Shown here: positions 1 to 63,180 of the stretch, in pieces | Numbering within the stretch: position 1 is the stretch's first letter | How the letters are laid out: each line of letters begins with the position of its first letter | NCBI GenBank assembly: GCA_964545075.1 | Contig: CAZJFS010000006.1 | Span: forward strand, 1-63,180 | Length of the DNA stretch: 63,180 nucleotides | Origin: an uncultured bacterium | GTDB lineage: Bacteria; Muiribacteriota; UBA9980 | Reading direction: 5' to 3' | Program-made: the position numbers and the translations under genes | Notes under the pieces: model-generated | Databases searched by the model: none | What the model saw: the letters and a program-made list of their open reading frames with translations, nothing else | What the model was told of the DNA's origin: nothing

Positions 1-88
1 TATAAGCCGCCGCTGCATGCGATACGAAGTATCTGAATCCCACGCCCTGGACGCGACCGGATATGAATAAATGCGAAACGTCTTTCAT
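1..88 (-). CDS. acyP: Acylphosphatase (5' part, runs off window edge)
   Basis: Not in ORF track. ATG at 88 reads MKDVSHLFISGRVQGVGFRYFVSHAAAAY; SGRVQGVGFR is the acylphosphatase signature. Confidence 0.9.
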   Translation of the reverse strand, partial: MKDVSHLFISGRVQGVGFRYFVSHAAAAY

Positions 89-122
89 TTTAGATGTTTT
101 TACAATTTGTCAATTAGTTGAA

Positions 123-1964
123 TTAAATTTCCTGCTGAAGTAAAACGTCATTTATGTGGTTAAATTTACCGGGATCCGAACCGTAAGAACCTATCGCGCG
201 CACAAGTTTTCCGTCATACGTAAAGATCTGGACGCGGTTATTCCAGGTATCGGCGATGTAAATATTATTATCTTCGTCGGCCTTTATCGAACCTGGCGAA
301 TCGAGCTTGCCTTCCTTCTGGCCTTTCGAACCAAAACACGAGATGAGTTCGCCGTTCGAATCGAACATTTTTATAAGATTATTTCCAGTGTCCGCGACTA
401 TAAGGTTATTCGTCTTATCGACAAATATGCCGGCGGGATTATCGAACCCCGCGTTTTTCTTGTCTATCTCTCCAAGCTCATAAACTTTTTTCCATTTGGG
501 GTCGAATTTAATTATCCTGTTATTTCCGGTATCGCATACGTATATGTGATTATCACCGTCTATGGCGATATCCGACGGCGTGTCGAAACCGGAGCTCTGG
601 CCAGCCTCGGAGCCTTCGAACTTCGAAACGTATTTACCGTCCAGATCGAATATCTGGATACGGTTGTTGTAAGAATCCACGACAAAGAGAAGCCCTTCTT
701 TCGAAATGGTCATTCCGGCGGGATAATTAAACTCGGAGTTCTTAGTCCCATGCGATCCAAAGGATAAAATATGCTGACCGTTCCTGGAGAATTTCTGCAC
801 CCTGTTGTTTGAAAAGTCGGAAACATAAATATTTCCGGCCTGATCCGCAACCGCTTTCTGAGGATTATCAAACTGGCCCGGGCCGCTGCCGCGCGTTCCG
901 AATGAACTGATGAATTTTCCGTCCGAGGATATGAACTGTATCCTGTTATTTCCCGAGTCTACGGCTATAAGTTTATAATTTTTAGGCTGTTTTACGATCA
1001 CGGGAGTTTCAATACCCGGCGCTGCCGCGACTGAAATATTTTCCGTTTTTAAATTTTCAGATTCTTTATTTATCCCTTGCAGGCCGATTTTTCCGGATTC
1101 TTTATTTTCCGTTTCCGCGTTTTCTTTTTTGGACGCCGCGCCGCCCCATTTTTTAGGGCTGAGGTCGGTTTCTTTTATTATTTCATCAATTTTCGGCGTT
1201 GGCTTAAATTTTTGATATGACGAAATTTCTTCTTTTTTAGCGCTTTCCGCCGGAAACTTCGGCGCCTCTTCAACCGGCTGAGCGATCGCTTCGGGCTTCG
1301 GTTTCAGAATTTCAACTTCTTCCTTTTTAGTAACATCGGCGATTTTAGGCTTTTCGGGTTCTTTCGCCTGGAGAGCCTGAGTTTTTTCGCCGGCGGATGA
1401 AGCTAAACCCGGCTTCGCTTCAGGAAAAACCGTTTTTTGCTCGCGACCTTTTTTTATAATTTCCTTTAAAAAATCAGGAGTTTCCGAAACGTTAAACGAG
1501 TTCGAATTAAGGGTTCCGTTAAAGTTCCCGGTCTGCAAATTGCTTTCGGCATCGGCGGATATATCGCCAGCCGTTTCCTTATGGCCTAATTTTTTTAAAA
1601 AATCGGGAGTTTCCGAAACATTGAAAGAATTTGAGTCGAGCTCGTCGTCTTCTTCCTTTTCCTTTGATATCTGAGGAACTTCGGATATCTCGGAATGGGC
1701 CATCACCGTTTTTCCGGTCCCATTCGGCGCGCTTATCACGGCATCGTTTTCCTGCGGCCTTATGACAAGCGATACGGATTCGTTTAATTTTACGGCAAGA
1801 GCGTTATGCGATACAGCCTTTCCGCACTTTACGCAAAACTTAGAGGCTACATGGCTAATGTGGCCGCACGAGAAGCATTTTCCGTATAAATTTATACCGC
1901 ATTCCGGACAGAAATCCCAGCCGGATGAGCCGGGAATGTCCGTGCCGCATTTATGACAGTTCAC
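123..1964 (-). CDS. Double zinc-ribbon + low-complexity linker + NHL-repeat beta-propeller protein
   Basis: N-terminal CxxC pairs (CHKC..CPEC..CFSC..CVKC); C-terminal repeats of type FGxxGSGPGQFDNPxxIAxDxxGNIYVxDxxNNRVQxF. Confidence 0.85.
   Translation of the reverse strand: MNCHKCGTDIPGSSGWDFCPECGINLYGKCFSCGHISHVASKFCVKCGKAVSHNALAVKLNESVSLVIRPQENDAVISAPNGTGKTVMAHSEISEVPQISKEKEEDDELDSNSFNVSETPDFLKKLGHKETAGDISADAESNLQTGNFNGTLNSNSFNVSETPDFLKEIIKKGREQKTVFPEAKPGLASSAGEKTQALQAKEPEKPKIADVTKKEEVEILKPKPEAIAQPVEEAPKFPAESAKKEEISSYQKFKPTPKIDEIIKETDLSPKKWGGAASKKENAETENKESGKIGLQGINKESENLKTENISVAAAPGIETPVIVKQPKNYKLIAVDSGNNRIQFISSDGKFISSFGTRGSGPGQFDNPQKAVADQAGNIYVSDFSNNRVQKFSRNGQHILSFGSHGTKNSEFNYPAGMTISKEGLLFVVDSYNNRIQIFDLDGKYVSKFEGSEAGQSSGFDTPSDIAIDGDNHIYVCDTGNNRIIKFDPKWKKVYELGEIDKKNAGFDNPAGIFVDKTNNLIVADTGNNLIKMFDSNGELISCFGSKGQKEGKLDSPGSIKADEDNNIYIADTWNNRVQIFTYDGKLVRAIGSYGSDPGKFNHINDVLLQQEI
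1465..1634. repeat. Two ~41-bp imperfect direct repeats (1465-1505, 1594-1634) encoding SNSFNVSETPDFLK twice
   Basis: tttaaaaaatcaggagtttccgaaacgttaaacgagttcga vs tttaaaaaatcgggagtttccgaaacattgaaagaatttga. Confidence 0.85.
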
Positions 1965-2003
1965 TCAAATCACCACTCTTTGAAATACTAGATACCGGGT
2001 TTA

Positions 2004-2324
2004 CTATTCTTTCTTGCCCTTTTTGTATATCACGTTTATATGAGTTTCTACATTAAGAATACGGGCGGTGAGCTCTTCAACGTCTTTTTTCGTCGCGAAT
2101 CCGAACTCTTCGATTATTTTTTTAAGTTCTTCCTTGACCCTTTTGCTGACATTCGCCGTTTCGGAATCAAACTTAGACATGAATTCCGAAAGCAATTTAT
2201 GGCCTTCTTCCCTGGAGATCTTACCTGATTTTACGAACTCGTTGAATACTTTTTCCGCGCTTTCCCTTGAAAGGAGGGCGAAATTCAAAGCACCGTTGAT
2301 CATTTTCGAGGCGAAATCGTCCAT
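2004..2324 (-). CDS. Phasin-superfamily small coiled-coil protein
   Basis: Pattern ALLSRESAEKVFNEFVKSGKISREEG...FGFATKKDVEELTARI typical of phasin-like proteins. Confidence 0.65.
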   Translation of the reverse strand: MDDFASKMINGALNFALLSRESAEKVFNEFVKSGKISREEGHKLLSEFMSKFDSETANVSKRVKEELKKIIEEFGFATKKDVEELTARILNVETHINVIYKKGKKE

Positions 2325-2354
2325 ATTCTAACTCCTTGGTGATTTATTTAACGT

Positions 2355-3887
2355 TTATAACTCTTTTGAACGCTGGAGAGGGAATAATATTACATCGCGT
2401 ATAGACTGCGAATCGGTTAAAAGCATTACAAGCCTGTCCATGCCTATGCCGAGACCGCCCGTAGGAGGCATGCCATATTCAAGAGCAGTGATATAATCGT
2501 CATCCATTTCATTTATATCTTCATCCGTTCTGTTTTTCTTGTCAAGCTGGCTCTTGAAACGCGAATACTGTTCCTGAGGATCGTTTAATTCCGAGAACGC
2601 ATTGGCCATTTCACGGCCGTATATGAAAAGCTCGAACCTTTCAACTTCGCGAGCTTCGTTTCCACGCTTGTTTTTGGCCAGAGGCGACACTTCTATCGGA
2701 TAGTCCTTTATGAAGGTCGGCTGAATAAGATGTTCCTCGGCCTTCATTTCAAAGAGCATATTTATCATTTCGCCGTGCGAGGTATTAGCGTTGACGTCGT
2801 TTCCCTCTTTTTTCAGAATTTCTCTTACTTTCGCTTCATCCTCGAGGTCGGCGGGAGCGATATTCGCATATTTAGATATAGCTTCCTTCATCGTAAGTCT
2901 GGCCCAGGGGCGCTGAAACGATATTTCAGTGCCATTGTAAGTTATGGTTTCTTTCTGGTTTATGGCCATGTTGGTTTCCGATATCAGTTCTTCGGTGAGA
3001 TCCATCATGTCGTTGTAATCGGCGTAGGCCATATAAAGCTCCATAAGCGTAAATTCAGGATTGTGCTTTATGGAAATGCCCTCGTTTCTGAAAACCCGGC
3101 CTATTTCATAAACACGCTCAAATCCTCCGACCATAAGCCTTTTCAAATATAATTCAGGCGCTATCCTCATATAAAGTTTCATCTGAAGAGTGTTATGAAA
3201 CGTCTCGAACGGCCTCGCCGCGGCTCCGCCGTATATGGATTGAAGCACGGGGGTCTCGACCTCGATGAATTCTTTTTTATCCAGCAATTCTCGGATCTTA
3301 TTGATTATTCTGGACCTTTTTATAAAAACGCGCCTTGAATCGTCGTTCATCATAAGATCGAGATAGCGCTGCCTGTATCTGGTTTCAACGTCCGTTAACC
3401 CGTGCCATTTTTCCGGAAGAGGGCGCTGGATCTTGCTTAAAAGTTCGAATTCCTTTGCCAATATCGTCAACTCGCCCGTCTTGGTTTTAAAAACCGGCCC
3501 GCTAACGCCTATGAAATCGCCGACTCTGACGAGCTTCGTAAGCTCGTATTTTTCGTCGGGCGTTATTTCGCCTTTTTTAATATAGAACTGAATCTTCCCT
3601 GAATCATCCATTATATGGCCGAACGTCGATTTGCCGTGTTCGCGCCATGAGACCACGCGGCCGGCCAGGGCATATTTTGATTCCTCTAAAACCGTTCCAA
3701 CCGCGATATCGGCGTGAGCGGCTATAACTTTTTCTATTTTACAATCTTTTTTATAAGAATATTGATAAGGAGTAAAGCCTTTCGCGCGAACGTCTTCGAC
3801 GAGCGATTTCATCGCCGTTATTATTTCATTCTCATCCTTCGGCTGTTCAGGCTGATGCTGGGGATTTTTAGTTTGATCTGTGGTCAT
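2355..3887 (-). CDS. lysS: Lysine--tRNA ligase (class II)
   Basis: [53 protein letters not shown] motifs. Confidence 0.98.
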
Positions 3888-4015
3888 TTTTTTAAGTTCT
3901 CCTTCGGTGAAAAAATAATATTTTTGAAAAAAACAATATTCATCCGTTTGAAAAAATTTTTTTTGGAAAATAATTATTGTTTAGTCATTTATTTTATATT
4001 AATCCGCTTTGTTTG

Positions 4016-4846
4016 TCAATAAGTTTTCAATGTTATTGATATTATATCAGGCCGGCAGAAAAAGCGAACCGGCGGAGTAACGCAACCGACGCCGTTACTT
4101 ATCAGAAGTTTCATGCCGCCGCATTGCACCGTTCCCGAACGGTATTTCTGGCCATAGGCTGAAGGTATAACGGGAGAGTAAAGTCCGAAAACGCTCACCT
4201 GTCCGCCGTGAGTGTGGCCACTGAGCATAAGGTCCGTTTTTTGATAATAAGGGCTTATTTTTTCCGCGTAATCCGGATTATGCGAAACAAGAATAACAAA
4301 ATCGGTATCGGATACGTCCGAGAGCGACCCGTTTATTTCCTGCGTATCCTCCCAGAGATCTCCGACTCCGACCAGTTTTATTTTCTGATTGTCCACGCCA
4401 ACCCATACGGAACCGTTTTCAATAAGTTTTATTCCGGCCTCTACCATGGCTTTCTTCGAAAGTTCCGCGCCGTCCCAATGATCGTGATTTCCACGGACGC
4501 CGAATACGCCGAGAGGCGCTTTGAGATTCTTAAGTTCATCCATGCACGGTTTTATATATCTGCTTCCGCCATGGACATAGTCGCCGCCTAAAAGCACTAT
4601 GTCCGGTTTAAGCCCGTTCACTTTTTCAACCAGGCTCCGCACCCTGCCGATCGAAAAATGAGGGCCGTGATGTATATCCGATATGAAAACAATCTTTTTC
4701 CCGTTAAAAGCGACTGGAATTTGAACGCTTTTAATATCAGTTTCCCACACGGATAAAAAAAATGGTTCAAGATAGAGATGAGCCATCAGGTATAAAATAA
4801 ATACGAACATTATAAGAACCGCCCTTTTAATTTTATTTAACTTCAT
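4016..4846 (-). CDS. Membrane-anchored metallophosphoesterase (YkuE-like)
   Basis: SDIHH, GGDYV, GNHD, SHNPD, GHTHGGQ motifs; likely start is ATG 4846 (MKLNKIK) followed by a TM helix. Confidence 0.9.
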   Translation of the reverse strand: MKLNKIKRAVLIMFVFILYLMAHLYLEPFFLSVWETDIKSVQIPVAFNGKKIVFISDIHHGPHFSIGRVRSLVEKVNGLKPDIVLLGGDYVHGGSRYIKPCMDELKNLKAPLGVFGVRGNHDHWDGAELSKKAMVEAGIKLIENGSVWVGVDNQKIKLVGVGDLWEDTQEINGSLSDVSDTDFVILVSHNPDYAEKISPYYQKTDLMLSGHTHGGQVSVFGLYSPVIPSAYGQKYRSGTVQCGGMKLLISNGVGCVTPPVRFFCRPDIISITLKTY

Positions 4847-5083
4847 TATTAATTCGCCTTTCCCGATAGCGGAGCCCGCCAAATAAGATTCCCGATAGTG
4901 ATAAATCAAAAAATTTGAATATACCGGAAAGCGCCATTGAACAACTAAAAAACTATAGGAAATATGATTATCGCCACGCGCTGATGCAAGCAAAAATAAT
5001 AATAAAACAGGACTGTTTCAAAAATAATTTTGGGGGACAGCCCTGTTCAAGCTATTTAGTTTATATGGCATAAAACTTTAAGT

Positions 5084-5593
5084 TTATACTTTTTTATTCT
5101 TTTCATTCTGGATTATGAACATCTCGCCGATGGCTAAAAGCCTGGCCTGAATAAAAGTGGGTTTCTCGCTTATAACTTCCTCGAATTCATCCGTGGCTGC
5201 GTCGATGTTACCCGACTTCAAATGGACGAGCCCCATATAATATCTGGCGGCGGGGTGTTTTGAATCGACCTTCATCGCCCGCTCCAGAGCGCTTCTGGCG
5301 TCCTCCACTTTTTCGGTCTTGTAATAAGCGTATCCGAGCATTATAGCCGGAACGGGATTTATCGAAGACGCGTTTTCAGCGGCGGTCTTAAGGTATTCGA
5401 TCGATTCTTCAAATCGTTTTAATTCAAAAAGTGCCTGCGAAAGACTCAAAAGCGAGGTTTCATCCTTGGGCGACGAAACGACGGCTTCCTTCAATTCAGA
5501 AACCGCTTCCTCAAAGCGTTTTTCCTCTAAAAAACGCATTCCTTTGCTCTTATGAGAAGCCTCACCAAACAACGCCTTTAAAAAACCGAACAT
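5084..5593 (-). CDS. Tetratricopeptide repeat protein
   Basis: Repeated TPR helices (LSLSQALFELKRFEESIEYL; LGYAYYKTEKVEDARSAL; YYMGLVHLKSGNIDAA). Confidence 0.85.
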   Translation of the reverse strand: MFGFLKALFGEASHKSKGMRFLEEKRFEEAVSELKEAVVSSPKDETSLLSLSQALFELKRFEESIEYLKTAAENASSINPVPAIMLGYAYYKTEKVEDARSALERAMKVDSKHPAARYYMGLVHLKSGNIDAATDEFEEVISEKPTFIQARLLAIGEMFIIQNEKNKKV

Positions 5594-6361
5594 CTATTCA
5601 TCAACATCTTTCATATATTTCATTGGATCTACCGATTCGGGCTCGCCCTTGTCCTGATTGAGGCTTCTTATTTCAAAATAAACCCGGGACGATGCTTTTT
5701 CACCGGAAACAGCCAGTTTCTGGCCGTTTTTAATATTATCGCCCTTCTTGACGAGATTTTTTTTGTTGTTTCCATATATCGAGAACATTCCGTCGAGATG
5801 GTCCACTATTATAAGGTTCCCATAACCCTTCATCTGGCCCGCGAATACTACCTCGCCGGCGCTTATCGATTTCACGGAGCTGTTCGGAGCGGTCTTTATG
5901 AATATGCCTTTCGATTCCGGCGAAAATTTAGAGACTACTTTTCCTTTTACCGGCCAATCGAATTTCTGGGATTTAGACCTGGCTGCCCCGTCCTTGGATT
6001 TAACGGCCTTCATATAATTTTCGCGGCGCGCGTTCAAGACGGTGGGCGAACCCGGAATAAATATGCTGGCGCCCTTTTTAAGGGAATGGTTCTCTGAAAT
6101 ATTGTTGTATTTTTTCAAAGCGGCGATAGATATTCCGTATATGTCCTTGAGCTTCGAAAGCGATTCGTCAGGCGCCACTATATGAGTTATGCCGTCAACT
6201 CCAGGATTTCCGACGATCCGTTCCTCCGTCCGCACCGGCTCCTTCAATACGGCGCGTGAATCGTCACCGCCGTTTCTCTTGCACCCGGAACCGGCCGTAA
6301 GCATGAGCGAGCATATCAAAATTAAAATTATCTTATTCATTACGTTGTGTTTCATCGTCAC
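5594..6361 (-). CDS. LysM + M23 peptidase lipoprotein (NlpD-like)
   Basis: Lipobox-like TAGSGC; LysM (HIVAPDESLSKL..YGISIAALKKYNNI); M23-type FDWPVKGKVV, GYGNLIIVDH, SIYGNN (zinc ligands look degenerate, as in NlpD/EnvC activators). Confidence 0.8.
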   Translation of the reverse strand: MTMKHNVMNKIILILICSLMLTAGSGCKRNGGDDSRAVLKEPVRTEERIVGNPGVDGITHIVAPDESLSKLKDIYGISIAALKKYNNISENHSLKKGASIFIPGSPTVLNARRENYMKAVKSKDGAARSKSQKFDWPVKGKVVSKFSPESKGIFIKTAPNSSVKSISAGEVVFAGQMKGYGNLIIVDHLDGMFSIYGNNKKNLVKKGDNIKNGQKLAVSGEKASSRVYFEIRSLNQDKGEPESVDPMKYMKDVDE

Positions 6362-8448
6362 AACCTCCTCTTAATCTGTTCGATAGAATCTTCCGCGGAA
6401 TTTCTTATTATTACGTTACCGTCGCTTAAAAGTTCCGTCAAAAGCGGTATTGTCGAATCGTTTCCTATTTTTCCAAGAAGCTTCGCCGCGGCCACTTTAA
6501 CTATCCACAGGTCGTCGTTCAGCGCGCGCGTAAGCGGCAACAAGAATCTTTGGTCCACCGCGTCTATAAGAGCTTTATAAACAACGTCTATAAGTTTCGA
6601 ATCGTTCTGCTGTTTTAAAAATTTAAGTATCGGATCAAGTATCTCGGGCGTGCCGATTTTTCCGAGAGCTACGACCGAATCTTCGCGGACGCGATCCGAA
6701 GGATCCTCCAGAAGCGGTATTATAACCGGGATCACATCCTGGGCCTGAGTTTTTCCGAGCCCTTTCACGGCATTGCCGCGGACGCAGTCCTCGCTATCCT
6801 GTAACGCCTGAGTAAGGCTTTTAACGACCTGTATAGACCCTATTTCGCCTAACGCGAAAGCGGCGGAGGCCCTTTGCCATTTATCTTTTTCCTTTAAGAG
6901 CATTCCTTCCAGGGCGCTTATCATTCTTATGCCGCCGAATTTCCAGAGCGTTTTCGCGGCGTTGGCCTTAACGCGGTTATTGGAGTCGTTTTGAAATATA
7001 GGGTATATAAGATCTACTATTTCTTCTCCGCCCAGCGCCTCGAGAGTTTCAATAGCGTTCGCCCTGACGCGGGCGTCAGAATCCTTAAGGGCCGCTTCGG
7101 CGGTCTTGATATATTTTTTATCCTTCGTCTTTCCGAGTATTTCTATTATCGTCGCCCTTACCTTGTTGGACTGGTCGGTCTTATAACATTCGACGATCGG
7201 ATCGATACAGCGCAGATCGTTCAGCTGACCCGCAACCTTGATCGCGCAAACCCTGATATCTTCGTTCGAATGCCTGAAATGGGAGATCACGAGATCCATA
7301 AGTTCTTTCGCCTCGAGCGCGCCGACGGCTATCAGCGCTTCGTTAATGACCTTTTCGTGGGAACTCGTCAGCGACGATTTAAGGAAGGCGTGTATTTCAT
7401 TATCAAAAAATTTCGTTTTTCCTAGTGTTTTGCAGAGGAACACTTTTATATTGTCGTCTTCGGTCTGAAAATATTTTTTAAGGCTTGCCACATCCGAGGA
7501 AGAAACGAGCTTTTCGAGAGAGCTCATGGCGGCGTTCCTTATTTTTTCGGAAGTGGTCCTGAGGGCGTTTATCAACGACGCCGTGACCTTCGGCTCGGGG
7601 AACGACGAGAGGCATTCTATAGCCTTCGCCCTTATGTCCTCGTCGTCTATTTTAATGACCTGAATGATCGCGCCTAGCGCGCGCTTGTCGCCGATCTTCT
7701 GGAGCGAGTCGAGGCAGTTTATTTTTACCTGTTTGTCTTCGTTTTTTAAAAGAGTGTATATGAGCGGTTCGACGGTCTGCACGAGACCGAGGGCCCCGAA
7801 TATCTGTATGACATTGTTCTGCTTGGGAACGTCTTCCGTTTTCACGAGAATATAGTTGAGCCTCTTTAAAAGCAGCTGCCCCTCGAGACGCCAGAGTATG
7901 TTAGCGGCGGATATCCTCACCTTGTCGTCAGGACTGAAAAGCAGCGGATATAGCATGCTGGATGTTCTCTGATCGCCCTTGTCGGCGATGTATTTGAGAG
8001 CGAGCATCTGAACGTGCGGGCTCGGGTATTGAATGCAGCTGGGGACTATCTGAAAAACGTCATCAAAAGTTCCGAATTCGGTTATTAATATGAAGACGGC
8101 CGATTTCACCTGTTCATCGTCTTCGACCTGAAAAAGCTGAACGAGCGTTCCAACGCACTTGGTATCTCCGATCCTTCTGAGAGCTTTAATAATCTCGATC
8201 TTGACTTTCGTGTCCGATTCGAACATCGTCGCAAGAAGAAATTTAGTAGCCTTTCCATTGGCAAGAGTACCTAATGCATGGACTATATCGAGGCGCAGGT
8301 TAAGATCAGGAAGCAGATCGACGAGAGCGTCGACCGCCTGTTCCGAACCGCTCTGGCCTAAAAGCCTTATAGCTTCTCTTCTTTCGTTAAGAGAAGTGTT
8401 CTGGTTCTTGACCTTTTCAATGACTTTTTCGATATTTATAAATGACAA
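6358..8448 (-). CDS. HEAT/PBS-lyase repeat protein
   Basis: Many repeats of type LxDxDxRVRANAIExL and VRxxAAxALGxIG across the whole length. Confidence 0.9.
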   Translation of the reverse strand: MSFINIEKVIEKVKNQNTSLNERREAIRLLGQSGSEQAVDALVDLLPDLNLRLDIVHALGTLANGKATKFLLATMFESDTKVKIEIIKALRRIGDTKCVGTLVQLFQVEDDEQVKSAVFILITEFGTFDDVFQIVPSCIQYPSPHVQMLALKYIADKGDQRTSSMLYPLLFSPDDKVRISAANILWRLEGQLLLKRLNYILVKTEDVPKQNNVIQIFGALGLVQTVEPLIYTLLKNEDKQVKINCLDSLQKIGDKRALGAIIQVIKIDDEDIRAKAIECLSSFPEPKVTASLINALRTTSEKIRNAAMSSLEKLVSSSDVASLKKYFQTEDDNIKVFLCKTLGKTKFFDNEIHAFLKSSLTSSHEKVINEALIAVGALEAKELMDLVISHFRHSNEDIRVCAIKVAGQLNDLRCIDPIVECYKTDQSNKVRATIIEILGKTKDKKYIKTAEAALKDSDARVRANAIETLEALGGEEIVDLIYPIFQNDSNNRVKANAAKTLWKFGGIRMISALEGMLLKEKDKWQRASAAFALGEIGSIQVVKSLTQALQDSEDCVRGNAVKGLGKTQAQDVIPVIIPLLEDPSDRVREDSVVALGKIGTPEILDPILKFLKQQNDSKLIDVVYKALIDAVDQRFLLPLTRALNDDLWIVKVAAAKLLGKIGNDSTIPLLTELLSDGNVIIRNSAEDSIEQIKRRL

Positions 8449-8503
8449 TTTTTACCCCGGTTTTTACTTTATAAATGAGTTTATAGTTTATTTCGAATCA
8501 TTT

Positions 8504-9709
8504 TCAGCGAAGTATCTTTTCCGTAAGATCGGCGCCGGATATTTTCGAAATATATTCTTCCGAAAGGCCGAGCATTCTTCCGCAGGTTTTAGCTATGCAT
8601 GAAAAGCCTTCGACGGTATGAAGGTCGAGTCCGCGTTTCACGCAATTTCCGTATATTAAAAGAGGAACGTATTCACGAGTATGATCGGTCGTTTTGGTGA
8701 AAGTAGGATCGCATCCGTGATCGGCGGTTATCATTAAAACATCGTTATCGTTCATTCTTTTCATTATTTCAGGCAGCTGCGAGTCGAATTCCATAAGGGA
8801 TTTCGCATAACCTTCCACGTCGCGCCTATGCCCGAAAACCATATCAAAATCGACAAGATTAGTGAATATAAGACCGGTGTTGAAGCGGTCCATATAATCG
8901 AGGGTCTTTTTGACGCCGTCGGCGTTTGAAGACGTTGTTATATAATCGCTGAGGCCGCGGCAGGCGAATATATCGTATATTTTACCCACTCCTGCGGTCC
9001 TTATGCCCGATTCTTTAAGATAGTCGAGAAGATTGGCGGGCGGCTCGAGTGAAAAATCATGGCGGTGCGAGGTCCGCTTGTATTCGCCGGGCTTGCCTAT
9101 GAAGGGCCTTGCGATAACGCGGCCTACAGCATGTTTCCCTCTTAATATGCTTCTGGCCATTTTGCAGTATTCGTATAACGTTTCAAGCGGAACCGTCTCT
9201 TCATGCGCGGCTATCTGAAATACCGAATCGGCCGAAGTATAAACTATCAAGGCGCCGGTTTTCTGATGTTCTTCGCCAAGATCTTTTATTATTTCAGTAC
9301 CGGAAGCGGCATAATTACCAAGAGTTTTTCTGCCCGTAAGTTTTTCGAATTCATCCAGCACTTCAGGAGGAAAACCTTTCGGATAAGTTGGAAATTCCTG
9401 CTCAAGCTTCACGCCCATCATTTCCCAATGTCCCGTCGTCGTATCTTTTCCCGGAGACAATTCCTTTAATTTCGCGTAGGTGCCAATGGGATTGGAGCAT
9501 TTTGAAACGCTGGTCACGGTATCGATGTTTGATATGCCAAGTGAAATCAGATTGGGAATCTTAAATTCTTTAGAAGCTTTTCCTATGTTTGAAAACGTGT
9601 TTGATCCGACATCGCCGTATTTATCGGCGTCAGGCATTTCACCTATCCCTACGGAATCTAAAACTATGAGTATTACCCTGGAGATCGAATCATTTGTCTG
9701 AGTAGTCAT
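8504..9709 (-). CDS. deoB: Phosphopentomutase
   Basis: LIVLDSVGIG, GKDTTTGHWE, TSADSVFQIAAHE, NLVDFD..GHRRD, TADHGCDP, DHTRE. Confidence 0.97.
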   Translation of the reverse strand: MTTQTNDSISRVILIVLDSVGIGEMPDADKYGDVGSNTFSNIGKASKEFKIPNLISLGISNIDTVTSVSKCSNPIGTYAKLKELSPGKDTTTGHWEMMGVKLEQEFPTYPKGFPPEVLDEFEKLTGRKTLGNYAASGTEIIKDLGEEHQKTGALIVYTSADSVFQIAAHEETVPLETLYEYCKMARSILRGKHAVGRVIARPFIGKPGEYKRTSHRHDFSLEPPANLLDYLKESGIRTAGVGKIYDIFACRGLSDYITTSSNADGVKKTLDYMDRFNTGLIFTNLVDFDMVFGHRRDVEGYAKSLMEFDSQLPEIMKRMNDNDVLMITADHGCDPTFTKTTDHTREYVPLLIYGNCVKRGLDLHTVEGFSCIAKTCGRMLGLSEEYISKISGADLTEKILR

Positions 9710-9766
9710 AATTCCCCTTTTTAAGCCGGCCGGGCGGCAAAATATTTTTATGAATAAGTTTTTGAA

Positions 9767-12076
9767 TTACCACGCTTCAAATATTTTTTCAACGGCTTCG
9801 TCGTTTACCGAAAAAACGCCATGAGTTTTTTCATTTACGTCATTGTAAAAGAAAGCCGGAAGTTTCGTTCTTATATTTTCGCGACCGGAAGCATTATTGA
9901 AGGAATTTTCTTCTTTTATAAGTTTTTTCGCGATTCTGGCCGCTTCCTGAAAGGTTAGTTTTATATTATACCTTAAAGCGATTATTTTTACAAGAGAATT
10001 CCACAACTCTTGATTTTCGATAAGCGGGTATATTAAATTCGGACATAAACCAAGAGTATCCATAACATGAAAAGCCAGCTGCATATTGCGGGAAAATTCA
10101 ACCTGGCCTTCAGGATAGCTGGCGGTAACGGAAACGCCCGCATTTGAAATATTCGCGGCAGCGATATATCCCCAGGCTTTTTCTTCTGTTCCAATGGGAG
10201 ATGTGATATAAGAAACGCCAAGGCCCATTACGGCGCGCGGATCATAAGGCGGCATGGCCTCTCCCGATACGCTCACGGCGCAGCCGTCGCCTACGGATAT
10301 AGCCGCGGCATATGCGCCCTTTAATATTATCCTGCCAAGAACGGTCTGTTTGTCGATCTCTGACAGGCATGCGACCGCTATTTCGGCCGGCGAGCCTTTT
10401 TGCGTACCGGACCTGATAACTTCACATATTGCCAGAGCGATTTCGCTGAAATCAAGGCCTTTTTCCCTGCAATATCTGAGAATCCTGGCGATAACGTCGA
10501 AATTAAATATTTCGGACATAGTTCCAAGCTGCGCGATATGTTCATATTCGATATATGGCGTTTTGACGTTTTTATCATCGATAAAAATATTTTTGCATTT
10601 TACGAGGCATCCATCTATGCATGAAACGCCGCATGTTCCCTTTCGCTTTAGAATAATTTCACCAAGCGCCTGATGCGAAAGTTTGGCGATATCAGCGGAT
10701 TCGAATTTTTCATAACGGGCTATGGGCAGGGCGCCGCATTCATACAGCGGCATAACGAAGGACGCGGTGCCATACGGCGATATCATTTCCGATATGGTTC
10801 GATTTTTCAGCACGGCTTCGTTGAACTCGGAAACGAGTTTTTCATATTCGGATCTTTTTTCAATTGGAATTTCGGCAGGCATGGCGCATTCGCCGGCATC
10901 AAATACCATGGCGATAACCCCGAGGGCGCCCATTAAAAGACCGGGCCCATATTGTATGTCGGGATTTCCGGACGCGTCCGTCGCCGATATGGTAGCCGTG
11001 GCCGCTCCTTTTTGAGCCATCGGACCCGATACGATAAACGAGCAGCCGGCGCCGTGGACGCGCCTGAGCCTTTCCGTTATTTCATAATTATTAAGTCCGG
11101 CGAGGTTTTCGCCCGAAAGAAATTCAACCGAATTTTTCGAAAATTTCAAAACGTAATAATATCCCTGAGCGTCACCTTCGATTATTATTGAACGCATTCC
11201 CAGGGCCGCCATGGAAGACGCCGCGCCGGCCGGCCTCGTCATTATCTTTATTCCGTTCGTTCCGGGGCTTTTAGAACCTATCGCCAGCGAAGCGGAAGAG
11301 GTTATGCCGCTCCCCGCGAGCGCTCCGGGCGCCATAACTATCTTGTTAACTTTAACGGCGGGACTTTTCGGATCGATCTCCGAGCATATTATAGCCGAAC
11401 AGAGTGAACGGCCGAAAAGCGACGCCTTCTCCCTTTCGTCTAACTTATTGACGACGGACGCGATATTTTCAAATTTAACGGACCGTTCGAGGGTGTTTAC
11501 CCTTATGATTTTCTGATCGAATTCGCCGGCGAATGAAAACACGGACCCAGGAGTCGCAACGGAATTAAGAGTTAATATCCTGAAAGGGACGTTTTTCTGG
11601 CGAAAAAAAACCGAAATAAGATCTTTTTCGGCGGACGAAAGAACGGGCTCGTTAACGAGGAACCTCACTTGAAGGTTTTTAAAGCGCCTGGCCTGTTCAA
11701 GTATCGCCGAAGCCTCGGCCTCGACGATTTTCATATCTCCGGCGCGCACCGCTGAAACATTAGGCGAAATTTCAACTATATGCGCGCCGGCCCGGACCAT
11801 GGCATCCAGCAAAAGGCATTTTTCGGACGAGTGCGAGAGCCCCAACGGAAAATCTATCATGGTGGCGATCTTCGTCCTGGAATTTTTAAGTTTTTCGGCG
11901 GCCTGGCGTACCATGAACGGAGGAACGAGCACTTCTATGTAGTTATAGGCCAGCGCGCCTTCAATCACGTTCAGGACGGTCTCACGAGCTCCACCCGCCA
12001 TATCGATAAACGACCCGGAACATTTATAAAATTCTTTTTTTGAGATATTCATTATGCTATCACTTATAAACATCAC
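9767..12076 (-). CDS. Fusion: degenerate DeoC-like domain + aldehyde:ferredoxin oxidoreductase (AOR)-family domains
   Basis: aa ~15-175 align by eye to DeoC (IATMIDFPLG..AGAHIVEISPNVSAVRAGD); the rest has AOR features (KIIRVN, APGALAG, GSKSP, CxxxCxxxC, EYE, YDPRA, DTLGLC). Confidence 0.8.
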   Translation of the reverse strand: MMFISDSIMNISKKEFYKCSGSFIDMAGGARETVLNVIEGALAYNYIEVLVPPFMVRQAAEKLKNSRTKIATMIDFPLGLSHSSEKCLLLDAMVRAGAHIVEISPNVSAVRAGDMKIVEAEASAILEQARRFKNLQVRFLVNEPVLSSAEKDLISVFFRQKNVPFRILTLNSVATPGSVFSFAGEFDQKIIRVNTLERSVKFENIASVVNKLDEREKASLFGRSLCSAIICSEIDPKSPAVKVNKIVMAPGALAGSGITSSASLAIGSKSPGTNGIKIMTRPAGAASSMAALGMRSIIIEGDAQGYYYVLKFSKNSVEFLSGENLAGLNNYEITERLRRVHGAGCSFIVSGPMAQKGAATATISATDASGNPDIQYGPGLLMGALGVIAMVFDAGECAMPAEIPIEKRSEYEKLVSEFNEAVLKNRTISEMISPYGTASFVMPLYECGALPIARYEKFESADIAKLSHQALGEIILKRKGTCGVSCIDGCLVKCKNIFIDDKNVKTPYIEYEHIAQLGTMSEIFNFDVIARILRYCREKGLDFSEIALAICEVIRSGTQKGSPAEIAVACLSEIDKQTVLGRIILKGAYAAAISVGDGCAVSVSGEAMPPYDPRAVMGLGVSYITSPIGTEEKAWGYIAAANISNAGVSVTASYPEGQVEFSRNMQLAFHVMDTLGLCPNLIYPLIENQELWNSLVKIIALRYNIKLTFQEAARIAKKLIKEENSFNNASGRENIRTKLPAFFYNDVNEKTHGVFSVNDEAVEKIFEAW

Positions 12077-12109
12077 GCAAGGGGCATTTAAATTGCCCCT
12101 TGCTTTTTT
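12077..12109. terminator. GC-rich hairpin (10-bp stem) with T-run on the + strand, between the DeoC and AOR-fusion genes
   Basis: GCAAGGGGCA-tttaaat-TGCCCCTTGC-TTTTTT. Confidence 0.6.
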
Positions 12110-12151
12110 ATACGATGTAATAATTTTAAAAAGTATATATTGTAAAGGCTT

Positions 12152-13594
12152 TTAGTAGCCTTTTTTAGCGGACGCGACTCCCGAGACTATTGAAACGGAA
12201 GCGGAAGCGCCTATTCTTGTGGCGCCAGCGGCGATCATCGTTTTCGCTGTCTCAAGATCACGCACGCCGCCCGACGCCTTAACGCCCATGTCGGGACCGA
12301 CGGTCTTTCTCATCATGGCAATGTCGGCCGCCGTAGCGCCGCCCCCGGAAAATCCGGTGGACGTCTTTACGAAGTGAGCGCCGGCGCTCTTCGAAAGCCT
12401 GCAGGCGGTGACTTTTTCTTCATCGGTAAGAAGGCTTGTCTCAAGAATGACTTTAACGGTGTGGCCGCCGGCCGCGCGTACGACATCTCTGATATCGTCC
12501 TCTACCCGCTTCAAGTTTCCTGATTTAAGAGCGCCTATATTTATGACCATGTCTATTTCATCGGCGCCGTCAGCTATCGCCTGAACCGTTTCACAGGCTT
12601 TGGCGCTCGAGGAAGTGGCCCCGAGAGGAAAACCTACGACCGTACAGACCATTACGCCGGCATTTCTGAGACGATCCTTACAAAATTTAACCCAGCCGGG
12701 GTTTACGCAAACGGAAGCGAATTTGAATTTTCCGGCTTCTTCGCACAGCTTTTCAAATTCGGTCTGTTTAGCGTCCGGCTTTAATAGAGTGTGATCTATC
12801 ATTGAAGCCAGAGCCGAATCAAAAGCGCCCGGAACCGAACCTATACCGGGTGTAGCCGATATTCTCGCCGCTCCGGCGTTCTTAATGTTATTCACGGCGG
12901 ACTCACGTTTTACGAAACATTGGCCGCACTGCGAGCAATTCGATCCATCGCAGTTCGAAGCCGCGGGCACGTTTGAACAAGATCTTTCACATGCCGTTTC
13001 AAGGCCTCTGCAAATCCCGGACATCGGAACTACGGTTACGCCCATTTCGGTTAACTTCGCTATTTTCTGATTTATCTCGCGCATGATGGCCGGATTCGCG
13101 TTTCCAAGCTGGCTCAAAAGCGGCTCGGATGAAACTATTAAAGTTTTTTTATTGATCACGTGCCAGATAAGATAGTTACATACCATCGAATCGGTGTTCA
13201 AGCCTGAAATATGGGTCAGGGCCGAAAGCGAAAGAAAAGGAACTATCACGCTCTGGTACTTTTGCAGGAACAATGTCCTTTCCGCATAGCTGAATGAAGT
13301 ATAAATTTCACCGGCTTTTAAGCGAGAGCGAAGTTCAGCGACGTCAAAGACGGACTTAGCTCCGTCAGAGAGAAGTATGTCATATTTGAGCCCGCCGGCG
13401 CGTTCGATCTCACGATAGAAATCTTCCCGCATATTGGGAACGCCCGTAAAGACGATAAGGACTTTTCCGGATGACGCGGCTTCGGTTGAAGGCTTATAGG
13501 ACTGCGCCGTGGAACCGGAAACGTTACCCGTGGAAGTTTTAATCGTGCTCAAAACCTCGCGGGTGATCATATCGATCAAATTTTTATTATCCAT
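12152..13594 (-). CDS. deoC: BMC-associated deoxyribose-phosphate aldolase with N-terminal encapsulation peptide, flavoprotein-like domain and Cys-rich linker
   Basis: C-terminal DeoC intact ([54 protein letters not shown]); N-terminus [18 protein letters not shown] is an amphipathic EP-type helix. Confidence 0.9.
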
Positions 13595-13682
13595 GTTAAT
13601 TCTCCCGTCATTATGAAAAAATGGTCATGCCGTTTCATCGCCGTTTTTTAAAAAACGGTTCATGAATTTCCACGCGATATTA

Positions 13683-14036
13683 TTACAGCGTGGAAGCGGT
13701 GGGGAGTATCCTTTCTACGTCTTCGTGCGGAGAAGGAATCACATGAACGCTTATGAGCTTTCCGACTTTTGAAGCCGCCTGAGCGCCAGCGTCAGTAGCC
13801 GCTTTTACAGCGCCTACGTCGCCTCTTACCATGCAGGTAACATAGCCTGCGCCGATCTGTTTCCATCCGATAAGTTCCACGTTAGCGGCTTTGACCATTG
13901 CGTCTCCAGCCTCTATCATAGGGATCAATCCGTAGGTTTCGATCATTCCGAGCGCTTTTTTCACATTAATCATCCTTTCGTTATTTTCGATTATTATTTT
14001 TTCATTTATCGTTTTTTCTTGCTTACTCTTGGACAT
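13683..14036 (-). CDS. BMC hexameric shell protein (BMC-H, EutM/PduA-like)
   Basis: [42 protein letters not shown]. Start may be downstream (GTG before KKALG, with AGGA RBS). Confidence 0.95.
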
Positions 14037-14082
14037 TTACACCAGCTCTTTATGGTTAAAATATATATCAGGAAAAGCTAAT

Positions 14083-14370
14083 TTACTTTGCCTCCACCCA
14101 TCCGTCCAGATCGACCGTATCGACGACGCCGACTATAACTAGATTGACCGGCATCTTATTTCTTTTCAAGACTATTTTCGCCGAACCGCCTTCTTTAAGT
14201 ATGAGCACCAGATCGCCTTCACCGGCGTCCACCGAATCAACGGCCACAAGGGGTTTTCCAACAGGATTTCCCGAAATGTCGGTCTGCTTGACAAGCATCA
14301 GTTTGAAGCCTTCAAGCGTTTTATTCTTTATGGTGGAAACTACGTTCCCTATGACCTTTCCAAGTATCAT
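14083..14370 (-). CDS. BMC pentameric vertex protein (BMC-P, EutN/CcmL)
   Basis: MILGKVIGNVVSTIK..LEGFKLMLV..VAVDSVDAGEGDLVL..IVGVVD. Confidence 0.95.
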   Translation of the reverse strand: MILGKVIGNVVSTIKNKTLEGFKLMLVKQTDISGNPVGKPLVAVDSVDAGEGDLVLILKEGGSAKIVLKRNKMPVNLVIVGVVDTVDLDGWVEAK

Positions 14371-14380
14371 TACGATGCCC

Positions 14381-14668
14381 CTACGTTATTTTCAGCAGAT
14401 TCAATCCTGATTTTATTTCATCGATTATTCCGATTATACCCATGTCCGTCGGCGTATTCGGTTCACTGAACGCGTTCGTGGCTTCACGGCTTTCGATGAT
14501 CAATACGACTTCGCCGTTTCCGGCGCCGACGGTATCGACGGCCACGAAAGGCGGCCCTATCGCCGTAAGTTCCTCATTTATAGGCTCAACGAAAAGCATT
14601 TTGCTTCCCTTAAGCGTCTCCCATTTACAGGTCGAAACGAGGCTCCCGCATACGCGTCCAAGTATCAT
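14381..14668 (-). CDS. BMC pentameric vertex protein (BMC-P, EutN/CcmL)
   Basis: MILGRVCGSLVSTCK..VAVDTVGAGNGEVVL..PTDMGIIGIID. Confidence 0.95.
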   Translation of the reverse strand: MILGRVCGSLVSTCKWETLKGSKMLFVEPINEELTAIGPPFVAVDTVGAGNGEVVLIIESREATNAFSEPNTPTDMGIIGIIDEIKSGLNLLKIT

Positions 14669-15354
14669 TCGAAGCGCACCGTTATCCCCTTAGCCCGCGC
14701 CGCGTCCTTCGCGAGGTCAGTAACTATAGTGCCTTTAGCGATAATAAGTTCCGTCCCGCCCTGGCATTTTTTGACGTATTCCTCGGAGATCAATACGGGA
14801 TGAGATACGCTTGCGACCGGGTTCGATGCGTTTCCGCCGTAACCTATGGCCGCGAGAACTCTTGTTATTATCGTTTTTACAAGACCTTCGTCCAGCGATC
14901 CGCCTGATACGGATGCGAACGGAGCGTAGTTTAATATTTTATCGACCCTTTTCGAATGGCGTCCGCCTTCGAATTTAGCTTCGATAAAAGTATCCACGAG
15001 CTTTTTAGCAAGGCCCGTGCCTACGACCATCGATCCCATGCACATAACGTTGGCGCCGTTGTGCTCGCGGGCATTGCGCGTAACGTAAAGTTCATTGCAT
15101 ACCGCGGCGAGAACGCCGGGAACGCGGTTTGCGCACATGGATGATCCGATACCGGCGCCGTCAATCATGATCCCGACCGCCCTGGGGTCGGCCGAAACGT
15201 ATTCAGCCACCTTGAAGGCAAAATCGGGATAATCGCAGGCGTCCTTCGATTTCGTTCCAACGTCGATCACGTTATGGTTCAAGCTTTTCAGGTAATCGAC
15301 AATGACGCATTTAAGATCATAGCCGCCATGATCGGCTCCTATGACTATGTCCAT
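14665..15354 (-). CDS. rpiB: RpiB/LacAB-family sugar-phosphate isomerase with encapsulation peptide and extra C-terminal domain
   Basis: IGADHGG, DYPD, AREHNGANV, FEGGRHSKRV; then LDEGLVKTIITRVLAAI (EP-like) and a ~45-aa tail. Confidence 0.9.
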   Translation of the reverse strand: MDIVIGADHGGYDLKCVIVDYLKSLNHNVIDVGTKSKDACDYPDFAFKVAEYVSADPRAVGIMIDGAGIGSSMCANRVPGVLAAVCNELYVTRNAREHNGANVMCMGSMVVGTGLAKKLVDTFIEAKFEGGRHSKRVDKILNYAPFASVSGGSLDEGLVKTIITRVLAAIGYGGNASNPVASVSHPVLISEEYVKKCQGGTELIIAKGTIVTDLAKDAARAKGITVRFE

Positions 15355-15379
15355 AGCTTTTCCACCTTTTTAAAAGCGA

Positions 15380-15664
15380 TTATTTTTCATCAAACTGAGG
15401 AATGAGCTTTTCGGTTTCTGCGTGCGGACGAGGGATTACGTGAACGCTCAAAAGTTCCCCGACCCTCTGCGCAGCCTGAGCGCCAGCGTCAGTAGCCGCT
15501 TTTACAGCGCCTACATCGCCTCTTACCATAGCCGTTACAAGGCCGGCGCCTATCTGTACCTGCCCGACGAGAGTTACGTTAGCGGCCTTTACCATAGCAT
15601 CAGCGGCTTCTATCGAACCGATGAGGCCTTTTGTCTCTACCATACCTAATGCTTCTTTAATCAT
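15380..15664 (-). CDS. BMC hexameric shell protein (BMC-H, EutM/PduA-like)
   Basis: [46 protein letters not shown]. Confidence 0.97.
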
Positions 15665-15699
15665 TGTGTAATACCCCTTTCAAATAATTAGGTGCAATC

Positions 15700-15728
15700 A
15701 TTATATTATTAATTTCACAAAATGTCAA
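15700..15728 (-). promoter_or_regulatory. Consensus sigma70 promoter of the BMC operon
   Basis: Minus strand TTGACA-17 nt-TATAAT, ~35 nt upstream of the first BMC-H start. Confidence 0.85.
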
Positions 15729-16074
15729 GCCCGCCGGTTCTAACTATTTCATATCATCATGCGTCGGAACCGCTATCGGTTAAACCTTGAAATAGCATAT
15801 TAATAAAAAAAATATTGTTGATTTTATTTTTTCATCCGCCGAATTATTTCTTTTAACTAACTTTATCCGTATAATCGCGAACAGAGTCGGCGCAAAACTT
15901 AAAATACCGCTCGTTATTATCGCGGCGGCCGAAAACGATACGATCGCAAAGCCATAAGGCGCATGAGTTTCATGCAATCGTAAACGCCTTGCATCCTGAA
16001 ATTCAAAATTTACGACGCTTATCTCTAAAAACGCAGCCGGCCTCGGCAATAAGCGGACTATTTCGAAATAGCCG

Positions 16075-16103
16075 TTGTAAAAAAGCTTAAAATATTGTAT
16101 AAT
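16075..16103 (+). promoter_or_regulatory. sigma70 promoter with extended -10
   Basis: TTGTAA-17-TATAAT, TG before the -10, upstream of 16162. Confidence 0.6.
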
Positions 16104-16161
16104 GAATATTGAATTAGTTTAACTTTAAACCCAAAATAACTTTCTGGAGGTAAGCCCGAAC

Positions 16162-16821
16162 ATGACCGACGACAAAGATAAAACTCCGCCGGCTTCTCAA
16201 AACGCAAATGTTAAGTCGATATGGCAGAAATCAAATCCTTTCGGAAAATTCGAATCTAAAAAAATACATAGGACCCAGGAAGATGAAGACAGGGAAAAGG
16301 CGGAAATAGCGGCCGCCGCAAAAAAAGCCGAGCCCAAGGTCGAAGAAATCCTCAATATTCCAACCAGCGAGCTGACCGAAGAGCAGATCGACGTCCTTAA
16401 AAAAAAGGGCAAATTGCCGACCGTTATAAAAGTGGTCGATTTTACGGGCTCCACGGAAGGGGCTTTGATAAAAATATTGATTTCCGTGAGAAATTGCGGA
16501 GATGCTCTTGCGCGCGACGTTAAGGTCAAGTGCATAGGCAACGCGAGGCTTAGAGCGGCATCAAGCCCGATGGCCCCGGTCGGAGACATAGTCACTAAAT
16601 CAAAGGGCGTGGCCCAATTCACTTATGAAATGCCCAACAATTTTTGCGAGGAATACGCTAACTTCGCCGTGTCGGCCGAAGCCGAAAATTCAAAAACTTT
16701 TTCACAGCTTTTTACCGTAAAAACGGGAAGGCGCCCGCTTTCAGCGTCCGAGATCATGCAGAAAGTCGAAGCGGAAGCGCGCGGCCAGAACAAAGTCAAG
16801 CCACCCGTCGGCGGCGGTTAA
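16162..16821 (+). CDS. Hypothetical protein, charged N-terminus and Ig-like/CARDB-like beta domain
   Basis: RBS GGAGG; beta pattern IKILISVRNCGDALARDVKV..VGDI..AQFTYEM. Confidence 0.6.
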   Translation: MTDDKDKTPPASQNANVKSIWQKSNPFGKFESKKIHRTQEDEDREKAEIAAAAKKAEPKVEEILNIPTSELTEEQIDVLKKKGKLPTVIKVVDFTGSTEGALIKILISVRNCGDALARDVKVKCIGNARLRAASSPMAPVGDIVTKSKGVAQFTYEMPNNFCEEYANFAVSAEAENSKTFSQLFTVKTGRRPLSASEIMQKVEAEARGQNKVKPPVGGG

Positions 16822-17183
16822 TTCTGCCTGGCGCCGTATTTTAATGAAACCCGCGGCATCGAGGCTTTAGGTATGCAATATATTTCAAATTTGACGGGAT
16901 CGAGTCTATAAGGCGAACCCCACGGATCAAGCGGCTTTGTAGCAAGGTACTTTCCGACGAGAGCGTCGATGGACGGCGGGTATTGCCCGCGCGTATCGAC
17001 ACGGTACATTTTTATGGCGTTCTTAATGCTTTCCAGATCCTGAGCGGCCCTGATGTGCCTCGCATCGTTCACGTTATTGTTGTAGTATATGGCGGCGAAC
17101 GACGCCAGAATGCTCATTATGGTAATCACCACGATAAGCTCTATCAGCGAAAAACCTTTTTCGGGATTATCGTATCGTTTCAT
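16818..17183 (-). CDS. Type IV pilin / GspG-like pseudopilin
   Basis: Class III signal KGFSLIELIVVITIMSILA; YRVDTRGQYP..L...YL...PLDPWGSPY. Confidence 0.9.
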   Translation of the reverse strand: MKRYDNPEKGFSLIELIVVITIMSILASFAAIYYNNNVNDARHIRAAQDLESIKNAIKMYRVDTRGQYPPSIDALVGKYLATKPLDPWGSPYRLDPVKFEIYCIPKASMPRVSLKYGARQN

Positions 17184-17317
17184 ATTTTTTCCTCCGGCGC
17201 CCCCGGCGTCATTCTGACTCCCTATTTAAATATTAGCACAACGTGACCCGTTAATCAATAGCGCCAGCTTTATTTTTTCCATACCCATAAGCAATTCCAA
17301 TTTTCATGAAGATTTTA

Positions 17318-18643
17318 TCACCTGGAACCCGAAGGCGTGTGGATTGAGCAAGATACAAAACCCGCCGCGTCAAGCGAATATTTTCCGCCGTCAGGGCACT
17401 CGGGAATATCGCGCAGATAGCGTTTTTTTATAAGATCATTGATCGCTTTAACATCGATCGTTCCAACCTCTTCAGTATCGCTGATATCGTTTATAAATAT
17501 GGCGTAGTCTAAAATTCTTCTGTTCTCGGAACAGATATTGCGCCGATATTTTCCGCGAAGGTCCTTCAGATTGAATATTTTATCGGTAAATAGGGGAAGA
17601 CTGCCATGGATCGGACACGTTACGTGGTTGACGTAATTGGTATAATATTTTCCGGTTTCGGGGCATCGAAGTTCGGTGCCTTCAAAAAAACTGAATAATT
17701 TCTTGTTCGAGAACTCTTCATAAGCGATAAGATATTCGCTCGGTGAAAACGCGGCTTCCGAAGTTTCCGAAGCCGTCAGTTTTTTCATCTCTACGTTGAA
17801 ATTTATGGCCGTCTCCACTATAAACGTTTTTAAATTACATAGTATTTCCGATTCTACCGTAAATCTTTCAAATTTATCCAGTTTGGAATTTTTCAATATT
17901 TTGAAAATATTCGACAGATAATTCGATGAAAGATTAGCGTCATCCTGTTTCAGGTACATTTTAAACAGTCTGAAATTTGACATCAGGTGGTCTTTTTTCA
18001 TTGAAACCGCGGTAGTATAATACTTTATCGCCTCGGTTTCCTTGCCGTTCGATTCGTATAAAACCCCCATATTATAAACCGGCGCCACGAGCTTTCTGTC
18101 AACGAGCATGGCGGTCTTGAATTCGACTTCCGCTTCCGCCGCGAAACCGAGCGCGTGAAAGCAGGTTCCAAGCGAATCGTGAAAGTTGGCGTTGTTAGGC
18201 TGAAGTTCCACGGCCTTTTTCAGCAGTTGAAGCCCCATGGTAGCCGTAGCGGGACGTTTGGCGTATATAACGCCAAGGTTATTCAAAGCATCCGCAAAAT
18301 CAGGATTTAATTTTAACGCCGCTTTAAATTCGAATATGGCTTCGTCGTATTTTTGAAGCCGCATTTTGGCATATCCCAAGTTATTATAAGCCTCGGCGAA
18401 TTCATACCCGGATTCGGCGATCTTTCGAAACACGGCCTCGGCGGCTTCAAAATTCATATCGTTTATGTAATCGACGCCGGTCTTATAAAGCTTTCTTATA
18501 TCTTCGCGCGTTTCACAACTCGCGTTTTCTATTAAAACGAAAGACAACCCAGCCGCCATAAAAAATAAAAAAGCATAAAAGAAGTATCTTTGATATGCTT
18601 TTTGAAATATATTCACGTTTATATTATTTTTTTTTATTTTCAT
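17318..18643 (-). CDS. TPR protein with two C-terminal pilin-head-like Cys/His modules
   Basis: TM segment, TPRs (AYNNLGYA, ALNNLGVIY), then CPETGKY..VTCPIHG and CPDGGKY..VSCSIH. Likely start 18643 (MKIKK). Confidence 0.75.
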   Translation of the reverse strand: MKIKKNNINVNIFQKAYQRYFFYAFLFFMAAGLSFVLIENASCETREDIRKLYKTGVDYINDMNFEAAEAVFRKIAESGYEFAEAYNNLGYAKMRLQKYDEAIFEFKAALKLNPDFADALNNLGVIYAKRPATATMGLQLLKKAVELQPNNANFHDSLGTCFHALGFAAEAEVEFKTAMLVDRKLVAPVYNMGVLYESNGKETEAIKYYTTAVSMKKDHLMSNFRLFKMYLKQDDANLSSNYLSNIFKILKNSKLDKFERFTVESEILCNLKTFIVETAINFNVEMKKLTASETSEAAFSPSEYLIAYEEFSNKKLFSFFEGTELRCPETGKYYTNYVNHVTCPIHGSLPLFTDKIFNLKDLRGKYRRNICSENRRILDYAIFINDISDTEEVGTIDVKAINDLIKKRYLRDIPECPDGGKYSLDAAGFVSCSIHTPSGSR

Positions 18644-18650
18644 GCGGTTA

Positions 18651-19619
18651 TCAGTTGCTTGATATTGCCTTTTTTTGCTGGATCTTATCAATGGTCGCTT
18701 CAGTATGCTGACGGATATCGCCGTTCTCATCGTTTAAAAGCGGGATCAGAAGCTTGAGACAATCGGGCGTCGCTATCTCGCCAAGCACCGAAATTATATT
18801 CATTTTAAGGCTGTCCGAAAGTTTTGATTTTAAAAGTTTCTCAAGATGCGGTATCGTTTTCGAACCTTTTTTCAAAAGCGATTTTATGGCATTTTTAACC
18901 ACGAACCAGCAATCGTCATCCAGCGCGGCCAATAGATATTTTACGCTATCCTCATATTCGATAACGCCGAAAACATATGCGGCAGAGGCTCTCATCCAGT
19001 CATCTTTCGAGCGTATCATGTTCTTCAGAACTTCTATCGCTTTGGACTCGCCCATTTTAAAGAGAGCTTTGACGGTATTGGCTTTTACTCGGTTATTTTC
19101 GTCGTCCAGAAGCGGTATGAAATGTTCTTTTATGTTAGCGCTGGAAGAGCCGGCTATATTTTCTATAGCCTCAACGGCGTTCGCGCGTACGCGGGCGTTG
19201 GAATCCTTAAGATATAGCGTAAGTATTGGAATGACCTTGGCACCGCCGAGTTCGCCGAGAGCTTTTATAAGGGTCGCCCTTACCTTTTCGCTATCTTCGT
19301 TTTCAAGAAATTTCGTAAGCAGCTCAATGTGCTTCTTATCGCGGAACTGGCATATGCCTTCAACCGCGTGAACCCTTACCCACTCTGAAGAATCGGCGAG
19401 CGCTCGTATAAGATGCTCGACGATCTTTTTATCATTGAAGGATTTCAGAGATACCACTGTCGCTATGCGCACCTGTATATTGTCGTCGTCCAGAAGTTCA
19501 ATAAGGCCGGAAAGGGCTTCTTTTATCTTTTTTTCACCGGCCGTTTTAGCGGCGATGAAACGCTCCACCCAATCTTCGCTTTTAAGGCCTTTGATAATTT
19601 CGTTCGGAGTTGAAAGCAT
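18651..19619 (-). CDS. HEAT repeat protein
   Basis: Repeats such as LKDSNARVRANAVEAI, LDDENNRVKANTVKAL. Confidence 0.9.
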   Translation of the reverse strand: MLSTPNEIIKGLKSEDWVERFIAAKTAGEKKIKEALSGLIELLDDDNIQVRIATVVSLKSFNDKKIVEHLIRALADSSEWVRVHAVEGICQFRDKKHIELLTKFLENEDSEKVRATLIKALGELGGAKVIPILTLYLKDSNARVRANAVEAIENIAGSSSANIKEHFIPLLDDENNRVKANTVKALFKMGESKAIEVLKNMIRSKDDWMRASAAYVFGVIEYEDSVKYLLAALDDDCWFVVKNAIKSLLKKGSKTIPHLEKLLKSKLSDSLKMNIISVLGEIATPDCLKLLIPLLNDENGDIRQHTEATIDKIQQKKAISSN

Positions 19620-19640
19620 TTTGACGCTCCTGATTTGAAA

Positions 19641-20165
19641 TTAATAAGTTATTAGAGAATTTACCCTGCGTTCTTTTAGCAGGTTCCTTCCATTCAAAAA
19701 GGAAAGTTCGATAACGAAATGAACGGAATCAACCGTTCCTCCGGCTTTTTCTATAAGTTCACACGAGGCCTTGGCGGTCCCGCCCGTCGCCAGAAGATCA
19801 TCCACTAAAACGGCGCGCGAGCCGGTAGAAAAGGCATCGGTATGTATTTCGAGGCTGTCCTCGCCATATTCAAGAGCATATTTAACCTGGAAAGTTTCCC
19901 ACGGAAGCTTTCCGGCTTTTCTTATAGGCACGAACCCTTTTTTCAGTCTCGCGGCGACCGCCGAAGCGAAGATAAAGCCGCGCGATTCGATGCCGCATAT
20001 CATGTCGACTTTCGACGCGTCAATGTTTTTACATATTGTTTCAATTGTAAGATCAAAGCCGGCCGGATCTTTCAGCATCGGCGTTATATCCTTGAACATT
20101 ATGCCTGGTTTAGGAAAATCAGGAACGTTTCTTATCAATTTTTTAATCTGTTCCAAAGTTTTCAC
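19641..20165 (-). CDS. apt: Adenine phosphoribosyltransferase
   Basis: IRNVPDFPKPGIMFKDITP, GIESRGF, RKAGKLP, YALEYG, VDDLLATGGT. Confidence 0.97.
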   Translation of the reverse strand: MKTLEQIKKLIRNVPDFPKPGIMFKDITPMLKDPAGFDLTIETICKNIDASKVDMICGIESRGFIFASAVAARLKKGFVPIRKAGKLPWETFQVKYALEYGEDSLEIHTDAFSTGSRAVLVDDLLATGGTAKASCELIEKAGGTVDSVHFVIELSFLNGRNLLKERRVNSLITY

Positions 20166-22276
20166 CTCTTATTAGATTTGTTGTTTCCCGGCATGCTTAA
20201 ATTATATATTTTTTCGATCATAACCTGTGATTTTTTTATCAATTCGGTCATAAGGTCTTGCGTCCTGACGTTTTCAACATCGATAGCCTGCTTGAAATTT
20301 TCAACCGCTTTTTCATAATTTCCAAGGCATTTGAAAACAAGGCCTATGTTATAATATAAGGAGGGATCGCGTTCCAGCTCAAGCGCTTTAAGATAAAATT
20401 CATAGGCTTTTTCATAGTTTTTTTTCAAAAAATACTGGTTACCTATGTTTTTAAGATCGAACATACGGGCGACCGCGCTTTTTGCGAATGTACCGCCCGT
20501 CGTAGCCGCGCCTTCAGCATCCGCGGCCCGGGACGCCTGAGCTTCGTCTTCAGCAAACTCAAAATTATTTGATTTATTGAAACGGATATCTTTTATCTTC
20601 ATCTGGATCTTTTTCTGGCCTTCCCAGAAAGTGAAATCATCGAGTTCAAAAACGAGATTGACCGACTGAGCCGGCGAAATTATTTTTTCATCATAAGAAC
20701 CCATGTTAAAGCCAATTCCTTCAACCGTGCAACCTGAATTTTTAACTTTTATAAGAAGATGCGAAGCCACTCCGCCTATCTTTTTGTGCTCGGATATGGA
20801 TACGTTCTTAACGTAAAAAAGCGGTTTCGGGTTTTGCTGGCCGAAAGGCTTTAAAAGGGTTATCTCGTTTAAAAGATCCGGCGTAATGCTTTTAAGCTTT
20901 ATTTCAGAATCGATTTTAAGCGTCGGTATAAGATCGTCAGGCTTGATGGTTTCCTCGGCAAGCTGGTTTATCTTTTTTCTGAAAATATCTATTTTTGAAA
21001 ATTCTATTGAAAATCCCGCCGCCAGTTTATGCCCGCCGAATCTTTTTAAAATATCGGAGCAGTTGTTCAACGCGTCGACAATCGAAAACGAATTTATGGA
21101 CCGCGCGGAGCCCACGCAGTTATCGTCATCTTCGATCGATATCAATATGGTCGGTTTGTAGTATTTTTCCTTTATTTTCGAAGCGACGATACCTATGACG
21201 CCGACATGCCATTTATCGGAAGCGAGCATAATAACGTTGTCATGGTGAGAACCCTTCAGCTGTTCTTCGACATCGATCAATATCTCATTTTCAAGCGATT
21301 GCCTTTTCTGGTTTTCGCCGTTTAAAACCTGAACGTACTGCATGGCTTCGCTATAACTCTCCGTTAAGAACATTTTCAAAGCCACGTTCGGATCGCCTAT
21401 TCTTCCGGCCGCGTTTATTCTCGGAGCAATTATGTAGCCTATATGGGTCGTATTAATTTCAGCGTCCTTGAGGTTGAGAGTGTCTAAAAGCGCTTTTATT
21501 CCTAAATTTTTAGTGTTTTTAAACATCTTTATGCCATATTTGGTAAGAATACGGTTCTCGTCGACGAGCGGCGCAATGTCGGCCACCGTTCCAAGAGCTA
21601 CGAGATCAAGATAATCGTTTGCAGATATATTATCATAATATTTTTCGAGCGCGCACGCAAGTTTGTATGCCACGCCAACGCCCGCGAGCATTTTATACGG
21701 GTAAGCGCAATCGGATTGTTTGGGGTTTAATATCGCGAAAGCTTCAGGAAGTTTTTGAGAAACTTCATGGTGATCGGTTATTATCGCATCGAGCCCGAGC
21801 TTGTTGGCATAGGCGATCTCGATAAAATTAGAAATACCGCAATCGACGGAAATTATCAATGATATCCCGTCGTTCTTCGCGTTCAATATGTCGTTCTCGT
21901 TAAGACCGTAGCCGCCTTCTATGCGGTTCGGTATAAAATAGCTCGCTTCAATGCCGAGAGTTTTCAATATTTTGTAAAGAAGAGCCGTGGAGGTTATTCC
22001 ATCCACATCGTAGTCGCCGAATATTCTTACCTTTTCTTTACGGTCGACGGCAAGTTTGATCCTTTCACAAGCTTTTTCCATATCCTTCATTTTGAAAGGG
22101 TCATAAACGTCAGTGAGCTTGCTGTTTAAAAAAAGGTGAGCCGAACCTGCACTCGCGATATTTCTGTTGATGAGAAGCTTCGCCAGTATCGGTGAAATGT
22201 TAAGATTTTCTGTTAAATTACTTATAAGTTCCTTGTCTTCCGGAAAGAATTCTAGCCGCTTTTCAATTAATTTCAT
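20162..22276 (-). CDS. recJ: Single-stranded-DNA exonuclease RecJ with C-terminal TPR extension
   Basis: GDYDVDG, RIEGGYG, VDCG, TDHH, LGTVAD, APRINAAGR, GSARS, GGHKLAAG; C-terminal TPR pair. Confidence 0.95.
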   Translation of the reverse strand: MKLIEKRLEFFPEDKELISNLTENLNISPILAKLLINRNIASAGSAHLFLNSKLTDVYDPFKMKDMEKACERIKLAVDRKEKVRIFGDYDVDGITSTALLYKILKTLGIEASYFIPNRIEGGYGLNENDILNAKNDGISLIISVDCGISNFIEIAYANKLGLDAIITDHHEVSQKLPEAFAILNPKQSDCAYPYKMLAGVGVAYKLACALEKYYDNISANDYLDLVALGTVADIAPLVDENRILTKYGIKMFKNTKNLGIKALLDTLNLKDAEINTTHIGYIIAPRINAAGRIGDPNVALKMFLTESYSEAMQYVQVLNGENQKRQSLENEILIDVEEQLKGSHHDNVIMLASDKWHVGVIGIVASKIKEKYYKPTILISIEDDDNCVGSARSINSFSIVDALNNCSDILKRFGGHKLAAGFSIEFSKIDIFRKKINQLAEETIKPDDLIPTLKIDSEIKLKSITPDLLNEITLLKPFGQQNPKPLFYVKNVSISEHKKIGGVASHLLIKVKNSGCTVEGIGFNMGSYDEKIISPAQSVNLVFELDDFTFWEGQKKIQMKIKDIRFNKSNNFEFAEDEAQASRAADAEGAATTGGTFAKSAVARMFDLKNIGNQYFLKKNYEKAYEFYLKALELERDPSLYYNIGLVFKCLGNYEKAVENFKQAIDVENVRTQDLMTELIKKSQVMIEKIYNLSMPGNNKSNKR

Positions 22277-22309
22277 TGTTCCTTCTAAATTATTAAAAAA
22301 TTTGAGTTT

Positions 22310-22338
22310 ATTATATCAAAAAAAAAAGAAATAAACAA
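22310..22338 (-). promoter_or_regulatory. Putative sigma70 promoter of the recJ-apt operon with a 10-nt homopolymer in the spacer
   Basis: Minus strand TTGTTT-17-(TG)ATATAAT; A10 run at 22318-22327. Confidence 0.55.
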
Positions 22339-22719
22339 GAAGTATTTTTCCTGCTTATTTCTTTTTTCAGATATTAACCTTAGTGAATTTTTGTTTAATG
22401 GTTCATGCTTTTTTTATAAAAAAGGTCTATTATTTTAAAAACACTTATATTTAAAAAATAACTGGCCGTTACGGGTATTATAAATATCAGCATAACAAGC
22501 GAAAAAATTTCCGAAAGCACCGATTTATCACCACTTTTACTTTAAAATTAACTGCTTAATCGAAGCTATATATCGGCAGAAACTGAAATTATTTTATCAA
22601 AAAACGTAATTTATTTCAATCAAAATTTTAATGCGGATATTTTTACAGAGAACCATAATGAAGTCAATCCGGCATCCGATAATTAAAATATTAAACCAAT
22701 GGCACGAGGCATCAAAATA

Positions 22720-22887
22720 ATGATAAACGCTGTAAATATAACCAAGACATACGAGATCGGACCATATACGGAGCTTGTCGCCAATATAAAAGACGGCGGA
22801 TGCCTTAAATTCGCCACCGTCACAAACATAAAACCTTCTAAAGAGCCTATCACGGGTTCCGGCATAAAAATAAATGTCCTCGCCTAA
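22720..22887 (+). CDS. Small hypothetical protein (55 aa)
   Basis: GAGG upstream of ATG 22720; sigma28-like element at 22656-22682; C-terminal GIKINVLA. Confidence 0.4.
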   Translation: MINAVNITKTYEIGPYTELVANIKDGGCLKFATVTNIKPSKEPITGSGIKINVLA

Positions 22888-23011
22888 AATTTAAAATTCT
22901 CCTTCTTTATTTCAATTTTTTTTATTGAGTAATTTTACCTAATGTGATAAAATTAAGTCATATTATTTAAGATATAACACCTCAATAAATAAAAAATCAG
23001 GGGGAGATGTT

Positions 23012-24862
23012 TTGAGTATGAAGAAAACCTTTCTTTTTATGGCCCTTTTTATTATTGTTTCAGTTCAGGCCGCTTTTGCGGGAGAGCTTGTTTTTAATTT
23101 TGAAAAGCCGGAACTTATCAAATCTAAAATTTATACCGACGTAAAACTCGGCGATCTTCCGCTTTCTTATGAACCCGAAATGCCCATACTTCCGTTCAGG
23201 CCCGTCCAGATTATGCTCCCTCCCGGAAAAACAGCTTCAAATGTTGAAGTCGTGTCCGGAAAATTGACGGAAATAGAAGAATCGCACCTTTTAAGACCCG
23301 CCGGGTTCAATATTCCGCTTTCCTTTCAAAAATTCGCTGAAGAACGCAGAAAAAGAATAGCCCTCATCAACGGCGGAAAAGAACCCGTTTTCAAATACAA
23401 ATACAGCGGACTCTATCCCGCTTCGCCAATGTCGAATTTTTCCATTCAGTCCGGGCGCGGTTATAAAATACTCGTCCTCAACGTTCACCCGGTTTTTTAT
23501 CAGGCCGAAACGGGAAAAATTTATTATTGTTCACAAATGACTGTAAAATATGATGTGATCGACGCCAACACAAATAAAATGCTTGCCACGAACGTGCGCG
23601 ACATAGAATCAGACCGTGAAACGATAAAAGCGCTCGTTGAAAACCCCGAAATGGTGAGCGAATACAAACCTAAGACCATAAAAGACAAGAAAATTGACTA
23701 CATAATAATTACTTCGAAAAATTTTATCGCTCTGAAAGGCGATTTCACGCTTAAAACTTTCGCCGAATTTCTCGTTAAAAAAGGCCTTGTCGTTGAAACG
23801 GCAGCTATCGAGGATATAACAGCTTCATCGTCAGGCAAGGACAACGCCGAAAAACTCAGAAATTTTTTGAGAAAAAAATATAACGACAATAATCTTAAAT
23901 ATGCGCTTCTCGCCGGCGGCGGCCTTTCAAAAGCCCCGATCATTCCGGTCAGAACGCTCCACGCCGGTTTCACATGGGACGGTCAGAACTTCGATCAGGA
24001 ACTTCCGGCGGACACTTATTACGCAAATCTTGACGGATCTTTTGATGGAAACGGAAACGGCATATATGGCGAACCAAATGACGGCGATAACGGAGCGGAT
24101 ATAGATATGATCTCCGAACTTTCGGTCGGCCGCGCTCCCGTTGAAAACGCCATACAAATAGAAAACTTTGTTAAAAAAACCATGGCCGCTTACGATTATG
24201 CTGACGCCGCCGATTTTGGAAAAGTCCTTTTCTCGGGCGAAAACCTTTTCCCCGGAATATTCGGGTCTTCTTATATGGGCGAGATTGAAAATGGCTCCTC
24301 GACGCACGGCTTTACAACCTGCGGATACCCGGCGGCTTATCCCAGAACATCCCTTCAGGACACACCGAATAAAAAATGGTCGTCGACGGATATGATAAAC
24401 ACATTGAACTCAGGCATTTATATTATAAACCACATAGGCCATTCGAGCGTCACCAGCAACATGCGCCTTTCATCGTGGAATCTTTCCAAGCTCGTCAATT
24501 CAAAATATTATCTCTTATACACTCAGGGTTGCTATTGCGGAAGATTTACCGATAACGGATGCATACTCGCGAGTCATGTCACGATGTTCGGCGGAGCGTA
24601 CGCTGTCATTGGAAATTCATCCTACGGCCTGGGGCCCGAAGACCCGGACCCGGACACGAACGTCGTCACGCGCGGCGCTTCAGAATATTTCCACAGGCAG
24701 TTCACGAACGCCGTTTTCGCCCAGGGTAAAAACCGCCTCGGAGACGCCAACCAGGCTTCCAAAGAGGCAAATATAAAATTCATGGGGCACGGCACCACCC
24801 GCTGGGTTTATTATGAGCTTAACCTGCTCGGAGACCCGTATCTTCCATTGAAAATAAAGTAG
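23012..24862 (+). CDS. Secreted C25 (gingipain-family) cysteine peptidase with propeptide
   Basis: Signal peptide; propeptide (PILPFRPVQIMLPPG); DYIIIT, DTYYANLDG, ELSVGRAP, NHIGHS (His), QGCYCG (Cys), NLLGDP. Confidence 0.9.
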   Translation: MSMKKTFLFMALFIIVSVQAAFAGELVFNFEKPELIKSKIYTDVKLGDLPLSYEPEMPILPFRPVQIMLPPGKTASNVEVVSGKLTEIEESHLLRPAGFNIPLSFQKFAEERRKRIALINGGKEPVFKYKYSGLYPASPMSNFSIQSGRGYKILVLNVHPVFYQAETGKIYYCSQMTVKYDVIDANTNKMLATNVRDIESDRETIKALVENPEMVSEYKPKTIKDKKIDYIIITSKNFIALKGDFTLKTFAEFLVKKGLVVETAAIEDITASSSGKDNAEKLRNFLRKKYNDNNLKYALLAGGGLSKAPIIPVRTLHAGFTWDGQNFDQELPADTYYANLDGSFDGNGNGIYGEPNDGDNGADIDMISELSVGRAPVENAIQIENFVKKTMAAYDYADAADFGKVLFSGENLFPGIFGSSYMGEIENGSSTHGFTTCGYPAAYPRTSLQDTPNKKWSSTDMINTLNSGIYIINHIGHSSVTSNMRLSSWNLSKLVNSKYYLLYTQGCYCGRFTDNGCILASHVTMFGGAYAVIGNSSYGLGPEDPDPDTNVVTRGASEYFHRQFTNAVFAQGKNRLGDANQASKEANIKFMGHGTTRWVYYELNLLGDPYLPLKIK

Positions 24863-24899
24863 AACATTATAAAAATTTTAAAAAAAGGATGAGCTTTAT

Positions 24900-26180
24900 A
24901 TGACGATTCAAGTAACCAGAGAACAGATAATGAAACTTCCCAAAACCGATCTGCACATTCATCTCGACGGCTCGGTCAACTCCCAAACGCTCGTAGAACT
25001 CGCTAAATTCCAGAAGGTCGATCTCGTAGCCGAAAGCAAAAAACTGGGCATAGGCAATCTCAAATCAGGCACAGCCGAAGAATTTGACGAAAAAGTATTC
25101 AAACCCGAATATAACAGCCTTATGGAATATTTGACACCTTTCGAACTCGTAAACTGCGTTTTGAGAACGCCTGAAAGCCTTGAAGAGGTATCATACAGAA
25201 TAGCGTGCGACGAATTCAACGAAGGCGTCCGATATTTCGAATTGCGCTTCGCTCCCCAGAAGCACTGGAGCCTCGATTTCGGATGGGAAGACATAGTCAA
25301 ATCAGTCGACAAAGGCCTCCGCCGCGCCATGAACGAATATAACGCCAAGGACGGCGTCGCGAAAAACGGCGAACTTCCTTATAAATGCGGCATGATACTC
25401 TGCGCGATGCGCATGATAAACCCGAACATGGGCGATTACTATAAGACTTTATATGAACTCCACACCGGCGATGATCTCCAGAACCTGGCGACGATGGCTT
25501 CGGTGGAGGTCGCGAAACTCGCAGTCAGCTCCATGAAAAAAGGGTACCTGGTGGTAGGTTTCGATCTGGCCGGCCGCGAGGACGGTTTCCCGGCCGTCGA
25601 TCACAAAGACGCTTTTGAATACTGCTATAACAACGGCGTTCATACCACGTGCCACGCCGGAGAAGCTTACGGCCCGGAAAGCGTCATGGGCGCCATCAAA
25701 TACTGTAACGTACGCAGGATAGGCCACGGCACCCAGCTTTTCCAGTGGGAAAAGATCCAGCGCAAAAACCCGGACGGCACTGAAATGACGCGCGATCAGA
25801 AACTCGAATATATGAATACGGTAGCCGAACGAATGGCCCGCGAAAGAACCACGCTCGAAGTATGCCTTAAATCGAATTCCCAGACGCTACCTTCGCTGCG
25901 CGACCTTTCGATGCACCCGATCCGCGACTTTCTTAAATACAACCTTCGAGTCGCGATATCGACCGACAACCGGGCGATATCGAGAGTAACCGTCACGGAC
26001 GAATACATGACCATGATAAAGTTATACGATATTGACTTTAAAACGCTTAAAAACATAAGCCTTGCTGGTTTTAAAGGCGCGTTCTTCCCCGGAACATACG
26101 CGCAGCAGCGCGAATATATGAGAAAATCGATAGACTTCTACGATGCCCGCTTTAAACAATACATCGGAGAAAATAAATAA
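24900..26180 (+). CDS. add: Adenosine deaminase family protein
   Basis: LPKTDLHIHLDGS, YFELRFAP, GFDLAG, HAGE, RIGHG, LEVC..SN, STDN. Confidence 0.9.
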   Translation: MTIQVTREQIMKLPKTDLHIHLDGSVNSQTLVELAKFQKVDLVAESKKLGIGNLKSGTAEEFDEKVFKPEYNSLMEYLTPFELVNCVLRTPESLEEVSYRIACDEFNEGVRYFELRFAPQKHWSLDFGWEDIVKSVDKGLRRAMNEYNAKDGVAKNGELPYKCGMILCAMRMINPNMGDYYKTLYELHTGDDLQNLATMASVEVAKLAVSSMKKGYLVVGFDLAGREDGFPAVDHKDAFEYCYNNGVHTTCHAGEAYGPESVMGAIKYCNVRRIGHGTQLFQWEKIQRKNPDGTEMTRDQKLEYMNTVAERMARERTTLEVCLKSNSQTLPSLRDLSMHPIRDFLKYNLRVAISTDNRAISRVTVTDEYMTMIKLYDIDFKTLKNISLAGFKGAFFPGTYAQQREYMRKSIDFYDARFKQYIGENK

Positions 26181-26215
26181 AACAGCTTTAATATATCGGC
26201 CGCTGCCGCTCTTGT

Positions 26216-26255
26216 AAAAAAACCGCGAGCCTAAAAAAGGCCACGCGGTTTTTTT
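26216..26255. terminator. Bidirectional intrinsic terminator
   Basis: AAAAAAACCGCG...CGCGGTTTTTTT between convergent genes. Confidence 0.75.
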
Positions 26256-26329
26256 ATAAATTTGTTAATATTAAAACATTTGATACAAAAGAAAAAACTG
26301 GATTTCAATGGACACGAAAGACGATAAGT

Positions 26330-28813
26330 CTAAACGTTGAAAAAATGTTCACGCGCCCGCTGCCTGTATAATTCAAATTCATCAGGCAGGCCGTTTATTA
26401 AAACGCGGGCTTTTTCGAATCCGCCGGCTTCTTCGGCGCAAGCTTCAAGAGATTTAAATATGGCCGCTATTCTTTCAGCGCAGGCATTGAGCGCGGTGCC
26501 TTTTATCTTATGGGCCGTGAACTTAAGCTTCTCGGGATCCGCTCCGGCCACGGCCGCCGTTATTTCATCGATATACTGGCGGCGGTTGGAGAAAAAAAGC
26601 TTTACGAATTTTTCCATAGATCCGGTCACGCCCGTAAAATTATTGTTCAATTTTTCAAAATTAAAAATTTGAACTTCGGGCTCGTTTACGATTTCGCCTA
26701 ACTTGAAAAAAGCGCTCTTGCCCTCAACGGAATTTAAGATGGCGGCTTCAAGCTCGTCAATATTTATCGGTTTGGTAATATATCCGGTCATGCCGACATC
26801 AATGCAGCGCCGGTAGTTTTTTTGCGTAGCGTCGGCCGTAATTGCTATTATCGGGACGGTTATGCCTGATTTTCTTATGAGCGAAGTCGCTTCAATGCCG
26901 TCCATTTCAGGCATTTGAATATCCATTATCACGACGTCGTATTTCCGGCATGTGATCATTTCCAGGGCTTTTTTTCCCGAATCGGCTGAATCGACGGTGT
27001 GCCCGATAGACTCCAAAAATTTCTGGACAAGTTGGACGTTAAAAAAATTATCTTCCACCAGAAGGACCTTGAAGCTTTTTTTCATGGCGTCAGGCGCGTC
27101 TGAAACCGTTTCATTTTTCAATGCCCCGGTATTTTTTACTTCGGCTTTTTTAAATTCAGCCGTAAAATAAAAAATGCTCCCGACGTCTATAGAGCTTTCA
27201 ATATTTATTTTATTTCCGCTCATCAGCGATACGAGTTTATTGGATATGGCTAGCCCCAGGCCCGATCCTCCATAATATCTGGATATGGAACTATCGGCCT
27301 GTACGAAAGGCGAAAAAACTTTGTCGATGTTATTTTTAGCGATACCAATCCCGTTATCGGCGACGGCGAATTTTATACGGACCGAATCGGAAGTCTCATC
27401 CTCGATATCCACGCCCAGCGAAACGCTATCGCGCGTAAACTTTATAGCGTTAGTCATCAGATTTATCAATATCTGGCGCAGCCTCGAAGGATCGCCCATA
27501 AGCACGTCATTATATTGAGAACCTTCAATACGCTCAAATTTCACGTTTTTCTCGATAGCGTTGATCTTTGTCACGCATATTACATCGTCTATGACCTTTT
27601 CAAGTTTGAAAGGGATTACGTCAAGCTCGAGCTTCCCTTCTTCTATCTTTGAAAAGTCGAGGATGTTATCTATTAAAGACAGCAGGTGCCTGCCGTTGAC
27701 CCTTATATAATTTAAAAAATTCTTTTCTTCCCGGCTAAGATCCGCCGAAGTCAGCATTTCTGAAAATCCTATTATGCTGTTGAGGGGCGTTCTTATCTCA
27801 TGGCTCATGGAGGCTAGAAACATGCTTTTGGCGCGGTTTGCCGATTCAGCCGAATCGCGCGCTTTTTTCAGTTCATCTTCGAGTTTTTTCTGTTCCGTTA
27901 TATCGACTCCAACCGTGACGATGCCTGAAATATTACCGGTGGCATCGCTGAAAACAGCCTTGTTGTATATGCCGCTTTTCAAAGTCCCTTCGCCGTCGCT
28001 ATAAAGATATTCATATACCTGCGTACCGCGGTTACGCATAAGCGCGTTGTCCATTTCGACGTATTTATCGGCAAGCTCTTTCGGATAGATATCATGCGCG
28101 GTTTTTCCGATAACGTCTTTTTTTTTCAAGCCCGTATATAGTTCGAAACACTTGTTACAGCCTTTATACACGCCGGAAGCATCCTTGTAAAAAAAAGGGT
28201 TGGGAATAACGTCTATCAAAACCTCTAAAAAATTGAGCTGTTCGGCAAGGCGTTTTTCCACGTTTTTTCTTTCGTTAATTTCATTTTCAAGTTTCTCGTT
28301 CTGACGGTTGATCTCGTTGACATATTCGTTGCTCGATATAACATGAGACAAGAGTATGCTAATATATTCGAAGTTTTCAATTTCGTCCTCGCTTATGGTC
28401 CGTGTTTTGGTATCATGTAAATTGAGAGTGCCGAATACCTCTGATTTGTTTACGAGAGGAACGCAGAATAAGGTCTTAACGCTGAATTTATCTATTATTG
28501 ATCTCCATGGATCCAGAAGAGGTTCCGAGCTGCAGTCGCCGATGAATAAACATTTGCCATCCCTGATGCATTTCTCGAACGGCTCCGAAATCCCTTGCGC
28601 GTTAACAGTTTTTAAAATTTCAGGATATTCGGAAGGCGTATTATATGAAGAAAATATTAACCCGTAGCAGGGCTGGTTCAGAATAAATATGGAACCGCAT
28701 TTGAAATCGTAGTTATGGCATATTATTTCAAGGACCTTCCGCGCGTATTCTTTCGGAAGCGCCTTTACATCCAGAGCGGATATTTGTTTAAAAGTATCCT
28801 TGAATTTTTTCAT
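26330..28813 (-). CDS. Hybrid sensor histidine kinase (GAF-PAS-HisKA-HATPase-REC-Hpt)
   Basis: FLASMSHEIRTPLN, RLRQILINLMTNAIKFT, DNGIGI, GGSGLGLAIS, LLVEDN..MDIQMPEMDG, AHKIKG. Confidence 0.95.
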   Translation of the reverse strand: MKKFKDTFKQISALDVKALPKEYARKVLEIICHNYDFKCGSIFILNQPCYGLIFSSYNTPSEYPEILKTVNAQGISEPFEKCIRDGKCLFIGDCSSEPLLDPWRSIIDKFSVKTLFCVPLVNKSEVFGTLNLHDTKTRTISEDEIENFEYISILLSHVISSNEYVNEINRQNEKLENEINERKNVEKRLAEQLNFLEVLIDVIPNPFFYKDASGVYKGCNKCFELYTGLKKKDVIGKTAHDIYPKELADKYVEMDNALMRNRGTQVYEYLYSDGEGTLKSGIYNKAVFSDATGNISGIVTVGVDITEQKKLEDELKKARDSAESANRAKSMFLASMSHEIRTPLNSIIGFSEMLTSADLSREEKNFLNYIRVNGRHLLSLIDNILDFSKIEEGKLELDVIPFKLEKVIDDVICVTKINAIEKNVKFERIEGSQYNDVLMGDPSRLRQILINLMTNAIKFTRDSVSLGVDIEDETSDSVRIKFAVADNGIGIAKNNIDKVFSPFVQADSSISRYYGGSGLGLAISNKLVSLMSGNKINIESSIDVGSIFYFTAEFKKAEVKNTGALKNETVSDAPDAMKKSFKVLLVEDNFFNVQLVQKFLESIGHTVDSADSGKKALEMITCRKYDVVIMDIQMPEMDGIEATSLIRKSGITVPIIAITADATQKNYRRCIDVGMTGYITKPINIDELEAAILNSVEGKSAFFKLGEIVNEPEVQIFNFEKLNNNFTGVTGSMEKFVKLFFSNRRQYIDEITAAVAGADPEKLKFTAHKIKGTALNACAERIAAIFKSLEACAEEAGGFEKARVLINGLPDEFELYRQRAREHFFNV

Positions 28814-29148
28814 ATCGTTTTATCACAGAACTTCAAATTTGGTTAAAAATCATATTAGCACTTTTAAATCCGATTTCATAACCCTTTTTTCAACTGATTT
28901 TTTAAAAGATTTCTTTTATGCACGCGTATGCTTCGAGATACCCATTTTTTCATTATTTAGTTTCGATCCTGCGGTTTCACTGCGTGATCGTAAATATTTT
29001 TTTACCAGCCTGTATCCTTTCCCATCTGATCTTCTCAACATGATAAAAAAGGACCGGCAGGAATCTTTTTGTCGGATCAATTGAAATAAAACGTTTTCTT
29101 TGCTAAAATACAATCAAGAATCAAAATAAAAGTGCGGAATTTGACGCT

Positions 29149-29760
29149 ATGGTTAAAACTAAATTCATGCATATAAGTCTGATACATTACCCGGTGCTCG
29201 CTCTCGGCCCCGGAAAACGAGCCGGCATATGGACGCAGGGCTGCTCCATAAGATGTCCGGGTTGCATGTCACATCACACGTGGGATTTCACGAAAGAGAG
29301 CGGAACCTCTCTCGCATCGATTAAAAATTCGCTGAAAATGTTCAGAACCGACGGCGCCGAAGGCCTCACGTTATCCGGCGGCGAACCCTTCGATCAGCCG
29401 GAAGCGCTTCACGCTCTTTTAAAATCGGCTCGAAAAACAGGGTATAATGATATTCTTATATACAGCGGCTATAAATACGACGCCATAAAAGACCGCCACG
29501 ACAAAATTTTAGAACTCGCCGACGTTTTGATTGACGGGCCCTTTATTCATGGCGAAAAAACCCGAAGCTTATGGAAGGGCTCTGAAAACCAGCGGATGGT
29601 CATGCTTTCAAACGACGCGGGCATCCGCCGGAAATACCTTTCATATATGAGGCGGCGCGGAAAAAGAAATATACAGGTAACTGAAAAAGACGGCGGGATA
29701 TTCATAATCGGCATAACGGATCAGGCCGACACGAACGCGCTCAGCTCGCTCTTTATTTAA
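29149..29760 (+). CDS. NrdG/PFL-activase-like radical SAM protein
   Basis: LGPGKRAGIWTQGCSIRCPGC, GLTLSGGEPFDQ, YSGY, DVLIDGPF, WKGSENQ. Confidence 0.85.
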   Translation: MVKTKFMHISLIHYPVLALGPGKRAGIWTQGCSIRCPGCMSHHTWDFTKESGTSLASIKNSLKMFRTDGAEGLTLSGGEPFDQPEALHALLKSARKTGYNDILIYSGYKYDAIKDRHDKILELADVLIDGPFIHGEKTRSLWKGSENQRMVMLSNDAGIRRKYLSYMRRRGKRNIQVTEKDGGIFIIGITDQADTNALSSLFI

Positions 29761-30733
29761 CTTCGTCTATCCGGTATTTTCTTATCTTTTCATAAAGAGT
29801 GGTACGGTCGATGCCAAGGATCCTGGCGGCTTTAGATTTATTGTGGGAATTTTTTTCAAGAACCATGGATATATAATTTTTTTCGATCTCTTCAAGAGAC
29901 ATCATGCGATCGCCAAGAAAAACATTCATGGCGGAAGAACTCAGCGGGACCGGCGGAGCGCCTGGCGCGAGATAAGATTCACCCGAGCCGTTTTTGGAAA
30001 CGTCAGGCGAGAACTGAACGGGAAGATGCTCGACGAAAATCTGCGTAGTGTGGCCGCTTATTAAAAGCATGGTCCTTTTTATTATATTTCTGAGTTCTCT
30101 TACGTTTCCAGGCCAGTCATGCTTTTGAAGAAGGCCGAGAGCGGCGACGGAAACCGATTCTATTTTTTTATTGAACTCTTTGTTATATTCCTGGATGATA
30201 TCCCAGAGTATGAGGTGAAGATCGCTCAGACGCTCGCGCAGCGGCAGCAGGCTTACGGTAATCTCGTTTATTCTGTAAAAAAGGTCGTTTCTGAATTCCT
30301 TTTCCGCTATGGCTTTTTCAAGGTTCTTATTCGTGGCCGCCAGAAGCCTTATATCGACTTTGACTGTCTTGCTGGAACCGACCGGCTGTATTTCACGGTT
30401 TTCAAGCGCGCGAAGTATCTTAGCCTGCATAGTGGGGCTCATATCTCCTATTTCGTCGAGAAAGAGCGTCCCGCCGCTGGCTTCCTTGAATTTCCCTTCG
30501 AGATTCGAAACGGCATCGGTAAAAGCGCCCCTGACATGACCGAAAAGAACCGATTCTATAAGATTGTCCGGAATAGCGGAGCAGTTCACGGCTATGAATG
30601 GCTTGCCGGCCCTTTTTGACCGGTCGTGTATCGCCTGCGCCATGAGTTCCTTGCCGGTTCCGGATTCACCGAGAATGAGCATCGTCGCGTCAGTCTGAGC
30701 TATATCCTGCGCAAGGTTGAAGACATCTATCAT
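29753..30733 (-). CDS. sigma54-dependent transcriptional activator (AAA+ and Fis-type HTH, no sensor domain)
   Basis: GESGTGKE, GAFTDA, FLDEIG, FRNDLFYR, WPGNVREL, KAARILGIDRTTLY. Confidence 0.93.
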   Translation of the reverse strand: MIDVFNLAQDIAQTDATMLILGESGTGKELMAQAIHDRSKRAGKPFIAVNCSAIPDNLIESVLFGHVRGAFTDAVSNLEGKFKEASGGTLFLDEIGDMSPTMQAKILRALENREIQPVGSSKTVKVDIRLLAATNKNLEKAIAEKEFRNDLFYRINEITVSLLPLRERLSDLHLILWDIIQEYNKEFNKKIESVSVAALGLLQKHDWPGNVRELRNIIKRTMLLISGHTTQIFVEHLPVQFSPDVSKNGSGESYLAPGAPPVPLSSSAMNVFLGDRMMSLEEIEKNYISMVLEKNSHNKSKAARILGIDRTTLYEKIRKYRIDEVK

Positions 30734-30888
30734 TTTAGGTTCAGCGGAAACGAGCTTTCCGAACCTTGCTATCTGTCCGTCCGATTTTTATCCTTGTGTT
30801 TTTCATAATAATATTTTATAATTCTTTGTTATTTTATATTAATCAATAAATATTGTCAACGATTTTTTTAAAAAGGCGGTTCGGCTTT

Positions 30889-33033
30889 ATGCGTACATTT
30901 TTCACCGGAATTCATAAATTACAAAACCTGGCGTTCATCATTTTCTGTCTGACCCTCATTCCAGCGGTTTCAAGCGCCCGCGCGGAAAATATTTATCCCT
31001 TGAGAATAAACGACAGCATATCGGCGACATTCTGCGAATACAGAAACGGGCATCTGCACGCCGGAGACGACGTGAGAACGCTTCGCAGGACTAAGATCCC
31101 GGTCCTCGCGCCATGCGACGGAAAAATAATTAAATTAAACGGGGACGAGAACGGCTATGGAATGCTTTTGACCATGGAAGGAAATGACGGCAAAAAGTAC
31201 AGTTTCGCTCATCTGGATTCATTCGAGAACGACAGGCTGAAACTCGGCGCGCTCATGGAAGCCGCAAGAATAAAAGCGCAGAGACGCTTTCCATTCGAGG
31301 CCGACCTCGCCTCCTCGGACATTAAAGTGAAAAAAGGCGAATTGATAGCTTATTCCGGAGACACCGGAGCGGGTCCGGCGCACCTTCATTATGAAATATG
31401 CGATTCATCGGACATGATACTAAACCCCATGAAATTAATGAGCAAGGACGACACCATCGACCCGACGCCGCCCGTAATAGAGTCATTCGCGATACAGCCG
31501 TACGACGAAAATTCATTAGTGGAAGGGAAACCGCTGCGCCGCTTTTTTTCGCTTGAAAAGACTCGCGAAGGCCTTAAATTCAACGCGGCCGGCAAATTTA
31601 CGTTATGCGTAAGGGCATACGACGAGAACCGCTATATCAACGAAAACTTTTCCAGAATAGGCCTTTACAAATTATCGGTATCGATAAATAAAACTCCCGT
31701 CTATGGCATAGTTTTCGATTCGTGCCACCGCGCCTTCATGAGAAAACCTGAATACGTTTACGACATATATTATTCCGACGCCGCGGGCGGAAATTTTTAT
31801 TACAACATGTTCGATTCCACCGGCGGAAAATCGCGGCCGGAATATATAGAAGAAAATAAGAACGGCGGCATTTTTGAAATTTCAGAAGGGCGCGACTATA
31901 TATTGGAGATCGCGGCCGAGGATTATCACGGAAACAGGTGCCTGAAGGAATTTTCAATACACGGCGCAAAGGCCCCGTCCGCGGAAATCAGGCCCGCCGG
32001 CGCGGCTAAAAAATCATCCGCGGCGCAAGCCAGGGACAATAAAGTAAAAAAATCCGGCGTTAAAACAAAGAAAGAAACGGGTTCCGCGGCCGGAAACATC
32101 ATGAAACTTGAATATTTTGAGAACGGCCTTTTATTAAGGCTTTCCGGCATAAAAAGCACGGACTCGGCCAGGCTTTATTTCGACATAGATAAAACGAGGC
32201 GCGAGATACCGTCTTTTTCAGATAACGGCGCGACGTGCTTTTTCTTTTCATATGAGGACGCCATAAAAAATCCTGTTTTTTACGTTGAAGTAAAAAACGC
32301 GGCTGGCCGGCAGCTTTTTTATGAAGGCAGGAGAATGAAGATCTATAAAGCGGTATCGGGATCGCAGATATCCGGCGAGGAATTCGGTCCCTTTTCCTTC
32401 GTCGTATCCGAATACTGCAATATGTCAAATCCTTTATATGCCGGTTCGGAAAGCGTTTTTGATGTAAATTCCTCCCGGCCGCAGGTTTCCGGCTCCGCGT
32501 CCATAGCGTTTTCAAAACTGCCCGTCTCGGCGCGCGTCTTTTATAAAATCCCGGCGGGAACCGTAAAAAAAACGTCCGCGGGAATTTACATGAAAGCGGG
32601 TAAAAATCTGTCGTTCATGGGTAATTCATCGCAAAAGTACATGAATGATGAATTTATGGAAGCCGAATTTCGCTATTTGAAACGCCTTTCGGTAACTCTC
32701 GCCGCGGACGATTCCGCGCCTCAAATAAAGCCGTTGAAACGGACATTGAAGACGCTCGCGAAACCCATCGGAATTTCGCCCGACGCGAACAAAAATTTCC
32801 TTTCATTTTCGCTTTCAGACAAAGGGTCGGGAATATCGCGGGAGGATATAAAATATTATCTGGACGGCTCGCTTTGCGGCAATTTCGAATATATTTCCGG
32901 AACTCTTAACTGCTACCTTAAAAATTACAACAGCGGTTCAATGTTAAAACCCGGAAATCACGTCATAAAGATCGCGGTCGCCGACAGGTCTAATAACGTT
33001 TCAATATTCGAAAAGCTTTTCAAGGTTAAATGA
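30889..33033 (+). CDS. Large secreted M23 family peptidase
   Basis: Signal peptide; TFCEYRNGHLHAGDD, YSFAHLD, YSGDTGAGPAHLHYE; C-terminal Ig-like DxSGI..IAVADRSNN. Start at ATG 30889 or TTG 30853. Confidence 0.88.
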   Translation: MRTFFTGIHKLQNLAFIIFCLTLIPAVSSARAENIYPLRINDSISATFCEYRNGHLHAGDDVRTLRRTKIPVLAPCDGKIIKLNGDENGYGMLLTMEGNDGKKYSFAHLDSFENDRLKLGALMEAARIKAQRRFPFEADLASSDIKVKKGELIAYSGDTGAGPAHLHYEICDSSDMILNPMKLMSKDDTIDPTPPVIESFAIQPYDENSLVEGKPLRRFFSLEKTREGLKFNAAGKFTLCVRAYDENRYINENFSRIGLYKLSVSINKTPVYGIVFDSCHRAFMRKPEYVYDIYYSDAAGGNFYYNMFDSTGGKSRPEYIEENKNGGIFEISEGRDYILEIAAEDYHGNRCLKEFSIHGAKAPSAEIRPAGAAKKSSAAQARDNKVKKSGVKTKKETGSAAGNIMKLEYFENGLLLRLSGIKSTDSARLYFDIDKTRREIPSFSDNGATCFFFSYEDAIKNPVFYVEVKNAAGRQLFYEGRRMKIYKAVSGSQISGEEFGPFSFVVSEYCNMSNPLYAGSESVFDVNSSRPQVSGSASIAFSKLPVSARVFYKIPAGTVKKTSAGIYMKAGKNLSFMGNSSQKYMNDEFMEAEFRYLKRLSVTLAADDSAPQIKPLKRTLKTLAKPIGISPDANKNFLSFSLSDKGSGISREDIKYYLDGSLCGNFEYISGTLNCYLKNYNSGSMLKPGNHVIKIAVADRSNNVSIFEKLFKVK

Positions 33034-33037
33034 GGCT

Positions 33038-34063
33038 TTAAAATTCAAACTTCACTATCTTGAATTCTTTAGCGTCCGACGCGTAAGAAACTATGACGTT
33101 TTCCCTTAAAAGCATATAAGGCCTGGCCATCACGCGGCTCGCTTCTTTCGGCGGCGCCGGGATTTTTATTTTCCTGTATTCTTTCCGGCCTTTTTCGAAT
33201 TTCACGAGATAGTGGGAGATCGAAGTTTTCCCATCGCCGATGACAGCCGCATTGAGGTAAGCGTTTTCTTTTTCGTCAAACCCTATCAGATGGCAGTTCA
33301 CTATTTTAGCGCCCAGATCGCGGGGATCGCACGTGTGCGAAAAGATCACTTCAGAAGTTTTATCGGCGCGCATTATTTTAAAAGTATTATCCTTAAGCGA
33401 CGATATATAAAGATTTCCTGAAATATCGGCGGCGGTTTCATACGAAAATATCATTTTCGATATCGGAAGCTTCACTTCGCCCGTAAATTTTCCGTTATCG
33501 TCAAATATCGATATTCTGTGCGCCAGCGAATCGATAACAAGGACGGCGGACGAATCGTCAGTAAAAATGTTTTGTATCTTGCTGAAGGACTTGCCGCGGC
33601 CTTCTTCACCCAGCACGGCAAGCTCCCTGCCATCCTGCGAGAACTTAACGCACCTGTTGGCTTCGGCATCGGCAAGATATATAAAACCTGAATTCGAAAC
33701 GGCGATATTTGATACATAATCGCTCCCTATCACCGATTTTTTATAATTGAAAATTTCAGTCGCTTTTTTTTCGTCACGCGAGACCTTTAAAATTTTCCCG
33801 GCGACGGCATCCGTTATAAGGATGTTTTCAGCCGAGTCAACCGTAAAACATGAAGGATTGTCGATCGCGGCCATTCCAGCTCCGGTTGAAGGGCCTGATA
33901 TTTCACCGTAATTTTTTCCATATGGTATGGATATTAAAACTTTTCCACGGTCGAGCTGCGGCGCTTCGTCATTTTTAGAATAAGCGGCCGGGCCCGTTAA
34001 CCCGGCTAAAATCATTGTCATAAGTATCAAAAACACTATTTTTTTCAAATTTATCACTTCCAA
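33038..34063 (-). CDS. Secreted NHL-like beta-propeller protein
   Basis: Signal peptide; NPSCFTVDSAENILITD, IAVSNSGFIYLADAEANRCVKF, VIDSLAHRISIFD. Confidence 0.7.
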   Translation of the reverse strand: MEVINLKKIVFLILMTMILAGLTGPAAYSKNDEAPQLDRGKVLISIPYGKNYGEISGPSTGAGMAAIDNPSCFTVDSAENILITDAVAGKILKVSRDEKKATEIFNYKKSVIGSDYVSNIAVSNSGFIYLADAEANRCVKFSQDGRELAVLGEEGRGKSFSKIQNIFTDDSSAVLVIDSLAHRISIFDDNGKFTGEVKLPISKMIFSYETAADISGNLYISSLKDNTFKIMRADKTSEVIFSHTCDPRDLGAKIVNCHLIGFDEKENAYLNAAVIGDGKTSISHYLVKFEKGRKEYRKIKIPAPPKEASRVMARPYMLLRENVIVSYASDAKEFKIVKFEF

Positions 34064-34134
34064 ATTATATTCTTAAAATTTCAACTTGATATTTATTATA
34101 CTCCATCGATAATTGAATTTCAACTAGTTTAAAA

Positions 34135-34166
34135 AATAAAGCCGCCCGGAGAAGGGCGGCTTTATT
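34135..34166. terminator. Intrinsic terminator
   Basis: ATAAAGCCGCCC-ggagaa-GGGCGGCTTTAT. Confidence 0.8.
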
Positions 34167-34187
34167 AAAAAATGTATATCTTATTTT

Positions 34188-34934
34188 TTATTTAGCTCTC
34201 TTGGCTTTTTTCAGGCTTTTATATGTCGGCTTCGCCTTCGGATCAGCGTTAGCGTTTGAGTCGCCCTTGTATTTCGAAGGATCTATAAATTTCATCGGAT
34301 CTACGGTTTTTTTATTCGCGTCAAGAACCTCAAAATGAAGATGCGCGCCGGTGCTCATACCGGTGTTTCCTGATTTCGTCCCGGCTATGGGTTTCCCGCG
34401 CTCCACTTTTGTTCCGACCGGCGCCCTCTTTGAAAGATGAGCGTATCTCGAATAATATACCTTTCCGTTTATGTTGTGCATGACGAGTATCGTATTTCCA
34501 TATCCGCGCTGCGTCTCGGATGAAACGACAATTCCGTCCCCGATGGCGTACATGGCTGTTCCGGAAGGAACGCTAATATCTATTCCGGTATGAAATTTTC
34601 TCGTTTTTTTAACGGGGTGTATTCTCCAGCCGAATGAACTCGTAACTCTGCCATTTCCCGGATATACGCCGCCGAATTTTTCGTCGCCGCCTGAAACTTC
34701 CGTTTCGCTCGTACCGGCCGCAACCTTTGAAGCCGTTTGATCCGAGATGCCCGCCTGAACTTCGGAACCTGAGTTCGCGGCTTGATCGTTCCGAGCGGCA
34801 CTTGAAACGCTGCCATTTTCAAGCTGATTTCCAAGGCCCTGTATTCCGCCGGTTTCTTCGGCTAAAAGAACGACATTGGAAGAAAACAACGCCGCTATAA
34901 GAAATAAAGAAATAGCAATATTTTTTCTTCGCAT
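34188..34934 (-). CDS. Secreted M23 family peptidase
   Basis: VTSSFGWRIHP..FHTGIDI, GYGNTILVMH, SRYAHLS, SGNTGMSTGAHLHFEV; start ATG 34934 with signal peptide. Confidence 0.93.
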   Translation of the reverse strand: MRRKNIAISLFLIAALFSSNVVLLAEETGGIQGLGNQLENGSVSSAARNDQAANSGSEVQAGISDQTASKVAAGTSETEVSGGDEKFGGVYPGNGRVTSSFGWRIHPVKKTRKFHTGIDISVPSGTAMYAIGDGIVVSSETQRGYGNTILVMHNINGKVYYSRYAHLSKRAPVGTKVERGKPIAGTKSGNTGMSTGAHLHFEVLDANKKTVDPMKFIDPSKYKGDSNANADPKAKPTYKSLKKAKRAK

Positions 34935-35064
34935 AAAAATTCCCCTTTCTTTATATAAAAATTTAATATCAGTTAAAATAAAAACAATAAATTTTTTAAA
35001 GGCGTACACGCCTTTTTTATATTATACTAAATATAAATTAAAAATGTTTCAAAAAATAAAATTT

Positions 35065-36081
35065 TTATAAAAATTTATAGAATTCATCCGGCTTAAGCTC
35101 GGCCAGTCGCTTATTTTCAAACAAAAATTTTCTTATATCAACGCAAAGATGACATTTCCCCGCATATCCTTTTTTCAGTTCGGCGTATCCGTATTTTGAG
35201 GCGTAATTAAACAACCCTCTGACGCCCTCATTGAGCAGCGCTTTGATCACGGGCTTTTCGCTTATGTCTATCTCTTCGCCGATTTCCCCGTATGAGCAAG
35301 GGGCGATCCCGGCGCAAAGCCCGCCCGGCATATAATTTCCGTAGCAGTCAATGTGAAAATGGGCCGTTCCGAGCAGTTCCCGTTCGCAATCGGTTATGAA
35401 AAATTCCCTGGCGCCGCGCATCTTATAAAGGGGCGGATCCATATATCCGGCCCTGCCGCCGGGAATGAGATAATAAAGATCGGCTATGGCTCTTATAGCT
35501 TCCGCCGGAAGGCTTTTGATTTTAACGGGCCGTTTCTTATCGAACGGTTCGAAAAAACTTTCAAATTCGCTTATCCATACGAACGCGCCGCCGTACCCGA
35601 AAACTTCCCGGACAAGGCTTATAGCGCCCATAGTGGTTTCCGGCGTTATAAATTCCGCGTGAAAAGGCGAAACGGAGATAAGCACGCTTCTTAACCCGGC
35701 GTCATAAAATTTTTGAAGGATCGGCCTGTATTTCCCGGGATTTCTTCCCCAGAACCCGTTCGTTTCGACGTAGGAAACGCGCACGCCATGATTTTTCGCC
35801 GCGCCCAGGGCCGATAAAACGCAGTCCGGGTTTAAAAACGCCTCGCCGCCGCCGATATGCATCTCGGCATCCGGCCCCGCTTTTTTAATGACGCCAAAAA
35901 CATCGTCCAGTTCGGCCGGCGTAAGCCAGCGATTTTCGCGTTTCGGCGAACCGCATATGAGGCAATGGCCGCATGAATTAGTACATCTGTAGGATAAAAT
36001 AACGCCGCCGCCCTGAAGCTCGCCTATTGTAAGCTTATCCGGACGGCGGGTTTTTCTGAAAAAATTAAGATTTATTCCCAT
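35065..36081 (-). CDS. Radical SAM protein
   Basis: YRCTNSCGHC (CxxxCxxC), HIGGGEAF, ETNGFW, ISVSPFH. Confidence 0.88.
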   Translation of the reverse strand: MGINLNFFRKTRRPDKLTIGELQGGGVILSYRCTNSCGHCLICGSPKRENRWLTPAELDDVFGVIKKAGPDAEMHIGGGEAFLNPDCVLSALGAAKNHGVRVSYVETNGFWGRNPGKYRPILQKFYDAGLRSVLISVSPFHAEFITPETTMGAISLVREVFGYGGAFVWISEFESFFEPFDKKRPVKIKSLPAEAIRAIADLYYLIPGGRAGYMDPPLYKMRGAREFFITDCERELLGTAHFHIDCYGNYMPGGLCAGIAPCSYGEIGEEIDISEKPVIKALLNEGVRGLFNYASKYGYAELKKGYAGKCHLCVDIRKFLFENKRLAELKPDEFYKFL

Positions 36082-36095
36082 AACAAGCGCGTCTT

Positions 36096-37319
36096 TTACA
36101 TGTCGCCGGAATCGCCGGACATGCTTGAAACGTCGAAGTATTCGTTGGTCTCGACCTCGCGTTTTTCATAGTAGAATTTTTTGTAGAGCAATACGAGCGA
36201 GTATATTATACCGAGCGGAATCGCCACGAAATAAACCGCGTAGTTCAATAAAGAGATCAGATAGTATGCGGGATTTGAAAAATCTCCGCCGACGGATGCC
36301 GCCCACGGAAGCGTAAACGCGGGCGTAGGCGCGAAAGCGTTCATGTTCCAGATTATTATGGCGATCGAAAGATAATTGACGAAAATATTCGGAAAAGTGG
36401 ACGCCGATGTAGTCCACTGGAGGCCCTGAGAGCGGCCTTTGGTAAACGGATAAAAAAGGTTCGAACCGAGATGTCCCGTCTGATCGACGAAAACATGCGA
36501 TAACATCGCGAAGATGCCCATGAAAAAAGCCGATATCGAAAGCGGCGTAAAAAGCCCCATGAAATTTCCCTTGAAAAGTTCGCTCCAAGGAGCGTATATC
36601 GCGAAAGCGAGAGGGCCGGTTATCACGCCGAGCGTGATGCTGTGAGACCACTGGCGATGCCAGGGGATAAAATCGATCTTTACCTTGCCGTTATCATATT
36701 CAAAGGCGAAGTCCGGGCCGGAGAATATCCCGACCTCGGTATCCTGATAATATGTGTTATTTATCTCGGCGTTAAATTTCGCCGTGTAATAATTATTTTC
36801 CGTCGGCCTGGTTTCAGGCATGCCGGGCAGATGATCGATGAGTTTTTCAAGCGTCTTGGGAACGCCCATTTCGGTTATCGATTTCTGCATCGTTTCATAG
36901 GACGGCAGATAATCAAGTTTTTCCATTACCTGGCTCATGGTTTTTATGGAGCCGATCATAACCGTTACCTCTTTACGCTTATCATCCACGAAAAGGTTGA
37001 ATGTCCTGTAATGGCTGGCGGAAAGCCTTATTATATCGATTTTAAGATAGACGACTTTTTTTTCACTGTAAGCCTGTTCAAGCGCTTTTACATATCCTTC
37101 GGCGATATATTTGGCGTCGAGGTTATCCTCGTTTATTCTCAGGACATAGTCGTGCTTCCAGAAATAGCGGGCGAAACGGAAATCGAGCGTATCGCAGCAG
37201 ACGCCGAAAACGCCGCCGAACGGAAGGAAAAAAGATTTGTTCGCGAAAACCGAATGCATTCCAGCCGGAAAGCACGAAGCGGTCGCTACCCCTGTTAAAA
37301 AGTGGGTGATACCTTTCAT
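36096..37319 (-). CDS. YdjM-like membrane metal-dependent hydrolase with large insertion
   Basis: KGITHFL, DTLD, HRQWSHS, SHVFVDQ..G..LFYPF; start 37319 after GGGGAG RBS. Confidence 0.75.
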   Translation of the reverse strand: MKGITHFLTGVATASCFPAGMHSVFANKSFFLPFGGVFGVCCDTLDFRFARYFWKHDYVLRINEDNLDAKYIAEGYVKALEQAYSEKKVVYLKIDIIRLSASHYRTFNLFVDDKRKEVTVMIGSIKTMSQVMEKLDYLPSYETMQKSITEMGVPKTLEKLIDHLPGMPETRPTENNYYTAKFNAEINNTYYQDTEVGIFSGPDFAFEYDNGKVKIDFIPWHRQWSHSITLGVITGPLAFAIYAPWSELFKGNFMGLFTPLSISAFFMGIFAMLSHVFVDQTGHLGSNLFYPFTKGRSQGLQWTTSASTFPNIFVNYLSIAIIIWNMNAFAPTPAFTLPWAASVGGDFSNPAYYLISLLNYAVYFVAIPLGIIYSLVLLYKKFYYEKREVETNEYFDVSSMSGDSGDM

Positions 37320-37653
37320 GATCGGACACTCCCCTTTTATTTTTAATGATTTTAAAAATTCCATTATATTATAAAGCATATGAGCGTTATTTTCAAGTCA
37401 AAATTAAAATAAAAAAATGGATTTATCGCCTTATAATATGTTATAATTTTTTTGTTTTTGCGACCTTATGGCGCCGCGGCATCTTAACTAAAGCGTCGGC
37501 ATTAGCCGTTCAAACGGTTTCAAGCCCGGGAGCGCCCGATCAAAAACCGCGTATATGGTTCAAAAACGCAGAAAAATCGCAAAAAAATTCAATTATAAGC
37601 CTCTCGCGCGGTTTTAAAACGAAAGGGCGTTCGATTAAGAAAGGATTGAAAAA

Positions 37654-39609
37654 ATGTCAGCATACGAACAATATTACAAAGAATCTCTATCTTTAAAAAA
37701 AGAGCTTATTTCGTCGCACGAAGGCCTTTTGAAAACATTTGAAAAAGACCTTGAAATTTTCAGTAAGAAAGACTCGCTGTACGCCAATCTCAGGCTGGTT
37801 TTCTTCCTCGGCGTAATTGCCTGCCTTTTATCCATAGTAACCTCGGGAGACGTCGCCGGCGCCCGCCTGACGGCATCTTATATCTTTCTCGCGATTTTCA
37901 TAATCTCATTTTCCGTTCTGATACATTGCCACGATCAAATAATATCTCTTCTCGAAAAAGCCAGAGCCAGGGTAGTTTTAAAACGTGAACAGCTTTCGCG
38001 CGTAAGGGATACCGAAAGGCCCGTTCCGGGAGTGCGCGACAGCATGGTGCACGAAACGGTCAGCCATGAATTTCTCGACGGCACCTTCGGCCTTTCGAAC
38101 AACCCTTCGCGGTTCGAGATGAAGGAACACATAATAAACGATCTCGACCTTTTCGAAGGCGAAAAGAACGTTTTCGGGCTTTACTGCACGGCCCAGACGG
38201 CGCCGGGAAAGCAAAGGCTTTATCAGTGCCTCAAATCCCCCTTCATGGACGTTAAAACCATAAGGGAGCGCCAGGCGGCGGTCATGGAACTTTTCGGGGA
38301 CGCCGGTTTCATTGAAACGGCCGAAGTCGCCGCCTTTCCCATGAGAAACACGAGATTTTCAGAATATATGAACGCGGTGACGGCCCCTGACATCCTTCCA
38401 CATAACGTTATTTTCCGTTATTTCATAATGGCCATGGCATTTCTGCCCGCCATTTCTATTTTAACCGGAAAATATGAGATTTTCGCGTGGCTTTATTTCA
38501 TAAATGTTTTTGTCATCGGGTTCTCTTTTGAAAAATGCGCCGTGATCAAAAAGAACTATTCATCGCTCGCGCTTTTCGGCCGGTGTTTTTTCAACCTGGC
38601 AAATATATTTTCCGGGAAAAAATTTGAAAGCCCGGTTTTGACAGCTATAGCCTCGAAGTTCCAGGGCGCTCCCGACGGCGGAGCTTCCGACGGCTTTTTC
38701 GTAAAAAAACTCGGTGAAATATCCAGGACCGCCGCGATATTGCAGTTCCCGCTTCCGATCATGCTCGACGCCGTTTTTCTCTTTGACATCAACATGTGCG
38801 AACGGGTGGAACGAAAGGTCGGCCGCTTCAGATCGGCGCTTTTGAACCTCGTTCCCGCCATGGCGGAATTCGAGGCCCTTTCCTCTTTCTCAAACATCAA
38901 GCTCGACCAGCCCGAATACCGTTTCGCGAAGATCGACGATTCGCCGGATCCCACGCTTGAATTTTCATGCCTCGCGCACCCTTTCATTGATTTTGAAAAA
39001 GCCGTGGCGAACTCCATATCGTTTAACGACGACTGCGACATCGCGATCATCACCGGCTCCAACATGTCAGGAAAATCAACGTTCTTAAAAGCAGTCTCGC
39101 TCGCCGCCGTCCTCTCGGCCGCGGGCGCCCCGGTGCGCGCGATGAGCGCGAGCCTCACTCCCGTGAGGATAATCACCGATATCCGCGTCAGCGATTCCAT
39201 AACGCTCGGCATAAGCCACTTTTACTCGGAGCTTTTAAGGGTCAAGATGGTCACCGACGAGCTCATGAAGGGAAAGATGGTCCTGGGCATTTTCGACGAA
39301 TTGTTCCACGGCACCAACAGCCGCGAAAGGCTGGCGCTCTGCCGCGCGACGCTCGAATATCTCAAAAACAGCGGCGGCCGTTTCATCGTCGCCACTCACG
39401 ACCGCGAGCTGACAGCTACGGCGTCTAACGTTTCAGGCGCCGCGATAAAAAATTATCACTTCGAGGAAAAGATAACCGGCGTCGAAAGCATCTTTACTTA
39501 CAAGCTTATCGACGGCCCGTCGAACGTGACCAACGCCATAACGCTCGCCCAGAAGTGCGGCCTGCCTGAAAAAATATATAAACGCGCGAGAGAGCTCGCG
39601 GGAGAATAG
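37654..39609 (+). CDS. Membrane-anchored MutS-family ATPase (domain V, no mismatch-recognition domain)
   Basis: TM helices; ITGSNMSGKST, DSITLGISHFYSEL, FDELFHGTNS, ATHD, NYHF. Confidence 0.88.
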   Translation: MSAYEQYYKESLSLKKELISSHEGLLKTFEKDLEIFSKKDSLYANLRLVFFLGVIACLLSIVTSGDVAGARLTASYIFLAIFIISFSVLIHCHDQIISLLEKARARVVLKREQLSRVRDTERPVPGVRDSMVHETVSHEFLDGTFGLSNNPSRFEMKEHIINDLDLFEGEKNVFGLYCTAQTAPGKQRLYQCLKSPFMDVKTIRERQAAVMELFGDAGFIETAEVAAFPMRNTRFSEYMNAVTAPDILPHNVIFRYFIMAMAFLPAISILTGKYEIFAWLYFINVFVIGFSFEKCAVIKKNYSSLALFGRCFFNLANIFSGKKFESPVLTAIASKFQGAPDGGASDGFFVKKLGEISRTAAILQFPLPIMLDAVFLFDINMCERVERKVGRFRSALLNLVPAMAEFEALSSFSNIKLDQPEYRFAKIDDSPDPTLEFSCLAHPFIDFEKAVANSISFNDDCDIAIITGSNMSGKSTFLKAVSLAAVLSAAGAPVRAMSASLTPVRIITDIRVSDSITLGISHFYSELLRVKMVTDELMKGKMVLGIFDELFHGTNSRERLALCRATLEYLKNSGGRFIVATHDRELTATASNVSGAAIKNYHFEEKITGVESIFTYKLIDGPSNVTNAITLAQKCGLPEKIYKRARELAGE

Positions 39610-39616
39610 GCCGGCG

Positions 39617-39686
39617 GAGAACGAAAAGCGAAGAACGAAGTAAAGAGTAAAGAGTTGAGAACGGCAAGTTGAGAGTGAAGAATTAA
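39617..39686 (+). repeat. Degenerate heptamer tandem repeat (~10 units)
   Basis: gagaacg aaaagcg aagaacg aagtaaa gagtaaa gagttga gaacggc aagttga gagtgaa gaattaa. Confidence 0.55.
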
Positions 39687-40924
39687 TGAAAGGAATGTTC
39701 ATGAAAATTTTTATTAAAGCTTTTATATTGATCGCGGTTTCGCTTTTCGTTTATTACCCGGACGCGCTATCCGGCGCCGAAAATAAGATGGGCGGCCCCT
39801 GGACGCAGGAGGCCTATTTCGAGAACATGGGCGCCTCGACCGCCGCCGAAGCCATGAAATATTTCGACCGCGCGCACGAACTTCGCATAAAAGATGAAAA
39901 AATATGGTTTAAGATAGGCTGCCTTCTCGAATCATTCGATAAAAACAACGAAGCGCGTTTCTGCTACGACAGGCTCATCGAAGAAGATATCGACGATGTC
40001 CGCGCCATGTTCATCCGCGCCTACAACCTGAACCGGAAATTCAAAGAGCACAAATGGTCTGATTTTTCGGATGCCGCTAAACCGTACCTCGCCCGCGCCA
40101 TAAAACGCGAGCTTTTAAATATCAAGGATACGGAAAGAAAAATGCGTGCGAGAAACCGTATCTCGGCAAAAACTTCGAACGAAACATATTACCAGAAACA
40201 TGAAAATTGCTCACCCGGAAACAGAAAACTGATTTATAAATACGACACCGGCGAAAACTTAATATCCGTTGAAGTTTTCGATCCCGTTGAAAAATTCGTT
40301 TCCAGAACCAGATATAGTTACGACGCGGACGGCTTCCCGGTCGAAGAAACATTGTCGGATCCCGACGATCGCGTTATAAGCCTTATGAAATACCAGCGCG
40401 GTTGCGATCAATTCCAGCTCCCGCAATATGAAGTATGCGTCGACGGCCAGGGCAAAACGCAGTGGAAGTCGGAATATATTTTCAAGATCCACGACCAGAT
40501 GGTCGAATTCTTCGAAAAACGCTACGACGCGGCCAAAAATCTTCTGGGCGAATATCAGTGCATGTACGATAACCTCGGATATCCAGTATACATTGCCATT
40601 ACGGACGATCAGGGCGTCGCCTCCATTTCCTACGACAAAAAATATCACCGCGTCGACAAGGTGATATTTTACAAGCATGACGGAATAATGGTCCGCCACG
40701 GCCATTTTTACGAATACGACGACTTCGGCAACGTCGTGAAAAAAGCGGTAAAAACGCCGGAAATAGACGTCGGAGCGCCGTTTAAGCACGAAATAGTCCA
40801 TAATATCGGCGAATATAAATACAGGTACGACCCTTATGGAAACCTTATCGAAGAAGTTTATTTCGACAAAAAAAGCGACGCCGTATATAAAAAAGAATTC
40901 ACTTACGAATATCATTTAAAATAG
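39686..40924 (+). CDS. Secreted protein with TPR-like N-terminus and YD-like repeats
   Basis: Signal peptide; YKYDTGEN, YSYDADGFPVEE, MYDNLGYP, YEYDDFGNVV, YRYDPYGNLIEE. Confidence 0.7.
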   Translation: MKGMFMKIFIKAFILIAVSLFVYYPDALSGAENKMGGPWTQEAYFENMGASTAAEAMKYFDRAHELRIKDEKIWFKIGCLLESFDKNNEARFCYDRLIEEDIDDVRAMFIRAYNLNRKFKEHKWSDFSDAAKPYLARAIKRELLNIKDTERKMRARNRISAKTSNETYYQKHENCSPGNRKLIYKYDTGENLISVEVFDPVEKFVSRTRYSYDADGFPVEETLSDPDDRVISLMKYQRGCDQFQLPQYEVCVDGQGKTQWKSEYIFKIHDQMVEFFEKRYDAAKNLLGEYQCMYDNLGYPVYIAITDDQGVASISYDKKYHRVDKVIFYKHDGIMVRHGHFYEYDDFGNVVKKAVKTPEIDVGAPFKHEIVHNIGEYKYRYDPYGNLIEEVYFDKKSDAVYKKEFTYEYHLK

Positions 40925-41212
40925 TCTTTATAAAGAAAATTTTCAGCCGCATATAAATATTGAACTAAAAAATCCAGAGTGCAACACGAAAGGTTCAATT
41001 GTTTAAAAAACAAACTTTTCTGTCGGATTTTTATACACGCCGGATTTTCGCGCGGAAACTTTTATTCGATTTTCTGAAACAACCTTTTCTACAGCGGTTT
41101 TTATAAAATTCCATCTCAAATATTTTCTTATTTTAAAAACATTTGAATACTACGCCGCACTTAATAATGCCGGTTTTTTTGTATAATTAAAAGGCGATTG
41201 TTCATAAAATTG

Positions 41213-41229
41213 TTGGCATATATCTTGCA
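41213..41229 (+). promoter_or_regulatory. sigma54 (-24/-12) promoter
   Basis: TTGGCATATATCTTGCA: GG at 41215-16, GC at 41227-28, exactly 10 nt apart. Confidence 0.75.
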
Positions 41230-41352
41230 TTAATAAATTTTGAATTTCCAAATCAGCATGCAGTACCAAATAATTTTTTATAGCAACAATTTTAAAATGC
41301 CGGTTCTCAATGAATAGTAAAATCCGACCGGCGCGATCACGGAGGAGATAGT

Positions 41353-41517
41353 ATGTTAAACATCAACCCTAAAAATGAAAAAAGCATAAAAACAAACGGT
41401 AACGAAAACCTTTTAACGGTAAAAGAAGCCGATTTCAAAAGTCAGGCCGGACGCGACGATAATTTTGACAGGATCGCAGCCGACATAAGAGCTTCTCTTG
41501 AAGCTTTCGTTTGTTGA
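41353..41517 (+). CDS. Small protein (54 aa) below ORF-track cutoff
   Basis: GGAGGAG RBS 5 nt upstream of ATG; MLNINPKNEKSIKTNGNENLLTVKEADFKSQAGRDDNFDRIAADIRASLEAFVC. Confidence 0.65.
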   Translation: MLNINPKNEKSIKTNGNENLLTVKEADFKSQAGRDDNFDRIAADIRASLEAFVC

Positions 41518-41603
41518 TTTAGTAGATAAACCTCTTTCTTAATAATAAATCAAAAATATAAACCCGGTAACATCTCAACTAAATAAAATTCAATATCATA
41601 AAT

Positions 41604-41654
41604 AAAAAATGGCAAAATTTATTCACTAACAGTGAGTTTTTCGCCATTTTTTTT
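41604..41654. terminator. Bidirectional intrinsic terminator
   Basis: AAAAAATGGC..actaacagt..GCCATTTTTT between convergent genes. Confidence 0.7.
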
Positions 41655-41760
41655 ATTTTAACAAATTAAATAAGCGGATAATAAAATCCGCCTCAAAATT
41701 AGCGCGATCAGTTTTCTTCGACCGATTAATTTTCAGGCGGATAAAGGTTGACTGGTTTTA

Positions 41761-42582
41761 TCAAGCTTGCGTATTCAAAAGAGAAGAGTATTGAGACTGT
41801 TGATTATACTGTGTAAACGAACTGCTTGCCTGCCGGTAAGCGTTCATAACCTGCTGAAGGAAGTTGTTTTTTATCTGTTCGCTGGCGGCATTGGTATTAT
41901 TGGCATCCGCCGTTTTTTCCTTATAATCGTCTATGCCGTTATTGTTTTTATCCAGATTTTCCAGATTGTCTGGGATGCCATTATTGTTTAAATCCTCGGA
42001 CTCTTCGCTTGTCGCGGTTCCGCCGCCCGATGCGCCGCCGCTCGGGGGAGGCCCTCCGGCTGGAGCCGTTCCGCCGGCCTGACTTGTTTTTGTTGATTCA
42101 AACGCCGCATTTTCATCTTTAGTTATCGATCCATCGCCATTCGTATCGATCTTAGCGAACATTTCGTCGGCATTCATGGAATTGCCGGTTTTTTTGTTCA
42201 TCTCGTCGGTAAAAGCGCTGAATTCGGTTTTATCGATAGTTCCGTCGCCGCTTGTATCGATCTTGCTGAAAATATCTTCGGGTCTGACGGCCGAGCTCTT
42301 ATACTCGCTCATCTTTTGAATCTTGGCTTTAAACGCCGCATCTTCATCCTGAGTGATTGAATTATCGCCATTTGCATCTATCGCTGAAAACAATTTTTCG
42401 GAATCAACCGTCTTGCCGGTTTTTTGAGATAATTTATCAGTGAATGACTTTAACTCGTCTTTACTGACTTCTCCGCTGCCATCAGTGTCGATCTTGGCAA
42501 ACTTTTTTTGATTTTGCTGCTGCAGCAGGGCCATTATATCGTAACCGCCGCCGCCGCTAACGCCGCTTATCATAAGCATCAC
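41761..42582 (-). CDS. Four-EF-hand calcium-binding protein
   Basis: DTDGSGEVSKDE, DANGDNSITQDE, DTSGDGTIDKTE, DTNGDGSITKDE; extra DxNNNG motifs. Confidence 0.9.
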   Translation of the reverse strand: MMLMISGVSGGGGYDIMALLQQQNQKKFAKIDTDGSGEVSKDELKSFTDKLSQKTGKTVDSEKLFSAIDANGDNSITQDEDAAFKAKIQKMSEYKSSAVRPEDIFSKIDTSGDGTIDKTEFSAFTDEMNKKTGNSMNADEMFAKIDTNGDGSITKDENAAFESTKTSQAGGTAPAGGPPPSGGASGGGTATSEESEDLNNNGIPDNLENLDKNNNGIDDYKEKTADANNTNAASEQIKNNFLQQVMNAYRQASSSFTQYNQQSQYSSLLNTQA

Positions 42583-42780
42583 CCCTTTCCTCTGGTTTTT
42601 TGCCGCTTAATACATATAGTTATAGCTTACATTATAGCATCGGAAAAAAACGAGGAAAGCCAAATATTTATTTAAACCTGTTTTCAGGCATTATCTGTTT
42701 TATTCGCTCTTTTTCTTTATTTTTTACCCCGAACGCACTGCTTTTAAAAAACAATTTAAAATATTTAATTAAAATTTAAA

Positions 42781-42816
42781 ATAAAAATCGTCCCTGCTAC
42801 GGAACGATTTTTATTT
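42781..42816 (-). terminator. Intrinsic terminator after the TctA-like gene
   Basis: ATAAAAATCGT..ACGATTTTTAT inverted repeat. Confidence 0.65.
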
Positions 42817-42855
42817 GTTACTCTTTTTGTTGAATATATCTTTTCACGTCAGGTT

Positions 42856-44202
42856 TTAATAAAAGCCGAAGAATCTGGCGACAGCCGGCCCGATACCCGC
42901 CATATTAAACGATATCGGAACCATAAGGACCGCGAGAAGGTTCAGGCGGCGCGAATGCCAAAAATTAGGAACCAGGCCGAGGGCCGTCGAAACGGCGAGC
43001 AATACAAGACCCTGCCAGCTGCATATCCAGGCGGTAAGGCCGACGAGTATAACGCAACCCGCCATGGAGAAATATTTATAATCGATGGCTTCCACGAGAT
43101 GGGCGCAAACCTTTGAGAACCAGCCCGAGAGAAGGAAGGATACCGCGCCCGTAAGAGCGATAACGCCCGATATCATATAAAACTGTTCGGCTGTTTCAGG
43201 AACGAAGAAAAGGCTTATGTTTATGGCCGCGCCGCCCCTTCTCATGAATACGCCGGGCATGAAGAACAATAAGAGCGCGCCGACGTAATAAATTATACGC
43301 CCCACGCCGCCGCCTATTAAAAACTGTCTTTCGCCGGATGTGACGGTGAGATGGCCGGTGAGTAAAAGCGCCGGGCCGGGTGTCATACCCGGGATAACGG
43401 CCGCGAACATTCCGGCGAGAAAACCCGAGGCGCCGCCGCGCATAACGTCGTGAGGAGCGCATTCGACTGATTCGCATATATGCTGTTTCGGGATGTTTAT
43501 CTTCGTTATGATCGTCATTATCTGCGACGGCACTGCGAAAAGTCCTACGAAAAGAGGCATAAGCGATTGAAATGAATTTTCGACCGGGATAATGGTGTTA
43601 AAGAACACGAACATACCGAGTATTCCGGAGATTATGAAAGTGAAATAGCCCATGGAAAGTTGAACCCAGCCATCCATAAACCTCTGCCAGCCGGTCTTTC
43701 CAACGCCGTGATCCTTGGGCCATTCGGTCATCAATATAAAAGCCATGACAAGTCCGACTATCCAGTAAACGTGAGGTTGAGTCAGCCTTCGTATAAGAGC
43801 GAAGACCGACGGAAAAATTGGAAACAGAAGCGTTATTATCATTATGGCTATAAGGCTTCCGAAAGCGCTTATCATTACCGCTTCGTGAGCGCGGCCTTCC
43901 AGCAGGAAGCGCTCATGCGGGAGCATTATACTTCTGAAGCTGTCGTCATTAGGCTGCATATATTGTGAAGAAATCGTGAAAAGCATCGAAAAGCTAACGA
44001 CCATGCCTATCATGAAGCTGGTCAGAACGAGCGGATGAAGCGTGGCGAAAAGATCGGCCGCTGTAAAGGAGAACAACATCGTTATCGCTATTACGTTATA
44101 TATGTGAAGCCCGGGAATGAGCGAAGCTAAAAGCGAAATTAAAACTCCGACAAGGGCCGCTATGGATGAATATATTATTAAACTTAATTCCATTTCTCTC
44201 AA
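42856..44202 (-). CDS. TctA/DUF112-family multi-pass permease (short, archaeal-like type)
   Basis: LIPGLHIYN, LPHERFLLEGRAHEAV..SAFGS, PLFVGLFAVP, AVIPGMTP; about 12 TM segments. Confidence 0.75.
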   Translation of the reverse strand: MREMELSLIIYSSIAALVGVLISLLASLIPGLHIYNVIAITMLFSFTAADLFATLHPLVLTSFMIGMVVSFSMLFTISSQYMQPNDDSFRSIMLPHERFLLEGRAHEAVMISAFGSLIAIMIITLLFPIFPSVFALIRRLTQPHVYWIVGLVMAFILMTEWPKDHGVGKTGWQRFMDGWVQLSMGYFTFIISGILGMFVFFNTIIPVENSFQSLMPLFVGLFAVPSQIMTIITKINIPKQHICESVECAPHDVMRGGASGFLAGMFAAVIPGMTPGPALLLTGHLTVTSGERQFLIGGGVGRIIYYVGALLLFFMPGVFMRRGGAAINISLFFVPETAEQFYMISGVIALTGAVSFLLSGWFSKVCAHLVEAIDYKYFSMAGCVILVGLTAWICSWQGLVLLAVSTALGLVPNFWHSRRLNLLAVLMVPISFNMAGIGPAVARFFGFY

Positions 44203-44209
44203 TTCCTCC

Positions 44210-45091
44210 TTATTTAATGATTACTACGGCGTTCGGATCGTCTTCCGAGACCTTGATCTCCCAGCGTTCGCCGCGGTCGTAATACAGAAAGCGCCCGCTT
44301 ATGGACACGTTCTGGTTATCCGAAAAAGCCTGCGGGTCGGCTCCGAATATCATGAGAGTTCTCTGCTGGCCAGGATCCGCAGCCTCCATAATGAATTTCT
44401 TGGCCCTTTTAAGTATAACGGCTTTTTTAACCGAAACGACTTTTTCCTTATATTTATCGGGGTTATCGAGTAATTCGGTTATCGTCGCTTCGACCGCGGC
44501 GTCTTCCGAAGATCTTCCGACGACCTTCAAAAATTCCGCGCCGGCGAGACTTAAAGTCCTATAACCTTTTCCGGCGTAAAGCGACGCCGATGCCTCGACT
44601 ATGTCGCCTACCTTTGGAACGATATTTTTATTTTTCATCTCGGCCGCGATCTCGCCTTCCGCTTTAAGTTTTATAACCGAATCGCCTTCTTCGCTTTCTT
44701 TTTCGGACTTATCCATAAGTTCGAACTGAAGCGTGGGGCGTTTTTTATATTTATCGTTGAATTCGCTTACGCGCTTGACCTGCGCTAAAACCCTCACATG
44801 TTGGAAGTTTTTGGTTTCATTAAGCGACGAGATTATATCGTATTGAGGTTTATACGCCGCAGCTATCGCGAAATACATTAAAGCCGCCAGAAAAAGTACG
44901 ATCGTCGACATATTTATACTTTTAACGCGGATGCGCTCATCGACTGACGTAAGAGTGCTGCAGTATGTGCAACGCTTTATCATTCCTATCTGGCGTCCAC
45001 AGCTGGGGCAGAATCCGGGGTTGGCCATTTTCAGACTGTCTTCGGCGATAGTTTCAAAATAATTTTTATCTAAGCTCTTTTTATCTTCCAA
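44210..45091 (-). CDS. Zn-ribbon + TM + two OB-fold domains
   Basis: CPSCG..CTYC; TM; HVRVLAQVKRV..FELMD..PKVGDIVEASASL; second OB NVSISGRFLYY. Confidence 0.7.
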   Translation of the reverse strand: MEDKKSLDKNYFETIAEDSLKMANPGFCPSCGRQIGMIKRCTYCSTLTSVDERIRVKSINMSTIVLFLAALMYFAIAAAYKPQYDIISSLNETKNFQHVRVLAQVKRVSEFNDKYKKRPTLQFELMDKSEKESEEGDSVIKLKAEGEIAAEMKNKNIVPKVGDIVEASASLYAGKGYRTLSLAGAEFLKVVGRSSEDAAVEATITELLDNPDKYKEKVVSVKKAVILKRAKKFIMEAADPGQQRTLMIFGADPQAFSDNQNVSISGRFLYYDRGERWEIKVSEDDPNAVVIIK

Positions 45092-45109
45092 TTTATTTCA
45101 ACCCCTTCG

Positions 45110-45997
45110 TTAAATATTGTCGGTTTTGACGGTGGCTTCGTCCGTCTTGACTATGGCCTGAGTTTCAGGGATAACGATGACGGGGAACGCGCTTCCCTTT
45201 TTGCCGCGCCAGTCGACCGCTCCGGTTATGGTAACCAGATCTCCTGCTTTAGGACGTTCCTTCCATTCTTCGGGGTTTTCCTTAACGAGTTTATTTATTT
45301 GAAGCACGCTTAAAGGTATCGACGCCGTGACGGTTCCCGAAGCCATGTCGTCTATCGTTATATTCGTCTCGTACCTGCCGTCGGAAACATCGGATATGCG
45401 GCCTGAAACTTTAACGCGTTCGCCTTTTTTCAAATTCTCAGGCGTCTGGTTCGTGAAATTTTTCAAAGGCGTCGCCTTGGCCGGGACCGTTCTTTCGATA
45501 TCTATTCCATAGGCGGAACCCAGTATGAGCATTCCGCCCTTTCCTTTGTGCTGAAAACTGGCTCTGAGTTTGATTTTATCGCCAAGACAGGGGATCTTTT
45601 TAGAGTCTACGAGTTCGCGCGTGGCGTCGTCATAACAACGCACGAGCATAAGGGCGGAGTTGTCGTCGATCTCAAATTCCATCGAACCGCCGCTTTCTTC
45701 GCCCTTATCCGTCGCGGCATAATATTTAACGGGGCCGTTTACGGCGGCTTTTACGGTTATCTGAGCGAAATTGCTTCTCCTGGAAAGCGAATCAAGCTTT
45801 ACCTCCGGATTTCCATAGTGAACGCCTATATATTGAAGCACGAAAAGCCCCAACACGGCGACAACCGGAGACAGATATTTCAACAGCCGGACCGAGGTCC
45901 TTTTAGGGTTGAACGTTCTGCAAAAATGGCAAACTTCGCAGGCTCCGATGTAGCGGCCGCAGCTTTTGCAGTGCGTTTCAATAAAATTCTGGGGCAT
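45110..45997 (-). CDS. Zn-ribbon + TM + two OB-fold domains (paralog of neighbour)
   Basis: CKSCG..CHFC; TM; QITVKAAV..FEIDD..GDKIKLRA; GERVKVSGRI..PKAGDLVTITGAV. Possible ATT start at 46030. Confidence 0.72.
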   Translation of the reverse strand: MPQNFIETHCKSCGRYIGACEVCHFCRTFNPKRTSVRLLKYLSPVVAVLGLFVLQYIGVHYGNPEVKLDSLSRRSNFAQITVKAAVNGPVKYYAATDKGEESGGSMEFEIDDNSALMLVRCYDDATRELVDSKKIPCLGDKIKLRASFQHKGKGGMLILGSAYGIDIERTVPAKATPLKNFTNQTPENLKKGERVKVSGRISDVSDGRYETNITIDDMASGTVTASIPLSVLQINKLVKENPEEWKERPKAGDLVTITGAVDWRGKKGSAFPVIVIPETQAIVKTDEATVKTDNI

Positions 45998-46145
45998 GAT
46001 GACCTGTTCGATTTCAGGTTTTAGTTTAATGGCGGGCCTCCTGATTCTTTATGTAATAAATATTATTATCTTATAATTCAGGCAGTAACATGGCGGGCGG
46101 GAAATAAAACATGAAATATGAGCGTTTGTTAGTTTTTTGCTAATG

Positions 46146-46174
46146 ATTATATCAAAAATGTTAATGAGTGTCAA
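46146..46174 (-). promoter_or_regulatory. Consensus sigma70 promoter of the OB-fold/TctA operon
   Basis: Minus strand TTGACA-17-TATAAT with TG extension. Confidence 0.8.
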
Positions 46175-46203
46175 TTTGATAAGTAATGATTATATAAAAA
46201 TTC

Positions 46204-46232
46204 TTTACATAATTGATTTTATATGATATAAT
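46204..46232 (+). promoter_or_regulatory. sigma70 promoter of the tRNA gene
   Basis: TTTACA-17-TATAAT with TG extension, 16 nt upstream of the tRNA. Confidence 0.75.
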
Positions 46233-46248
46233 TAACAAGTCAACAAAA

Positions 46249-46332
46249 GTCGGAGTGGCGGAATTGGCAGACGCGCTAGATTCAGGTTCTAGTGGCCTTG
46301 TGCTCGTGCGGGTTCAAGTCCCGCCTTCGACA
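46249..46332 (+). tRNA. tRNA-Leu (anticodon CAG), CCA not encoded
   Basis: Acceptor GTCGGAG/CTTCGAC, D-loop TGGCGGAATTGGCAGAC, anticodon arm CTAGA-TTCAGGT-TCTAG, long variable arm, GGTTCAAGTCC. Confidence 0.97.
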
Positions 46333-46338
46333 TTACGG

Positions 46339-46367
46339 AAAAGCTCCTCGCAAGAGGGGTTTTTTTG
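46339..46367 (+). terminator. Intrinsic terminator after tRNA
   Basis: AAAAGCTCCTC-GCAA-GAGGGGTTTTTTT. Confidence 0.85.
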
Positions 46368-46414
46368 TTTTTCATCGCATATTTTTTTAGCGATAAGCAG
46401 ATATTGTTGAGCGT

Positions 46415-46543
46415 GTATCTCGGAATATAAAATGTGACGCCATTGGAATTTTTCACGGGATCGCCAAAAGTTTTATTCTCAACGACAAGCTTTTCGGGGC
46501 CTGAAACTATAGACCCGATAACTTCATTAGCCGCCTTGTTGAT
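46415..46543 (-). pseudogene. Fragment of a clostripain (C11) paralog, no start codon
   Basis: INKAANEVIGSIVSGPEKLVVENKTFGDPVKNSNGVTFYIPRY aligns ungapped with INNAAREVIETLVSSPAKIVIANANTGKIEENAAGMSIYFPRN of the 58452 ORF (19/43 identities by eye). Confidence 0.75.
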
Positions 46544-46571
46544 TAAATTATAGCTTAACCAATAAAAATAA

Positions 46572-46603
46572 AAAAACCTCGCGAAAGCTGGGGTTTTTGT
46601 TTT
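46572..46603 (+). terminator. Intrinsic terminator immediately preceding the intron remnant
   Basis: AAAAACCTC-GCGAAAGCT-GGGGTTTTT-GTTTT. Confidence 0.75.
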
Positions 46604-46604
46604 A

Positions 46605-46660
46605 GTGCGCCCGGCACGGACGATAACTTGAGGATAAAAATCCGCTATGGGGTGAACTTT
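46605..46660 (+). mobile_element. 5' remnant of a group IIC intron
   Basis: Begins GTGCGCCCGGCACGG (IIC 5' end consensus GUGYGCCCGGCAUGG), contains GGAT-AAAA-ATCC hairpin, and sits directly 3' of a terminator. Confidence 0.75.
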
Positions 46661-46678
46661 TAAAAGTTTAAGGCGTTT

Positions 46679-48382
46679 TTATTCAGGTGAATGCGGTATC
46701 ATTCCGGCAGCGGTTCTTTTACCGGAAATATTTGAGATGTCAGATTCCTGTTTCCGGTCTTTAATTAACTTCAAGGGCCTGCCGCCAGACCTGCCCGTGA
46801 TCTTTCCGGATTCGATCGAGATAACGCCGTTTATCAGCAGATACATCACGCCCGTAGAATATAATTCGCGTTCCCTGTACGTGGCGCGGTCGGTGAAATT
46901 TTTAAGATCTATGACGGCGATATCGGCGAAGTTGCCGGGCGCTATCATTCCGCGGCCCTTCAATCCGAATTTTTTCGCGGGAAGCGACGTCATTGAACGG
47001 ATGGCGTCGTTCACACTCATGAGTTTTTCCTCAATCGCGTATTTTCTTATTTTGTGCGGAAAACACCCGTAAAATCTCGGGTGGGGCGACATTCCCGGCC
47101 TGAATACCGTGTAGCCGTCGGAAACCGTGAAAACGTAATCATGCGGCATGTTGCCACGGTTGACCTCTTCGCTGATCTCGAAGAAAAGCGCGAACGGAAC
47201 GCTGTCCATGCAGCACAGAGACACGTAAGCCTCGGCGGGAGTGGAGTTTTCCATTTTCGCGATATCCGCGATGGTCTTATTCGTGTATTTCGGTTCAGCC
47301 GGGGAGAAAGTGATCATGATCTTTTCCGGGCCAAGGAAGGAAAAGATCCTTTCGGCCTCTTTTTTTAAAATAAGCCGGCCTTCGGGAGTTTTGTATTTAT
47401 CGACTACCCCTGTCGCGCTTTTAAACTCATCGGCAAGGCGATAGGAAAGAACCGCGTATCCGGCCTCGTAAGGGTGCTGATCGGCTGTTATATCGATCCC
47501 TTCGCGCCTGGCTTTTTCTATCAGGCCGTACATCTGTTTCGCCTCGACGCTATTCCACGGAAGGTTCAGCTGGATATGAGAGATATGGACCGGGGCCTTC
47601 GCGCGGCGACCTATCTCGACAGTTTCCCTTATCGCCGTCAGAACGCCCGGCACGCCTTTTTTATCGAGCGTTCCAGTGTTGTCTCGGATGTGGGCGACAT
47701 AGACGCCGCCATATTTATTGACGACCTTTGCGATCTCGACGAGCTCATCGGTGGTCGTAAAGCAGTCCGGCGCGTACTCGAGGCCCACGGAAACACCGAT
47801 GGCGCCATTTTTCATCTGTTGCTCCACGTTCTTTTTAAGGCTTTCGAGCTGGTCCGGCGTGAGCTCGCGGGGCTGGTCTTTTCCAAAAAGTTTTGTCCTG
47901 ATCTCGCCGTAAGGTATCAGGTGATAGACGTTGGTCCCGTACTTTATGAGGCCCGCGAGGCCGAGCCATTTATCGGTGTCGGCGTACCCCTGGCCGCAAA
48001 GCCCGGTGACTATGGTCGTTACGCCCTGTGTGATATAGTTGTAATTGCCCTTCCAGGCCGGAACTAGCAGGGACATATAACGCTTGTCTCCCGCTTTATT
48101 AAAAAGCATGTCGGAATGATTATGCACGTCGATGAAACCTGGCGCGACGATAAATCCCCTGGCGTCTATGACCTTTTTCGCTTCCGCGCCCGAAAGATCA
48201 CCTATGGCGGATATTTTATCGTCGGCGATGCCTATATCGACAACGCGGGGGCCGTTGGAGGAGCCGTCATATACGGTCCCTTGCGAGATCAGTATATCGA
48301 ACCCGGCGGCGAGGGACTGTAACGGACAGGCAAAAATAAAGAACATGACAATTGAAGTAGCTACAAAAACAATTCTTTTCAT
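46679..48382 (-). CDS. N-acyl-D-amino-acid deacylase family amidohydrolase with signal peptide
   Basis: GTVYDGS, APGFIDVHNHSD, QGVTTIVTGLCG, GLEYAP, HIRD, HISH, SDG, PHPRFYG. Confidence 0.88.
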   Translation of the reverse strand: MKRIVFVATSIVMFFIFACPLQSLAAGFDILISQGTVYDGSSNGPRVVDIGIADDKISAIGDLSGAEAKKVIDARGFIVAPGFIDVHNHSDMLFNKAGDKRYMSLLVPAWKGNYNYITQGVTTIVTGLCGQGYADTDKWLGLAGLIKYGTNVYHLIPYGEIRTKLFGKDQPRELTPDQLESLKKNVEQQMKNGAIGVSVGLEYAPDCFTTTDELVEIAKVVNKYGGVYVAHIRDNTGTLDKKGVPGVLTAIRETVEIGRRAKAPVHISHIQLNLPWNSVEAKQMYGLIEKARREGIDITADQHPYEAGYAVLSYRLADEFKSATGVVDKYKTPEGRLILKKEAERIFSFLGPEKIMITFSPAEPKYTNKTIADIAKMENSTPAEAYVSLCCMDSVPFALFFEISEEVNRGNMPHDYVFTVSDGYTVFRPGMSPHPRFYGCFPHKIRKYAIEEKLMSVNDAIRSMTSLPAKKFGLKGRGMIAPGNFADIAVIDLKNFTDRATYRERELYSTGVMYLLINGVISIESGKITGRSGGRPLKLIKDRKQESDISNISGKRTAAGMIPHSPE

Positions 48383-48637
48383 TGCTTTTTTTCTCCCGTA
48401 AGTTTAATTTTTCATATCGATGAATGCCATCATTTAAGCAATATCAGTTTCCGGGAATATTATCAATATGAATTAAAGCATATAACTTTTGCGCCTTTTT
48501 AATTCTGTGATCCTGTAAAGTTACTATATTCACATCAGACGTCGATCCGATCTTTTTCATTCGCGCGACGGTTTTATCGCCGCCTTAATGAAATGATTGA
48601 ATAAAGCGGTAATTATACGCGTTATTGTCCTCACGCT

Positions 48638-48653
48638 ATTGACGATCGTCAAT
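48638..48653. promoter_or_regulatory. Perfect 16-bp palindrome (TTGAC-N4-GTCAA), putative operator
   Basis: ATTGACGATCGTCAAT in the malQ / amidohydrolase intergenic region. Confidence 0.45.
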
Positions 48654-48659
48654 TCTCTT

Positions 48660-50249
48660 TTATCTTCCAAAAAGCCGGCAGTACTTTTTAATCTGAAGCG
48701 CGTCCATCATTTTAAGGTCCGCGCCCCTAAGCCTGTAACTCCAGTTTTTCTCGCCGAAAGTGCCGGGAGTGTTCATGCGCCCGGCATTATCGATCCCGAT
48801 GATATCCTGAAACGGAACGATGGCGATGTCGCATACCGACGACATTGCGAGCTTCACCATGTCGCGGGCGACGTTCTTTCCGTCGGAACCGGTATAATCG
48901 CGGACAAATTTCTGCACCTTCGGGTCCAGGTTTTCATACCAGCCGGCGGTCGTTTCGTTATCGTGAGTTCCGGTATAAACCAGGGCGTGGGACGAATTGA
49001 AAGTGTGCGGCAGATATTTCGCGGCATCGCCGTCGTTTCCGGAGAAACCGAACTGAAGTATCTTCATGCCGTAAAATCCGAATTCATCGCGCAGTCTTTC
49101 GACTTCGGGAGTGATCACGCCAAGATCCTCCGCTATGATCGGAAGAGTTCCGAGGGATTTTCTTATCGCGCGAAAAAGTTCGAGCCCCGGCGCTTTAACC
49201 CATTTACCGTTGACGGCGGTCTTTTCGGAAGCCGGAATTTCCCAGTATGCCTCGAAACCCCTGAAATGGTCGATCCTTATAATGTCAAAAAGAACGAGCG
49301 TGTTTTTAAAACGGGCGATCCACCACGCAAACCCGCTTCTTTTAAGGGCCTTCCAGTCGTAAACCGGATTACCCCAGTACTGGCCGGTCTTGCTGAAAAA
49401 ATCGGGCGGAACTCCAGCGACGGCGACGGGCTTGCCTTTCGCGTCCAGGCAAAATATTTCAGGATGCACCCATGCGTCGGCTCCGTCGTACGCAACGAAT
49501 ATGGGTATGTCGCCAACGAGCTTTACGCCATTCGCGTTAGCGTATTTTTTAAGCGCCAGCCATTGTTTAAAGAATTCGAATTGCAAAAATTTGAAGAAAC
49601 CGATCTGATCGCGAAGTTCGGAACGAGCTATAGAAATCGCCTTTTTCTCGCGCCTGACCAGAGATCGGTCCCAATCGGACCAGACGGCCCCGTTGTTCCT
49701 TTCTTTAAGCGCCATGAAAAGAGCGAAATCATCCAGCCAGAGCGCGTCGTTTTCCGCGAGGAAACTTTCATACTCACGGACGGCGGGACCGGATTTCAGC
49801 TTTCGAAAATTTTCATACGCTTTATTGAAAAGACTTCTTTTGTAGTTTATGACAAGGCCGAAATTAACCTTAGTCTCGGAAAACGCCGGAATATATTCGA
49901 TATCGGCCGGAACCAGAAGACCTTCAGCGACTAGCATATCAGGGCTTATCAAAAGAGGGTTCCCGGCGAACGCGGAAAAGCAGGCGTACGGCGAGTCGCC
50001 GAAACCCGTCGGCCCCATAGGAAGCGTCTGCCATAGCGTGGCGCCGCTCAGTTTAAGATAATCGACGAATTTATAAGCGGCTTCGCCAAGATCGCCTATT
50101 CCGTACCTGCCCGGAAGCGATGTAGGATGTAATAAAACGCCGAAAGAGCGTTTGAACTTTATCTGATCCGCCGCCGAAACCCGAATGGAAAACGCCATTA
50201 TCGCCGTTATCACTATAAGAATTAACATCCCGAAAGACTTGAAATTCAT
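48660..50249 (-). CDS. malQ: 4-alpha-glucanotransferase (GH77) with N-terminal signal peptide
   Basis: RSFGVLLHPTSLPG, WQTLPMGP, GDIPIFV, GVPPDFFS.TGQYWGNP, RIDHFRG, AEDLG, YTGTHDN, RMNTPG. Confidence 0.95.
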   Translation of the reverse strand: MNFKSFGMLILIVITAIMAFSIRVSAADQIKFKRSFGVLLHPTSLPGRYGIGDLGEAAYKFVDYLKLSGATLWQTLPMGPTGFGDSPYACFSAFAGNPLLISPDMLVAEGLLVPADIEYIPAFSETKVNFGLVINYKRSLFNKAYENFRKLKSGPAVREYESFLAENDALWLDDFALFMALKERNNGAVWSDWDRSLVRREKKAISIARSELRDQIGFFKFLQFEFFKQWLALKKYANANGVKLVGDIPIFVAYDGADAWVHPEIFCLDAKGKPVAVAGVPPDFFSKTGQYWGNPVYDWKALKRSGFAWWIARFKNTLVLFDIIRIDHFRGFEAYWEIPASEKTAVNGKWVKAPGLELFRAIRKSLGTLPIIAEDLGVITPEVERLRDEFGFYGMKILQFGFSGNDGDAAKYLPHTFNSSHALVYTGTHDNETTAGWYENLDPKVQKFVRDYTGSDGKNVARDMVKLAMSSVCDIAIVPFQDIIGIDNAGRMNTPGTFGEKNWSYRLRGADLKMMDALQIKKYCRLFGR

Positions 50250-50362
50250 TAAACGTCATCCCCTTTATCAAGTTGTTTTTTCACGCTTGTAATTTCATGA
50301 TTTTATCAGAATATTTGTTTTTTGTCATTTATAATTTTTACGCTATCGCCCGACCATTAAGT

Positions 50363-50402
50363 AAAAGGAACCGGCCACTTAAAGCGGCAACCGGTTCCTT
50401 TT
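50363..50402. terminator. Intrinsic terminator
   Basis: AAAAGGAACCGG...CCGGTTCCTTTT. Confidence 0.8.
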
Positions 50403-50454
50403 ATAATTTTATTTATTCTTTTGCAGACTATACGAGACCGTATTATTAACCCTG

Positions 50455-51651
50455 TTATCTTACCGATGCGAAAGGATCGTAAACAGCGGTTACGCGGCGA
50501 TTATAACCGTATTTTGCGTCGCCGTATTTTTTGGCCGACCCGCCATTCATGCAATTATACATCTGATCCGCCGTCTGAAGGGTAGCGCCTTTAAGGCAGT
50601 CTGCAAAGCGCGGAACGCCCTGCTCGTCCTTCCCGACATAAACGAACCAGTGGTGCGCGTCATTCTCCGGGCTGTAAGCGGGATCATAGTCATAGTGAAC
50701 CTTCACGTGGATAAGCATTCCCGGCAGCAGCTGGCCGGCTTCGACCGCCTTCGGAAGTTCGTTTATATAATATCCGCGAAGCGTCGTATCGGCGGGCCAT
50801 ATAGCCTGTGGCTGAGTGTATTCCTTGCCGCCGTCGGGGGCCCCGGCTTCATGCGCTACCGTTCCGGCATATTGAAGGCATTTATTGGGCGTCGTATACC
50901 ACTGCGTGCGCATCGCGGCCTCGATGCCTTCTCTCAGTTCGGCCGGAATCCCGGGGCCGTTTATGCCGCCTTTTGCGACCGTTTGAGATGCAGAGGCGGA
51001 AGCGGAAGGAGCGGCGGCGGTTCCAGACGCGGAGGCCTGGCCTGATTGCGCGGCCGGCGTATTCTTGCCGTTAACGCTGACGAGGGTGCTGTGAACGTAA
51101 GCCTTGCCTTCGCCGTAGCGGATAATATACCAGTCGCCGTCCACGCCGATTATCTCAACTTGAGTTCCAAGCTTGTATCCGTCGATGATCTCACCCCACG
51201 CCGAGCGGCGGACATTAAGGGAATATATGGCTGTCGTCGTTCCGACCGCCGGAAGATCGATCTTTGGCGTTACGATCTTTGGAGTTCCCGATTCGATCGT
51301 TACGAGTGAGGAGTGGACGTATGCCGTTCCCGTGTTGTATCTGATCTGATACCAGTCTCCTTCGCGCGCGAGAATGTCGACTTTTACCCCGGGAAGAAAG
51401 CCGTCGATTACTTTACCGTCAGGAGTATTTCTGACATTGAGTTTATAAAGAGCGGTAACGACGCCGATTACCGGGCCGGTTTCCTGCGCCTTGACATTAG
51501 TGGCTATAGCGGTGGAATTTGAACCCGAACCGGAATCGAGACTATCCGAAAGCGCTTCTATACCGGCAGCAGAAACTGAAAGCGGCGCGGAAAAGGATAT
51601 TGAAGCGGATAGCATAATAGATAACACAAATTTTTTATGATCATAGATCAT
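50455..51651 (-). CDS. Secreted 2x SH3b protein with putative NlpC/P60-like C-terminal domain
   Basis: LNVRNTP..VDILAREGDWYQIRY..AYVHSSLV twice; C-terminal KCLQYA and HHWFVYVG. Confidence 0.75.
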   Translation of the reverse strand: MIYDHKKFVLSIMLSASISFSAPLSVSAAGIEALSDSLDSGSGSNSTAIATNVKAQETGPVIGVVTALYKLNVRNTPDGKVIDGFLPGVKVDILAREGDWYQIRYNTGTAYVHSSLVTIESGTPKIVTPKIDLPAVGTTTAIYSLNVRRSAWGEIIDGYKLGTQVEIIGVDGDWYIIRYGEGKAYVHSTLVSVNGKNTPAAQSGQASASGTAAAPSASASASQTVAKGGINGPGIPAELREGIEAAMRTQWYTTPNKCLQYAGTVAHEAGAPDGGKEYTQPQAIWPADTTLRGYYINELPKAVEAGQLLPGMLIHVKVHYDYDPAYSPENDAHHWFVYVGKDEQGVPRFADCLKGATLQTADQMYNCMNGGSAKKYGDAKYGYNRRVTAVYDPFASVR

Positions 51652-51979
51652 GGCTGGTCCTCCCCTATATTTATTATTTCATAATCGCATGGAAATTTAT
51701 TCGCCGTCCGGGCGATCTCTTTACTTATTACTATAAAAATCTAAAATATGTTTCATATTATATTTTTTTCATTAGAAATAATTTAATCATTAGAAAACGG
51801 AGGCGCTTTCGTAATTCTTACGCCGGCGGCGCGTCAGGGCCGTTTGCGCGACCGGTCAAGCCGGAATCTCAACCGCCAAAATAATTTCTGTCAAACCATT
51901 TCTTGATTTTAAATTTATATTTGTGTATAATTTTAAAATATTATAACACATCCCGCAAGAGCATTATAAGGAGATAAAC

Positions 51980-52501
51980 ATGAATTTCAAACATAAAATA
52001 TTATTGATACTCATTCTTATGCTTATCGTCGGCTGCGGCGAGCAAAAACCCAAACCCTGGAAAGAATTCGTCTCGACGGAACACAAATTTAAAGCCTTTT
52101 TCCCGGACGAACCCTCCGTCGGCCCGAAACAGTCCAATAAAATGCCCGGCGGCACTATAGACAGCTATACCATATGCCGCGTGGAAGGCAAATTCAAGTA
52201 CGAAATCGTTTATTCGGAACTGCCGTCGATCTATAATAATTTCCCGATCGATAAACTTTTAAATTCGCTCATAGACAACACTCTTAAAATGTTGAACGCG
52301 ACCGGAATCAAAAAAAAGGATATCGCCGTAAGCGGTTATAAAGGCAAGGAAGTCGAATTCGATCTTTCCGACAACATGGCCGGACGCGGAAGGATCGTAG
52401 CCAACGGCAACAGAGTGTATATAGCGATCACGAAAATGCCTAAGGACAATATTTCAGCCGCCGAAATCGGTAAATTTCTTGATTCTTTTGAAATAAACTA
52501 A
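51980..52501 (+). CDS. Hypothetical lipoprotein (PsbP/DcrB-like fold possible)
   Basis: Lipobox LIVGC; WKEFVSTEHKFKAFFP..VSGYKGKE..RVYIA. Confidence 0.65.
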   Translation: MNFKHKILLILILMLIVGCGEQKPKPWKEFVSTEHKFKAFFPDEPSVGPKQSNKMPGGTIDSYTICRVEGKFKYEIVYSELPSIYNNFPIDKLLNSLIDNTLKMLNATGIKKKDIAVSGYKGKEVEFDLSDNMAGRGRIVANGNRVYIAITKMPKDNISAAEIGKFLDSFEIN

Positions 52502-52531
52502 CTAATTAATGCTATAAAAAGGAGTACCCAA

Positions 52532-53047
52532 ATGTCATTTTCAAATTTGATCCAAAAATTACAGGAACTGGGCCTCGATTACGGCGTCACGTTTCTCACT
52601 TCTTTCATTATTTTCATTTTCGGCTTCTGGCTTGCGCGCTTCATCTCGCGGATGACGGAAAAAGCCATGTTAAAGGCTAACGTTGACGTCACTCTGGCCA
52701 CATTTACAAAAAACATAGTTTACGCTATCATCATGATCTTCATGACGCTCGCCGTCCTGGCAAGGCTGGGCATTCAAACGGCGTCTTTCGTGGCCGTTCT
52801 CGGCGCCGCCGGATTAGCCATAAGCCTCGCGCTTCAGGGCACGCTGGCCAACGTCGCGTCCGGGGTTTTATTGATATTATTCCGCCCATTCAAAATCGGC
52901 GATTCGATAAAGGTGGTAGGATTTGAGGGAACGGTCAAGGAAATTCAGATCTTCGCGACCATACTTCACTCCACGGACAACAAAAAAATCATAATCCCGA
53001 ACGCCAAGATCACGGGCGATATAATAGTCAATGAAACGATTCAATAG
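52532..53047 (+). CDS. Mechanosensitive channel MscS family, lacking the C-terminal domain
   Basis: LGIQTASFVAVLGAAGLAISLALQGTLANVASG..FRPFKIGD..GTVKEIQIFAT..IIPNAKI, then stop. Confidence 0.85.
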   Translation: MSFSNLIQKLQELGLDYGVTFLTSFIIFIFGFWLARFISRMTEKAMLKANVDVTLATFTKNIVYAIIMIFMTLAVLARLGIQTASFVAVLGAAGLAISLALQGTLANVASGVLLILFRPFKIGDSIKVVGFEGTVKEIQIFATILHSTDNKKIIIPNAKITGDIIVNETIQ

Positions 53048-53100
53048 CGCTTCAGAACATAAACTTTAATAAAATCCAAACCGGCCGTCAAACTTAAAAT

Positions 53101-53129
53101 TTGACAAAACAGCTTAAATTTAGTATCAT
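53101..53129 (+). promoter_or_regulatory. sigma70 promoter
   Basis: TTGACA-17-TATCAT upstream of 53197. Confidence 0.7.
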
Positions 53130-53196
53130 TATATTATAAGCGCGTTATACGCCGCTTAATTATTTTTCGTTTTTGCCAAAATGAAAGGGGGCTGAA

Positions 53197-53970
53197 ATGT
53201 CTTCGATAACCAACTCATCTGCTACATATAACACTCAATATCTCAATGCCAGCCAGCGGATGGCCGCCGGAGTTTTAGGCATGGATACAAACAAGCTCAA
53301 TGAGAGCCTCAGCGCCGTCAGCCAGAAATACGCGTCCCTGAAAACGCAGTCGGCTTCTTCTTCCTCTTCCGGAAGCATCAGCACCGTCATAAGTTCGGAA
53401 GGCCAAAACTTAAATAAAGTTTACGAACAGGTAAAAAGCACCGGAAATAAAGAAGCGATCGAAGGATTCCGCAAAGCCGTCGTTAATTTCACGAAAAACG
53501 GCGATGCTTCAGGCCTTAAAACCTTTATCGATACTGGCGTTAAAATGAACAGCGATAAAAACGGCGCCGCTTTTTCCGATATGCTCGCCGTCTCCAACAA
53601 TATATCTAAACAGGCTTCGACAAAAGCCGCCGATACATTCATAAAAGAAGCCGCGGCCACTTATTCCCAGTCGGGCGTCGAATCCATGAAAGCATACTCC
53701 GAAGCCGCGAATTCGATCAGCGCGAAATTCGAAACGAAAAGCACCGCCGATATGAGCGCGAAATCCACGGCATTGAGTAACCTGAACGCTACATTCAGCG
53801 CGGTCCAGGGGCAAGATATTTCAGAATCCAAGATCCAGAGCCAGCTCGCGGATATTTCAGCTAACGTTAAAAAACAGACCGATCTGACCTCGGTAAACCA
53901 ATATTTGGGCACCCAATATAAAAACATCACCGGCGGGGTTTTATCCACTGCGGGCAAATCGGCCGTTTAA
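53197..53970 (+). CDS. Hypothetical Ser/Ala/Lys-rich helical protein
   Basis: RBS AAGGGGG, own promoter and terminator; no recognisable motif. Confidence 0.7.
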   Translation: MSSITNSSATYNTQYLNASQRMAAGVLGMDTNKLNESLSAVSQKYASLKTQSASSSSSGSISTVISSEGQNLNKVYEQVKSTGNKEAIEGFRKAVVNFTKNGDASGLKTFIDTGVKMNSDKNGAAFSDMLAVSNNISKQASTKAADTFIKEAAATYSQSGVESMKAYSEAANSISAKFETKSTADMSAKSTALSNLNATFSAVQGQDISESKIQSQLADISANVKKQTDLTSVNQYLGTQYKNITGGVLSTAGKSAV

Positions 53971-53995
53971 ACAGTCTTTTAATCATAACTATAAA

Positions 53996-54035
53996 AATAA
54001 GGACGTCTCTGGAAAAGCTTCAGACGTCCTTATTT
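53996..54035 (+). terminator. Intrinsic terminator
   Basis: AATAAGGACGTCT...AGACGTCCTTATT. Confidence 0.75.
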
Positions 54036-54057
54036 ATTGAACGGAACCCTTTTATTT

Positions 54058-54234
54058 ATGAACGAAAACAAAGCCATCAACTGCGTTAAATGCGTCAATT
54101 ACCACGTGACATGGGACGTAAAATTCCCTCACGGCTGCCGCCTCTGGAACGTCAAATCCGCTAAACTGCCCAAATTCATCGTATTTGAAGCGAACGGAAA
54201 ACAATGCGAATACTTCAAGGAAAAAGCCAGATGA
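54058..54234 (+). CDS. Small Cys-rich protein (CxxC..TW..P.GC..C)
   Basis: NCVKCVNYHVTWDVKFPHGC...QCEYF; stop overlaps the next ATG (ATGA). Confidence 0.65.
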   Translation: MNENKAINCVKCVNYHVTWDVKFPHGCRLWNVKSAKLPKFIVFEANGKQCEYFKEKAR

Positions 54235-54998
54235 ATATTCGCGGGGAAAAATTCAAGGCGGCGGCGTTCATGTTTTTCGCGGTTTCTCTTTTCTTTCTTT
54301 TTCCGCTTTTCAAAGACTCCTTCTCGGCTGAAAAAATAAAGGCTTTCGTTTCATCCAGCGGTATTCTCGCGCCCGCGGCGTATATGGCCGCGCTTGTATT
54401 TCTTCCGCTCATCGGAGTTCCGCGGCTTATCCTGGCCGCGACCGGAGGCGCGCTTTTCGGATCGTTTTCCGGCGTGGTTTACGCGGCCGCGGGTTCCACG
54501 CTTGCCGCCGTTTTAGCTTATCATCTCGCTTTTTATTCAGCGGCGGATTATGTCGGCGCTTCGGCCGCGCCGGGCGGCCGGCTCCTCGCCGCGCTCGATT
54601 TTTCGCGCGAAAATTCCTTTAAACTGATAGTGCTGGCCCGCGTCTGCCCGATCATCAACTGCGAAGCGGTAAATTATCTCTGCGGCGCGGCTAAAATAAG
54701 TTTCGCGCCTTTTATCGCCGCGACCCTCGTAGGCACGATACCCGGCTCGATCGTCTATGTATCGATGGGCGAAGCGATGATGCGCATGAGTTTGAAAGGC
54801 GGAATTTCAGAAGCGTTCAAAGAAATTTCAAGCCTCGACAAAACGGCCATTTCGCATAACGCTGACGCGATGGCGCTGGTCACGACGTCGGTCATACTTT
54901 TTTTCTTTCTTTTAATAAGTCTGGCGGGATTTTACATTGTATCGAAACAACGAAAAAATGAGACGAAAAAAGAAGATACATTGTCCGCGAATTTATGA
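54231..54998 (+). CDS. TVP38/TMEM64 (VTT/DedA) family membrane protein
   Basis: GVPRLILAATGGALFG, LARVCPII..VNYLCG, ATLVGTIPG. Confidence 0.88.
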   Translation: MNIRGEKFKAAAFMFFAVSLFFLFPLFKDSFSAEKIKAFVSSSGILAPAAYMAALVFLPLIGVPRLILAATGGALFGSFSGVVYAAAGSTLAAVLAYHLAFYSAADYVGASAAPGGRLLAALDFSRENSFKLIVLARVCPIINCEAVNYLCGAAKISFAPFIAATLVGTIPGSIVYVSMGEAMMRMSLKGGISEAFKEISSLDKTAISHNADAMALVTTSVILFFFLLISLAGFYIVSKQRKNETKKEDTLSANL

Positions 54999-55119
54999 TA
55001 TAATATATCAGGTCTTTTCTAATCTTGCATACAGGCCGGCATATTATTGCCATACAAAATATGAAATGACCATATAATTCATCCACGTCAATATGTCATT
55101 ATTTTAAGGAGGCGGCTCG

Positions 55120-55884
55120 ATGATCAAAAGATCAATTTTATTTTTATCGGTGTTCATCCTTGTTGTGTCTTTAAGTTTCGGCGTTTCATTCGCGCAGGAA
55201 AATACCGGAGAGGCCCAGATAATTCCCGGCGACGGGCAACAACCTGAAAACCAGCCCGGTGACGGACGGGACCAGGCGGACGGACGGAAGCGCTTCATGA
55301 AACCGGACGTTCATTACATTGGATACGCCGTTGAAAGCGAAACGAATTTTGAAATGGCTCATATTTTTTTATTTAACGATAAACAGGAAAAACGCGGCGG
55401 CAGCAATACTAAAAAAATCGATGGAACCGTCGAACTGGGAAAAGCCATGTATTTAATAGTAGACGCGAAAACCGAGACGGAACTTATGAAAATAGATCCC
55501 AGACCGGGAGACGACGAAAGCCGCGTTCCGAAAATATCAAAAATTAAATCCTGCGAAGGCAATATAACTAAAGCCGATAAAGACAACAAAGATAATAAAA
55601 ACGCGCAGATCGAACTCGGCCAGATACAGGGTCAGGACAAAAAAGCGCGGGAAACCCCAAAAATAATCGGCAGCTTCAAAATAAAATCGGCTGAAAAAGA
55701 AATCGGCAGAGACAAAAAAGTTTCAGTGTTTTTAGGCACGATCACGATCGATGGCAAAAAATATACCCTTTATCTCGATCCGAAAATAATGCCGCCGTCT
55801 CCTCCTCCGGGATTTAACGGCCAGCGGGATGGCGGCAGGCCGAACGGCAGCGTCGAACCGCCTCAACCCGGCGATAACAATTAA
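55120..55884 (+). CDS. Secreted hypothetical protein
   Basis: AAGGAGG RBS, signal peptide ending SFA-QE, terminator downstream. Confidence 0.75.
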   Translation: MIKRSILFLSVFILVVSLSFGVSFAQENTGEAQIIPGDGQQPENQPGDGRDQADGRKRFMKPDVHYIGYAVESETNFEMAHIFLFNDKQEKRGGSNTKKIDGTVELGKAMYLIVDAKTETELMKIDPRPGDDESRVPKISKIKSCEGNITKADKDNKDNKNAQIELGQIQGQDKKARETPKIIGSFKIKSAEKEIGRDKKVSVFLGTITIDGKKYTLYLDPKIMPPSPPPGFNGQRDGGRPNGSVEPPQPGDNN

Positions 55885-55915
55885 CGTTTAAGGACATATT
55901 ATAAATTCATAATAT

Positions 55916-55954
55916 AAAAAAGCTCCTTAACGTCTCAAGTTACGGAGCTTTTTT
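55916..55954 (+). terminator. Intrinsic terminator
   Basis: AAAAAAGCTCC...GGAGCTTTTTT. Confidence 0.8.
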
Positions 55955-56017
55955 ATTCGAATCTTAAAAAATGATGGCATAACGGCTCCGCGCCTGCGCT
56001 ATAATTAACGCTTTTTC

Positions 56018-56046
56018 TTGACAGCGGCTCTTTTTTCGTGTAAAAT
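56018..56046 (+). promoter_or_regulatory. sigma70 promoter
   Basis: TTGACA-17-TAAAAT with TG extension. Confidence 0.7.
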
Positions 56047-56074
56047 TTAAAAAAATCGTGATCAAGGAGAATTT

Positions 56075-56818
56075 ATGGACTTTTTTTTCGAAGTACACAA
56101 CGATCTTCCCAGGGAAGCCCCGGGCAATAATCAATCCACAAAGAGGGCTTTAAAAATGATCCGCAATTTAACGCCGGATTCTAAAATACTCGATATAGGC
56201 TGCGGCCCCGGCCGCCAGACGATAGAACTGGCGAAAGATTCCGGCTGCCACATAACCGCGCTTGACAATCATCAGCCTTTCCTCGATAAACTCTCAAGAA
56301 AAGCCGCTAACGAAAAAGTGGCGGACAGAATAACGACAGTCAACGCCTCGATGCTCGACATGAAATTTGCGCCGAATTCGTTCGACCTGATATGGTCCGA
56401 AGGCGCCATTTACATATACGGGTTTGAAAAAGGCCTGCGCGATTGGAAAAGACTGCTCAAGGAAAACGGACATATAGTCGTTTCAGAATTATCATGGCTT
56501 ACGCCGGAAATGCCGGAAGAGCCTAAAAAATTCTGGGATAAAAACTATCCCGCCATGAAAAGCGTTAATGAGAACCTGAAAACGGTTGACGCCCTTGGAT
56601 ACAGCATAGCTGGAGTGTTCGCGATCCCGAATTCGGGATGGGAAGATTATTACGGCCCGATAGAAAAAAGGATACTGAATTTAAAAGAAACTTACGGCCA
56701 GGACCCCGAAGCCAAAAAAGTATTCGACAACGAAACCGCTGAGATCGAATTATATAGAAAATACAGCGAATATTACGGATACGTGTTTTATATACTGCGC
56801 GCCAATAAGACAAAATAA
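56075..56818 (+). CDS. Class I SAM-dependent methyltransferase
   Basis: ILDIGCGPG, FDLIWSEGAIY, LLKENGHIVVSE. Confidence 0.92.
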   Translation: MDFFFEVHNDLPREAPGNNQSTKRALKMIRNLTPDSKILDIGCGPGRQTIELAKDSGCHITALDNHQPFLDKLSRKAANEKVADRITTVNASMLDMKFAPNSFDLIWSEGAIYIYGFEKGLRDWKRLLKENGHIVVSELSWLTPEMPEEPKKFWDKNYPAMKSVNENLKTVDALGYSIAGVFAIPNSGWEDYYGPIEKRILNLKETYGQDPEAKKVFDNETAEIELYRKYSEYYGYVFYILRANKTK

Positions 56819-56874
56819 AATATATATTTTATCAGTGCCGTGCCGCTTTGAATTTTATAGCGGCCACGGCAAAT

Positions 56875-58281
56875 ATGGAGAATCAACCATTGCCGGAAGA
56901 ATTTATTTCCAAAAAAAAGTTATTGTGGCTGGTCTTTTTACTTTCTATTTCATATTTTCTGATTTTTATCGTAAGGCCCTGCGCGGTAATATATTTCGTC
57001 ACAAAAAGATATTTTCCGGTCGAAAAAGGCCTGAAATTACCTAAAAAGCAGTGCAACTGCTTCATGAAACAATTCGTCGGCTGGCCTATAGAGGATTTCG
57101 ACATAGCGACCGGCAGGACATCCGTCTTCGGCGCTTCGAGCTTTTCAATAGATATGCTGCACGACGAACCATATTGTTCCAAGAACAGCGACGCGATCGT
57201 TAAAGCCGGGCGCGCCATCTACGTGCGTCACGCGAAAGAGATCGATGAGCTTTTAAGAAATTACGATGAAATAATGGCTCAGCCGGTGCCCAAATACGAT
57301 TTTTCAAAACCTGAAAAAGATTTCCGCAAGAACGATCCATCCAATTGCCCCGCGATAGCGTGTTTAAGGCCCGTATCTCATTATTTTTATAACAGCGGCC
57401 GCAACGCGGACGTTATAAAGTTATGGCTTATAGTTTATAAATATTCTCAGATCGCAGCCAACGGCGACGGATATACGCCTGATGTTATAGGCTGTCTGGA
57501 CTTAGGAAGCTACTCGAATACTTCGATAGGCGGTTTCATGTTCTGGAATGCGCTTTTAAACGCCGATATGAGCGCCGCCGAATATAACGATATAGCCTCT
57601 AAAATAATGGCCGTCGACGCGGATTCTCTGCCTTTCGACGCTTATTTAAACCTCGATTTCGAGCTCACGTCCGAACACGTTAAAAACTTCATAAATATTT
57701 CATGCGCCGCTCTCTTTAAGTTCGAACGCAATTTCATATTAAAAATGGCGGCTGATAAATTAGCGGATGTTAAAACCGAATCCATCAGACTTTTTACAGT
57801 TTATGAAAAAAGGCCGTGCGAATTTTCAGAAAAGATCGACGCTTATTTCACGAAGCTGCGTTCCGGCAATTCCAATAACGGGCTGACGCAAAAGATATCC
57901 GCGAATTACGATTTGGTTTCAGATATGGCCGTTTCAATGTACATTCCACCCATCCTCAACCGCATCTACAGAAATTATTACTCGGCGGCGCGTCTTCGCG
58001 CGAGATCCGTCGCCATGATGTGCAAAGTTTTAGCGAAACACCGCGAAACCGGCAAATGGCCTGCGAATATAACGGAAGCCGCCTTAATGGCTAATGACAC
58101 CGTCCCCATAGATATTTTTAACAATAAACCCGACGAGCCTCTAATATTTAAAAACAATGGCGGAAAAATCATCTTATACTCCGCGGGTCCCGACGGCATT
58201 GATAACGGCGGAGATTTCAAGATCGATTCCTATATGGATGAAAAAAAGGATATGATGCTTTTTCAGATCAACAGGCTTTAG
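56875..58281 (+). CDS. Membrane-anchored hypothetical protein with GspG-like C-terminal motif
   Basis: N-terminal TM; C-terminal TGKWPANI..DIF..LYSAGPDGIDNGG. Confidence 0.65.
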   Translation: MENQPLPEEFISKKKLLWLVFLLSISYFLIFIVRPCAVIYFVTKRYFPVEKGLKLPKKQCNCFMKQFVGWPIEDFDIATGRTSVFGASSFSIDMLHDEPYCSKNSDAIVKAGRAIYVRHAKEIDELLRNYDEIMAQPVPKYDFSKPEKDFRKNDPSNCPAIACLRPVSHYFYNSGRNADVIKLWLIVYKYSQIAANGDGYTPDVIGCLDLGSYSNTSIGGFMFWNALLNADMSAAEYNDIASKIMAVDADSLPFDAYLNLDFELTSEHVKNFINISCAALFKFERNFILKMAADKLADVKTESIRLFTVYEKRPCEFSEKIDAYFTKLRSGNSNNGLTQKISANYDLVSDMAVSMYIPPILNRIYRNYYSAARLRARSVAMMCKVLAKHRETGKWPANITEAALMANDTVPIDIFNNKPDEPLIFKNNGGKIILYSAGPDGIDNGGDFKIDSYMDEKKDMMLFQINRL

Positions 58282-58451
58282 TTCGCGCATTTGCGGATAT
58301 CGGTCAAACATGACAGGTTCGTATTTTCCGATATCGACATCGAGGGTTCCTGCGTAAGCGCGTGGGCGCTTTAAATAATAAAAGGGCCCGGCTACGTGAG
58401 CGCGGTGTATTTGCTTCAGGAAAACGAATAATAAAGGAAGCGTGAAGTTTA

Positions 58452-59783
58452 ATGAATAAGAAAAACCTTGCTATTATAGCTTTTTTAGTCATCGCCATAC
58501 TTTTTTCAAGCGCGGCGGTTTTTGCGCAAACTATCATCCCGAAAGCTAAAGCCAAATGGACATTTTTAGTATTCATGAACGACGTCAACAACCTCTATCC
58601 TTACGGCCCGCTCACGATAAAACAACTGAAAAAAGTCGGGACGACCGGAGACGTCAATTTCGTCATACTGCGCGGATTTTTCTCGAAGAACCGACCTTCT
58701 CAGAAGCTTCTGATCAAAAAAGATGAGGTTGAAGTTATCGAGACGCCTGGAAAAGTGGACATGGGCGATTATAAAGAAATGGTAAAATTCGTAAAGTGGG
58801 CGCACAAGAACTTCCCCGCCGACCATTATCTCTTAGACATCTGGAACCACGGCGCCGGCTGGAAAAAAAGAGGAGAACGCACCAAAGGCATATCTTACGA
58901 CGATAATACTGGAAATCACATAACGACGGCCCAGCTCGGCGAATCAATGCGTTTAATAAAATCGATAATAGGCCATGAGCTCGACATTCTGGCTATGGAC
59001 GCATGCCTCATGCAGATGGCCGAAGTCCACCACGAAATTAACGGCAGCGTAAAATACGTTCTCGCCGCCGAAGAGATCGAACCGGGCACCGGCTGGCCTT
59101 ACGACATGGTCGCAGAAGCCGTTACAAGCCGCCCAGAAATGACGCCCGCCGATTTCGCGAAAGCCGCGGTGGCAGCCCATTTGAAATTCTACCTCAAAAT
59201 AAGGGACTCCGAAACCACTATATCCGCCGTCGATAATATAAGATACCATCTGGTTCACGCAAAAATTGAAGCCCTCGCGGCGGCCCTTCTTGAAAAGATC
59301 GGCGATACAGCCATTATCGAAGCCATTAAAAAGGTCGCTACCGGCGTTCAAATATTCGACGACGGCGACAATTGCGACCTCGCCCATTTCTGCAAACTCG
59401 TAAACGAGAATATAACCGACGAAAAAATAAATAACGCCGCACGCGAAGTCATTGAAACGCTGGTATCTTCACCGGCAAAGATCGTCATAGCTAACGCTAA
59501 CACTGGAAAAATCGAGGAAAACGCGGCCGGAATGTCCATATATTTCCCGAGAAATCCGATGGACCCCGAATATAAAAAGATCATCGCCTTCGGCAAAACC
59601 TCATGGGCGAATTTCATCGAGGCATATTGCGCGGCAAGAGGGAACTTCGTACCGGTAGCACCGGTCGCATTGGCAGCGCCGACCGCAACTATCACACCTG
59701 CCGCCCCGGCGGAAAAACCGTCAGCGTCAGGCATCGTCGGAATACCCGCGCCTGTTGAAGTTTCAAACAAGCAGAATAAGTAA
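58452..59783 (+). CDS. Secreted clostripain-family (C11) cysteine peptidase
   Basis: Signal peptide; WTFLVFMN..NNL, IWNHGAGW (His), GISYDD, AMDACLMQMAEV (Cys). Confidence 0.92.
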   Translation: MNKKNLAIIAFLVIAILFSSAAVFAQTIIPKAKAKWTFLVFMNDVNNLYPYGPLTIKQLKKVGTTGDVNFVILRGFFSKNRPSQKLLIKKDEVEVIETPGKVDMGDYKEMVKFVKWAHKNFPADHYLLDIWNHGAGWKKRGERTKGISYDDNTGNHITTAQLGESMRLIKSIIGHELDILAMDACLMQMAEVHHEINGSVKYVLAAEEIEPGTGWPYDMVAEAVTSRPEMTPADFAKAAVAAHLKFYLKIRDSETTISAVDNIRYHLVHAKIEALAAALLEKIGDTAIIEAIKKVATGVQIFDDGDNCDLAHFCKLVNENITDEKINNAAREVIETLVSSPAKIVIANANTGKIEENAAGMSIYFPRNPMDPEYKKIIAFGKTSWANFIEAYCAARGNFVPVAPVALAAPTATITPAAPAEKPSASGIVGIPAPVEVSNKQNK

Positions 59784-59813
59784 AATAAAAACCTTAAAAC
59801 TTATCGAAATTCA

Positions 59814-59842
59814 TTGACTTATTATAATAAAAAATATATAAT
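59814..59842 (+). promoter_or_regulatory. sigma70 promoter
   Basis: TTGACT-17-TATAAT upstream of the M4 peptidase. Confidence 0.7.
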
Positions 59843-59890
59843 CGTTTGATACGTAAGAAATTCCTCAATAAAAAACAGGGGGTTTATAGT

Positions 59891-61534
59891 ATGAAGAAGT
59901 TAGTTTTATCCTTGGTAGTCATCTCCTTGGTCCTTTGCGCGGGGTTCGCGTTCGCCGGCCAGAGCACCACAAAAGCTCTCGATTTCACGAAATTCAACGC
60001 AGCAAACGGAAACCGTTTCGACGTAGTTTATGACGAATCGGGAAACGTAAGAAACATGATGGCGAAAGACTCGGCCTTCTACTCAAAGAAAGGCACAAAA
60101 GCAGCCAGCGCGGTTAAGATCGCTACCGAATTTTTAACGAAAAACGCCGCCCTTTATAACATTTCGAACATTAACAACCTGAAAGTCTCAAAAATAGACA
60201 GATCAGAAAATATAACCCACGTAGTATTCGCTCATTTCATAAACACTAAAAAAGTCCTTGAATCAACGATATCGGTTCACGTTAACAACGCCGGCGAAGT
60301 CGTTATGGTAAACAACGGACTCGCTCAGGTTTCAGGCGGCTCCTCGATAAACGAATCGATCTCAAACGAAAAAGCCATCGAGATCGCTAAAAACAATATC
60401 AAATGCACCGCTACCAGAGCCAGAATAAACACCGACACGGTTATATACGGCAAAAACAATATCGCCGTTAACGCTATCGAAGTCGACATCCCTTCAAAAG
60501 AACCTCTCGGCGATTTCGTATGCATAATCAACGCCGTTGACGGAACTGTAATCGAAACAAAAGACATCATGAACCACGCTGACGCTCCCGTTGTAAATCC
60601 TCTCGGCTCGGTTTACGTTTCAAACCCTCTGAAATGCAACATCACGAACGAAGCCCTCACAAACCTCACATCGAACGGCAAAGGCCTTAAAGGCAAATGG
60701 GTTAACGTAGTTAACGAAGACACGACCGCCGCGGTTATCGGCGCCGATGGCAACTACATATTCGACCCGAACAACACGCATTTCGACGAAGTCAACGCAT
60801 ACTACTACATCAACACGATACACGACGAATTCGCAAAATTAGGCTTCACGGGCCTCGATCGCGCCATGAAAACAACCGTTCACTACGGAACGAAATATGA
60901 CAACGCATTCTTCTCACCAATGGAAGGCGCTATATCTCTCGGCGACGGAAATAAATTGAACGACCTCGCGATCGAAGAAAGCGTAAGCTACCACGAATAC
61001 ACGCACGCGGTAACCAATGAAATGGTTTCAATGCCTTACAGCAGCGAATCCGGCGCTATAAACGAAGCTTTCTCGGATTACTTCGCATGCACCGTTACCA
61101 ACGATCCCGAAGTCGGCGAATGGGCGGTTAAAAAAATGAACAGGCCTTATATCAGAACCTGCGCCAACAAAAACCATTTCCCCGAAGACATCCAGAACGA
61201 AGTTCACTATGACAGCTCGATCTATAGCGGCGGTCTCTGGGATTTCAGAACGGCTGTCGGCGCCGCGGTAACCGATAAAGTCATCCACAACTCAAGAAAC
61301 TACCTCAAAGGCATCAAAAACCAGAAATTCACGGATGGCGTAAACGCGCTTATCGCCGCTGATAAAGAATTCTTCGGCGGAGCTAACATTGACACGATCA
61401 AAAAAATATACGAAGCTCGCGGTATCAAACCTAAAACCGCTTCGAACCTTGAAGCTTTGAAATTCGACGCTATCAACGGCAACAAAGAAGCCGCTAAAAT
61501 GGTTTCCGATATCGAAAACGGCAACGTAAAATAA
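59891..61534 (+). CDS. Secreted M4/M36 (thermolysin-like) zinc metallopeptidase with FTP/PepSY propeptide
   Basis: Signal peptide; DNAFF, HEYTH, GAINEAFSD, EVHYDSSI. Confidence 0.9.
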   Translation: MKKLVLSLVVISLVLCAGFAFAGQSTTKALDFTKFNAANGNRFDVVYDESGNVRNMMAKDSAFYSKKGTKAASAVKIATEFLTKNAALYNISNINNLKVSKIDRSENITHVVFAHFINTKKVLESTISVHVNNAGEVVMVNNGLAQVSGGSSINESISNEKAIEIAKNNIKCTATRARINTDTVIYGKNNIAVNAIEVDIPSKEPLGDFVCIINAVDGTVIETKDIMNHADAPVVNPLGSVYVSNPLKCNITNEALTNLTSNGKGLKGKWVNVVNEDTTAAVIGADGNYIFDPNNTHFDEVNAYYYINTIHDEFAKLGFTGLDRAMKTTVHYGTKYDNAFFSPMEGAISLGDGNKLNDLAIEESVSYHEYTHAVTNEMVSMPYSSESGAINEAFSDYFACTVTNDPEVGEWAVKKMNRPYIRTCANKNHFPEDIQNEVHYDSSIYSGGLWDFRTAVGAAVTDKVIHNSRNYLKGIKNQKFTDGVNALIAADKEFFGGANIDTIKKIYEARGIKPKTASNLEALKFDAINGNKEAAKMVSDIENGNVK

Positions 61535-61570
61535 TCAATTAGCCTAAAAAAACAATAAACCCAAATAAAT

Positions 61571-61604
61571 AAAAAGGCCTTCCCTTAACCGGGAGGGCTT
61601 TTTT
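61571..61604 (+). terminator. Intrinsic terminator
   Basis: AAAAAGGCCTTCCC-ttaacc-GGGAGGGCTTTTTT. Confidence 0.8.
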
Positions 61605-61792
61605 ATTTCAGCCGCATCGATTTTTAATCTTCGAGTTTTCCAGACTTCGTGTGTTTTTTTATTTTTTCCTGCTTCTCTGCCCTCACCGGCGGCCTCAATC
61701 CAACCGCTGCATTTATAAAATATACGGTTTTTAAAGTTTCTCGCGTGCATATTAAATCTATTCAAAAGAGAATTTCTTCCGATATATTTTAT

Positions 61793-62191
61793 ATGAATAA
61801 CAATAAAATTTTTGTAATCGGCCGGCTCATGTTTTTAAACCTTATGTTAATGACCTCCATGACGATGCTTTTCGCGGAAGGATGCACCGGCAGCAGAAAT
61901 TCAGCCGTAAGCCTTGTCGAAGAAGAGCCGGTCGTCAAAGAAGCGACGCAGTTTCGATACAGTTCCTCTAAACAACCCAATCTAAACTTAAAGCCCATTT
62001 TTGATGAAAACTGCGCCAACTGCCACAACAGTGAAATGGAAACCAAACTGCCTCTGACGAACTATCTTCAGGTCTATACGGGCGGAAGCGTAGTGCGACG
62101 TTCGGTCCAGCCGGGCGGCTCGATGCAGCAATACATACCGTTCGAATACAGCAAGATCGTCGAATGGATAGAAGCGGGGATGCCTCAATAA
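61793..62191 (+). CDS. Exported monoheme c-type cytochrome (possible lipoprotein)
   Basis: LKPIFDENCANCHN (CxxCH), distal GGSM; hydrophobic N-terminus ending EGC. Start uncertain. Confidence 0.7.
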   Translation: MNNNKIFVIGRLMFLNLMLMTSMTMLFAEGCTGSRNSAVSLVEEEPVVKEATQFRYSSSKQPNLNLKPIFDENCANCHNSEMETKLPLTNYLQVYTGGSVVRRSVQPGGSMQQYIPFEYSKIVEWIEAGMPQ

Positions 62192-62192
62192 T

Positions 62193-63002
62193 ATGGAAAT
62201 TTTAAACTATTACCCTGAGACAAAATTAGCCGAATTGTTTGATTTTCTCGGTTTTGTGAGTATTTATGAAGACCGTGAAAGATCGAAGGCTTATTTTAAG
62301 CTGATGAATAAACACCGGAAAATTTTTAAGGACGCCGTAGTTATCGAAGCGGGCGCCGGTTTCGGCGAATTCTCGCAAAAAGCGCTCGATATGGGCGCAA
62401 AAAAACTATACGCGGTTGAAATTAATAAATACATGACGGATCTTTTAAAGAAGCGTTTCGGCAAAAACAAGAACGTGCGCGTCGTAAAAAAAGATTTTTT
62501 CGATTTCATGCCGGCGGAAAAGCGGGCGGATATTCTTATCCACGATCTTTACGGCCCGCTTTTATACGATGAAAGCCTCTATGCGCTTGAAAAATTAAAA
62601 TATCCCGTCGAAAATATATTCCCTAACGGCGGCCGGCTCGCTTTCGCCGTAGTCGATTCAAAAAAATTTACGGACAAAGTCATCGATTCCAGGGTGCTTA
62701 ATGAATTAAAAGGCGCACTGGTCAGCGATCTTTTCGATCCTTACGAAGGAAAATTCCCGTATGAAGCGACAAGCTGGACCGCGGCCGATGGACTAAAATG
62801 CAAAAACCCTGACATTAGCCAGGTCAAGGGAGATCTGCTGGTTTTCAGGCTGGAAATTTTCCATGACGGCAAATTCATATCTTCCGCTAGCGAATGCGAT
62901 AACTGGCCGATGGTCTGGACGCCGCGCGCCGGGAATCGATTCGAACTGATATTCAAAAGAAAAGGCATTTACTGCAATCCGTATTTCAAATGGGTCGGGT
63001 AA
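62193..63002 (+). CDS. SAM-dependent methyltransferase resembling protein-arginine methyltransferases
   Basis: EDRERSKAY..FKDAVVIEAGAG..GAKKLYAVE..ADILIHDLYGPLLYDE..IFP..CDNW. Confidence 0.7.
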   Translation: MEILNYYPETKLAELFDFLGFVSIYEDRERSKAYFKLMNKHRKIFKDAVVIEAGAGFGEFSQKALDMGAKKLYAVEINKYMTDLLKKRFGKNKNVRVVKKDFFDFMPAEKRADILIHDLYGPLLYDESLYALEKLKYPVENIFPNGGRLAFAVVDSKKFTDKVIDSRVLNELKGALVSDLFDPYEGKFPYEATSWTAADGLKCKNPDISQVKGDLLVFRLEIFHDGKFISSASECDNWPMVWTPRAGNRFELIFKRKGIYCNPYFKWVG

Positions 63003-63066
63003 CGGATCTTTAAAGTCTCTCGAAATGATCTTTTAATTTCGAATAAGCGCAATCAAATTTATTATT

Positions 63067-63180
63067 TTACGCTCCAATCTTTGCCGTTTTTTTCATAATT
63101 TCCATTCGTCAGAACTTTTTCGCCGTCCGCGACCACGTAATCGGTGGGGCCATGCATAATGTTATTTATGTTTATAACGT
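63067..63180 (-). CDS. C-terminal end of a gene running off the window (possibly amidohydrolase)
   Basis: Open frame VINININNIMHGPTDYVVADGEKVLTNGNYEKTAKIGA-stop; DYVVADGEKV resembles amidohydrolase C-termini. Confidence 0.4.

Follow-up and report, generated by a model that had tools for sequence, protein, structure and literature searches.

Gene content of the locus

The window analyzed here is a 63,180-nucleotide stretch from an uncultured bacterium of the phylum Muiribacteriota. On its minus strand, shell and cargo genes of a bacterial microcompartment (13683-15664; ORF calls and Pfam) run in reading direction from a BMC-H gene (15380-15664) through an RpiB gene with a C-terminal extension (14665-15354) and two BMC-P genes (14381-14668 and 14083-14370) to another BMC-H gene (13683-14036). 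A sigma-70-like promoter with a 12/12 match is located at 15700-15728. The gene that follows the shell and cargo genes (12152-13594, minus strand) encodes a protein whose N-terminus resembles an encapsulation peptide and which comprises a flavoprotein-like domain as well as an intact DeoC, the latter recognized by TIGR00126 with 280 bits. Next on the same strand come the open reading frame of main interest (9767-12076), encoding a fusion of a DeoC-like and an AOR-like part, and deoB, the phosphopentomutase gene (8504-9709; Pfam).

As originally predicted, the fusion adjoins an intact DeoC within a microcompartment locus. The combination of BMC-H and BMC-P with DeoC (PF01791) and RpiB (PF02502) is that by which SPU loci are defined (PMC8217296). 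With previously described SPU loci (Axen 2014, PMC4207490; Sutter 2021, PMC8217296; Hodarchaeales AMC, PMC12747264), the locus has BMC-H, BMC-P, an encapsulation-peptide DeoC and RpiB in common; a flavoprotein-DeoC fusion is found here as well, and the genome also encodes AldDH, PduL, PduS and BMC-T. It differs in being split into three pieces and in being followed by the fusion-deoB block. The AOR Pfam term was not found in the searched supplements of the microcompartment locus catalogue.

A GC-rich hairpin with a 10-bp stem (12077-12103, minus strand) separates the DeoC stop codon from the fusion start and is shared by the two closest orthologues, where compensatory changes preserve it. Other genomes of the window's lineage (family f1) have U-tailed, terminator-like hairpins at the same site. 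An Rfam search of positions 5000-16500 gave no match.

Architecture of the fusion

The fusion comprises 769 amino acids if translated from the GTG at 12076, or 761 from the ATG at 12052. Judged by sequence, the ATG is the likelier start (N-terminus MNISKKEF), because the G080 orthologue begins with MNFKKEDIL. AlphaFold2 modeled the protein with a pLDDT of 88.6 and a pTM of 0.83, the latter serving also as an indirect measure of how the N-domain and the AOR body meet. When this model was used in Foldseek, the best nine matches were AOR-family enzymes, with 1aor and 9g7j at TM 0.85, and each match ranked 10 to 50 among those listed was a DERA, aligned over about 150 columns at E-values from 6e-7 to 8e-4.

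Profile searches also divided the protein in two. Of the domain split that had been proposed, the PF02730/PF01314 part was found, but the Pfam DeoC profile (PF01791) did not match the fusion even at E≤10, and it is the NCBIfam profile TIGR00126 that matches instead. Together with the Foldseek matches to AORs and DERAs, these results bear out the central claim that a dead, truncated DeoC is joined to an AOR-family body. The JGI name for the protein is aldehyde:ferredoxin oxidoreductase. A literature search found no published description of a DeoC-like::AOR-like fusion.

The DeoC-like half barrel

The DeoC/DERA-like part (residues ~31-168, from ~30; 11573-11986, minus strand) was delineated by BLASTP, TIGR00126, PDB matches, AlphaFold2 and Foldseek as a truncated and, by its residues, catalytically dead half barrel with strands beta2-beta6. 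Residues 31-151 match positions 17-134 of the 211 positions of TIGR00126 (E 1e-14), at a score of 51-54 bits that is far under the curated family cut-off of 117.3. BLASTP against the neighboring DeoC gave 26% identity over 115 amino acids (E 2e-11), in an alignment that contains the segment pairs quoted in the original prediction, and phmmer matched the domain to DERAs of the PDB at E 5e-8. Taken together, sequence and structure matches put the DeoC similarity well above chance and make the truncation real. In its remaining part, the N-domain is by homology of the DERA-type fold.

The Schiff-base motif FVKTSTG (E. coli K167, beta6) reads PFRILTL in the fusion, with Arg166 in the place of the lysine, and the predicted loss of this lysine extends to all 15 members of the fusion family. 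The DHT motif of DeoC is changed to DMA, its loss too being seen throughout the family, the Asp102 equivalent is Glu102, and the Lys137 equivalent is Arg138. The alignment stops before strands beta7-8 (GVKASGG, RIGAS), with the second lysine and the phosphate-binding loops, and these strands are likewise missing in 15/15 members. The barrel truncation suspected earlier is also seen in the model, which has five beta-alpha units and aligns with ~150 of ~215 DERA columns in Foldseek. Compared to DeoC/DERA (TIGR00126, PF01791; 5dbu, 6d33, 1jcl), the fusion retains beta2-beta6 as homologous strands, including the FPLG and PN motifs, but has no Schiff-base Lys, no Lys201 equivalent and no phosphate-binding beta7-8, and a helix replaces beta1 (IDHTLL). 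A half barrel of this kind would be unable to form a Schiff base or to bind a sugar phosphate.

The AOR-like body

The remainder of the fusion (minus strand throughout) consists of an AFOR_N-like domain (PF02730, residues 189-393; 10898-11512; E 6e-24, 85.3 bits versus a cut-off of 29.8) and AFOR_C-like domains 2-3 (PF01314, residues 414-749; 9830-10837; E 1e-35, 124 bits versus a cut-off of 27). The fusions nest inside the clade of a stand-alone AOR/WOR subfamily of ~570 amino acids (P0009, P0010, P0004, P0005; compare PfAOR 1aor and CaAOR 9g7j), with which they share the three-domain fold, the CxxxCxxxC...C pattern and 30-34% identity. They differ from these unfused relatives by the extra 185-aa DeoC-like module and by their surroundings, since the relatives are not encoded among BMC genes but, for example, together with an aminotransferase, a permease and a sigma-54 regulator.

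R76, R182 and D338 reportedly act as cofactor-anchoring residues of AOR, as described by Chan et al. in 1995. Roles have also been assigned to N93 and A183, and T243, E313, Y427 and H448 are second-shell catalytic residues (PMC12096430; see also PMC13328260). R76, the N93 loop, the R182/A183 motif and D338 are kept in 9/9 reference AORs and, with H448, in the stand-alone relatives, whereas the fusion has lost them. In the window protein, Arg76 is replaced by Ser263 and the ESNxGG (Asn93) loop by IMTRPA (residues 278-283). The R182/A183 motif GRGGxGAVxGSKxxK has become QYGPGLLMGALGVI (residues 375-388), the GRGGxGAVxGSK stretch of this cofactor-anchoring motif reading QYGPGLLMGALG. In the AFOR_C-like part, Asp338 (DxxGLD) is replaced by Arg537 and His448 by Glu632. 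Loss of His448, Asp338 and the Asn93 loop is common to 15/15 members, and f1 additionally lacks Arg76 and the Arg182 motif. A histidine at position 448 was found in 0/15 fusions versus 88/93 unfused AORs, and glutamate occupies the site in 11/15 fusions. Among 48 columns that are at least 90% conserved in the 93 unfused AORs, the window protein keeps 29, compared to a median of 47 and a minimum of 33 for the unfused proteins themselves. The AOR-like body has kept the fold and lost the anchors of the tungsten-bis-pyranopterin cofactor together with the catalytic His448.

Other residues of the active site are still present. Alignment to AORs identifies Cys486, Cys490 and Cys494 of the CxxxCxxxC motif (10595-10621, minus strand) and Cys678 (10043-10045, minus strand) as the four [4Fe-4S] ligands, with C288, C291, C295 and C494 of PfAOR as reference. 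Thr437 (T243), Tyr511/Glu512 (Y312/E313), Tyr611 (Y427) and Asp673 (D489) are also kept, and the f1 lineage as a whole keeps T243, E311, Y312, E313, Y427, D489 and all four cysteines under selection, so that a residual or altered cofactor chemistry is possible. The cysteines are likewise present in G005, G008 and G009. They have been lost in G006, L021, L022 and L023 (4/15 members), which implies that cofactor chemistry is not the conserved function of the family.

These data also bear on the idea that the fusion is a neo-functionalized enzyme or redox protein, in which the Fe-S cluster and the conserved glutamate at the His448 site would serve a new reaction or electron transfer to PduS/BMC-T. 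The retained cysteines, the glutamate and the selected second-shell residues of f1 (dN/dS ~0.1) fit this idea. We nevertheless consider it distinctly unlikely, as members without the cysteines have the same architecture and as no new invariant residue constellation emerged across the 15-member family, whose invariant residues, Gly, Pro and Arg, are structural.

Aldehyde dehydrogenase elsewhere in the genome

The fusion had been thought to stand in for the canonical aldehyde dehydrogenase. However, the same genome encodes an EutE/PduP-type AldDH, split over an assembly gap (C88:2-334 and C124:12313-13404), with an N-terminus, MFPNEQQIQKIVEDVIKKM, that resembles an encapsulation peptide. The AldDH gene adjoins PduL/PTAC and BMC-P genes in a satellite locus outside the window, and a PduS-like protein is encoded with BMC-T elsewhere in the genome. 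In relatives of family f5, AldDH, PTAC, BMC-P, PduS, BMC-T and the fusion all belong to one operon.

An active AOR could in principle have been carried into the shell by a hetero-oligomer of dead and real DeoC, to convert acetaldehyde directly to acetate in place of the CoA-acylating AldDH. The position of the fusion, which follows DeoC immediately and in the same orientation, would suit such a model, as would the four Cys, E313, Y312, T243 and Y427 of the window's lineage. The genome moreover contains three canonical AOR paralogues, so that cofactor synthesis is presumably available, and the PduS-like protein and BMC-T could pass electrons across the shell. We regard the model as improbable all the same. 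His448, Asp338 and Arg76 are replaced by Glu, Arg and Ser, neither the N93 loop nor the R182 motif is left, and relatives without any Fe-S cysteine share architecture and context. In addition, the genome contains PTAC, BMC-P and an AldDH that has an encapsulation peptide (encoded, in f5, in the operon of the fusion itself), and on the fusion no convincing peptide of this kind is evident (see below). Neither acetaldehyde oxidation by the fusion nor replacement of the AldDH is in line with these findings, and the idea of a metabolosome that relies on an AOR and does without AldDH should be abandoned.

Distribution, origin and selection of the fusion family

The 15 family members were found in 3/11 families of one phylum. 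They form one clade (SH-aLRT 96), indicating a single origin, and stems of 1.2-1.3 substitutions per site lead to f1 and f5. A related-locus search with the single fusion protein found only a MAG of the same genus, and a 7-sequence fusion alignment as homology query gave no matches beyond those of the single-sequence query.

The fusion is under purifying selection, with dN/dS at 0.08 in the N-domain and at 0.10 in each of the AOR parts, compared to 0.04 for DeoB and 0.13 for RpiB. Degenerate catalytic motifs in both halves might have suggested a decaying relic without function. This explanation was rejected because of dN/dS values of ~0.1 in each part, and it has next to no probability also in view of the confident predicted fold and of the fact that 15 lineages sharing 18-83% identity all have an intact reading frame.

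Linkage to deoB is universal in the family: the gene is located directly 3' of the fusion in 15/15 loci, often with a 3-25 bp gap or a 4-bp overlap. Linkage to microcompartment genes is not. The expectation that homologues would lie in BMC loci was borne out for 11/15 loci, in which a BMC block precedes the fusion on its 5' side, but not for the other 4/15, which are not adjacent to BMC genes; these exceptions weaken the docking idea discussed below. The direct 5' neighbor of the fusion is, in most but not all cases, the DeoC gene with the encapsulation peptide. In G005, L022 and L023, a fusion-deoB-(HEAT)-LysM/M23 block is located apart from BMC genes, and in the sister families f2 and f6 the SPU loci end at DeoC, with neither fusion nor deoB. 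These arrangements, the constant deoB linkage and the hairpins between DeoC and fusion in several f1 genomes would be expected if the fusion worked in the cytosol, as a partner of phosphopentomutase or as its regulator, without a physical link to the microcompartment, the BMC neighborhood being a lineage-specific juxtaposition. We take this alternative seriously while judging it unlikely, since the N-domain derives from DeoC, the signature cargo of the microcompartment, and since BMC genes are present in every searched genome of the three fusion-bearing families. A further point against it comes from structure prediction.

Docking and encapsulation

Fusion and deoB share a common reading frame, and a read-through chain could therefore be folded (single TAA read through, 1190 amino acids, an alignment of 6 paired and 35 unpaired rows). 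AlphaFold2 returned a pTM of 0.64 and a disordered linker for this chain, and thus no confident docking of the fusion to DeoB, which is a weak negative.

The best 14-residue hydrophobic moment at the fusion N-terminus was 0.50, compared to a genome median of 0.41 and a 90th percentile of 0.60. The peptides of the locus reach 0.60-0.71 (0.60 for the DeoC peptide, 0.71 for the AldDH peptide). In the AlphaFold2 model, the N-terminal helix of the fusion abuts the barrel without a linker. Docking via the dead DeoC domain is possible.

In the carboxysomal protein CcmM, dead enzyme-like domains act as a scaffold. The fusion resembles this protein (gamma-CA and RbcS-like domains) and the second AldDH of GRM1 loci in that the locus has, within or next to it, an inactive paralogue of one of its cargo enzymes. 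Unlike these cases, the fusion joins two dead modules that are unrelated to each other, it is not linked to the locus in every genome, and a scaffold role for it would be our reading. For defunct enzyme domains in microcompartments, such a role has been proposed, with precedent (PMC4207490).

Interpretation and significance

The explanation that we favor, and to which we assign about an even chance of being correct, is that the fusion is a selected and folded double pseudoenzyme, a non-catalytic helper of the DNA-sugar-degrading microcompartment pathway and not a substitute for AldDH. It would serve the deoxyribose-phosphate branch, from DeoB to DeoC, as an accessory subunit or adaptor, and may still hold an Fe-S cluster. 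Contacts to the real DeoC, or else to the core of the microcompartment, would most likely be made by the dead DeoC module, and acetaldehyde would not be oxidized by the fusion in the place of AldDH. We counted against this explanation the weak negative from the read-through chain, the second-shell residues and four cysteines kept in f1, the 4/15 members that are not BMC-adjacent together with the terminator-like hairpins of several f1 genomes, and the N-terminus, on which an encapsulation peptide is not evident.

A more specific version, rather doubtful at present, would make the fusion a CcmM-like organizer of a catabolic microcompartment. The dead DeoC would pair with the encapsulation-peptide DeoC, and the cargo core would be nucleated or cross-linked by the AOR-like body, which would also hold phosphopentomutase at the site of deoxyribose-5-phosphate consumption. 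If true, this would be the first metabolosome scaffold to have arisen from a pseudo-copy of the compartment's signature enzyme.

SPU microcompartments belong to the most widespread types, and to our knowledge no member has been characterized biochemically. If the fusion is annotated as an aldehyde:ferredoxin oxidoreductase, metabolic reconstructions of these uncultured bacteria would falsely include a ferredoxin-reducing conversion of acetaldehyde to acetate. Different motifs were lost in different lineages, which reveals stepwise loss of the tungsten-cofactor site and makes the fusion family a natural experiment in cofactor loss. As a double pseudoenzyme long kept under selection and tied to deoC and deoB, the fusion is a candidate non-catalytic organizer or adaptor of the pathway.

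Genomic context of the fusion gene

The fusion open reading frame (9767-12076, minus strand) encodes 769 amino acids when counted from the GTG at 12076. The ATG at 12052 (MNISKKEF) is the likelier start, because a GC-rich hairpin (12077-12103) directly abuts the GTG and the orthologue in the related genome G080 begins with MNFKKEDIL. Ahead of the fusion, on the same strand, lie genes for BMC-H (15380-15664), RpiB with a C-terminal extension (14665-15354), two BMC-P proteins (14381-14668 and 14083-14370), a second BMC-H (13683-14036) and a 480-aa protein that contains an intact DeoC (12152-13594). The phosphopentomutase gene deoB follows (8504-9709, minus), and beyond it genes for a 696-aa HEAT-repeat protein and a LysM/M23 peptidase (5594-8448, minus). 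According to the definition of Axen 2014 (PMC4207490) and Sutter 2021 (PMC8217296), this is a locus of the sugar-phosphate-utilisation (SPU) microcompartment type. A perfect 12/12 match to a sigma-70-type promoter (TTGACA-17-TATAAT; 15700-15728, minus) upstream of the first BMC-H gene is likely the operon promoter. That protein combines its DeoC with a flavoprotein-like domain, a Cys-rich segment and an N-terminal helix that resembles an encapsulation peptide. A 2025 preprint on Hodarchaeales (PMC12747264) described flavoprotein-DERA fusions as uncommon. Here they occur in a bacterial phylum, in the window's own family (f1) and in families f2, f6 and f11.

Comparison of the 15 loci that carry the fusion shows that it is linked first to deoB and second to the microcompartment. 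In every one of them deoB follows directly, with a spacing from a 4-bp overlap to about 130 bp (3-25 bp in about half). In 11 of the 15 loci the block RpiB-P-P-H-DeoC lies ahead of the fusion. The metagenomic contigs L022 and L023 have no BMC genes near it, and in genome G005 the BMC locus is on a separate contig and ends at DeoC. BMC genes were present in all 18 genomes examined from families f1-f5. In fusion-less sister families with SPU loci, the locus stops at DeoC and lacks deoB.

Between the DeoC and fusion genes, the window and its two nearest orthologues share a conserved hairpin that shows compensatory changes; other f1 genera carry terminator-like hairpins with a U-tail at this site. 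The intergenic regions concerned are those of the window and of L025, L001, L026, L027 and L029. Transcripts of the BMC genes may be attenuated or ended at these hairpins, ahead of the fusion and deoB. Downstream of deoB, a HEAT-repeat protein of about 700 aa and a LysM/M23 peptidase are encoded in nearly all loci; in L016, L022 and L023 the block runs on with LpxL-like and Elm1-like genes, and on the latter two further with DnaG and RpoD. This block looks like a conserved housekeeping neighbourhood that is abutted by the BMC block.

The N-terminal domain is a truncated, inactivated DeoC

Domain searches bore out the AOR side of the predicted domain split, since AFOR_N (residues 189-393) and AFOR_C (residues 414-749) both exceed the Pfam gathering scores. 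On the DeoC side, Pfam DeoC has no match in the first ~185 residues, and NCBIfam TIGR00126 (positions 17-134 of 211) aligns to residues 31-151 with an E-value of 1e-14, well under the family cut-off. Relatedness to DeoC is also supported by BLASTP against the neighbouring DeoC (26% identity across 115 aa, with an E-value of 2e-11) and by matches to PDB DERAs (E 5e-8). In an alignment of the 15 fusion N-domains with 7 true DeoCs from the same lineages, the IDHT motif and the Schiff-base FVKTSTG motif are gone from all fusions (the window's protein has Arg166), and everything from beta7 onward (GVKASGG, RIGAS) is absent from all 15, confirming both the proposed loss of the Schiff-base lysine and the truncation ahead of the AOR part.

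An AlphaFold2 model computed from 47 aligned sequences (pLDDT 88.6, pTM 0.83) forms five beta-alpha units in the N-domain. With this model, the best nine Foldseek matches were AOR-family enzymes (TM 0.85 to 9g7j and 1aor), and among the matches listed numbers 10-50 were all DERAs, aligned over about 150 columns. The N-terminus thus models as DeoC-type, and the observation of a fusion stands. The pTM suggests that the half barrel is packed onto the AOR body in a fixed way.

The AOR-like body has lost cofactor-binding residues

The fusion was compared with PfAOR (1aor, whose numbering is used for the reference residues) and other solved AORs, the 15 fusions with 9 reference AORs, and the family with 93 unfused relatives. 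The window's protein keeps the cysteine ligands C486, C490, C494 and C678, as well as T243, Y312, E313, Y427 and D489. His448, Asp338 and Arg76 are replaced by Glu632, Arg537 and Ser263, the Asn93 loop (ESNxGG) reads IMTRPA, and the Arg182/Ala183 motif (GRGGxGAVxGSKxxK) reads QYGPGLLMGALGVI. R76, R182 and D338 reportedly serve in cofactor anchoring, as described by Chan et al. in 1995. T243, E313, Y427 and H448 are nearly universally conserved, and N93 and A183 are Mg ligands (PMC12096430, PMC13328260). Of 48 columns conserved in at least 90% of unfused AORs, the window's protein keeps 29, compared with a median of 47 and a minimum of 33 among the unfused proteins.

His448, Asp338 and the Asn93 loop are present in none of the 15 fusions, which, together with the loss of Arg76 and the Arg182 motif from the window's protein, argues against the original prediction of an active AOR. 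The Arg182 motif is retained in other fusion lineages and lost in that of the window; four fusions (G006, L021, L022, L023) have additionally lost the Fe-S cysteines. Because these losses form a mosaic pattern across the family, selection appears not to preserve the cofactor chemistry. In the His448 column (window residue 632, nt 10181-10183), 11 of the 15 fusions carry Glu, among them every f1 member (conserved EEK); this non-random Glu could mark a new conserved role.

An aldehyde dehydrogenase is encoded elsewhere in the genome

The fusion had been proposed to take the place of a missing aldehyde dehydrogenase. This is contradicted by an acylating AldDH of the EutE/PduP type in the window's genome, divided by an assembly gap: contig C124 ends with its body (12313-13404), and contig C88 begins with its N-terminus (2-334), which directly follows genes for a PduL-type PTAC and a BMC-P (C88:2-1374 in all). 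The N-terminus, MFPNEQQIQKIVEDVIKKM, has a hydrophobic moment of 0.71 and the features of a typical encapsulation peptide. A separate satellite locus (C105:2427-4337) encodes a PduS-like protein and BMC-T. The microcompartment genes are thus spread over three pieces, of which the 'minimal' locus of the window is one. In family f5 a single operon reads PTAC, H, P, AldDH, PduS, BMC-T, unknown, RpiB, P, P, H, DeoC, fusion, DeoB, so that AldDH and fusion are operon-mates. The 'unknown' protein (L018:6128-7180, also on L032, L033, L034 and L021) has about 350 aa and no family assignment. It is acidic and of low complexity in its middle, ends in a hydrophobic C-terminal tail, and is absent from the window's family.

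Distribution, selection and proposed role

Among 87 species genomes of the phylum, the full-length fusion was found only in f1, f4 and f5, with 15 distinct members sampled in all. When 1.84 billion representative proteins were searched exhaustively without a profile, five further clusters covering the N-domain emerged, at 21-26% identity. A quick IQ-TREE phylogeny groups the AOR parts in a single clade (SH-aLRT 96) nested within an unfused AOR subfamily of ~570 aa, which indicates a single origin of the family; the stems to f1 and f5 measure 1.2-1.3 substitutions per site. Between the window and a same-genus orthologue, dN/dS is 0.08 for the N-domain and 0.10 for both AFOR_N and AFOR_C (DeoB 0.04, DeoC 0.06, RpiB 0.13). 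Values of 0.08-0.10 argue that the protein is functional and make a relic very unlikely.

A literature search returned no paper joining AOR, DeoC and microcompartments in the sense of this fusion. AOR Pfam terms are absent from the BMC-catalogue supplements that were searched, a 2026 WOR classification mentions neither fusion nor aldolase, and one study on BMC-bearing Auribacterota speculates that separate AORs detoxify aldehydes. We regard the fusion as a variant of two known kinds, the AOR/WOR family and microcompartment-associated pseudoenzymes. A database protein, P0003 (JGI metagenome fragment, 83% identical), is named 'aldehyde:ferredoxin oxidoreductase', probably a functional mis-annotation because the cofactor motifs are lost.

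A hydrophobic-moment scan of the fusion found no convincing encapsulation peptide. A physical complex with DeoB was not supported either, as a read-through fusion-linker-DeoB chain reached a pTM of 0.64 with a disordered linker, versus 0.83 for the fusion alone. Dead enzyme domains have been described in microcompartments before (PMC4207490), and by analogy the best-supported role would be that of an accessory or adaptor protein without catalytic activity in the deoxyribose-phosphate branch from DeoB to DeoC; in the window's lineage it may still carry an Fe-S cluster. Docking onto DeoC, as originally predicted, may be part of this role, with the DeoC-derived module as the most plausible surface for contacts with the intact DeoC or with the core of the cargo.

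Follow-up and report, generated by a model that had tools for sequence, protein, structure and literature searches.

Does the gene at 9767..12076 (minus strand), whose product has the fold of an aldehyde:ferredoxin oxidoreductase (AOR), still encode an oxidoreductase? It lies among microcompartment genes in the window, by which we mean the whole 63,180-nucleotide stretch of DNA that was analysed, and it joins a truncated deoxyribose-phosphate aldolase (DERA) to an AOR-like body. The preliminary description held that the AOR domain keeps its Fe–S ligands and has lost several tungstopterin and catalytic motifs, and suggested a double pseudoenzyme serving as an Fe–S carrier or scaffold, or else an altered cofactor. 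The loss and retention of motifs is borne out by alignment. What the protein does is a matter of weighing several readings, among which we lean towards a conserved, non-catalytic accessory protein.

A truncated DERA joined to an AOR fold

The reading frame encodes 769 aa from a GTG; in the database copy (P0002) translation begins at the next codon, an ATG, which gives 768 aa, and the alignment with homologues begins at Met9. The AOR part occupies 9767-11550 of the frame. It consists of AOR domain 1 (AFOR_N, aa 189-393, 10898..11512, minus strand; Pfam PF02730, 85 bits) and AOR domains 2 and 3 (AFOR_C, aa 414-749, 9830..10837, minus strand; Pfam PF01314, 124 bits). Both scores are far above the curated cut-offs, so the match is not due to chance. 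A model of the AOR part, built from 92 sequences, has the complete three-domain AOR fold (pLDDT 93.7) and matches 1AOR, 9G7J and 9MQX with a TM score of 0.88, at 19–20% identity to 1AOR and 9G7J. The full-length AlphaFold model, from a 6-sequence alignment, has a pLDDT of 40 and is usable only for the partial barrel of the N-terminal domain. The C-terminus stops at the Trp of the AOR RGW motif. Like the AORs of Pyrococcus (PfAOR, 1AOR) and Clostridium autoethanogenum (9G7J), the fusion has AFOR_N and AFOR_C, three domains and four cluster cysteines; it differs from them in having Cx3Cx3C instead of Cx2Cx3C and in its extra N-terminal domain.

That domain (aa 20-185, 11522..12019, minus strand) is DERA-like and contains strands 1–6 only. 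Its TIGR00126 match scores 51 bits, where the cut-off is 117.3, and covers only profile positions 17–133 of 211. The domain falls short of the complete (beta/alpha)8 barrel of TIGR00126/PF01791, since it ends after strand 6 and strands 7–8 are missing. In the fusion's family, Leu or Ile stands where FVKTSTGF has the Schiff-base Lys, the site here reading FRILTLNS (11561-11584). Neither the VKASGG strand, with the second DERA Lys, nor the final strand is present, and the phosphate-binding strands of real DERA are missing too. All 11 N-fused representatives have the same truncated DERA and have lost the second Lys by the truncation; in the others, the domain stops before the FVKTSTGF strand. Judged by its sequence, the N-terminal domain is a dead aldolase, unable to form a Schiff base. 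A complex prediction pairing it with the real DERA domain scored 0.00; made without controls, this score carries no information on binding.

Motifs kept and replaced in the AOR body

The motifs were placed by alignment to solved AORs and 83 close relatives, with residue equivalents in PfAOR numbering. Every string quoted in the preliminary description was found where it had been reported, and the replaced motifs stand exactly opposite those it named. The cluster motif is CIDGCLVKC (aa 486-494, 10595..10621, minus strand), a Cx3Cx3C arrangement invariant in the fusion's family and common to its parent clade of ~570-aa stand-alone AORs. The fourth cluster cysteine lies in DTLGLC (aa 673-678, 10043..10060, minus strand), the kept second DxxGL(C/D) motif. 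C486, C490, C494 and C678 are invariant in 6/6 family members and are presumed to be the [4Fe-4S] ligands, so that the AOR body probably still carries a cluster. The Cx3Cx3C spacing is inherited from the parent clade and is not novel to the fusion. HMMER aligns PfAOR Cys288 with a Cys at aa 481 that is not conserved across family members.

Also kept and invariant are E510-Y511-E512 (10541..10549, minus strand), equivalent to PfAOR E311-Y312-E313, and YDPRA (aa 611-615, 10232..10246, minus strand), whose Y611 corresponds to Y427. A second EYE at aa 410-412 is irrelevant. The family thereby retains equivalents of T243, E311-Y312-E313, Y427, D343, D489 and C494. T243, E313, Y427 and His448 are second-shell residues (PMC12096430). 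The first three of these are present as the invariant T437, E512 and Y611, while His448 has become Glu632, inside an invariant Glu-Glu-Lys. The strictly kept set in the family is T437, E510-Y511-E512, Y611-D612-R614, D542, D673 and C678.

The replacements fall on the parts that hold the cofactor. Both pterin-phosphate loops are degenerate, with IMTRPAG (aa 278-284, 11225..11245, minus strand) in place of ESNxGG and QYGPGLLMGAL (aa 375-385, 10922..10954, minus strand) in place of AGRGGxGAVMGSK. In the first DxxGLD, which reads REKGLD (aa 537-542, 10451..10468, minus strand), D343 is kept, T344 is Phe, and D/N338, a mixture of D and N in the parent clade, is an invariant Arg537. The His448 region reads GTEEK (aa 629-633, 10178..10192, minus strand) opposite GADH, with a one-residue insertion and invariant E631-E632-K633. 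ESNxGG, AGRGGxGAVMGSK and GADH are the parent-clade consensus. Among individual anchors, R76 is Ser or Ile, NxGG is [TS]RP[ACS], K196 is Leu, Phe or Met, and R182 and R186 are gone, with Q375 invariant there. The family is thus without R76, N93-x-G-G, R182, R186-G-G, K196, D/N338 and H448, all retained by its nearest relatives. The GPAGE motif, N260, T344 and D447 are replaced as well, and K450 is likewise missing relative to PfAOR. Of the residues anchoring the pterins, phosphates and Mg, only D343 and D489..C494 remain. R76, N93-x-G95-G96, the GPAGE motif, R182, R186-G187, K196, N260, T344 and D447-H448 are kept in 85–100% of the 83 parent-clade sequences; the solved AORs and a canonical AOR encoded by this genome have them too. 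New invariant charged residues stand at former cofactor positions (R281-P282, R537, E631-E632-K633, K493 and K495). In the comparison with Pyrococcus AOR that the preliminary description had proposed, the fold matches and the cofactor residues are replaced. The set of pterin-contact residues was drawn from conservation and in part from contacts reportedly given in the 1AOR paper, and not from a residue-level structural superposition; a literature search on pterin-contact residue numbers found nothing usable. In reviews of the AOR family, the cofactor contacts and T243, E313, Y427 and H448 are nearly unvarying (PMC13328260, PMC12096430).

The pattern of constraint is uneven. Of 91 columns that the parent clade conserves, the fusion's family still keeps 39, and within the AOR part 92% of these 39 are invariant among its members. 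Among the 49 changed columns the invariant share is only 24%, below the 36% background of the AOR part as a whole; this speaks for relaxed constraint and against a cofactor site that was fixed anew. At twelve of the changed positions a new residue is fixed in members 46–49% identical, and 212 columns of the AOR part are invariant across the same range. An altered cofactor, the other option raised at the outset, is the weaker reading. Within the family, the changed positions vary at or above the background rate. The dN/dS comparison proposed alongside it gave 0.08–0.14 in each of the three parts (fusion vs L017) and 0.13 overall (L012 vs L015). Values near 0.1 signify strong purifying selection rather than decay; the protein is needed.

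Ancestry and microcompartment setting

The nearest relatives are the ~570-aa stand-alone AORs (P0009-P0139), which score 160–312 bits in the profile search and have Cx3Cx3C in common with the fusion. They are its phylogenetically direct ancestors, with all cofactor anchors kept and no N-terminal domain, and some members of the clade are fused to Fe-ADH. A word-indexed homologue search recovered only 7 fused relatives; the wider family appeared only in an exhaustive profile search. The 11 N-fused representatives all fall into a single clade within the ~570-aa clade (FastTree SH 96; IQ-TREE SH-aLRT 99), and on this phylogeny the fusion to a truncated DERA arose once, inside that clade. The fused ancestor would then have evolved fast and shed its cofactor contacts. 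In the sister fused lineages P0104, P0117 and P0133 the cluster cysteines are gone, C494 among them, and the residues at E311, E313 and H448 differ from one lineage to another. The function common to the fused clade can therefore be neither redox nor catalytic, and a structural role is favoured for it. Across the phylum, BMC shell genes occur in 78/87 genomes and the fusion in 11/87, so it is an add-on and not a core part. Some cluster members bear the source name Candidatus Wallbacteria.

The upstream gene (12152..13594, minus strand) is a true DERA (TIGR00126, 280 bits, aa 262-470) with a 260-aa N-terminal extension made up of an encapsulation-peptide-like helix, a Rossmann-like module and a Cys-rich segment. 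By eye, such a helix is present at the N-terminus of this DERA and absent from both ends of the fusion, which matches DERA strand 1 at its N-terminus and the AOR RGW region at its C-terminus. Downstream is the phosphopentomutase gene deoB (8504..9709, minus strand; NF003766, 527 bits), and DeoB comes next in every recovered context reaching past the fusion's 3' end. The block of shell and isomerase genes (13683..15664, minus strand) comprises, all on the minus strand, BMC-H (15380-15664), RpiB (14665-15354) with a C-terminal extension, two BMC-P (14381-14668 and 14083-14370) and a second BMC-H (13683-14036). A perfect sigma-70 consensus (TTGACA-17-TATAAT, 15700..15728, minus strand), detected as a pattern match only, precedes the first shell gene and is likely the operon promoter. 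This arrangement of shell genes, RpiB, encapsulation-peptide-bearing DERA, fusion and DeoB is conserved in synteny.

Sugar-phosphate utilisation (SPU) loci combine shell genes with DeoC (pfam01791) and RpiB (pfam02502) (Sutter et al. 2021, PMC8217296), and BMC-H and BMC-P are found here with both. An orthologous genome, ADurb.Bin243, is catalogued there as 'SPUx (sat) (omitted)' (PMC8217296); the catalogue's text and supplements contain no mention of AFOR domains or AOR-family members (PMC8217296), and the fusion is undescribed in the literature on Wallbacteria/Riflebacteria microcompartments. The SPU core of acylating AldDH and PduL lies outside the window, at satellite loci of the same genome. 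PduL and a third BMC-P lie at one contig end (C88), together with the N-terminal part of an encapsulation-peptide-tagged AldDH whose remainder is at the end of C124; we infer that the two ends join across this AldDH gene. C105 carries a PduS-like protein and BMC-T. In one relative, PduL, AldDH, the third BMC-P, the PduS-like protein and BMC-T form a single SPU locus and the fusion stands elsewhere, beside DeoB. The genome shares with SPU loci the shell genes, DeoC, RpiB, AldDH, PduL and BMC-P triplet; it differs in that its locus is divided between a main part and two satellites, with the AOR-like fusion and DeoB appended. The satellite genes (PduL, AldDH, BMC-P, PduS-like protein, BMC-T) rule out both a minimal microcompartment without a core and replacement of a missing AldDH by the AOR, and the fusion is not needed as an acetaldehyde sink. 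A 543-aa AldDH on another contig (C13) was set aside as the microcompartment enzyme; it has no adjoining BMC genes and looks by eye like a P5C-dehydrogenase-type sequence. The genome also encodes MoaC, MoeA and three other AORs, which rules out the idea that it cannot make pterin.

Enzyme, reused pocket or structural relic

With most of the residues that hold a tungsten-pterin gone, a non-catalytic microcompartment helper is likelier than an aldehyde-oxidising enzyme. Our preferred reading, held with modest confidence, is that the fusion is a conserved relic, a pterin-less accessory or scaffold protein belonging to a nucleoside-sugar (SPU-type) microcompartment and its DeoB module. The AOR-like body would no longer hold a tungsten or molybdenum bis-pterin, and the likeliest role would be that of an enzyme-mimic adapter or scaffold, in which the DERA-like domain may contact cargo such as the real DERA with its encapsulation peptide, the AOR body may give bulk or allow oligomerisation, and the Fe–S cluster may have a structural function or a minor one in electron relay. 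The strict keeping of metal- and pterin-facing residues (T437, E510-Y511-E512, Y611-D612-R614, D542, D673, C678) is not obviously explained by a pure scaffold. A bolder version is tentative: this would be the first AOR-family member shown to have lost its pterin and would act as an enzyme-mimic organiser, with the dead DERA domain docking on real DERA. The AOR body, still with its Fe–S cluster, would nucleate or wire cargo inside the microcompartment, and the protein would be for heterotrophs what CcmM is for carboxysomes. Carboxysome CcmM combines RbcS-like and gamma-CA-like domains, and NuoG/Nqo3 of complex I has a molybdopterin-enzyme fold without the cofactor and with its Fe–S kept. Neither has any sequence relationship to the fusion; the likeness would lie in the idea of a domain derived from a pathway or pterin enzyme and kept, non-catalytic, for assembly or Fe–S carriage.

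The other readings each account for part of the evidence. That the pocket has been reused without pterin, as a sugar-phosphate or nucleotide sensor or regulator of DeoB and DERA or for a new non-redox reaction, is in our estimation unlikely. It would draw on the kept Glu-Tyr-Glu and Tyr-Asp-Pro-Arg and the new Arg281, Arg537 and Glu-Glu-Lys, and it agrees with the twelve newly fixed positions, the 92% invariance of pocket-facing kept residues and the constant neighbourhood of DeoB. However, the new residues are not common to other fused subclades, which would make the function family-specific, no search points to a ligand, and the DERA-like domain lacks the phosphate-binding strands. Slightly less probable still is a working W/Mo oxidoreductase, remodelled with new Arg and Lys, oxidising DERA-derived acetaldehyde (or glyceraldehyde-3-phosphate) beside the aldolase and passing electrons through its Fe–S cluster. 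The new invariant charged residues, R281, R537 and K633 among them, could re-create phosphate contacts; the invariant cluster cysteines and equivalents of T243, E311, Y312, E313, Y427, D343, D489 and C494 fit such an enzyme; and its cofactor would be available in a genome that makes pterin, which counts against the relic. An electron path through the Cys-rich module of DERA and the PduS-like protein with BMC-T is conceivable, and the AOR::Fe-ADH fusions place aldehyde chemistry in the ancestry. Yet more than ten near-invariant cofactor-anchoring positions have been lost together, most changed positions are variable within the family, His448 is Glu, sister fused lineages lack cluster cysteines and E311/E313, and the genome has a canonical AldDH and PduL. 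That the gene is a decaying pseudogene, or results from an error of assembly or annotation, is highly improbable: many motifs are lost and an in-frame TAA interrupts the distant orthologue G008, but the frame is open in all the other genomes among the 11, synteny and the 212 AOR-part columns are conserved, and the reading is refuted by the family alignment and the dN/dS near 0.1 in every domain.

The pterin-less accessory protein thus agrees with the suggested double pseudoenzyme, which gains from the comparative evidence of an N-terminal domain without Schiff-base Lys or strands 7–8, an AOR body without the pterin-phosphate and Mg residues, and purifying selection. Between carrier and scaffold, the loss of Fe–S cysteines in sister lineages favours the structural role clade-wide. 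Genes of this type should not be annotated as aldehyde:ferredoxin oxidoreductase or DERA, nor counted as an acetaldehyde sink in metabolic reconstructions. For microcompartment biology, the fusion draws attention to an accessory component that had gone unrecognised in the SPU-type organelles of a candidate phylum. Against AOR/WOR reviews in which cofactor contacts are almost invariant, a conserved lineage that sheds them, with sister branches that shed the Fe–S cluster, would constitute a natural series from pterin enzyme to structural protein.

The fusion gene and its AOR residues

The fusion open reading frame occupies window positions 9767-12076 on the minus strand and encodes 769 aa from a GTG; the database copy (P0002) begins one codon later, giving 768 aa, and homologues align from Met9. 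Two Pfam domains of the aldehyde oxidoreductases (AORs) score well above cut-off: AFOR_N at residues 189-393 (85 bits) and AFOR_C at 414-749 (124 bits). Residues 27-153 give a weak DeoC match, at 51 bits vs. a cut-off of 117 (NCBIfam; PDB sequence search). Aligned with the neighbouring true deoxyribose-phosphate aldolase (DERA) and its orthologues, this N-terminal domain spans strands 1-6 with an identity of about 19%. Leu or Ile stands in for the Schiff-base lysine of FVKTSTGF and Arg for the lysine of VKVILE; the domain has neither the VKASGG strand nor the final one. Public records name the protein "Deoxyribose-phosphate aldolase 1" or "AOR C-terminal domain-containing protein", and no description of it was found in the literature searched.

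The preliminary description held that the AOR domain keeps its Fe-S ligands and has lost several tungstopterin and catalytic motifs. Each string it quoted was found where expected, HMMER alignments to 9G7J, 8C0Z, 1B25 and 1AOR place these strings opposite the named AOR motifs, and the observation is confirmed. We carried Pyrococcus AOR numbering over via the genome's own canonical AOR (L001, 615 aa), aligned end to end with 1AOR; fusion residues follow in brackets. All six members of the close group retain T243 (T437), E311-Y312-E313 (E510-Y511-E512), D343 (D542), Y427-D428-P-R430 (Y611...R614) and D489...C494 (D673...C678). In the same group, R76 has become S or I, N93-S-G-G reads [TS]-R-P-[ACS], and GPAGE reads [GS]PMA[QAV]. 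R182 and R186 are gone, with an invariant Q375 at the start of RGG; K196 is L, F or M; N260 is R or F; D/N338 is an invariant Arg537; T344 is Phe; H448 is Glu632, part of an E-E-K that is invariant; and K450 shows no conservation. According to two reviews (PMC12096430, PMC13328260), the family as a whole shows very little variation at T243, E313, Y427, H448 and the cofactor ligands.

The same genome has a third, likewise unusual AOR-family gene (L003:844-2589 on contig C38; 581 aa). Its product reads D-H-E in place of E-Y-E and lacks a D489 equivalent, and it retains R182, R186, K196 and H448.

Parent clade, drift and selection

Fused homologues recovered by a word-indexed search numbered only seven: one was identical to the protein of the window, two had 81-83% identity and four 46-49%. 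An exhaustive search with a profile of the AOR part collected 1548 proteins, the top matches (160-312 bits) being stand-alone AORs of ~570 aa, a few with an Fe-ADH fusion. The ~570-aa AORs retain all the cofactor anchors that the close group lost. They share the Cx3Cx3C spacing too, which is therefore inherited and not novel. The fused family retains 39 of the 91 columns that are at least 85% conserved in 83 of the ~570-aa sequences. Within the family, the kept columns of the AOR part are 92% invariant and the 49 changed ones 24%, less than the 36% over the whole AOR part; thus, the old cofactor positions drift. Only 12 changed positions have been re-fixed (F221, P282, M353, A354, K495, M520, F543, E606, E631, E632, N680 and N704).

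In several cases (P0056, P0069, P0098 and P0111), a stand-alone AOR of the parent clade carries a C-terminal fusion to iron-containing alcohol dehydrogenase, which suggests an acid-aldehyde-alcohol module in one polypeptide.

By the Nei-Gojobori method, dN/dS between the window and the homologous locus L017 is 0.10 overall (DERA-like part 0.08, AOR_N 0.14, AOR_C 0.10), and it is 0.13 between loci L012 and L015. The fusion protein is needed, and decay of the gene is excluded. A structure model of the AOR part from a 92-sequence alignment has a pLDDT of 93.7 and a pTM of 0.94 and matches full-length 9G7J, 1AOR and 9MQX at a TM of 0.88; as modelled, the fold is whole.

The microcompartment operon and its satellites

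The fusion is the seventh gene of a minus-strand operon in the order BMC-H, RpiB, BMC-P, BMC-P, BMC-H, DERA, fusion and DeoB, the last a phosphopentomutase identified at 527 bits. This order is unchanged in every close homologue. A sigma-70 consensus (TTGACA-17-TATAAT, a 12/12 match by pattern) at 15700-15728 precedes the first shell gene by 36 bp. The operon fits the sugar-phosphate utilisation (SPU) type of Sutter et al. (PMC8217296), who catalogued the ADurb.Bin243 genome as "SPUx (sat) (omitted)". That the standard core is missing from the genome is rejected: AldDH, PduL, BMC-P, a PduS-like protein and BMC-T occur at satellite loci. One (C88:2-1374 plus C124:12313-13404) holds BMC-P, PduL and an AldDH with a helix like an encapsulation peptide (EP) at its N-terminus; the AldDH is divided over two contig ends, its N-terminus opening C88 and the remainder ending C124, a joining that we infer. 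In the other (contig C105, L010:1183-3093), a tandem-domain BMC-T neighbours a PduS-like flavo-Fe-S protein.

Residues 1-260 of the true DERA (12152-13594) begin with an EP-like stretch and also include a Cys-rich segment and a ~150-aa Rossmann-like module that no Pfam family matches. All three are conserved in four orthologues, the EP-like stretch being invariant. The Cys-rich segment has seven invariant cysteines, including Cx4-5Cx2Cx2C, and could bind an Fe-S cluster. RpiB (14665-15354) has an 85-aa C-terminal extension (residues 145-229), likely a packaging or interaction module, which contains an amphipathic helix and whose tail weakly matches TIGR02536, an ethanolamine-utilisation family (E 7e-4). 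No EP of this kind was seen in the fusion on inspection by eye.

The interval separating the DERA stop from the fusion start codons is taken up by a GC-rich 10-bp hairpin at 12077-12103, GCAAGGGGC-N7-GCCCCTTGC. On the minus strand, which is the coding one, the hairpin has no T-run after it; it directly adjoins GTG/ATG, and a clear Shine-Dalgarno is lacking. Its role may be to set the ratio of DERA to fusion or to make the mRNA more stable. Beyond the fusion and DeoB lie genes for a HEAT-repeat protein of ~700 aa (6358-8448) and a LysM-M23 peptidase (5594-6361), a block conserved in the examined contexts reaching that far (including loci L012, L015, L018 and L020), even without shell genes.

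The wider fused clade and a proposed role

Five further representatives of 696-734 aa carry the same truncated DERA (P0043, P0102, P0104, P0117 and P0133). The fused proteins form one clade nested in the ~570-aa clade (FastTree 96, IQ-TREE SH-aLRT 99), where long branches call for caution and architecture and gene context are concordant. The five have degenerated differently: RGG...K is kept, E311, E313 and H448 are variable, and in P0104, P0117 and P0133 the cluster cysteines, C494 among them, are no longer present. The P0104 gene is preceded by RpiB, BMC-P, BMC-P, BMC-H and DeoC. The genes for P0043 and P0117 are away from shell genes, yet DeoB, the HEAT-repeat protein and the M23 peptidase follow; a complete SPU locus is present at another site in the genome of P0043. 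Of 87 genomes in the phylum, 78 have shell genes and 11 have the fusion, which is limited to three families, with kin not independent. By coordinates, and with the same dependence among kin, nine of the 11 are shell-adjacent, one is non-adjacent, and one (in genome G085) is on the same contig ~1.6 kb from shell genes. A distant orthologue at 25% identity (G008:C34:34309-36459) lies beside shell genes and has one in-frame TAA, for which a sequencing error, recent pseudogenisation or recoding may account.

The simplest account would be that the fusion happened once and catalysis was then lost; lineages would later have shed different cofactor contacts from a protein that was still useful. Two other readings have some room, given that Glu-Tyr-Glu, Thr and Tyr-Asp-Pro-Arg are retained and that new Arg and Lys residues are invariant. 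We consider it unlikely that the former cofactor pocket has been re-used, and a remodelled cofactor site seems a slightly poorer prospect still. In the window's family, the pterin anchors have gone and the Fe-S cysteines have stayed, and from this pattern we lean towards the fusion being an accessory or scaffold protein that serves the SPU and DeoB module without a pterin.

Follow-up and report, generated by a model that had tools for sequence, protein, structure and literature searches.

A bacterial operon for paired membrane-tethered OB-fold proteins and a short TctA-like protein: a candidate nucleic-acid capture and import module probably related to an archaeal transformation gene pair

We analysed a stretch of 63,180 nucleotides of DNA, called the window below, for the meaning of a three-gene operon that it carries. 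We judge the chances to be about even that the product of this operon is a membrane complex from the OB/TctA-like(/YdjM-like) family that acts, in bacteria, as a nucleic-acid capture and import machine. The genes belong to a real, conserved module, which we infer to be a bacterial, enlarged form of an OB/TctA-like gene pair of archaea; its function is predicted. The idea of nucleic-acid import is not new, since the archaeal OB/TctA-like pair is already known genetically (Fonseca et al. 2023, PMC10133366).

Sequence analysis places the genes for OB-A, OB-B and the TctA-like protein in a minus-strand unit that is bracketed by a sigma-70 promoter and a terminator. The promoter (46146..46174, minus strand) has the form TTGACA-17-TATAAT with an extended TG and gives 12/12 matches, and the intrinsic terminator that closes the transcription unit (42779..42816, minus strand) consists of a 16-pair hairpin and a T-run. 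A leader of approximately 140 nt separates the promoter from the start of OB-A; comparison with Rfam returned the neighbouring tRNA-Leu only, with no family and no riboswitch in the leader. The gaps between the genes are 18 nt and 16 nt. The three-gene unit with a perfect promoter and a terminator that had been reported in a preliminary description of this DNA is confirmed at the sequence level as a predicted operon, but the family to which it belongs normally also includes a YdjM-like hydrolase.

This YdjM-like partner, the usual fourth gene of the module, is present in the same window and had been overlooked. It encodes a membrane hydrolase of 407 aa (36096..37319, minus strand) and is displaced 5.5 kb downstream, where it is preceded by a separate promoter-like site (37368..37396, minus strand; TTGAAA-17-TATAAT, 11/12). 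The protein scores 490 bits against an HMM of module-linked YdjM-like genes and 37.9 bits against PF04307 (cut-off 29), and it is the sole copy in the genome. Among 80 loci surveyed, a YdjM-like gene lies within the flank in 46 and immediately follows the TctA-like gene in 32. At 8 loci, genes for LTD+PLD-like (Nuc-type) secreted proteins are found directly after the YdjM-like gene.

The TctA-like gene was called as 42856-44202 on the minus strand. The ATG at 44193 is the more probable true start, to judge from the GGAGG that lies 11 nt upstream of it, and with this start the gene (42856..44193, minus strand) encodes 445 aa, matching the length of its homologues. The product is a short polytopic membrane protein with the motifs PGLHIYNV and TEWPK and, by hydropathy, approximately 11 hydrophobic segments. 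It matches PF01970 with 89 bits (cut-off 28.9) and has no NCBIfam match, and it falls in a divergent subfamily of PF01970. Its structural model is all-helical (pLDDT 85.7, pTM 0.86), and no related solved structure was found, either by sequence or by fold (best E 0.05). The gene is the single TctA copy in a genome that is 93.7% complete, and no match to TctC (PF03401) or TctB (PF07331) was found anywhere in that genome, so that the absence of both partners, first remarked for the three-gene unit, extends genome-wide. A profile search with the TctA-like protein yielded 516 clusters at 50% identity (E <= 1e-30), and natural fusions of an OB ectodomain to a TctA-like protein occur in P0136 (E = 6e-39) and also in P0215 and P0236.

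The two upstream genes encode OB-A (45110..45997, minus strand; 295 aa) and its paralogue OB-B (44210..45091, minus strand; 293 aa), which are 26% identical over 155 aa (E = 6e-10) and have an identical architecture. OB-A is an A-type protein and OB-B a B-type protein, the latter scoring 337 bits with the B-type HMM and 41 with the A-type HMM. Each begins with a CxxC-x9-CxxC zinc ribbon (C10/C13/C23/C26 in OB-A and C28/C31/C41/C44 in OB-B), the four cysteines of which are invariant across 26 homologues, and each has one TM helix (residues ~34-61 in OB-A). In OB-A, two predicted extracytoplasmic OB folds follow at residues 79-168 and 194-284, and the AlphaFold model (pLDDT 87.8) shows two beta-barrels besides the one TM helix. 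The TM helix comes after the zinc ribbon and a stretch rich in K/R, and the OB domains of both proteins are predicted to face outward, the soluble ectodomains spanning residues ~62-295 of OB-A and ~82-293 of OB-B. The ribbon, the single TM helix, the two OB-like domains and their predicted outward orientation are all as the preliminary description had them.

Both the model and Foldseek indicate that the barrels of OB-A are five-stranded OB folds in tandem that resemble known DNA binders. Most of the best 50 PDB matches listed are tandem-OB DNA binders, and the matches include Teb1 (3e-9), RPA70 DBD-AB (2e-8), P. abyssi RPA, POT1, HIN-200 and SSB, with E values ranging from 3e-9 to 2e-6 for Teb1, RPA70, POT1, HIN and SSB. 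In its fold class the pair accords with the nucleic-acid side of the earlier remark that OB folds often bind ssDNA/RNA or oligosaccharides. By sequence, the OB-A profile has non-significant matches only among PDB sequences, and OB-A itself scores 23.7 bits against PF01336, under the Pfam cut-off of 27; a precomputed PF01336 match exists for 9 of 11 close homologues. The ectodomains of the pair are near-neutral (pI 7.9 and 7.2) and not strongly basic. In some lineages the ectodomains reach 400-650 aa and form arrays of 4-6 OB modules.

The arrangement of a zinc-binding element at the N-terminus, a single TM helix and an external domain also recalls single-pass signalling proteins, and the module could accordingly be a transmembrane sensor in which the outward OB folds detect a ligand and the cytoplasmic ribbons relay the signal, as in single-pass anti-sigma factors. 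We regard this as very improbable. The ribbon is only ~20 residues long and is missing altogether from 22 of 103 family members, the 80-locus survey shows no conserved sigma factor or other regulator beside the module, and the OB proteins have as their obligatory partner, to which they are sometimes fused, a polytopic protein of a transporter family.

The linkage between the OB and TctA-like genes, for which a gene-neighbourhood check had been proposed, is conserved. Of 80 named genomes with the short TctA-like gene, 69 have one or more OB genes immediately upstream and on the same strand, and these carriers include Wallbacteria, Verrucomicrobiota, Lentisphaerota, Myxococcales, Planctomycetota, Chloroflexota, Spirochaetes and archaea. 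The gene order OB-A, OB-B, TctA is kept in archaeal loci too. A Methanocellales locus (L084) has the TctA-like gene alone, without an OB partner, indicating that the pairing is frequent and not universal. Across the 80 loci, only OB, TctA-like and YdjM-like genes are broadly conserved as partners; the other recurrent neighbours are generic ABC, Mla, kinase and GNAT genes, which occur in lineage-specific patterns. None of deoB/deoC, apt and add recurs within 6 kb at these loci, and a conserved tie of the module to the deoB/deoC microcompartment, apt or add, with which it had been thought to fit, was rejected. A defence reading was likewise rejected, as none of the four proteins matched a defence system in PADLOC.

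The family has a genetic precedent in archaea. Fonseca et al. 2023 (PMC10133366) describe MMJJ_13020 of M. maripaludis JJ as an OB-fold protein with one TM helix, and the adjacent MMJJ_13030 as TctA-like and having 11 TM helices; in-frame deletions of these genes abolished transformation and were complemented. The same source reports that a TctA-like homologue is likewise essential for natural transformation in Methanoculleus thermophilus. Given these genetics, the earlier statement that short TctA homologues are uncharacterised no longer holds in full. The import inference of the preliminary description gains from the linkage, the fold and the archaeal genetics, but the association that it suggested with the microcompartment, apt and add is not a conserved one.

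We judged the relation of the window genes to MMJJ_13020/MMJJ_13030 (GenBank CP026606) indirectly, through an archaeal-type clade. The window-type TctA profile matches this clade of ~400-aa proteins, whose named members come from Thermococci, Woesearchaeota and Hydrothermarchaeales, with 165-215 bits. On the OB side, an HMM built from bacterial-type proteins matches, in 30 of 65 archaeal-type metagenome loci, a small TM+OB gene whose end meets the start of the TctA-like gene, and it matches the TM+OB gene of a Thermococci archaeon locus with 27 bits (E = 9e-11). Compared at the sequence level, the window genes and the archaeal-type clade are members of common wider families on both the TctA side and the OB side. 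The C-terminus of MMJJ_13030 deduced from primer ML1-30, TILYFLKI, agrees with the C-terminal consensus of the clade, LPVILYFL. An exact scan of the metagenome contigs with primer ML1-31 gave no match, and the primer-derived MMJJ termini were present in none of the retrieved proteins. The profile search reached Thermococci, Woesearchaeota, Hydrothermarchaeales and Halobacteria, and neither it nor a homologue search seeded with the Thermococci protein gave a Methanococcus.

The archaeal transformation defect could also be indirect, in which case the module would be an envelope or surface-structure factor, serving, for example, to export or remodel a polymer that is lipid-linked or lies at the surface, or to support type IV pili. 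The discussion section of Fonseca et al. 2023 (PMC10133366) reports no check of piliation in the mutants, which leaves room for such a role, as do the frequent YdjM-like membrane hydrolase and the Mla-type lipid-transport genes that lie upstream in some Verrucomicrobiota loci. In one archaeal locus (L086), moreover, a prepilin peptidase gene and a small pilin-like gene with a class-III signal peptide are situated just upstream of the pair. Nevertheless, we consider this explanation rather improbable. Among 160 loci surveyed, no prepilin peptidase is found near the module beyond L086 and L087, so that pilus linkage is rare and a general linkage was rejected; the broadly conserved partners are of the three kinds given above, and tandem OB arrays that resemble DNA binders have no evident role in envelope synthesis.

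Under the import reading, OB-A and OB-B would each be held by their one TM helix, with the zinc ribbon in the cytoplasm and the tandem OB array outside the cytoplasmic membrane, where they may capture extracytoplasmic nucleic acid, namely DNA or possibly RNA or oligonucleotides. They would then pass it to the 11-TM TctA-like protein, which could serve as a conduit or as an energised transporter, and the YdjM-like membrane metal-hydrolase might process what is taken up, for instance through degradation of one strand. By analogy, such a set would echo ComEC with its OB, channel and nuclease domains. Both the roles of the individual subunits and the idea that the bacterial module does a job of the archaeal kind are predictions. 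We counted in favour of import the archaeal genetics, the family continuity, the linkage, the fusions, the Foldseek matches, the LTD+PLD and pilin-like contexts and the absent TctB/TctC. Against it we counted the coexistence with ComEC and DprA, the near-neutral ectodomains, the small carboxylates carried by TctA-family proteins of known function, a model with no solved match that shows a DNA-wide channel, the possibly indirect nature of the archaeal defect and a pilus linkage that is not general.

ComEC consists of an N-terminal OB fold, a polytopic competence domain (PF03772) and a C-terminal metallo-beta-lactamase nuclease. The genome encodes both ComEC and DprA alongside the module, and its sole PF03772 match, located on another contig (C26), is ComEC. 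This coexistence indicates that the module is no simple replacement of the known DNA importer. ComEC is also present in 35 of the 39 bacterial genomes that have the module. We therefore rejected a complementary distribution of the two, and there is no obvious need for a second DNA importer.

With DNA import already covered by ComEC in these genomes, the module might instead be a secondary transporter in which the substrate is a small solute (for instance a nucleotide, nucleoside, carboxylate or metal chelate) and the tethered OB folds replace TctC and TctB as receptors or scaffold. Membership of the TctA family (PF01970) and the lack of basic character in the OB ectodomains favour this explanation, as does the fact that the characterised TTT systems are carboxylate carriers (Winnen et al. 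2003, as cited in Fonseca et al. 2023). The closest folds of the OB pair, however, are DNA binders and not sugar- or metal-binding OB folds, arrays of 4-6 OB modules fit a polymer better than a small ligand, and nuclease-like LTD+PLD partners occur at 8 loci. The transformation phenotype of the archaeal relatives (PMC10133366) also argues against it. We consider a small-solute transporter unlikely on balance, though the strongest of the rivals to nucleic-acid import.

A bolder version of the import reading is that OB-A, OB-B, the TctA-like protein and the YdjM-like protein form a ComEC-independent nucleic-acid translocon common to bacteria and archaea, which would work beside ComEC on another substrate (RNA, oligonucleotides or food DNA) and could feed the deoxyribose-phosphate microcompartment ~27 kb away in this Wallbacteria-like host. 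We advance it tentatively, as a possibility that we would sooner doubt than accept. For the passage of DNA across the archaeal membrane, no published candidate other than the OB/TctA-like pair is known, and the pair is known by genetics alone. A larger and clearly related module occurs widely across at least seven bacterial phyla, and its invariant A/B pair, predicted cytoplasmic zinc ribbons, natural OB::TctA fusions and recurrent membrane hydrolase provide material for biochemistry and structure and suggest a second, ComEC-independent nucleic-acid route in bacteria. If a small solute is carried instead, tethered OB folds would be a new type of receptor for the TTT superfamily, and the archaeal phenotype would need rereading.

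Among known systems, the M. maripaludis pair is like the operon in that a gene for an outward-facing single-pass OB protein lies immediately upstream of one for a short TctA-family protein of ~11 TM helices, without TctB/TctC. The window differs in its bacterial host, its two paralogous OB subunits instead of one, its YdjM-like hydrolase partner and the coexisting ComEC. Each of its OB proteins combines two OB folds with a zinc ribbon at the N-terminus, whereas archaeal-type partners of ~115-200 aa have one or two OB folds and no ribbon, and its TctA-like protein is 445 aa long compared with ~400 aa for the archaeal type.

ComEC likewise brings a metal hydrolase together with an OB fold and a polytopic membrane portion, but this is an analogy of functional logic only: there is no sequence relationship, the window protein belongs to PF01970 and not PF03772, its parts are separate polypeptides, and the genome has its own ComEC elsewhere. 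The TctABC system for citrate uptake in Salmonella has a large membrane subunit that is also PF01970. In contrast, the window genome offers OB-fold partners in place of TctB/TctC, and its protein is shorter, with ~11 rather than 12 TM helices and with PGLHIYNV and TEWPK as subfamily-specific motifs. The fourth gene can be compared with the YdjM/DUF457 inner-membrane putative metal-dependent hydrolases, of which E. coli ydjM is LexA-regulated. Its product exceeds the Pfam threshold for this family but is much longer, owing to an insertion of ~150-200 aa, and falls in a subgroup whose genes are found in synteny with OB and TctA-like genes.

The operon lies on the minus strand and comprises OB-A (45110-45997, 295 aa) and OB-B (44210-45091, 293 aa), which encode single-transmembrane (TM) zinc-ribbon proteins with two OB folds, followed by a gene for a short TctA-family protein (ORF 42856-44202), with intergenic gaps of 18 nt and 16 nt. 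The most likely translation start of the TctA-like gene is the ATG at 44193, since GGAGG lies 11 nt 5' of it and almost all close homologues share the 445-aa length that it gives. A sigma-70 promoter with 12/12 matches and an extended TG (46174-46146, minus) precedes the unit, and a terminator with a strong hairpin and T-run (42816-42779, minus) follows it. The third protein matches PF01970 (TctA) in Pfam with 89 bits, and NCBIfam has no match to any of the three proteins. The host genome is a 4.9-Mb MAG, and the nearest homologues carry the name Candidatus Wallbacteria. Across this whole MAG, which is 93.7% complete, we found one TctA gene and neither TctB nor TctC, the other subunits of tripartite tricarboxylate transporters. 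ORF, signal, Pfam and genome searches thus bear out in every detail the preliminary description of a three-gene unit with a promoter, a terminator, CxxC-x9-CxxC ribbons and no TctB or TctC. The structure model of the TctA-like protein is confident (pLDDT 85.7, pTM 0.86), and no solved structure is a significant counterpart of it by fold or by sequence. Divergent to the operon is a tRNA-Leu(CAG) gene (46249-46332, plus) with its own promoter (46204-46232, 11/12) and terminator (46335-46368); the two promoters face away from each other inside a stretch of about 60 bp.

Both OB-A and OB-B carry the CxxC-x9-CxxC motif near the N-terminus, followed by one hydrophobic helix, and the two are paralogues (26% identity over 155 aa, E = 6e-10). 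The AlphaFold model of OB-A, built with 26 homologues as input, is confident (pLDDT 87.8, pTM 0.74). In it, residues 1-30 form a small ribbon and residues 34-61 a long helix, followed by one beta-barrel at 79-168 and another at 194-284. The alignment shows no variation at the four cysteines of the ribbon or at R33 and K40, which lie at the N-terminal end of the helix. Basic residues are concentrated ahead of the helix, and this cluster, together with the zinc ribbon, argues for a topology, predicted by the positive-inside rule, in which the N-terminus is inside and the OB domains are outside. The best PDB matches to the model are mostly tandem-OB DNA binders, including Teb1 AB (3e-9), RPA70 DBD-A/B bound to ssDNA (2e-8), Pyrococcus RPA, POT1, TEBP-alpha, HIN-200 domains and two-OB SSBs, and the protein reaches 23.7 bits against PF01336, a nucleic-acid-binding OB fold, which is below the cut-off of 27. 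TM-scores to the tandem-OB structures are low because the two barrels are oriented differently towards each other, and solved tandem-OB structures are biased towards DNA binders; we therefore take these model-based matches to indicate a fold class and not a ligand. The best single hypothesis for the job of the module, and one that we infer with about evenly balanced confidence, is the capture and import of nucleic acid. The ectodomains are near-neutral, not basic (pI 7.9 and 7.2), which would suit a small-solute transporter with tethered OB receptors, a reading that we regard as possible but unlikely.

The neighbourhoods of 80 named genome loci encoding TctA-like relatives were surveyed, with bacterial loci from Wallbacteria, Verrucomicrobiota (including Kiritimatiellales), Lentisphaerota, Myxococcales, Planctomycetota, Chloroflexota (Anaerolineae and Thermoflexia) and Spirochaetes, and archaeal loci from Thermoplasmatota and unclassified archaea. 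In 69 of the 80, an OB-protein HMM detected a single OB gene or two of them 5' of the TctA-like gene and in the same orientation, so the linkage noted in the window is conserved; ten loci had no OB gene despite ample upstream flank. OB proteins were also found in 26 of 29 high-quality genomes of the window's own phylum. The clade nearest to the window always has two OB genes, as do four archaeal loci, and reciprocal HMMs place an A-type gene first and a B-type gene second at every two-OB locus, archaea included. The duplication is thus old and the A-B-TctA order has been maintained, as would be expected for a hetero-oligomer. Among 103 OB proteins, the ribbon-then-TM arrangement is kept in 81, and ectodomain lengths rise stepwise (about 115, 240, 410 and 520-650 residues), in keeping with arrays that hold roughly one to six OB modules. 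Three of the 150 representatives listed are natural fusions with the TctA-like domain, namely P0136, which joins it to an OB ectodomain (E = 6e-39), P0215, which joins it to a ribbon/TM segment, and P0236. These fusions support a physical association of the OB and TctA-like parts, with a frameshift or gene-calling artefact possible for single cases; if they are genuine, the TctA-like N-terminus would lie on the same membrane side as the OB domains. A Methanocellales archaeon carries a 434-aa TctA-like gene without an OB or YdjM-like neighbour, flanked by genes for an aminotransferase and an MC1 chromatin protein.

Directly 3' of the TctA-like gene in 32 of the 80 loci, and within the flank in 46, is a gene starting MKG(I/L)THF that encodes a YdjM-like membrane hydrolase. 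An HMM of these module-linked genes finds exactly one copy in the host genome (490 bits), and it lies inside the window (36096-37319, minus), with its own promoter (37396-37368, minus, 11/12 matches) and a product that passes the Pfam YdjM threshold (37.9 vs 29 bits). The preliminary description was therefore right about the operon itself but overlooked the family's usual partner. Four genes separate the two, encoding a 651-aa protein with MutS domains III and V only (37654-39609, plus; PF00488, 105 bits), a 412-aa RHS/YD-repeat protein with a hydrophobic, signal-like N-terminal segment (39686-40924, plus), a small ORF and a 273-aa protein with at least three EF-hand calcium-binding motifs (41761-42582, minus). 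The MutS-type protein has no mismatch-binding domain and its N-terminal region is hydrophobic; the EF-hand protein has a tail rich in Gly/Pro/Ser and in Asn, and its gene lies directly 3' of the operon terminator. On the 3' side of the YdjM-like gene are genes for a radical-SAM protein (35065-36081, minus) and then an M23 peptidase (34188-35009, minus), and the three possibly share one transcription unit. In the nearest relatives (L002, L004 and L023), the TctA-like gene is followed by a gene for a DsbD_2-type four-Cys membrane protein and then selB, with no YdjM-like gene there. Together with the displaced gene in the window, this shows that the Wallbacteria subclade has reshuffled the downstream end of the module.

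In eight loci (L028, L034, L044, L054, L066, L069, L071 and L075), the YdjM-like stop codon is followed after a few bases at most by the start of a gene for a large secreted protein of 600-1100 aa, which combines Lamin-tail domains with PLD-like (Nuc-type) ones. This is a lineage-specific fifth module gene of Anaerolineae and one Thermoplasmatota archaeon. Since PLDc_2 covers both nucleases and phospholipases, these neighbours are only suggestive for function. No further neighbour is broadly conserved across the 80 loci, and this includes deo, apt and add, so the metabolic tie to these genes of the window that had been proposed finds no counterpart around the module elsewhere. No PADLOC model matches the module proteins.

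The host genome encodes DprA and a full-length ComEC (PF03772 within an open frame of 790 aa). Of the 39 bacterial genomes that carry the module, 35 have ComEC, whereas none of the four archaeal ones does. The module is thus not a ComEC replacement in bacteria, and if it moves nucleic acid, it would work alongside ComEC or act on another substrate. A signalling role is highly improbable in our judgement.

A profile of the window-type TctA retrieved 1875 clusters at 50% identity, 516 of them at E <= 1e-30, and among the matches is a distinct population of about 400 aa (165-215 bits) whose named members are archaeal (Thermococci, Woesearchaeota, Hydrothermarchaeales and Halobacteria). This archaeal-type clade was represented by 80 metagenome loci, 65 with enough upstream DNA, and 30 of these 65 encode a TM+OB protein of roughly 115 aa that matches the OB HMM and ends at the TctA-like start. 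On a Thermococci archaeon metagenome contig (L086, 2540-6236), genes for an A24 prepilin peptidase and a 55-aa pilin-like protein with a class-III signal peptide precede a 197-aa TM+2xOB gene (OB HMM, 27 bits, E = 9e-11) that overlaps the start of a 411-aa TctA-like gene. This rare direct pilus linkage would favour an envelope or pilus-related role, but a BLAST survey of 160 loci found no other prepilin peptidase linkage, and we consider such a role decidedly unlikely.

Fonseca et al. 2023 (PMC10133366) report that Methanococcus maripaludis JJ loses natural transformation when MMJJ_13020 (OB fold, one TM) is hit by a transposon or deleted in frame, that in-frame deletion of MMJJ_13030 (TctA-like, 11 TM) also abolishes it, that both M. 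maripaludis deletions were complemented in trans, and that loss of the TctA-like homologue has the same effect in Methanoculleus thermophilus; they suggest the TctA-like protein as the DNA transporter of archaea, which are without ComEC. A literature search found no follow-up paper, and the phenotype could also have indirect causes. The profile and HMM matches in the archaeal-type loci place both window components, as judged from sequence, in the wider families to which the archaeal minimal pair belongs. The C-terminus of the TctA-like MMJJ_13030 deduced from the complementation primer ML1-30, TILYFLKI, fits the C-terminal clade consensus LPVILYFL; by this indirect comparison, it is very probable that the M. 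maripaludis pair falls within the clade. We are highly confident that the membrane module in the window is genuine and deeply conserved and that it is homologous to the archaeal pair. The archaeal kind is already known genetically, whereas the bacterial form is new relative to the literature and is set apart by its two zinc-ribbon subunits, by the larger size of its TctA-like protein and by its YdjM-like partner.
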